DNA of 49,330 nt, counting the filler, from Bipalium vagum (Eukaryota), in assembly GCA_037834085.1 (NCBI GenBank). It is 2 parts of 2 records of this genome, joined end to end, with 100 filler letters (N's around TTAATTAATTAA, not from the genome) between each part and the next. Parts side by side here need not be neighbours in the genome. Positions count along the whole stretch, not along the records: positions 31,323 to 49,330 come from JBBMKC010044205.1; 1 more part is not named here. One strand, written 5' to 3'. Of this stretch, positions 1-49,330 are shown in pieces; position 1 is the first letter of the stretch, and each line of letters opens with the position of its first letter. The notes below the pieces were generated by a model. The model was not told the DNA's origin. It ran no database searches and was given only the letters and a program-made list of their open reading frames with translations. The translations under genes and the position numbers were made by a program.

Positions 1-12340: not shown

Positions 12341-12610
12341 AAAAATTGCATCAAATTGACTCCTGGCTTGTAATGAAATGTCAACCTACTTCAGCCTGTG
12401 TACAAAAAATTTCTCCATGATAAAATGAGCTTTAAGCTAAGGAGAGAAACTTTGCTCTTGATAACACAAAATATTATATTATTGTTATGTTTGTTTGGTT
12501 AGCCAAGGAGACACCCTTGTAAACCCTTGTAAAAGCATGTTAGAGACCGCAATAGGGTCTAGATTAGTTATCATTATTATAAATTAATTATTAAGAACCG
12601 AAAATGGTTA

Positions 12611-12612
<2 letters not shown>

Positions 12613-12670
<58 letters not shown>
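12613..12670. repeat. (AAT)n microsatellite
   Basis: Pure array. Confidence 0.97.
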
Positions 12671-12671
<1 letters not shown>

Positions 12672-13914
12672 TAATTAAAAAATACATTAAAACAAAAAGG
12701 AATTATTAATTTTAAGGGATCTAATCTTGACAATTGCAAACCTTAATTGCCAAGATTAGATCAGAGTCCGCAAGGAGGAACCGATTTAGAATTATCGATA
12801 TAAAAAGGGAATCGACATTCCCCATTAATCAAACTGATCTACGACTGATAAGTCGTCTGATCAGAATGGTATATAAGGAGTTGGAATCCGCAGTGGATTG
12901 CCACAAAATTCTATGAGACGAGAAAAATTCTACAAGACGTTGGAAGAAACCGAATTCGCGAGACGTGGAAGTCTTTAACAGTAACCATTCTTTATGCTCA
13001 CGACGGGTCCTGTGCTGTTAGGGGGTTTCTGAGCGGACCGGATTGGGCTCAGCTAACCACCCTTTGGACCTGTTGTCACAAGTGGTGAGAAAAACTTGAT
13101 TTTGTCTTTTTTTCTTTTTTAATTAATTGATATTTAATCCTTTAATTGATATTGATATTAAATTATTTGATTTTAGTTTAATTGATTATTATTGACGTTG
13201 ATTTTTAGTGAGATTGATTGCAGACATTTTATTGATCATTTGAAAAATTTTGTTACTGTTTGTATTGTTATTTTAGCAATAAGGTGTTGTTCGTAGTTGT
13301 TTGATTCATTGATTTACGTACACGTATAGGCAAAGTGAAGGGGTCAGTAACTTTGCGAGCTAAGTGTTACGACAGTGTTCATAGTGAAATAATATCGTAA
13401 TATGTTTAATAAATTCAAATTATTTTTATTATTGATGTACAAATTAATTACCATTGAAAAAGTAAAAAAAAAGTCATAATAATAATAAGGCATAAAATAT
13501 GAAAATTAAAAATTTATTAGCCAATTGAAATATTAATNNNNNNNNNNNNNNNNNNNNNNNNNNNNNNNNNNNNNNNNNNNNNNNNNNNNNNNNNNNNNNN
13601 NNNNNNNNNNNNNNNNNNNNNNNNNNNNNNNNNNNNNNNNNNNNNNNNNNNNNNNNNNNNNNNNNNNNNNNNNNNNNNNNNNNNNNNNNNNNNNNNNNNN
13701 NNNNNNCTGTAAAGGTCATGACAACGATAGTGAAGTAAACAGAGAAGCGCAGTCAAACATTCACGACTACGAACTTTGGTTTCCATGACATAATACTATT
13801 ATGACTTTCAAGACCTTGAGCTGTCGTCGAATGTCCAGGTCGGACTTTGGAATAGCCTGACTCGATATAGGCCAGTGAATTAGACGAATTTATTTATTTT
13901 TGATACGATATTCG

Positions 13915-15234
13915 ATGTCAAACCAAAATGAAATCGAGATTGACAGCAAAACCAAGCGGTCTGCAGCCGAGGAGCTAAAGGAGGACCCCTCGCAGGTGAA
14001 CAATCACATTGAGAGTCTGCGAAGGCTGGTACAATCAATGCCACACCTTCAGTGTCCAACGGGTAGCACAACCTTGATTTTCAATAATGAAAGTGACCTT
14101 GTGATGCAGATGCACAATTTTTGCTCAGATTCCTAAGGGTCTCGAGATTTGATCTCGGCCAGGCTCAGAAAAGACTGGACAACTTTTGCACCGTGCGCAC
14201 ATCCTGGAGAGGCTTTCCAGACTACTTCAAGCTGTACAGCGTGGACCACTCCCTCATTGATGGTTTTCTAAGGATAAGGTGAAATTTATCTGATGTTGAT
14301 GGGTATTTCTTCTTATTTCGAAGCAGGTACTTCATTCCTCTTGGCAGGGTCGATTCCGGGGAGGAGGTTCTTTTACTCAGATTCGGTCGGTTGTCTTTTT
14401 TTATCATAAATGTTTACCATGAATATAATGATAATGTTTTCAACCTTGGTCTCGTTCAGAGGACTGGGATCCCGAGGCCTTGTCCCTGATCCGTCTAATC
14501 AACCTGTTCAACATGAGTCTGGACGTTCTGATGTCACAGGAGGGGTGCCAGACGCATGGCTTGAAAATTATCTACGACTTCTATGGAGGTAGTAGCAAGA
14601 ACTTGGAGGCCGTCTGCGACCCGGCGATGCTGAAGGCGGCCTACGTCTCTTTTCAGGTTTGCCTCACTTCCAATCCAACCCTCGCTGATAATATTAGTAG
14701 GATGCCTATCCCATGAGACTGAAGAGCCAGATCTTCTACAGCGACTCTGTTCTGCTTGAAAGGCTTTCTCACATGAGCATGTTCTTCTTCAACGAAAAAA
14801 TGAAAAAGAGGGTAAGTTCGGAAAGTAAGGAACATTATCAGTGATAATAGTCATGATAATAACATGATTACCTTTATCCAATGGTTCCGAATAACGATCG
14901 ACTCCCTAGGCGTCCTGGCTGCGGAATGATATCAGCGAGATAATCGAAATGGTCCCCGGACTGGAGAGAATCCTGCCGACGGAGTACAGGGGTCTTGGAG
15001 GTTCGCTGGACCATTGTGCTGGTAAGCGGTGGGTTCATCCGTGGAATGAACATCATTTGTGTTTCAGAGAGGTGGAATGAACGGTTTAAAGTGTTCTACG
15101 CCAATGGACACCCTTTCCAGTCAATCCATGTAGATGAGACAAAACGACCCGAGGAAACCTTGGACTACTTACCGAACTATGATGACTACAAGGGTACAAT
15201 TGACGAAGTGAAAAGGTCCAGCCCAGCGTCCTAG
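13915..15234 (+). CDS. CRAL-TRIO (Sec14-like; alpha-TTP/clavesin/retinol-binding pinta family) lipid-binding protein
   Basis: Seven exons joined by short GT-AG introns give A.EELKED...D AQFLLRFLRVSRFD..AQKRLDNF...QTHGLKIIYDF...FQ DAYPMRLK...FFNEKMKKR...ILPTEYRG.GG...IHVDETKRP. An alternative last intron would end the CDS near 15287. Confidence 0.92.
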
Positions 15235-16436
15235 ATTTTTTATGGAAGTGATCCAAACTTTATTCAGATTGGAGATTTTGTTTTAATGAGAACGACCCTG
15301 GCTTGCCCTCGGTAGGAAATAAAGCTGAGAGTAACGTATTTCCTCTTTTTCATTGATTTGTAGAAATATAAATAAATAAATAAAGCCTTTGGCAGACGAA
15401 TAATAATTATAAAAAATAAAATGAGTGAATTAAAACAAAAAAATTAAAAATAAAAAATTGTTTAAATGGATGGAAATAAAGGTCAATGTTGAGAAAGAAC
15501 GTTTTCCCGATCCAAATTGTGTCGTTTGTGTTTGGAAGCTTGCCCTCGAGAAGACGAGGGAACGGTCACCAGGAGTTGGATTAAGACACAGAAACGACCC
15601 AGAAGAAGCCCAACTCATGGCCAAGATTGTTCCTTCATTTCTCATTTTGTCTGTTCAGTATCAAAACCTGTGTCTCTCCACATATTTTACCAGTGAGATT
15701 CCAAAGAACCCCTGACCACTCTTTAGAGCTGTTTTAAATTAGTGGAAATGTTTCAGAAACTTCAGAGATTTCAGAGAAAGAGTTAATGTTTGGATGGGTT
15801 TTTCAATGTTCCGTGTTTACGATCCACCTTTCTATCATGAGAGTGTGGATGGAGAAAATTCTCAAGATATGCCTAAGTGTAACTTCGTCCTACAATGTTG
15901 TTGTAGAATGAAATCTTGAATAAATGTCCCACAAGATGGCCCCCTACCGCTCATTATTGAAAGAGGTTTTTAAACACCCATCTTCATTTAAGATGGATTT
16001 GCAAAGCTGGACCATATCACCAAACACCGCTTGATTTCGTCCTTTGGAGACATCTGAGGACAAAGGTATGTTTAGTAGAAGGAAACCCAAAGGTAACCAT
16101 GACCTGAAATGGAAAATGACCTTCAAATGGAAGTATCAGCAATGTCACCAGAAACGTGTCAGAACTTTATCACTTTTAAAATCTCTTACGTTGCTGTATG
16201 AAAGGTGAAGGTCATTCTGTAGAAAAATATTACATTTAATAAATGTGACCCTGTCAACAATTGCAGTGCCTTGTCGAATATATTCGGCGGTGTCACATTT
16301 TAATCTCGGATCCTTACTTTGTGCCACCCTGTCCATTGCAATAGCCTTCATTGGTTTAAATTTTATCCTTATTATCATAATTTAAATTAAAATTATTAAA
16401 GTTGAGGTTTTAAATAAAAATTTCCTTGGTCTACCT

Positions 16437-16505
16437 AAGTGGTTCTCAACCCCGATGTCGTGACCCCAAATAGGGTCGGCAAGCATTTTTAAAGGGTCGT
16501 CGACT
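16437..16505 (+). mobile_element. hAT (Charlie-like) transposon end remnant
   Basis: AGTGGTTCTCAACC...GTCGTGACCCC...GGGTCG resembles the typical CAGTGGTTCTCAACC terminus with GGGTCGCGACCC subterminal motifs. The partner end was not found. Confidence 0.55.
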
Positions 16506-19500
16506 TATGGTAGATGTACAAATCATTGCATGTGAAAAATCGTTTTTTATGATGCTGATTAAACTACTTCTGTCCTTCGTCAGATGTTTATTTACCTTCA
16601 AGTGTCTTATCTAAAACGTCTTATCATTTCTTATTATAATTGGCCTTTGTCTTGGACGCTTTCACTTCTTTAATTGTCCTAATCTTTGGTTGTGATAATC
16701 ATATCTCGAGTCAAAAGACATTTATTATCGATCATACCAACCAAGTCCATAATGATTTCGATTACAGGGGCCAGGAACACATGGATAGGTCAGGACTTGG
16801 TATGCATGAGAGAAATGGTTTGGTTATGATAAGAGTACAGGGTTCGCAGTCAAAAGGGTGAAGGACAATTCACATATACCAAATAAAGATTCAACGTGTA
16901 CGAGGATATTTTGGCAATGTCTTACTTTCAATTTCCTAAGGATGAAGAACTATCTTCTCCAAATAAATGAGAGAGGTATTGTGGTGACGATGTTTTAGTC
17001 AAATCTCAGAGATTCTTGAAATTTAATCTTTTGAAGGCTCAGAAAGGAATTTTTTCAGTTTCACAAGGTTGATTGAACCCACGTCAATGGTCCCAGAAAA
17101 TACAATTAGATTTATTCACAGTCCTTTGGGTTTTCGCTCTTTCTGTTTCATCTTTTTGCTTCAGTTGAGCTTGACTCAAAAGAGGCGGTTGAAGGGTTAG
17201 CATAACGTTCACTTTTTAAAAAAGAAATCCGTCTAAAGAAGTTTACAAAACAAACCGTTCCTTTCGTGTCTGATTTCTCATCCAGAATAACTTTAGCTTT
17301 CCTTTGCTAACTCATGTGCACTCCATCACTGATGGTCGATGTTACAAAGTACAACAACACTGGATACATTCAGGAGGTGTTCGATTTTTACTCAAAGACC
17401 ATTCCTAAAAACGGACAAAACATTGACGAAACAGAATTCAGCGATCACCCAAAAAATCGGGACAAAAACTCGGCAACTGATGCGCAAAACACAACAAAAT
17501 AAGTAAAAATTTTACTAAGAAAAAAATGAAATCCCGGCGGCTTCATTTGTGTCAATTGGAAATTCTCGATTTTCTTTTTAAAGCCAAAATACTCTTCATA
17601 CCTTTTTCCGTTGTACCAAGAAAATCGATAACACGTTCAAATTGTTGCAACACGTCTTTAACATTCATTTTACTGGACGCTAGTTTTGTTGGAACATCAA
17701 CAACAGATGTTTCAGTGTCACTTTTTTTACTATAAACGTCACACTTCAGTGACTCTACCATTTGCTAATCGTCCTTTTCACTCTGCATGATGCAAAGAAT
17801 ATACTTATACGGCTCTTGTCCAACCCGAATATTCTAAATGACTTTCATGTTCCCCTTCAGTGAATGTGAGAAAGTAAATAAAGAATTGGACTAAATGTCA
17901 AATTTTTCAAGGTTATTTTGTCTGGTTCTCATTTTAATCATTAGATGTATTATTGGTATGTATAAGTTCAGATCGCTAATGTAAATGTGCAACTTAAGTA
18001 ATATAATAATAAATGTATACATCTAAACATGTATATTTTATTTAAGTGATTCAATATTGATTATATTTATAGAATTAATTTGACAATTAATTTAAGTTTA
18101 CCAATTAATTTGAAGAATGTATTAGTAGAAGTGAAATACGTACATGCATAACATTTATAAAATAGAATCAATGTGTTACTAAATTCTCAATTTTACTATA
18201 AATTTTTGTTAAATTTTTAAAGATTCCACTGTAAACTGATTTGAAAAAGAATATTAAGACTTATTTTAAAATCTTTTGACAAATCAAAGAAACGATGAAA
18301 TTGACGAAAACCCAAAGAAGGTTTGTTCAAATTTACCCAGGGCACCAGAACAGGTATATATATATCTGGTCCTACTTTGCTAGTTTCAAAAATACTCTTC
18401 ACAAAGAGTATTGTTTGCAAGACTTTGTAATCATTTCAATTTTCTTGAATTCAGTTAGTATGCGTATAACCAATGCCTACTTTTCTTTTGACTAATACCG
18501 ACAATTCATCTATGTGAAAGTCGGGTCCACCCAATTATCACTGGGTTCCTCGATTTGGGTTAATCCACTTCACACAGAAGTCAACCTAGAAATCTTCACA
18601 CCATTTTCATTGTTATATTTTGCAGATGCAAACTTCGGGAACGCATATAATGCAAATAATTTTGCATAAGCTAACATGATCGCTTAGAATTACTGAAAGA
18701 ACTTTCGTAGAGATATTATTTTCTCTAAACCTGGACTTCTGAGAACAGAAATTGAATGAAGATTTGCAAAGGATAAGTATTTAAAAACGACTCCCGATTA
18801 TGGAAATCCCAATATTAATGGGTGGCTCAGGTCTTGATTCCTTTGGGTATTATTAACACTGATATCTTTTAACACAAAAATTATTGTAGTAACAGTCGAT
18901 ATTTTTAATAACATTTAAAACAATTTAGAATGACCTCATTGTTCCTAGATAATTTTGGTAAGCACAGTGTTCCTGTGGCTTGACAATTCATGAAACGTAA
19001 GAATGAATCCTCAAACTCACCCTGTGTGGAAAAAAAATTTAAAATAATATCATTTAAACGCAGCTTATACCAAACACTTTAAGTGGGTGTGGATTAAAAT
19101 GGATTTACCCTGAACATATTTACCAAGATAAACTGTAGTCTTGAAGTGAAATTCACCATCCCGATTGCAGTAGCGAATTGGCTGGCACTAAGTATAAATT
19201 GGTTATCTGGGACGTGGCCCTACATATACCTCTGAGACGTCCCATTTTTCTGTTAAAAGATCGCAAAATAATAACTTTTTGAAAATGAATTTCATGCTTC
19301 TTTTCCCCATCATGGAACCATTTTAAAAATAACTGAATGCCTTGTTTACTATTCCGCTTTAATTGAAACTTTTCCTTCGTATATTGTTATTCACATCTTT
19401 CAAGCATCCCGCGCCGAGGATAGCGCTTAAACTTATCCATAGCTTTCTACCGAATAGGCATATTTTACCGGTCTCAGTCCACTTGACCTTTCCAAAGTCA

Positions 19501-20321
19501 AATTCCACTGATTGGAGAATCCCAATAATTTATGTCACTAGACATAGCTAATGGTTCTGAATTGCCACTCAATTTGGCCATTATTATTTTGATGATATGG
19601 ACTGGAAGACCGAATTTATACATTCTACATTAACAGTTTCTTGGTCTCCAAGTCTCAGCATTCAATTAAAAATTCTCACTGTCTGATTCAAGCCTCTTCA
19701 AATATACAATAACATCAAATCAATTTTTATGTGAAACAGAACAAATGACAAGTTAATATTTATTGGAGATATAAATTCAATCAATTAAATTTGTTTCCAT
19801 AATTTAATCTAATTATCCCCACCCATCAATACCGATTTTTAATGGTTCGATCATGCCAAAAGAGAAAAATCAATGAAAAATTGACAACATTCGTACACTC
19901 ACATATTACTATTGGAGTATTCACGACAAAAGAGCCTCGACCAAAACACTGCTTAGAGGGGTAATAAAAGTAAAAATCCACCCAAAACCCACACCCAGAC
20001 ACTCACACAGGCAGACAGACATTCAGACCAGTCTCAGTATTTATCTCTTTTTATTGTTTTTGCAATTCTTTAACAAAGTACGATCAACAGGTTTGGGGAA
20101 AGAAAAACAAACTCAAAAACGATAACAAAGAATTTTCTGGTAAATATATGACGAGTAGTAATAGTAATAATAATAATAAATCATCAAAGAGACGTTAAAG
20201 CCAGCCACCGGTGTACAGGAGAACTCACACACACACGAACGCACGCACACAATCATATCAGACTAGAACGAAACTAAACAGAAAAAAGACACCCAATGCT
20301 TTCTGCTGTCTCCACCGAGGT

Positions 20322-23300
20322 TTACTGAACACTGTTACCACCATCGTTGAGGACGTGGGTCAGAACCTTTTTCCACAGAGATGGTTTGATAAGGAACTGT
20401 TTCGGTTTGAGTGCTTTGAGCATGTCCCGATTGAGACTAGTGCAGTAATTCATTGTCAGCGTGTCAACCTTTTCTGATCGCTTTTGAAGCGCGTGGAACA
20501 TCAGTCTGAATGAGAAAGGAAGATGACGATTATGGTTATTATTGTTGGTTAAAGAGAGATGAAGGAAAACAGAAAAATAGGAGAAAATGAATGAAACGAA
20601 GTAGAAGATATGTAGAAAGATAGAGACAATGAGAGAACATAATGTAAAAAAATAAATGAAAATACTGAGTTGAGAAAATAGAAAGAACGAGTGAAAGAAA
20701 GAAAAAATTAAAAAATATACCAAGATGTAAAGCAAGGAAGAAAGGAAATGAAAGAGAGCTTTTCTTAAGATGTTTTTCCATAAAATGAATCATTGAATAA
20801 TTCCAATAAAGAGATAAATAACAATATGAAAGAGGACAACTCACATTTCCTCATCCGATTGATAGAAACAGCTCAGTCTGGCAACTGAAAGCACTCTGTT
20901 AAAATCGACTTTGACATACTTCGTCTCGTTTTCCTCCTTTTCGTTCATCTTCGTCTCCTGTTTCTCGTTCAATTTGCTCGTGTTCTTGTCTCCAGTCTTC
21001 CCGTTCCCCTTTCTATCGACGTTTCGATCCTCCTGTTTCTCTTCCTTTACTTCTCTCTGGTGTCTTCGGACCATATTTGGAAAGAAAGACGCTAGGAAGC
21101 ACTTCTTCATCAAATTCTCTCTTTCTCGAGCCCTAACTTTCCATTGACCCATGATGAAGGCCGATTCTAATCCTCCATTCCCATAGCGACCAATACGATG
21201 ACCACGTCCATGACGCGGTTGGCGATATTGTAAACTGCGCACCCACGTCATCCAGGCGAGTCCTTCTTTGTCCAATCGGTTGCTGTCGCTGTTACTAAGT
21301 GTCGCTCTCATGGAAAAGTTCGATAACGATCGCAATTGGTTGAATATCCGTCGAGCGTATGCCAAACAAGAATAATTGATCGAATTCTCACTGCACCATT
21401 GACGACTGAATCTGTTCGATTGAGCTTCAAAGAAAATGTTTCGCAATCGAAACAAATCACCTTGTTTACTGTTAGTGTTACCGGTGATGTCAAGGCAGCA
21501 AGAGAAATTTTCATAGGCCTCTTTCCTTTTCAAGACGGCTTTAACCGACAACATGGCAACCGTTGCCAGCACATCATCACGACATGGTAAGCATGACGCT
21601 AAATAAACGACTTTTCCCAATTGGGGATCTAGCGGGAACACAGCGACCGATTCTCCGGCTGATGTCAAGCGACACTGGCGAAACGGATTACCAGGCGATT
21701 GGGAACCGTTACCAGTGGTCATTAAACTGAGGTCAATCAACATTTGCGTAGCTCTAATCCATTTTTCAGGATCGGGACGTGACAGAAACGGAAACCGATC
21801 AAAATCCATCGGCTCTAACGACTGTTCCACTCCCGTTGCCAAGGCCGTCGATGTGCGTCGCCACCAACCTGTCAACATCAAGACCAATGTCGCCAAATTA
21901 GTCTGGTCAATTTCCGGTTGTGGAAACTCGTCGAATGGTACAATATTAGCATTATCAGGAACGTCGGTGTCCATGACAACAGCGTCCCCATTGATGATGT
22001 GGTCATCATGGTCTTGCAAAGATAATTTGGAAATTTTCTCTATTTCATATTCGACTATAGATCGAAATACCATATCAATCGAGGGTTTTGAAAGTTCTTC
22101 GTTAGCATTACCATGGCTCCGCGATGCTGTGGAAGCGTTTCCGGTGAACCCCAATGACAAAGAGTCGTTGCTATAATTCGAAAATGTTGTGCAACCATTA
22201 TCAACTATTGTTTTATTGCCCAGAACACAACCGGCTTCATATAATCTATAGCATTTACCTCCTTTTCCTTTTCCTTTTCCTGTTGCAGCTCCAAGAAAAG
22301 GCGTGCGGCCGCAGCGACCTTTTCGCTGGTCGGCTTCGGCAACAGAGATCCAACGGGTTTCGTAGCGCTCGACGTTCGTGTCGTGGTCGTACATAAAGCG
22401 CTTGACGAGACCGGAGTCGATGACGAAGTCGACGCCGGGTATCGTGAGACTAGTCTCCGCGACGTTTGTGGCAACGATGAGCTTGCGACGCGATCCGTAG
22501 TCGAGGAACACGCGTTGCTTCTCGTCCTCGTCCATGCTGGCGAAAAAGGGGAGCGTGCGCGTCCGCGGCACGTTACGCAGGGCCTGACAGCACTTCCAGA
22601 TCTTGTCCTCGCCCGGCAAGAAGATGAGCACGTGGCCATGATGCGATTGGTCCGAAACGATTTCCAGGACAATGTTGCGGATGGCCGTGATATAATCGTT
22701 CGACGCCGAGCGCGGCAGCGGGCGATATATGACTTCTGTGACGTTCTGGTTTTTCTTGTTTACCGACGTATCAATGTTGATTACGGGACAATAGTTGTAG
22801 TATTTACGGATCTGATCAGTGCTCATTGTCGCAGACATGATGACGATCTTTGGGCGCGCTACCCCGGCGTCCTGATTCGACAACATTAGTTTCACTTGGG
22901 CCATCATCACATCGGCAAAAATTGACCTCTCATGAGCCTCATCGATGATTATGACGCTGTATTTCGATAGAACATCTTCGTATTGCATCGTCCGCACCAT
23001 CAGACCCGTTGTCATGAACAGAATCTTGGTATCTGGCGATCGCTTGTTGAAGAAACGAACGTGAAATCCGACCAGATCACCGGTTGCCTCCTGGTTCATT
23101 TCAGCGGACACACGATTGGCCAAAGAGATTGCAGCAACGCATCGTGGATGGAGACAAGCGATTAAGCCTTTCGAGCCGTAATCGGCTTCGTAGAGATATT
23201 GCGGAACTTGAGTCGACTTGCCACAACCCGTGTGGCCGGTTATGATGACGATGGGATGGTTTCGGACTTTGTCTAGAATTTCCGACTTGTAGTGGGTTAT

Positions 23301-23345
23301 TGGTAAGACGTCGATTGAACTATTCTTGTTCTTTTTACGGCCCAT
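20322..23345 (-). CDS. DEAH-box RNA helicase (Prp16/22/43-DHX33/35/40 class), about 894 aa, two exons
   Basis: Motifs GHTGCGKST, DEAHER, MSAT, LIFLPG, ATNVAETSLTIPG, QRKGRCGR, and HA2 domain FPLDPQLGK. Exon 1 is 23345-20845. A phase-2 intron at 20844-20506 (GTGAGT...TTCAG) joins exon 2, 20505-20322 (ILMFHAL...MNYCT, OB-fold end). Confidence 0.93.
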
Positions 23346-24662
23346 TACACTCTAACGTCCACTGGATTGAGGAATGTAAAATTCAAATTTTCGCAAACTT
23401 GGATAAATTTAAACAAAACTATTTAAACTAGTTCAGTTAAGCGGCGATAAAATTATGAAAACAATTGAAAATCATTTCGTCGTATTGTTTAAGTAATTTT
23501 CTTATTTACCGTTACATAATACTTTAAAACAGGTTTTAATTTTTTATCATATACCACAAAAAGAATTTTAATTTGTAAAAATTAAATAAATTTTTCAAAT
23601 AATTAAAATCAGCTAAATATTATTTTCAAAAATAACAATATCAATTAACATAACATAAAATTAATTTTCAATCTTGTGGTGGTTACATAATATTACTATT
23701 GTGACCTCAAATGGTGTTTATGGTGACATCATTCATTGTTAATAATGAACTTTAACATCCGACTGTAGTCCTACAGACTTTATTTTCTTATTAAAATATT
23801 ATATTATTAATTTTAACTGTTACAAGTAAACTAACACTATCAACACAATTAACATAATTTAAAAAGTTAAATTTTTAATGGTCACGTAATATTTAAAATA
23901 ATAATTATAATATGACGTCATAACCCACTGAATTTTTTATCACATCATTCACTGTTCTATCATCTAACAATTGACTTTTGTTTCACATATTACCTTTGCT
24001 TAAAATGTAATTTTTCATTTCTTTTTTATACTTTTTTTTCTTTCTTTACTTTTTTATTCTATTAAAATAAAAATTTATATTTTATGAAAATTATGATAAG
24101 ATTTTCTGAAATAATCGAAATTTTTTTTTTGATAAAAATCGATAATGTGAATTGAAGGGTTGACACAAATAATGTCCTAAACAATGATAAATGAAACAGG
24201 ATATAAACCTTATTTAAATACATGGGCGCCATCATTTTCAACAATGTCTCTCCAATTACAAATTAATTTTAAAATTTTTATAAAAATTAATTGACATTGA
24301 ATCAAGCAATTTTTGGATGACAATATTGTAACTGAAGAAACGAACTTTTTCTTAATCTTGGTAAGTTGCATTGCCTGAATGGATGATAGACAACAGTTGA
24401 AATGTAAAAGTTCGGTAATCTTTGCGGATAATAAAGTCAATTTGACCTCTTTCCAGAGCATTCCTAATAAGGTATGTGATATAAAATCAAAATAATAATT
24501 TTAATTTTAAATGCAACTTATATATAACATTGTAAGATCAGAAAATATAGGGAGATTGGAAAAAAGTGTTCAAAATTAAAAACCAGAATATTAGTATTAT
24601 AATAAATTGATTTTGTATATTTATTTTATTGGCTTAAATATTAATTTTATATATTAAATTGA

Positions 24663-25125
24663 ATGTTAGAGCACAGAAAATCAAATTACAGCTTGTCAAT
24701 AATGAAGAATATGACTGAGAAATATCAAAAAATTAATTTCAAAATCAACTGCACACTGTCATCAGGCGTTTAAGAGAAACTGATATTAATGAATGAAACT
24801 CAGACGTGGACAGTCTAGAACGACGAGAAAACCGGCTAACAAGCAGAGAATTATAGAAAAAATCCAAAGAAATCCGAGCAGCCTCAAGAACTCAAGGAGA
24901 AAGATAGCGAAAACAACTGGATCGGTACCGAATATCCTAAAGAAAGATAAACTTCAGGAACATGGTGAAGTGGCTGCTTCTGGACAATGTTGAGATGAGA
25001 AAACATCTAGATAGATGCAAGTAGTTGTTGAAAAGATTTTGAGCAGGGTTTCACAGACAGGTTTTATTTACAGACGAAAATTAATTCAATATTCAACAGG
25101 ATCACAGCCCCAAAACAATATGAAC
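24663..25125 (+). mobile_element. Tc1/mariner (maT/DD37D-like) transposase N-terminal remnant
   Basis: RRGQSRTTR...KIQRNP..SRRKIAK...ILKKD...LDRCK.LLKRF...VLFTDE..FNIQQ.H.PQN, with stops and frameshifts. Confidence 0.8.
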
Positions 25126-25416
25126 TGATTTTGAATATGTATTGTGTGAGATAAATTGAAATTAGTCGAGGGATGTAGCTCAGCGGTCAATATTTTAATT
25201 TAGTTTCATTATTTTTATTCCCATATTCAAGTCTGCAAGATTTTCGTGAATCACCCTATTGAAATTGAGTACGAAAATCTTTTCATCATCTAAAACTGAT
25301 GATAAGTAAATCATCAAAGTAGGAAACGGATAATATTCGCAACAGATAATTACCGGCAGTTTTAATTGATTTATTTCCATTGCAACTCTCATTGGTTCGT
25401 CCATTTCTCATGAGTC

Positions 25417-26280
25417 ATGACGAATCAATATTTATTTACCAAAAATGAATGCTGCTTACAATTATCAATGAAAATTCCTGCTTATGTGACAATTTTCATG
25501 TCATTGGAACTTACGAGAGCTCACTCGGAGAATTATACGCAATGCATTGCCAGAAGTCAAGATAGTCAAATGAGATATTTCGTAATGACAAATGGTTCAT
25601 GTTATGTTCCTCAAGCAAAGTCATCAGGCCACAAAGATAAACTGACGAAGACCACTTACAAGGAACATTCTAATCAAATTCTCCTGTTCCGATTTGTGTC
25701 TGGCAGTAATGTTAATCCATATGATTATTACGCTAATTCCAACAACGAGATGAAATCTGTGGTAGATGTCAGAGAGAATAATACAGAAAACTTTAGGAGT
25801 GTACTTTTGGACGAATGGGACAATGTTCGACCAGTTGTTATGACCATGACTTTAAAAAACTACAATGACAAAAGATCTGGATATTTACAGTTTAGTGTAC
25901 GGAAGAATGACAATGTTACTTCGTGGTTCGGTCAAAAGAATTTGATCTATAGTTCTCCTTGGGAAACATGCTTCTTACGAGGTACTGGAATAAATTATTT
26001 TAGCATGACTGGTCGGCCAAAGTATCCAGCCAGATCATTTTATATCAGTAAAGTTGGTAATTCTCCTTGTAATGATGCCGGTTTTATGGTTATCGGAATG
26101 TCAGACGACAGCTGCAAATATATCACTAGAGACTACATGAAGTTCAACAGAAGCTATAAAAACCCCCAAATTTTGATTGTTACGTCGCCCAGAGGTGGAA
26201 AGTGGCTTAATGACAGGTTCTCTGTCAAGTTTCTGGAAATCACTGGCACCTACCCATCCAGCATTTCAGTGTTCACCTGA
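25417..26280 (+). CDS. Intronless putative secreted protein (PAN-like N-terminus plus an uncharacterised aromatic/Cys-rich domain); the start may be Met at 25468
   Basis: 287-aa open frame in AT-rich DNA, with an AATAAA signal downstream. Signal-like MKIPAYVTIFMSLELTRA. Pattern LLFR..G...YDYY/FRS.LLDEW/SWF...L..S.W/FSM.G...RSFYI/C.D.GF.VI recalls an uncharacterised invertebrate family (from memory, not searched). Confidence 0.75.
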   Translation: MTNQYLFTKNECCLQLSMKIPAYVTIFMSLELTRAHSENYTQCIARSQDSQMRYFVMTNGSCYVPQAKSSGHKDKLTKTTYKEHSNQILLFRFVSGSNVNPYDYYANSNNEMKSVVDVRENNTENFRSVLLDEWDNVRPVVMTMTLKNYNDKRSGYLQFSVRKNDNVTSWFGQKNLIYSSPWETCFLRGTGINYFSMTGRPKYPARSFYISKVGNSPCNDAGFMVIGMSDDSCKYITRDYMKFNRSYKNPQILIVTSPRGGKWLNDRFSVKFLEITGTYPSSISVFT

Positions 26281-26469
26281 GTGCCACTAAAAAGACTGAA
26301 AACGATTTAATAAATTCTCACGAAATCATTGTTTCGTTTATCTTATCTCTTTTCATTGTTTTAATTTCATATTTAATTTCTTTTTTGTTTAAATTGATTA
26401 AAATTATTAAACAAAATATTAAAACAAATTAATTTTAAATTAATCGTTAGCATTTTTTTGGAACTTTCC

Positions 26470-26700
26470 TGTATTTCTGTAAAGAAAAAGAACAATGGAG
26501 AAATAAAATGACATATGTCAAAGAAATCTCTTTTGTTATGTGAAGAAGACGGGAACAATGGGGAACATTGTCTTTTGTAAGATATTCTTCATCAAAGTAA
26601 CTGACATGACCCTGTGATGAGGAGATGACATTTCGAGGACTAAACATAAAGGATAATAGAGTGTTTGGAAATCTTCCTCTACTGTTCTTCTTGACAATTG
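26470..26700 (-). repeat. Diverged duplicate of 30600-30860 (possible small paralogous exon or gene)
   Basis: Shared TTTCTGTAAAGAA, ACTGACATGACCCT.TGATGAG.AG.TGAC and TTTGGAAAT. Peptides SSQGHVS..EE.LTK/TKEISLT versus SSEGHVS..EE.FTK/TKEIFLT. Confidence 0.75.
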
Positions 26701-26929
26701 TTTAGGGCAAGAAAAGAAACAATGACTCTGTCAGCCTCAAATTTACTTCGTAAGCGTAACCGTTGATCATTTTAAAAAACGTCTGTTTAGTACGTACCTA
26801 ATTTGTTACACCTTGGGAAATTCGTAATAATATTAGGGATCCACTTTAATTATGAGTCTCCAATCAACAAAACTCCAAAATCAATTTTACCATTGATTAA
26901 ATTGATTGATTGATTGATTACGATTGATT

Positions 26930-27520
26930 AAATATTGTCTATCAGTGTCTGCCACTGCTCTCAAATATCTGACTACCAAAGAGTGAATGCCATCGGAATA
27001 CAAGTCAGCAATTTTTTGATCAAGGACGTTTATAAGTCATTTCTTATGTCGTCCAGGTTTTCATAACTTTTCTTTTAGGAAAGTGAGGTGATAATCTGTA
27101 ACCGCCATGTTTGGGATATATGGTGGATCTGACTAGACTTCATAACACAGTTCTCTTAATTTATTTTGTGTCACTGGGGTTTAGTAATATCATGCTGAAG
27201 AATACCCCATTTTCCGATAATCAAAAGGGGACCACAATGTAATGATTAATTGTTGGAAATAACTTTCAGAGTCAATAATTTCGTTTTTTTTTCAAGAGTT
27301 CCCAATAAATGACTCCTAAGCAATCCCACCAAACAGACAATAGAACCTTTTTGGGAATAAGCCTGGTTTCAAGGTCGCAAGTGGATGTTGATCAGCCAAT
27401 AACCATTGTTTGCGATGATCAGGATTAGTGTATTCAACAAACTTTCCATCGAATGCCACAATTTATTACCAAAATGGATCTGTATCATGTCTTATGAGGT
27501 TTGCATTGCACATTATATGG
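26930..27520 (-). mobile_element. Mariner DD34D transposase remnant (catalytic half)
   Basis: Minus-strand translation DPFW..IV.FDGKFVEY.N..RKQWL...KPGLFPKKVLLSVWWDCLGVIYWELL...PPYIPNMAVTDYHL...YSDGIHSL. Confidence 0.88.
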
Positions 27521-27544
27521 GTACACGTTTCAAGGAAGACCAAG

Positions 27545-28075
27545 TGTTTAATTAAATGCACAAGGGTTGGAACTTTATATTTTTATTAGACACCGGAGCA
27601 GGATTAGTATAATGATGTTGGTTATTATCTGGGTGTTTAAGGATATTAGAAAGCAGTACCAGGGTGACAGATTGAGATGTGCCAACAATGTTTTTTTAAA
27701 GACAAGAAATTTGTGTAGAAATCAGTTTTAGCCATAAAACGGGGGGAAGATAGTTTTACTCCAGAATAACTCTTCGAAAAGGAATTTATTAGAGATTTTG
27801 AAACAGCAACTTAGAATGAAATGTAACATAAAAGATGATTGATTTGGTGTGGTAATGTTGATTGATTTCAAAAGGAGGACGCTTGGATAGAGTCTAAAAA
27901 GAGTACTCTAGATTAAGAAGGATATTCAAAATGAATGAACATATTTCTATTAATGACTTAACAAAGCATAAAATAAAGACAAAGCAGAACCGATTAATTT
28001 AAAATCTTTTAGACAACCAATAAATCTTGGAGAGATCAGTGTATCTCTATGACAATAGTAGCATTAGAAAATGTG
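27545..28075 (+). mobile_element. Decayed Gypsy protease/RT-start remnant related to 7374-7931
   Basis: LLDTGAG at about 27583 and HKIKT..EPINLKSFRQP near 27965-28020. Many disablements. Confidence 0.7.
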
Positions 28076-28389
28076 TAACATAACGTTAACATATGTATGT
28101 TTCGTTTTGGTTTGCTGTTTTGTCTTGGTATGATATATTAGGAAAGAAGACCGGGGATGAAGATCTGCGCAGTCAACGAGTGGCGGAATTAAGTAAAAAT
28201 TTGCACACTAACGTGCCCACAGCGCACCTCAAGCAGGCCGATGACTGGCAAAACAACGAGCTAATGAAAGGCGAACACAAAAGATGATGAAAAAAGAAAA
28301 AAGTAAAAAGAAACTGGAGATAACAATTAAGAACTATAAAGAGTGACGAAGAATGAAGAGGATTTTTATTTGGCCACGGTTTCTGTGTG

Positions 28390-28540
28390 TAGGCAGACGG
28401 ATATTGAGGCACTGTGGAAGAATTCGGAGGAACAGTGTGCAATGATTCCAAAATATACGATTAAAACTCTTTATGAAAGCATGCCAAAAAGGATCCAAGA
28501 AATAATTAAAAATAAAGGTATGAATACAAAGTACTTATTT
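28390..28540 (+). mobile_element. Tc1 transposase C-terminal remnant
   Basis: EALWKNSEEQCAMIPKYTIKTLYESMPKRIQEIIKNKGMNTKY. Confidence 0.85.
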
Positions 28541-28788
28541 CGAGTATCTTAATTGTTCACGAGGTTGACTGTTTCTCAAAGTAATTGTTGGTCATTTGAA
28601 ATGTAAATAAAAGATGTTTCGCAGATGTTTCATTGTTGACGTATTCAAAAATGACTTAAAAAGTGATGCTTTTGAAAAAATCGGTTTTACTTTGGAAATA
28701 TTTGATTGGAAACATTTATTAGGTCTACGAATCGAGAAGGTTACTATTTTTGAGAATATTACAATTCAAAAGATTGGTAAAATAAATA

Positions 28789-29794
28789 CAGTGCAACTTC
28801 TATTTTGGACCAAAAAATTTCAAAAGTGGTCCAAAAATAGGAGTTGGTCCAATAGTAGACGTTAAGACATAAAAAGACATGTTAAGACATGTTTTATATG
28901 AACTTAAATGGATGTGATAATAGAAATTAAAAAAACAACAACTTCAAATTTAGATCTGACACGTTGACATTCTTAAAACATCGAGGTTTAGCATGCTTTC
29001 CTATAATAAAAGGTTTTTCTTTCAATCCAGCCATGCTGCAACATAATAACAGGGTTAACCTGTCTTTTTTTATTTTAATGACTTTACATTCTTCATGTGA
29101 TAATACGAAACTTCTGCTGCTGATTGATCTGTAGTATAAAGCGGTTTCGTTGCACTTATATACATTTTCAGCTGTATATTGACTAATTTTTTCTTTAATG
29201 ATATTTCGGAAGTTTTCAGCTTGAGAGTGATCAGCTGATTTCATTTCTCCGAATAAAACTTTCCAACTGATTTTATGCAGCCTCTTAAATTTATCCAACC
29301 AACCTGTCGATGCTTTGAAATCAATTCTATTTGTTTTGTTGCTATATTTAAGGCCATTCTTCTAATGTCCGACCATTTATCGGGAAGTTTCTCTCACGTA
29401 AACTTTGAAACATTTCTAAAATAGTACTGTCAAAGACTGTTCCTGAATTTTTTAAAGGATTTATTTCGATTTCAGTATAAATTCTTTGAATTTTTGACTT
29501 GCCAGTTCTATATTTCTTGCATAGCATTCGCTGGGAAGATTCTTCATTGCGAAGTTGCTCGGCAATATTATATTTATCTTCATATGATAATTTTTTACTC
29601 ATTCCTCATTTTGAAAATGTTATACCAAAATATTATTAAAACAAATTATTCAAATTTTTGGACCAAAAATTTTATTTTTTATATGAAAATATCGAGAAAA
29701 ATGATAATTACGAATTATTAGTCCAAATATGGAGTTTGGTCCGATTATAGAAGTGGTCCATTTCAGAAATTGGTCCAAAATAGAAGTTGCACTG
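28789..29794 (-). mobile_element. Internally deleted pogo/Tigger transposon with intact TIRs
   Basis: Perfect 25-bp TIRs CAGTGCAACTTCTATTTTGGACCAA flanked by TA, with GGTCCAA subterminal repeats. Carries a frameshifted CENP-B/Tigger-like ORF (PINGRTL...FKASTGWLDKFKR.H.I...GE...NETALYY...KDRLTLLLCC...GKHAKPRCFK) truncated before the end of the DDE domain. Confidence 0.95.
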
Positions 29795-30599
29795 TATAAT
29801 ATTTCAATGTAACTTGAGATTAATTTTTTGACATCTTCAATCTTTTTAAAATGGGAATCCGCCAGATGATGTTGAAGAGAACTGAATAAATAATAATATC
29901 ATGGCTGCATGTCAGATGAGAGAACTTTCCAGCCAGCAGAGGTTAGATTGGTCCACTGTTGTTTTTAACGTATGTGGTTAGACATTATCATACAGAACAA
30001 ATACAAGACTAGGTCCAGCACCATTAAATTACCTATTTAGCAAAAAAGAGATTTCCTAGTGACTGGAGCCTTTTCAATTTGCCGACCTAATACTTCAACA
30101 AATTCTCAGATATAGTTAAATGGAGACTGAATCAAAGTATTAATAGTTCGATATTTCAATCATTTAATCGAAATGATATGGATTGCTCAAAACATATGGA
30201 CGGCATTAAATTTAAAAAATAATTAAATTGTAAAAATGTTTTGTCCCTTTATTTAATATTTGAAAAAATTATTTAATTTTATTTTCAAAATTATTTATTT
30301 ATTTAAAAAAAATTTAATTTATTTTTAATTGTTTTAAACTCAGTAATTAAAGATTTGATATTATTTTTACTTTATAATGTTAATTAAAATTTAAATCTCA
30401 CACTCGGAAATGATTTCTGTTTAAATATTAAAACAAATTAATTTTCTTTAAAAAGATAATTGGTACATTAATTAAATTAAAATAATTTCCCCTTTGTAAT
30501 TAAGGAAAAATATTTTCATTTTTTGAGAATTTTCAAAGGTTTTATTATCAAAAAATTTAATTATCCCACTCATATTTAATTAAATTATTTATTTTCCAA

Positions 30600-30860
30600 T
30601 ATTATTTCTGTAAAGAACATTTTCTATGGGGATAAAAACAAAACCACAAAAGATTCCATCATCTCCAAGAATGACATGACATGTGTCAGAAAGATCTCCT
30701 TTGTTTTGCGAGTAACAATGGGGTCGCCCCAATCCCCTTTGACTTTTGTAAAACATTCTTCACCAGAATTACTGACATGACCCTCTGATGAGAAGGTGAC
30801 GTTTTCAGAGCTAAAATTAAAGTTTTGGAAATGTTTCCCGTTTTTTCTTCTTTTCAAATG
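30600..30860 (-). repeat. Diverged duplicate of 26470-26700
   Basis: See the partner copy. A 77-aa open frame spans 30624-30857. Confidence 0.75.
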
Positions 30861-31222
30861 TCTAAAGCCAAAAGAAATGAGAAAGATGGTTTAATAATAA
30901 TAAATTAATTAAATATTTTGATTTTTCATTTGGTGAGCTCGGTCATATTTATTCAGTCACAGGTTGAGAAGGTTCCTGTTTTTAAAGTCACAATCCAACA
31001 AAAACGTTTTTCATAAATTAATCAATATTAAATTAAAAATAATCGCTAATTAATACAGGGTGTTTATCATGTATGTTAACATATTTTTTTTTAAATTACA
31101 AGTTAAAAAATAAAGTTATTGGGTAGTTGCATTAATTCTCGCTGGTTTTTAAAGAAAATAAAAAAGTTAAATAAAAACTCAATATACATTTATTTTTACA
31201 TGAGATGTCAAGCAAAATATTG

Positions 31223-31322
31223 NNNNNNNNNNNNNNNNNNNNNNNNNNNNNNNNNNNNNNNNNNNNTTAATTAATTAANNNNNNNNNNNNNNNNNNNNNN
31301 NNNNNNNNNNNNNNNNNNNNNN
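31223..31322. other. Artificial 100-bp contig linker N44-TTAATTAATTAA-N44
   Basis: A six-frame stop palindrome embedded in Ns, a standard concatenation spacer. Confidence 0.92.
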
Positions 31323-31855
31323 CAGCATCAAATATTGAATACTCGGCAAAGATTTGGCAGTACCATGTTACAGGAATCCTGAGATCTATCTAGAACTATA
31401 CTATTTTCCGATGTCGACAAAGATGGGCGAAGAAGGCTGAAGCAAAATTTCAAATAAGTGAAGAGCTCATCTGACAAAGATCCATGCAGATCCACTGTGT
31501 CTTGAAGAAATAAACTCAAAATTATTTTTACTAAAATAAATTTTATAATATATTATATTATGTTGACATTATATGTATAAAGATATTTAAAGTTTTAAAT
31601 TTCGTCATTCACAAAATCTTATTTATTTTAAGGATAAGGTGACTTTAACTTTACATATCTATTTTTTGTTTTAATCAGAAAAGATTTTGGGTGAATTTAA
31701 GCTTCAATTATTGTATGTTTAACTTCTTTAGGTCATTTCCAAATAATTATAACGAATAATATTTAAACTGATTTTTATTTCACTTTTAAAAGACAAGACT
31801 TGTCAGGTCCGATAAAAGTTGAAAATATCAATGCTTTCAGCTTGTAATCAGTATG

Positions 31856-32593
31856 TCAGTATTGTCCATGAAATCTGGTACATGTTCCATATTTTTTGTA
31901 TCTCTTAGCTAGGGATCCATCGACATAATTTGAGATGATACAGTATCTTTTTCCTGAATCACAGAAGTAGAATGACTTGCAAACCGAAGATTGTAAACAC
32001 CTAAAAATAGTAACATCGTGGACATGTATAATTTTTAAGTACTTTATGCCACACTTGATTTTGGAAATAGTTCGATATTCTGAATAGCATCCTTCATCAT
32101 CTTCATTGAAAATTTTCGAAATATCCGTCACAAATTTCATTTCTTCACTTCTTTTCGTTTTATCATGAACACAAACGGTCATTTGTTTGGAATTGCAGTT
32201 AACATCATCCAGACCGATTCCGTTCTGAAAAACAACACAATCCTGTCCACCTTCAATATTATTTGGTCTGTCTTGTCTCCATAACCCAGTATCTTTCATC
32301 TCACTACCATCAGATTGTAACCAGCCGAGTTTAGACAAATTTCTTTCTTTGTAAAGGTCATTGATACTCGTGAAATAAAAATCGTCCACTAAAGCCCTTC
32401 CTAAAAATTTTAAATCACTTTCGAATGGCAATCTTCCTTTGATCTGCGTACAAAGTTTCCAAGCCTCGCAAAATGTCACTTTAGTTTTATTTAAAAGAAT
32501 GCACGTATCATTGAAAAGTTCATAGGGCTTTTGACACATTCCTTGAGTTCTTTCAAGAAAAGAAAGCAAGACAAATATCTCAAAAATGTTCAT
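31856..32593 (-). CDS. Secreted C-type lectin domain + PAN/apple domain protein
   Basis: Signal peptide MNIFEIFVLLSFLERTQG. CTLD C..PY.LFN.TC...TFCEAWKLC....GRL...W..DRPNN..GGQDCV...LDDVNC....VC. Removing a 42-nt GT-AG intron (32042-32001) restores PAN-like SKIKCGIKCLQSSVCKSFYF...C. Confidence 0.9.
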   Translation of the reverse strand: MNIFEIFVLLSFLERTQGMCQKPYELFNDTCILLNKTKVTFCEAWKLCTQIKGRLPFESDLKFLGRALVDDFYFTSINDLYKERNLSKLGWLQSDGSEMKDTGLWRQDRPNNIEGGQDCVVFQNGIGLDDVNCNSKQMTVCVHDKTKRSEEMKFVTDISKIFNEDDEGCYSEYRTISKIKCGIKYLKIIHVHDVTIFRCLQSSVCKSFYFCDSGKRYCIISNYVDGSLAKRYKKYGTCTRFHGQY

Positions 32594-32998
32594 AAATAAT
32601 AATGGCTTTTTTCTGCCTTACAATTATATTTTTTTTCTCCCAGCCAATAAGAATCGCCGAATCAAAACAAAAATAATTAATTAATTAATTAAACAACAAA
32701 ATCTTTGCTCCTTGAATTCAGTTATATTTAGTTTGCAACCATGAACGTTTTATAATTATATAATTAACTGTTTTAATATTATTAATAATATTTAATAATT
32801 AACAACAAAAGTTAAACATTTTAATTTTTTATATTTTTATTTATAATAATTATAGAGAATGCTTATATTTGACACAAGGGATACCTTGTGACCATGGTTA
32901 ATTATTTTATTTTACTTTATTATTCCAGGTTATTTAATAATATCAAAAATTTTAAAGTAAATAAAAATAATTTTTACAAATAATCTTACAATAACTTA

Positions 32999-33848
32999 CA
33001 GGGTCGTCTAAATAAACCCGGAACATTTTCAAAATTATATCAAAAGATTATTTAAGTGATCACTCTAATCAATTTTGTTTAAGTAAAATAATTTATCATT
33101 AAAATAGATTAATCATATTTGAATATAATATTTGAATACTAGTGGTAGGTTCAGAAAATGGTCGAAGAAAAACAGTGTTACAATCTCTTTGCGCTTTAAG
33201 AAAGTCAGAAGGAATAATTGAACGGTTTGGTTACAATTAAATCCAAGTTTATGAGTTATAAACAAGCAACACAAATATATTTCAAAGTCCATGTGTTCTA
33301 AGTTGTCAGCTTTAGTCATGGTCCTAAGCAGTGAATTCCAAGATAATGTCACGTCCCTCTTTCCAGCGTGGCCTCAAAATAGATGCTGACCTTAATATCG
33401 ACATGTTAAACGCGGTAGTAAAACCGTAGATGGACGAAATAGCCGGTGGGAGAAAATACGTCTATGCTCCTGTTCATCAGCTTTTGAAAACATAAGCATG
33501 GCTTTAATGAAATTTATCCTATCACTGGTCACTTAATTTATGGCCATTCTCTATCCGTGACTGTAATCCTCTTGATTATTACCTATGGAGCATAGTTGTA
33601 TTTAAAATTAACTGAAAACCTGAAGACACCAACAAAAACAACAGCATCATATAGGTAATAACTAATTTGGACAGGGAGAAAGTCAAATGAGCATACAACG
33701 CGTTCCGGAACCAGTTCGTGGTGGTGATTGTGATACATCGTACAATCTTAGAATTTATAATTTCATTCAGTTATGTGCTTAATTTTATTGTTAAAAAAGT
33801 TATTGATTTTGTCTATTTACGTTTTTTGGATTTTTTTCCACAACCCTG
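32999..33848 (+). mobile_element. Internally deleted Tc1/mariner (maT/DD37D-like) element
   Basis: TA|CAGGGT...ACCCTG|TA imperfect TIRs. Remnant GLKIDA...ML..VVKP.M...APVH...WP.S..DCNPLDYYLWS.V. Confidence 0.85.
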
Positions 33849-34461
33849 TAAATAACAAAATATAGCATCTTATAACATTTGAAATATTTCGTATTACTTA
33901 ACATATTATATAATTAATAATAAATATTTAACAATACCTGAAGTTAATTCATAATATTTACCTAGTTCGATATAAGTTCGGAAACAATTTTACAGGCATT
34001 TTAATCTGAAGTGCCTATTTCTACAAATATTTTTTATCAAAAGTCGACAATTGTGAAAAATACGGTCACGAAAGATATTCTGCTAGTGTGAAAACTTGAC
34101 AACCAGGATCCTCAAATTCATAAACGGTCAATGAAACAGGTATGATATTATTTGATTATTTTTTATACCATTGACTTTATTAAATAACTAACAAATTTGT
34201 TAATATTTTACATAAATAAAACATAAATCTGACTACTTTAATTTTATTACTCCTCGGCTTATTCTAATAACCCTGTTGGCAAAAAAATTAAAGTACTAAG
34301 ACATCATGGTTTTTTTTTCCACAAATAATAATGACAATCCCCAATAAAAATGTTAATTCTATCAATATTGTGTTGTATTCACACAAATCAAATAATCAAT
34401 TATAAATTAGTCAACGCGTTCCAAAATTGTATTAGTAATAAAAGCCAACAGTTTATCAAAG

Positions 34462-34972
34462 ATAAGTTGTAACATAATTTTTCGTAAATTTAATGTATTA
34501 CAGTTTTTTTAACCAGATTAAATTTATTTATTAATAAATAGATTTATTTGAAATCTATTTTGCTTATTAACAAAATTATAGTAAGTATTTTAATATATCA
34601 TTTAATTTTTTTAAAAATCCATAGGTTTGAAATGAAATGCCAAATTGATCAAAAGCTTATTTTCCACACCCTGTGTATTCTCCGGATCTTGCACCAACTG
34701 ATTTTTATTATTTTCACTCGCTTTCAAATCAAATGATAGGCATAACTTTTCAGATCGAGGAAAATCTTAAAATTTTGATCACAAATTTCTTTCAGAGCAA
34801 ATCTAGCAATCTCTGGAATAAAGGTTTCTACAAATTGGTGGAAAAATGGGAGAAGATCCTAAACAATGACGGAAATTATGTTATCAAATGATTTTTATTA
34901 TTCGTAAATAAATTATGTTTTACTTCATTTTATATATTGTAAAAACTTACGAAAATTTATGTTACAACCTAT
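34462..34972 (+). mobile_element. Mariner deletion derivative (MITE-like) with both TIRs
   Basis: Near-identical approximately 30-bp inverted ends ATAaGTTGTAACATAAtTTTTCGTAA. Internal YSPDLAPTDFYYFHSL...LVEKWEKILNNDGNY (mariner C-terminus). Confidence 0.9.
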
Positions 34973-37230
34973 TAATATTCAAATGTGAAACCTTTAAATA
35001 GAATGAATAATACTAATGTCAGTAATAAATGTAATGTAACGACATTAATGTCAACGATAATGACCTTGTAATAGTATTTAATCCAATAATATGATAGTAA
35101 AATACCATCCTTATGTTTTGAGCCACCCCTATCATTTCCATTAAATAATTGAAATGTGTAATTGTAAATATAGTGTGTTTCAAAAGTAGTAGCGCGAACT
35201 TTTGTGTGTTTTATTCTGTGAACACTATTATAAAGAATATCCAAATTTTCATCAGCGAACCGATTTTGACGGAGTATTTATGAATGAGGATCTTACCCTC
35301 TTTTGTTTTCCTTTGGTATTTATTGTTCTTGGACAACCAGATTTCTTTATAAATTCTATACGATCTTCATCTATAAATCTCTTTAGTATGCCTTAAATCG
35401 ATCTTCTTGTCACATTTTCTGCAGAAATGGTCAATTTTTAATTTACGATTTCTATTATATCCTTGAAAATATTCAATTATTCGGTTGGCTCTCTTTTAAT
35501 AAAAATTCACCCTCGTTTTTACCAAAATTTAACATGTTATATATGAAATTAAAGCTTACTTAATATTCTATTGGAATATAAAAATTCCCAATTAATAATT
35601 TAATAATTTTCAAAATTTTACAAATAATAATAATAATAATAATAAATTAATTATTAATACTTTTTTTGAAAATATAAGATGTATAAAATTAGATTTTAAC
35701 AAAATCTTTTGCTTAATGTATTTCATTATTTATTTTTCAAAAGAGACTTATTTGTGAAATGCTAAAATCTCTAGTTACGAGAACAAGTACCATTGTTATT
35801 TTAGAATTTTGAGGGATTAGATTGATATGTTTAATGGGAGCCCTTTCCTTCAAGGGATAAATATGATATGCAGTGTAACATATGGCTTTACTTGCTTATG
35901 TATACAGATACACAAGTAACCATAATAAACAATTCGGATGCCCTTCTATTGTCTTAAAAGAAACCGGAAATGAAATTCACTTGTACACTAGTTATATACG
36001 TAATTTTAAAAGTATAAAAATAAAATGTCGCTTTGCTGATGAAAATGTATTAAAATTACACTCTAATTAGAATCTCATTACCTTATATTTGTTAAATCTA
36101 GGAAATCCAAGAATCTCCTTTACTTGGATTAATTTGCTTGTCCAAAAAATGTGACCACTTCATAAGATTAACCTTACTGGACCCAATGTTTTGGTATTCA
36201 TTTTACAACTACTTTAATAAAAAATGAAACTATTCTGCAAGGGTTCAACAGTATTTAAGAAAATTGAATTTTTATAAATTTATTTGAATTTTCCTTTTCT
36301 ATCGGTATCGATAAAATTTTAGTGTTGTAAGTAGTGTCAATGTGAAGAAGCAAAATCAACTTGAAACCTGAATGATGAATCATTAGGTTTTCCTTTGTTT
36401 TAATAATTAAAAATTATCATTTTCATTACATTTAAACATTATGTTAATTGAAATCAAATATTTTATAATTTTATTGATTAAAATTTTTATAATTAATTTT
36501 ATTAATCAACAGAGAGCCAAAACTTTAAAATGAGGATTTCATATTTTTATTATATTGGTTAAAAAACTATAAAAATCCAAATAAACAAAAAAATTGAAAA
36601 TGATATTTAGGTTCTCCGTTGGTTGTCTTCATTTTAACTCTATTGCCACTTTTCAGAATTTGCTACATCACAAGCCAAACTAATGAAACCAGATAATTTG
36701 TCTCTAATTACAGTTATTGAACTTATCAGAAGGAAATCCGCCTTCTCTTACCTTTTCTAAAATTTTTAAATATTCTTTACCTTCAAAATAGTTTTCTATC
36801 AATAACAGTACTTTTAGTTTTTCTTTATTAATGAGGTTTTTTATTTTTATAACATAAAAAATAGATAAGGTTTACATAAAGTATTGAACCTTATACATCG
36901 TTCACATCGTTCTTAACCTGTAAAGTATAAATAAAACTTAACAAAGTAAATTTGGAAAGTTAATTGATGGAAGTACGTTTTTGTTGTTATTAAAATCACT
37001 TTCCTGATAATAAAAATTATTGTTATTCTATAAAAATAAATCAGAAAGAATTTCAATTTTTATTTAACTAAAAAATCTATGATATATTTTTGAAGAAGTA
37101 AATTTAGTAAAATGACTATTTATTATAATTATGTAATTACTTACTTCATGCTATAAAAAAATTAGATTTAATAAATGACTATTTTTACGTTAATGGATTG
37201 TTTTAAATAATTAATTTTGTTTATTTATTG

Positions 37231-38080
37231 GTAATCTTTTGAATTTAGAAATGGCAAATATTCTGGAGGATCAAAAATTTTTATTTATGGAAGGTTGTTT
37301 GTCAAAATTGCAACATGAATATGCTACGGCCGAAGATTTATGACAATCTTACAATATCAACAAAAACTATGCCAGAAAATTGCGGGATCAGTTTTTTCAA
37401 AGTGGTTCATTAAATTCTTAAACGTCGAGCTAGTAGCATCTCCGATATTTCAAATGAGACTCAAATTCCCAGTAGTAGAGTGCAAAGAATTGTTGTAGTT
37501 GAACAATTTAGACTAGTCCAGAAGAAAATATTCACTCTAATAATAAATGCTCATAAAAATAAAAGGCTTAAGTGGTGCTGACAACACAAGAATAATACAT
37601 GGGACGCATGGGTGAATACTGATGAAAAAAGGTTCCAGTTATATTCGTTCAAGAATATTGTGATAATGGCCTCAGAAAGAAAGATCCTGTAATAACCAAA
37701 ACAAATATCCAAAAATTAATGGTACTAACTGCTGTTGTGAAACAGAATTCGGAAAAAAGTTTAACGGTCTCCATGTCATATAGAGAATTCAGTATTAGCG
37801 ATCGTCAAAAAATAACAAAAATGGTGACGTACACAAAGGTAATTTAGCAATGACCTCGGACTTTTTACGAATTGATACATGATGAAATCATGCCTGTAAT
37901 CTGCAACAGAATGTACTGGTGTCAAACAGTTTCCATCCAAATAGATAATGCCCGTCCATATGCTGGTAAAAACAGTGTGGAAAATTTAAAGGATTTCGGT
38001 GACAACCATCACTGTTATGAATCAGCCGGTCCAATCTTTTGATTTAAACCTTGGATTCTTTATCTCCTTAAATAAGCGAT
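37231..38080 (+). mobile_element. Decayed Tc1/mariner-superfamily transposase (DD39D-like motifs)
   Basis: HKNKRLKWC.QH...W.AWVNTDEKRF...KLMVLTAVV...IQIDNARPYAG...QPVQSFDLN.LGFF.SL. Multiple stops and frameshifts. Confidence 0.8.
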
Positions 38081-40039
38081 ATTTTAAAAAGCGCAAAGTT
38101 TCTTGGTTTTCTGATATTAATTGTAATTTTATTAGTAAGTAGAACTTATTGTGTCCGTAAACTGATTATTACATCAACTACGAGTAACAGGTTAGATCCA
38201 GGTTCCATTGTTAAGATTAATTTTAATTCGAGTTTTGTAACATTTTTCAAAACTTTTTTATCTTTAACTTTCAAACAACAACCCTTACTGACTGACCGAA
38301 AGATCAATATGATTTTATGTAATTGCAAAAATACCAGTCCTTGTCGAGCATTAAGACCACTGATTCTCTTTTTATTATTGATAATGATTAAAAATATCAC
38401 AAATTACACAATTATATTTATATAGAAAAAATAAATAGTGTTAATGACCTCAGTCATATTTTTCATTTTATTTAATGTATGACTTAATTTATTACACCCC
38501 TTCATAATATTTTATTTACGAGAAACCATAGAAAATAAAAAAATTTGATTTCCAACTGTAATTTATCAATTGCAATTTATTGTTATGCCCATTTAACATT
38601 AACCAACATTTGCATTATATTTTGTTATTTTATATTAATTATGATCTTTTTGTATGTATTCGGAGCTAGGTGTTACCTATTATTCTGTTACTATAAACAA
38701 AGCAAGAAACAATAAGGATTTTTTTAAAATCTTATTATATTTATTATGTGATATATTATCTAGTAATAATAATAATAACACTATAAATAAAAAATGTTTT
38801 TAAGTTAAATAACTGAATTTCCCAATATAATTTGCTTAAATATATCAATCTAAATTGGTAAGTAGGTCAAATTGTTTAAAATGATATATAGAAGTAAGAT
38901 AAACATATCAATATTACTGAATTAATTTCATTTTCAAAAATGACTCAAGAATCTTGTCGTAAATTTTTTGCTGAGCATTTCATTGATGAAAACATATCAA
39001 AATCAATTGTGTATTGGCTAATATAACGGAACAGAGTAAAACTGAGGCAAGACAAAGCTATATTTTACTAAAATGAATTATTTTAACTGAAACAGTTTTT
39101 GTAACTTTAGTCATTAAAAAATCCAGCAAAAATGGTGATATATATGTATCCCATAAGTCCCCGTGGAAAGTAGTTTTTATATAAAAATGAGATGAACAAT
39201 GTGAGATGATATTTTAATAAGCAACGTTTAATTTAAGCTATGACATTAATACACATAATAATATTGTTTTTTCTTCAATTTGATTGAATTCGAAAATCTT
39301 TACATCTTTAATTATTTTGCTTTGCTTTTGTAATTTTTCTCTTTACAAACTCTCCAGGTCTAGGTTAACAATGGTGTATCAGTTATGACAATAGCATATT
39401 TGGTCAATGGAGTTCACTCATATGAGATCTTCAATAGAGACGTTTCTCAAATAAGTTATTATTTAACCTATGGACAAGAAATAGTTGATTTTTGAAAGAG
39501 AAAGATAATGAAAATTGAAGCTATATTAAATAATCTCCAAACAGTAAAATTTGAAAATAAATGTATTGTCTTAATGAATTTTATATCCGCAAAAATCAAA
39601 AATCTGAATTTTTACGACATTTTAGAATTTTCAATAGGTATTTGTAATGTTAAAAAATATTTGAAAATACCCAATTTGTATTTATTGTTAACAAACTGGA
39701 TTGAGTTTCAATTTTATATTGAAAACAATTTCTGAAATTAGGGAAAATGATTTCATAATTAATCTTAAAATTACTTGAGTTGGGTAAATTTTAGACTTAC
39801 GATCATAAAATGAATATAAAATATGAATACATTAGAATTAAATATTGCTAAAATAATTTCAGTTAAAAATATTAAAAGTGAAATATTAAGCTTTGCTTAT
39901 GATAAAAAATGGAATTCTCGATCCTGTTTTTAAGAAAAGCTACTTTATTTAAAAGATAAAAATTCAAATATTTTAAAATAATTTTAACTTAAAAATTGTT
40001 TAAATTTTCTCATAATTTAAAATTGATCGCCATTAAATT

Positions 40040-42372
40040 ATGACAGCATATTTACCTCCAAATTTATTGGCACTCTTCGCAGCAAGAGACCCTATAACAT
40101 TTTGGCCGAGTATAGAACGACCAAAACACCACAGAAATTTACCATACACCGGTATCGCACAATATGTCCACTTATTTGAAGATCCATCTGAAACTCCAGC
40201 GCCCCCTAAAGTTGAAACTCGAGAAGAAAAACGAGAAAGAAAAGTGATTTTTCAGTTTCATTCAATATTAAACTGATCTCACATTTGAAAATTTAGAGAA
40301 AGGAAAAAGCCGAACAAATAGCCTACAAAGTCGAGCAGGACTTGGCTCTCTGGAATCCCCACGAAATTCCCAGCGGAACAAAGGATGCTTACAAGACACT
40401 TTTCGTTGCACGAATCGTAAAATTATTGAAAAAAAATTCCATAAAATATATTTCTATTTTCTTTTTAGAATTATGACACAACTGAAAGCAAAATCCGACG
40501 AGAATTCGAAGCTTACGGACCGATTAAGATGATCAGAATGATAAAAAACATCAAAACTAACAAACCAAGAGGGTACTGTTTCATTGAGTATGAGCATGAG
40601 CGCGATATGCACGGTAAGTATTAAAAAGTGGAATGTCCCGGTTCTTAGGAACGCAGGGAACAAAAACGGTATTTTTACATAAACAGACTGACTTTTTTTA
40701 AAACAAAAAATTAATAAAAAACAAAAGTAAGACAAAAAACATCCTAAAGGAAAATATCTGTCAACAAAAACAATTATTGGAGAACGGTGGACAAGTGAAG
40801 AGTGTTTGTGTGATCGGCACTTGATCAGGTGTGTGGTTTGAAACGATTTTCTTTTATATCTACCGCGTTCACAATTTACATAATCGACAGGACGACGAAT
40901 TGGTATTTTGTTTTCGGCATAAATTTTACAAAATTATTTTTTATCGATTGAAAAAAATTAATCAATTTTATTATTAAAATTTATCAGTTTTAATTAGACT
41001 TAACTTTTTAGAGTTATTAACATTATTTTTATCGATTGAATATAATAATCAACTTTATTTAACTATTCATATCAATCGGTTATTTAAAGAGAATGATTAT
41101 GTAAATTGGGAATATCGATTTAACAATTATTATTGATTGATAATAATCATAATTGTTTTTTGGTTCCCGCGTGGATTTTCTTTTATCGATTTGATCCAAA
41201 TAGAGAGACGTTAATCAACACTGTGTTACATCTGGTAGGTAAGTTGCTCTGCCATCTGATGACGGTAAGGTTTTGGAAACTTTATTGGCTTCTTTTTGTG
41301 TGTGTGTGTGTTTGATTGTCTCTATTTTTGTGACATCTCTTAAATTGTTTCTTTTTCTTTAGATGCCTTTGAGCCATACGGCCTCTAGAGCATCCCTTGA
41401 CAATTAACCTTTCGTAAACTTATCGCGACAAAAGAAATAGAGAGAGAAATATTGATTTGTGAGAGGGTCTTTGTGTGTGTATAAGAGAGTTAAGGTTTGT
41501 ACACATGGTAGGTGCTGATTAATATAAATATATGTATAAGAACATAATTTCAATATATACGATCGATTAGTTTCGATTTGAAATTGAAAATTCATTTAAA
41601 TTATTTATTATATCCAGCCGCTTATAAGAACGCCGATGGAAAGAAAATTGACAGTCATCGCGTTCTTGTCGACGTAGAACGTGCACGAACCGTGAAGAAT
41701 TGGAGACCTAGAAGATTGGGTAAGATTTTTAAAATATTTTTATTGGGATAAGAAAATTTTCTAGTTTTAATGTTTAAAATTTAAAAAATTCTCTCGATTT
41801 ACAGGTGGCGGATTGGGAAATACTCGTCGTGGACCGCCGGAACAAAATTCAAAGTACACAACACGTGATGAGCCTCGTGAACGAGACACCGAGAGAAGAC
41901 GACGAAGTCGATCGAAAGAAAAGGAGCGACGAGACAGAGACAAGGATCGAGAACGAGATAGAAATCGCGACAGAGACCGAGAGCGAGATCATAAAGAATC
42001 TCGTGGTGATCGGTCGAAACGGAAAAGTAATTTTTAGTCGTTGAAAATTCTATCAATTTATTGATGATTATTGATTTTTTTACATAATCAATAAACATCA
42101 AATTTTGGTTTTCTATTTTTGTAACGGATGTTTCTTACGTCCCTGATTGTGTTCTATGGATTTTTCATTGATCCGTTCCAGGAAGTCGTTCCCGAGAGCG
42201 TCACAAGCACAGGAGTAGATCGCGAGGAAAGTCTAAGGACAGATCAACAGATCGATCCAAAGACAAGAAGCAAAAGAAGGATCGAGATCGTGATAGAGAC
42301 CGGGAGCGGAAAAACGGCGTTGCAACGACAGCAGTCCGTCAATTCGGAGAATATCTGGTGGACATTGAGTAG
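40040..42372 (+). CDS. SNRNP70: U1 small nuclear ribonucleoprotein 70 kDa
   Basis: Exons 40040-40243, 40297-40416, 40469-40613, 41618-41719, 41805-42026 and 42182-42372 give [18 protein letters not shown]...[24 protein letters not shown]...[56 protein letters not shown] plus an RS/RD/RE tail. Confidence 0.98.
41204..41263 (+). promoter_or_regulatory. Candidate poison exon with clustered 5' splice sites in the long U1-70K intron
   Basis: A pyrimidine tract and AG at 41203 give G|AG AGA CGT TAA, an immediate premature stop. Donor-like sites GTAGGT, GTAAGT and GTAAGG lie at about 41235-41270. Confidence 0.6.
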
Positions 42373-43482
42373 AAAAATGTTATGCTTGTGTAATTATTAA
42401 AAATAAAAAATATATTGTCTTAAAAAAATATTAATATTATTGATTTTAAAATTTAAAAGACATTATCGATTAAATTAAATAAAAAGTAATTTTAATAATT
42501 TATCAGGAGAGATTAATTCTAATTAGTAATATGGGTTTTATTGCAAATTGAAAAAAATTGGTAAGGTAACTCTATCAAAATAATTTTAAAATTAAGTTTT
42601 TCGTTATTCTAATCTTTAATTTCATGAAACAATTATTTTTATTGTTTTGTCTTTGATTTTATTTTATCCAAATCAATGTTTTTAAAGTTGTATATCAAAA
42701 ATAAATTTTTTCTCTAAAGTCTCGTTAAATTTTCTATCATTTCAACCTTTAATTTACATTTGATACAACTTGTTAAATTCCTAAAAATTGGTATAGAGAT
42801 TTGGGTTAAGTATATCGATATTGCACTTTTAATAACTTAACAGGGTTTAGTGTGATTATACGAATTTTTTGAGTGTATTTTCGGAACTCCGAGTGAAAAT
42901 AGGGTAGAAAAAAGGGTACTAGCACTAAATCGATTGTCAATGACAACACAAAAATTTCAATCACTAAAATAAAAGTCAATTAAATATACAAAGGCTTTAA
43001 AAACTTGTTTTTCGTCAATAATATTAATTGATGGCTATTTAATTTAATAAAAAACTAGTAAAAGATGATCCTTTCAAAGTTACTTAGAAAGTTGTGGGAA
43101 GACCCTGTGACAATTTACCAGCTTAACCGCTGTTTAAACAGCAAAAAAAAGGAAAGAAAATGTTAGATTAAAAAGTAATTATTTATAGTATTAATTATTG
43201 ATTAATGGAAGCCTATTTTATTTTAGAAATCTTGTGCAATTTTAATCAAATTGCCAACTTTAATATTAATAAATTAAAATATAACACAAACTATACCCCG
43301 TTCGTACCCCTATTTTTAAGAGCTGAAAATTATAAATTAGAAGAAAAAGATTTAAAATCTTATTCTAAAGATTTATTATGGTTAATAGAAAACTGTGCAT
43401 TTGAATCATATAAAAATAAAATAAAAAAACCACATTAAAATTTGAATGATACAATTATAAATAATTACTTGAAAATAGATGA

Positions 43483-44757
43483 AAATCTAAGGGTGGAAAT
43501 AAAACAAATCCAGTTCACAATTTTACAGGTCTAGGAACAAATGTTGACAAGGGTTTAGAAAACTATGAAGAAATAATAGAAAATTTTGAAGACAATAAAG
43601 ATTTATCAATTCTCCCAATTCCAAAATCTGATTCCATTCCAATAAATCGAGTTGATCAAGCAGCAATGAAACATGGTGTAAAATATATGTCAACAAATTT
43701 AGAAGATCGTCATATTGCAGATGTAGAAATGATTCATGAAATGAACAACATTCAAAATCCAACTCCAAGAGAAAAATTAGAAAGAGCAATAGTAAAATTA
43801 ATTATGAAAGGAAAGATTGCTCTATGTCTTGGTTTAGAAAGAACTTCCAAGACGCTCGCCAATGAAAAACTTTTTGAAAATTCTAAAATTCCTTCTCCAG
43901 AAAAAAGTAAACAATTAGCAAATGAACTTCATAAAGAATTAAGAAAAACTAAAAATTACGTAAAAGTAAAGGTTAATAATAAAGATGATATTTGGTCAGC
44001 AGACTTAACTTTTGTTCCAGCAGAAAAAGATTATAAAATAATTTTAACAATTATTGATTTATTTACAAGATTTGCTTTTGCAGTTCCTTTAAAAAATAAA
44101 ACTGGAAATTCTATAACAGATGCCTTTGATGAAATATTTTGTAATTACCAAAGAAAACCTGAAAAACTATGGGTTGATAAAGGAACAGAATTTTATAATA
44201 AAACTTTTGAAGAATTTTGTGATGATAATGAAATAAAAATTTACTCTACAGAGAATGAAGGAAAAGCTGTTGCCATTGAAAGATTTAATAGAACTCTAAA
44301 AAATTTAATGTTTAAAAAATTTAAAGAACAAGGAAATAGAAAATGGATTCATTTAATACAAAATTTAATAAATTTTTATAATAATAAAATTCATTCATCA
44401 ATTGGAATGACACCGAGGGAAGCGGTTAAGCGAAGCGCTTCTCCTAATGATGCTTCTAAAAATCCAGAAAAACTAAAAGTAAAAAATAATGAAAATATAA
44501 ATCCCTTAACTTTAAAACCAAAATTCCATATTGTTGATCATGTAAGAATTTTTAAATATAAAAATAAATTTGAAAAAGGATATACAGCAAAATGGACTGA
44601 AGAAATTTTTATCATAAATAAAATTTCTTTTACTTCTCCAATTGTTTATGGAATTATTGATAAAAATGGAAAAGAAATAATTGGAAGATTTTATGAGAAT
44701 GAATTACAGAAAAGTAGTTTTAAACTGGAATTTATGTTGAAAAATTATAATAAATAA
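43483..44757 (+). CDS. Polinton integrase (rve, DDE) with an N-terminal parvovirus-type phospholipase A2-like domain
   Basis: The frame is open from 43483 (first ATG 43666). PLA2-like HNFTGLGT...PINRVDQAAMKHGVKY...RHIAD. Integrase LANELHK, WSADL, IDLFTRFAFAVPLKNK, LWVDKGTEF, IERFNRTLK, YN...HSSIGMTP, FEKGY...WT.EIF, G.FY..ELQK. Confidence 0.9.
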   Translation, partial: KSKGGNKTNPVHNFTGLGTNVDKGLENYEEIIENFEDNKDLSILPIPKSDSIPINRVDQAAMKHGVKYMSTNLEDRHIADVEMIHEMNNIQNPTPREKLERAIVKLIMKGKIALCLGLERTSKTLANEKLFENSKIPSPEKSKQLANELHKELRKTKNYVKVKVNNKDDIWSADLTFVPAEKDYKIILTIIDLFTRFAFAVPLKNKTGNSITDAFDEIFCNYQRKPEKLWVDKGTEFYNKTFEEFCDDNEIKIYSTENEGKAVAIERFNRTLKNLMFKKFKEQGNRKWIHLIQNLINFYNNKIHSSIGMTPREAVKRSASPNDASKNPEKLKVKNNENINPLTLKPKFHIVDHVRIFKYKNKFEKGYTAKWTEEIFIINKISFTSPIVYGIIDKNGKEIIGRFYENELQKSSFKLEFMLKNYNK

Positions 44758-45531
44758 AGCTGTTTTAAGATTGAGAAAAAATTAATTTTCAAGTAGAATT
44801 TATTTTTAAAATTTAATATGGTTGATGCTCCTCCAAGCTATGAAGATCTTTATGCCATTAATGGTATATTAAATTTATATAAATTTAATAATCTATTTTA
44901 ATATTATTTATCACAGGAATTCTTCGACAAGAACAAATTGTAAAAAATATTCAAATTTTGTTAAAATATAAGAAGAACCAAGAAGTAAGGCTTAAGAAAA
45001 CAATCAAAAGAGCCAATGATGAACAAAACAAATTAGATGTAGAAATTGAACAAATCAATTTAAATTTAATTCAGGAAGAACAAAAATTGTTAGCTTTACG
45101 ATTTAATACCATTCAAGTCCAATCTCAAAACAATCAACAAAATCAACAAGAAGTGATTATGCAGAATTAAAATATTAATTAAAAATATAATAATTAAAGA
45201 GATTTTAATTAAATAAAATTTAGATATTTGTTTTATTATATATTATAATAAATTTATTATAATTAATTTGTATATTAGATTTACTTATATGTTTATCTAT
45301 GAGTTAGTATTTGTTGAACCAAGTCAACGTTGTCAATTTTGTTACATTTCTTCAATCAATACTAACCCGAAAACAAACAGATTTAACAATTATTACAATA
45401 ATGAAATAATTAAATAATTAAAAGCAGTAAGCGTGAATTTTATATTTATAAACATATCAAAACATGTAAAAAAATGCAAAAACATGTTAAACAAATTAAA
45501 ATTAAGATTTTTTCAAATTTTTTATTAAAAA

Positions 45532-46091
45532 ATGGCAAAGGAAATCACCGAAGAAAAACTACAAAATATTATAGAAATGAGAAAACCTAAATACGGGGAA
45601 AATATTATTTATCCAAAAAGATAATAAATGAGATCGAAGATAAAATTGATGATCAAACTGATGAACAAAAAGAAGGAGGAATAGGCGAAGCTCACACCAC
45701 TGAAGGTGGTGTACTTCCATTAATTCCAATTTTAAGAGCAATATTTGCAGGTTTAGGAGCAGCTGGTGGAGTTGCTGGAGGAGTTACAACAGCAGTTCAA
45801 AATGTAAAAGACACTCTAAAAAACTGATTTATAGAAAAAAAATTACAAATGGAGATAAAAAAACTTAAACCAAAAGAAGAAAAGGAATCAACTGGAGCTG
45901 GACTTTACTCCGTTCCATATTTTGGAAAAAGGCTGAGAGATACAATTTTAAATAGTTCAGAATATAAAAGTTTACAGAAATCTGAAAAGAAAGATTTAAA
46001 GGAATTATTACAAAAATTATGTAAAAATAAAATTAAAATAATTAAGCAAGGAAATGGATTATACCTTGAAAATAATGAGATTTATAAATGA
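45532..46091 (+). pseudogene. Polinton/adintovirus pX/core-like protein, disrupted
   Basis: EGGVLPLIPILRAIFAGLGAAGGVAGGVTTAV followed by GAGLY and GNGLYL motifs typical of Polinton core-like proteins. Internal stops. Confidence 0.7.
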
Positions 46092-46289
46092 ACACACCGA
46101 AGGTGCTAGAGCTGAAGGCTCGTTTTCCCAACAGAAAAATTTTCCCCAATTTTAAAAAATAGCCCTATAAAATTTAATTTCATAATTTAAATAGATGGGG
46201 TATTCCCAATGCCCTCATTAAAATTAATTTCATAATTAAAAATGGTATAGGTTTGAACTACATCATTATTTTAATTTGATTTTTAAAAA

Positions 46290-46847
46290 ATGTCTCGATT
46301 TAAGATTGTAAAAACAAATACATTAATAGAGTTTTTATGTAAATATGGAATTAATTCAACAACAAATTTTGATTTAATAGATATAGCTGAAGACTTAGAA
46401 TTTCCTTTAAAAGTTTTAATGCGGGATGAAATCCCTTGTGTTTTTCAAAACACGAAAGATAAACTCAAAGAAAAACACATAAAATCTGAAATTCCATTAA
46501 TTATTAATTATCAAAATACAAATCAAAAAGGAATTCATTGGGTTGGATATTATAAAAATTACTACTTTGATTCTTATGGTTTAAATCCTTTAGAACAATT
46601 TGAAAAATACGTTAAAGAGTACAATAAATTTGATTTTCAATCTGAAACAGATTTGTAATATTGTGGACAATTATCTTTATATGTTTTATATTATTTAGAT
46701 ATGAGCGAAGCTCATGAACCAAAGGCGATCAATAATAAAAATAGCAAACAAAGTTTGCAAGAGACTTTGTCACGATTTGACGAAAATGATGTAAAACTTC
46801 ATGAAAGCTTCGCTCGCATTTTAGAAGAAATAGAATGTTATTTTTGA
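46290..46847 (+). pseudogene. Adenain-like cysteine protease with a premature stop just before the catalytic Cys
   Basis: IIN...GIHWVGY...YFDSYG.NP...FQSETDL*YCGQLSLYVL. TAA at 46656-46658; the frame then continues to TGA at 46845-46847. Confidence 0.9.
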
Positions 46848-46873
46848 AAAGTTAAATTAAAAATAAAAATATA

Positions 46874-47288
46874 TGGGTGATCAAGTATTTGTTAATATTG
46901 CTGAAAATGGAGAATATATTTATACCAAAGCTCTAAATCATTATGATGAAGATGAAGAAAATGAAGTAAAAGAAGAAGTAAATTTTATCAGAAATGAAAG
47001 TGAAAATAAATTTTTAAATGTTACTGGATATTCATGAAAGGAATTTTAAATATGAACAATAATAAAATAATAAATATAGCTGATCCAATAAATGATAATG
47101 CTGTTGTAAATTTTGAATTTGTAAAAGAGATAGAACAAACAATATTAAACCACATTTTTGAAAATAAAAAAAAGATTAATATAAATAATAGAAATATAAA
47201 AAGTTTTAATTTTAATTTTATTTCATTTAAAGAAAACTTTTATAATGATAAAAAACATTTAGAAGATAAAATAAAAAACCTCAATTAA
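46874..47288 (+). pseudogene. Polinton accessory ORF with a fibre-like repeat motif, frameshifted
   Basis: FLNVTG..MKGILNMNNNKIINIADPINDN.VVN motif. Confidence 0.5.
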
Positions 47289-47410
47289 AGTTTGAGAAAA
47301 TTTCCTTTGAAAATTTTAATAAAAATATAGAAAAACATATAAATAAAAAATATTCAGATATAGAAATAAAATATAAATCTATAGAAAAAGATGTTAATGA
47401 AATGTGAACT

Positions 47411-47840
47411 ATGTTTTCAAAATCAAAGCACACAGATTTAAAAGTTTTAGAATACTTATTAACACATTATAAAAAATTAAAATTTAAATATGCAAAAATA
47501 GATTTTCATTTAAATTTAGGAACAAATGTTGTAACAGGAATTGTTGGAGTTGGATCTGCAATAATGACAGGAGTTTCTCTTTTAGGAATTGGATTAGTTA
47601 TTTATATTCCAATTGGTACTTCAATTTTACTGCATTAAATTTATTTATTACTGAAACAATTAGTAAAAATATTACAAGTAAAAGAAAAAAACTTTATAGA
47701 GAAATTTGTGAATCAATAGAAAATTCAATTAGTAAACTTTATATTTTTCAAATGAAATCATTAGAAATTGAACAAGCAAAAATAATTATTTATGACTTTA
47801 GAGAAAATATTAAAAAAATTAAGGAAAATAAAATTGTTTA
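47411..47840 (+). pseudogene. Polinton accessory ORF with a Gly-rich hydrophobic hairpin and coiled coil, frameshifted
   Basis: VVTGIVGVGSAIMTGVSLLGIGLVIYIPIG between Lys/Glu-rich helical segments. Confidence 0.5.
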
Positions 47841-49159
47841 ATAAATAATGAATCAAAAAATGAACTTAAAAAAGAATTGAATAAAGAGTATCGAGAAACA
47901 CTGAAAAATATTAATACAAAAATTAATTAAAATTTCTTTTAAAAAATGAGTGCTTTATATAATGGTAAAATATTTGAATTAAGTAAAAGTTTATATTTGC
48001 TAGAAATTTTTCCTATCTTTTAAAATATTGAAATTAACTCCCTTCAAGAAATGTATGAGTTTTTAGAATTTAAATATTTATTTTTCCATGGGAAGAATTT
48101 TAAAATATTTATTGGTGACACTTTTTCGTCAATTTTTTGTATAGTAAGATTTTATAATTATTTTTCTTTCAAAAAATAGAAATAGACCAAAAACAAAATT
48201 TAATTGATAGTAAAAATGAAATTGAAATATTAAAAAAATTAATAGCAGTAGAAAATGAATATAATAATAAAATAATAAACCAATGGGAGTTACAAAATGG
48301 AATACAAAGAGATTTAAGAATTTTCATAAACCTGTTACTGATGCAATCGATAAACCTAAACAAGCAGATTTGAAAGATGAGAACAAAGTTATTGAAACTA
48401 AAACTTCTGAAAAAAAGAGTTAAAATATGCTAATAAAAAACTATTGGAAAAACTTGAATAAAGAGAGAAAATTAAAACTGAGAATTTAATTGATGAAAAA
48501 CAAGATACTGTTTTTAATAAAAAGATTGATCAACCTCCACAATATGAAGATTTTAATTTTGAAAACTATTTTCGTATTAATCAAGAATTACCACCAACAA
48601 TATTACCTTCAATAAAAAATAATATTTTAACAATAAATAACGTTTCTTTTGAGTTATTTAAAATTGGTAATGAAATTAATTTTAGAAAACAAAATGAACC
48701 AAAGTCAGGAGTATTATCAGAAGGTTTAAAATCATTAATTGAAGGTGAAAATTATAGTAAGAATTTTCATAATAACTGGGCAAGAGATTTTAGTTTAAAA
48801 GATTTGAGGAATTATGTATATCTAATAAACTATGTTAAAGGAGCAATGAATTCAAATTATATTAAAAGTATTAGAAACCGAATAAGCCAACTTGATGAAA
48901 TAGAAAAATCAGGTGAGGGTTATAAAATTTATAAGCCAAAACACACTCTTGATCAGTTTGTAACATTAAGCAAATATTTAGCAGCTAAAAAGCAGGACAT
49001 GATAATCTTGATCATTTAATTTTAAAAATTTTAAATAAATTAAAAAAGCAAAATAAAATTACAGATAAAAATTATGAACAAAGTATGAAAAAATATTTTA
49101 ATAACTATTATAATTTGACTTAAAATAATAAAAAAATAATAAAAAAATAACAAAATTAA

Positions 49160-49330
49160 ATGGAAGTTGGTTTACAGAAAATATCAATCCTTTCATCTCA
49201 AAAATTTTCTTCATCATTTTTAGTAAAAAGTAAAGCATCAGAAATATCTTTTAGATTTGATAATACTTTAAATCTTGATCCTAATTTAAACTATGAATTG
49301 GGATTAGTTTATTTTTCAACTTATAATTCT
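49160..49330 (+). CDS. Polinton minor capsid (penton) protein, 5' part
   Basis: MEVGLQKISILSSQKFSSSFLVKSKASEISFRFDNTLNLDPNLNYELGLVYFSTYNS, open to the window end. Matches the F..PI.L..NYE.GL..F.TYNS penton N-terminal pattern. Confidence 0.8.
   Translation, partial: MEVGLQKISILSSQKFSSSFLVKSKASEISFRFDNTLNLDPNLNYELGLVYFSTYNS

Follow-up and report, generated by a model that had tools for sequence, protein, structure and literature searches.

A long intron in the U1-70K gene of the flatworm Bipalium vagum as a candidate U1-sensing off-switch

In this study we describe a U1-70K (SNRNP70) gene of Bipalium vagum with one unusually long intron that carries candidate regulatory splice sites. The gene lies in a stretch of 49,330 nt from assembly GCA_037834085.1 (hereafter the window; two parts joined by filler letters). 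Its protein bears the Pfam domains U1snRNP70_N and RRM_1, and the RRM exon aligns to human U1-70K residues 112-158. Exon 1 finds its best named matches in tapeworms and flukes, and a tree of 31 rows places the protein with Macrostomum, one unlabelled sequence and parasitic flatworms (support 97/95) and outside the parasitic flatworm clade, which points to a probably free-living flatworm. The five introns, all GT-AG, measure 53, 52, 1004, 85 and 155 nt in order, which bears out the outlier length that a preliminary description had claimed for intron 3 (1004 nt against 52-155 nt for the others of the gene). Short introns appear to be the local norm, since the 10 other introns of the window, those of U1-70K and of a hand-annotated CRAL-TRIO family gene (13915-15234, plus strand; six introns of 44-98 nt, donors mostly weak), span 44-155 nt; the earlier claim of genome-wide intron shrinkage has these 10 introns, all from the window, as its basis. 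The features of the locus are as follows.

40040..42372, plus strand: U1-70K (SNRNP70) gene, six exons, 327 aa, open frame
40040-40243, 40297-40416, 40469-40613, 41618-41719, 41805-42026 and 42182-42372, plus strand: U1-70K exons
40611..40621, plus strand: productive donor, -11.2 kcal/mol, the top U1 pairing of the 11 annotated donors in the window
40614..41617, plus strand: long intron 3, candidate regulatory intron, 1004 nt, GT..AG, phase 1 after ERDMH
40868-40885 with 41095-41112, plus strand: 18-nt inverted repeat, 94% complementary
40987..41013, plus strand: extra candidate acceptors 40987, 40997 and 41011, all leading to stops; 41011 ranks 1 of 43
41184..41214, plus strand: candidate acceptor 41203 and premature stop 41212-41214, reading E-R-R-stop (TAA)
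41232..41272, plus strand: donor cluster 1, GT at 41235, 41239 and 41265 (-10.4, -10.5 and -8.7 kcal/mol)
41297..41311, plus strand: (TG)7.5 run upstream of acceptor 41362, possible CELF-type site
41343..41388, plus strand: candidate acceptor 41362 and premature stop 41386-41388 (TAG), rank 2 of 43
41363..41507, plus strand: cassette 2, 132 nt to B and 145 nt to C, candidate counterpart of vertebrate exon 7a
41492..41515, plus strand: donor pair B (GT 41495, weak) and C (GT 41508, stronger), -7.4 and -9.9 kcal/mol
41598..41617, plus strand: productive acceptor of the gene model

Several other frames were noted in the window. An intact rve integrase ORF of 424 aa (43483-44757, plus strand) lies 1.1 kb downstream of U1-70K and is followed by AT-rich ORFs at 46287, 47488 and 48462 without Pfam support; we assume that these together may represent a Polinton/Maverick-type element. 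An uninterrupted DEAH-box helicase frame of 836 aa with low-complexity insertions (20841-23351, minus strand) has 47-50% GC against 25-35% GC for the window and is possibly a retrocopy or of foreign origin. LTR element fragments with zinc-knuckle and aspartyl-protease (6848-7931, plus strand), a Tc5/DDE_1 transposase fragment (28927-29361, minus strand), an ORF with coiled-coil and MATH domain (4615-5760, plus strand) and a C-type lectin ORF (31856-32617, minus strand) were found as well.

For vertebrates, the available text of PMC3798272 describes in intron 7 of U1-70K a U1C-dependent acceptor that brings in a stop and requires U1 to be bound to A, B and C, three donors close by, where donor A or B alone suffices for U1C dependence. 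In the resulting exon 7a product the remainder of the intron usually stays unspliced, and the message is removed by nonsense-mediated decay (NMD); in human minigenes, inclusion through C became more favoured when site C and the following acceptor were brought closer together (PMC3798272). The host gene in the window is the same, U1-70K, and so is the intron position. The preliminary description had equated the two at ERDMH, rightly: intron 3 corresponds to human intron 7, splits the RRM and is in phase 1, and the published primers stop at ERDMH plus 1 nt. Mammal-type isoforms (P0032, P0096 and P0117) have ERDMH-STTQLACS, as the published exon 7a does in translation.

By frame reading, retention of intron 3 leads to a stop at 40622, and with all internal acceptors tested, as with full retention, the frame ends at residue 157-205. 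Two acceptors had been put forward before, 41203 and 41362, and both are present with their stops, so that the exon 7a arrangement of an internal acceptor with a premature in-frame stop behind it is found twice (41362, then 41386; 41203, then 41212). Acceptor 41362 has the best pyrimidine tract of the intron (13 of 14 pyrimidines), better than that of the productive acceptor. Acceptor 41203, the nearest AG upstream of donor cluster 1, is weak, ranking 14 of the 43 AGs with a score still within the range of real acceptors. The earlier list was also incomplete, as it missed the candidates at 40987-41013 and another at 41089, in frame with 41011, all of which likewise give stops. A weight matrix, built from only 11 introns, puts 41011 first and 41362 second among the 43 AGs, both above the productive acceptor. 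The stops reached from the internal acceptors lie more than 300 nt upstream of two later junctions. As for structure, the region of the inverted repeat (40868..41112) folds with a z of -2.36, reached by 3 of 100 shuffles, and with a pair probability of about 0.7 for 13 pairs; in this folding model the repeat could close a loop that holds the AT-rich middle and the candidate acceptors at 40890-41091. The fold of the cassette region (41150-41620) is unremarkable (z -0.87). A match to an Rfam microRNA family at 41106-41171 scored 23.9 bits against a cut-off of 66.5 and was taken as chance.

The donor-like sites that had been reported are all there, with GT at 41235, 41239, 41265, 41495 and 41508, and we noted a sixth, weak one at 41459. 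Among the 58 GT sites of the intron, the five named ones are five of the six strongest in U1 pairing. Sites 41239, 41235 and 41508 (-10.5, -10.4 and -9.9 kcal/mol) outpair 8 of the 11 annotated constitutive donors of the window, and a pairing of -10 kcal/mol is reached by only 10 of the 4533 GT sites in the whole window. The motif GGTARG occurs four times on the sense strand of the intron and never on the antisense strand; dinucleotide shuffles hold 0.22 copies on average, and none of 5000 reaches four. Donors 41235 and 41508 have a common 14-nt context (41227-41240 and 41500-41513, 86% identity). The idea that one cassette is a tandem duplicate of the other was rejected, the alignment being at chance level (reached by 285 of 1000 shuffles and by 166 of 290 neighbour pairs). 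UG repeats near the second acceptor, also part of the preliminary description, do exist (a second (TG) run lies at 41472-41479), and planarian BRULI is described in the available text of PMC4978528 as preferring UGU; however, among comparator introns longer than 500 nt they are conserved in 1 of 27, and we dropped them as a core of the switch. A mimic of the U1 stem-loop to which U1-70K binds had no match within 2 mismatches in intron 3.

We compared the intron with those of other animals by scanning metagenome contigs for the codons of [YF]EHERDMH, a scan that misses lineages with other residues at this place. It yielded 97 loci, of which 56 run into the intron, 30 are normally spliced and 6 are joined elsewhere; the rest (4 non-U1-70K, 1 cut off) had been removed before counting. 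The intron-bearing loci form 38 independent groups, 16 of them with a complete intron of 249-4326 nt. A metazoan comparison of the intron position had been proposed as a check, and in it a long intron at ERDMH indeed recurs across animals. Where the gene start is covered, upstream introns total 50-350 nt in 6 of 11 loci, against 249-1783 nt for the intron considered here; three of the 11 have no upstream intron and two have long ones. Donor arrays seem to be general in U1-70K introns, because GGTARG occurs 91 times in sense and 4 times in antisense in the 16 complete introns. Since long introns and donor clusters are both common among the comparators, neither is special to this genome.

Within these arrays one arrangement stands out, a pair G/GTTTGTAT ... 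G/GTAAG (slash, splice point) with a spacing of 12-18 nt, corresponding to sites B and C. It is present in 14 of the 38 groups and in 9 of the 16 complete introns, is missing from the other 7, and does not occur on the antisense strand in 56,673 nt. The best protein matches of the loci that carry this module are, by coarse labels, insects, a copepod, bivalves, crinoids and vertebrates. Site A, by comparison, was found in only one of the 14 module-bearing loci, the fish-like L056. The pair lies near the 3' end of the intron in the window and in a 5' or central position in the nine complete module-bearing introns. Locus L053 has site B in duplicate, 26 nt upstream of its B/C pair, at about 215-260 nt into the intron. 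Local alignment of intron 3 with 36 comparator introns or retained parts gave no consistent match. Three alignments beat all 40 shuffles, at three different places in AT-rich or TG-repeat sequence, and were discarded as evidence of homology.

How well does the window pair agree with this module? Read by eye against Figure S2 of PMC3798272, site B is AGG/GTTTGTAT in human and AAG/GTTTGTAC in the window, and site C is TGG/GTAAGA in human and ATG/GTAGGT in the window. From B to C, 13 of 22 letters agree with the fish-like locus. On a matrix of the 14 loci the window pair reaches 11.6 bits, against 24-35 bits for the loci themselves (leave-one-out), which places it second in the window; this matrix test was not significant (142 of 2000 intron shuffles). 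By a mismatch count chosen after the matrix test, 15 of the 17 core letters agree, a value reached by 4 of 5000 intron shuffles, and the pair is the only site with at least 14 core letters on either strand of the window. The three departures from the 14-locus consensus leave U1 pairing in place. The two tests disagree, and we tentatively take the window pair as a diverged homolog of the animal B/C module.

Taken together, the likeness to the vertebrate switch covers gene, intron position and phase, an internal acceptor followed by an early stop, and, tentatively, a weak B-like donor with a stronger C-like one at the human spacing of 13 nt. There are also differences. Site A of the vertebrate switch, the donor most used in human, should lie 12-13 nt before B, where the window has no GT. 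The cassette extends 132/145 nt to B/C in the window and 72/85 nt in human; the B/C pair lies 110-123 nt from the productive acceptor, while the human intron is 3.2 kb long with its acceptor at +642. The window also adds an upstream cluster of three stronger donors, and the flanks are not alignable. Because site A is absent and a donor cluster is added, we regard the intron as a variant that stands outside the A/B/C type and probably works like the vertebrate switch. A tandem design of two poison cassettes had been suggested earlier; in the light of the donor pair, the counterpart of exon 7a is likely to be the second cassette (41363-41507), and not the first with its three donors.

Are internal acceptors used in other animals? 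Six transcript-like contigs (L009, L012, L020, L025, L039 and L090) out of the 36 spliced at the ERDMH donor join ERDMH plus 1 nt to internal sequence and reach a stop within 1-18 codons. For L012, L020 and L025 an intron-bearing locus shows a pyrimidine-rich AG in front of the joined sequence (in L025 the exon is cut short and its identity check failed). L020 has 74 nt between this acceptor and B/C and keeps what remains of the intron, as in human, and in L090 a short stop-bearing cassette is fully spliced in. L009 and L025 retain 970 and 1640 nt with 15 and 26 donor-like sites, arrays far above that of the window. The contig closest to our case is L039, which is tapeworm-like (87% to Schistocephalus P0160), has its other introns spliced out and retains 467 nt. 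Its donors stand 397, 381, 362, 134 and 120 nt before the productive acceptor, those of the window 383, 379, 353, 123 and 110 nt, so that after one common shift all five agree within 10 nt. The best of 19 other comparators agrees in three of five, and random two-cluster placement equals the match in 103 of 20000 trials; the match concerns one comparator, was spotted before testing and leaves out the weak window site 41459. The sequences of window and L039 are not alignable (clusters, 726 and 252 of 2000; overall, 298 of 300). Schistocephalus P0160 has a truncated tail resembling that of L039, which suggests a common tapeworm poison acceptor. In 31 of 110 screened U1-70K entries a non-canonical tail, unlike donor read-through, stands right after ERDMH; many of these may be poison isoforms, in arthropods and others, and some gene-model errors. 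The window's own poison tails are absent from the truncated U1-70K proteins among the screened database matches.

We infer, with a probability of about 0.62, that intron 3 is an inherited U1-sensing off-switch for U1-70K. The preliminary description had left it between a retained and a convergent circuit; because the B/C pair recurs in 14 of 38 animal groups and a B/C-like pair stands in the window, the circuit looks inherited, and convergence is the less favoured half of that statement. All four steps of the mechanism proposed here are carried over from the vertebrate one. When intact U1 is plentiful, it would bind the spare donors and activate an internal acceptor, giving a stop-bearing U1-70K message that would be destroyed by NMD or kept in the nucleus. 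U1 at B/C (41495/41508) would define acceptor 41362 and hence the cassette 41363-41494 or 41363-41507. No more than 110-123 nt then separate B/C from the productive acceptor, a routine intron size here, which should make full inclusion easier than it is in human. U1 at cluster 1 (41235-41265) would activate 41203, or else 41089 or 41011, with the rest of the intron kept as in the human and L039 messages. Both products would stop at residue 159-205, within the RRM, and NMD is expected because two exon junctions lie far downstream of the stops. When U1C or U1-70K becomes scarce, the weak site B would fail before the others, 40614 would be joined to 41617 and the protein would be restored.

The main rival of an inherited switch is a pure decoy, in which the spare donors compete for the productive acceptor and the intron is retained or detained while the internal acceptors are hardly used. 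We consider it unlikely as the whole explanation, and it may coexist with the switch. Retention would give a stop by itself (40622), site C lies close to the productive acceptor (110 nt), and blocking the decoy donors of human SNRNP70 lowered retention from about 35% to 9% according to the available text of PMC7373989. Comparator loci L014, L059 and L064 hold the long intron and lack upstream introns, as retained-intron transcripts would, although they could instead be genes whose upstream introns were lost. Speaking against a mere decoy, internal acceptors are used in six contigs of other animals, one of them tapeworm-like, and the tract of 41362 is better than that of the productive acceptor. 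Less likely again is a decaying relic or chance assembly, that is, a former switch whose sites no longer work. The three consensus departures, the non-significant matrix score, the absent site A and the flanks that cannot be aligned would fit such decay, but the departures preserve U1 pairing (-7.4 and -9.9 kcal/mol), the intron, AT-rich as it is, still has four strong donors, all in sense, against an expectation of 0.22, and it exceeds its neighbours 6- to 20-fold in length.

A working switch might also have been rebuilt independently in flatworms. Unproductive splicing of splicing factors is reportedly flexible in evolution, which would make such a new origin conceivable, U1-binding sites of whatever origin come to share one short consensus, and the B/C pair lies near the 3' end here and in a 5' or central position in the nine complete module introns. 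Since the intron position is identical and 14 groups as well as human share a non-optimal B that is followed by C at 12-18 nt, we find independent origin improbable. Telescripting, with the sites guarding a long AT-rich intron against premature cleavage and polyadenylation, seems very improbable: poly(A)-signal hexamers exist at 40620, 40713 and 40973, and PMC11489095 takes up what cryptic donors do in long introns, but all three hexamers are upstream of the clusters and less than 360 nt from a strong real donor, and neither the intron length nor the acceptors would be explained. Hardly credible, finally, is a transposon insertion that made the intron long and brought the sites as passengers. 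The AT-rich middle (16-19% GC) with its inverted repeats and the mobile-element fragments elsewhere in the window could be read in this way. Against it, all 16 complete comparators have a long intron at this place (249-4326 nt), intron 3 has no long ORF and no copy elsewhere in the window beyond AT-rich chance matches, and the longest other piece on the stretch is 39 nt (contigs of one run, 85% likeness). That run has the stretch as a single identical contig and may be where this DNA comes from, so it lends no independent support. A transposon had been named at the outset as what would overturn the regulatory reading; in the window and the contigs of one run we saw no transposon signal, neither copies nor terminal repeats with a target duplication nor a mobile ORF. 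A young transposon is therefore unlikely; an old, decayed element is possible.

Beyond the off-switch itself, one may speculate that B/C formed the original core of the U1 sensor in animals and predates site A, with a two-stage flatworm design built around it in which spacing and not sequence is selected and two U1 thresholds lead to two products. We regard this extension as doubtful. If true, the design would consist of two clusters with five U1 sites in all, lying about 110-135 and 350-400 nt before the productive acceptor, and a free-living flatworm and a tapeworm would have preserved these distances while losing all alignable sequence.

Several related systems are known. A SNRNP70 decoy exon in erythroblasts (PMC7373989, available text) likewise has intronic donors in the same intron at which U1 binding lowers productive splicing; it was demonstrated by antisense blocking in human cells, whereas the window was studied as sequence alone. 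In plants, the sixth intron of U1-70K is retained in a U1C-dependent unproductive isoform, for which a conserved loop has been proposed, and the retained-intron isoform falls upon U1-C knockdown in Arabidopsis (PMC11489095). For the plant gene retention is described, not an internal acceptor, and the likeness is one of description. U11-48K and U11/U12-65K are under a feedback in which the snRNP on tandem unused donors activates an upstream acceptor in the message of its own protein (PMC3798272); with the minor spliceosome, other genes and other sites involved, this is an analogy only. A literature search among papers outside subscription found no invertebrate or flatworm paper on the U1C/U1-70K loop, and a search by gene name found no SNRNP70-relevant content in PMC13247117, PMC12179342 and PMC12862383. 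The loop is established for vertebrates, with indications of it in Arabidopsis; judging from the features of the intron, it likely extends, as a variant, to flatworms. The flatworm case bridges two known points and adds no new principle. A non-optimal donor motif that recurs in one intron across animals points to B/C, not A, as the functional core, and the 1-kb intron offers a compact system in a phylum with RNAi. A wider parallel is given by the ultraconserved pseudo-5' splice sites of ENOX1/Enox, where a short U1-binding intronic motif is shared from invertebrates to vertebrates; that site silences an essential exon, unlike the U1-70K switch (PMC13100119, available text). In the supplements of the same paper that were accessible, SNRNP70 appears once, in a sheet of human conserved sites.
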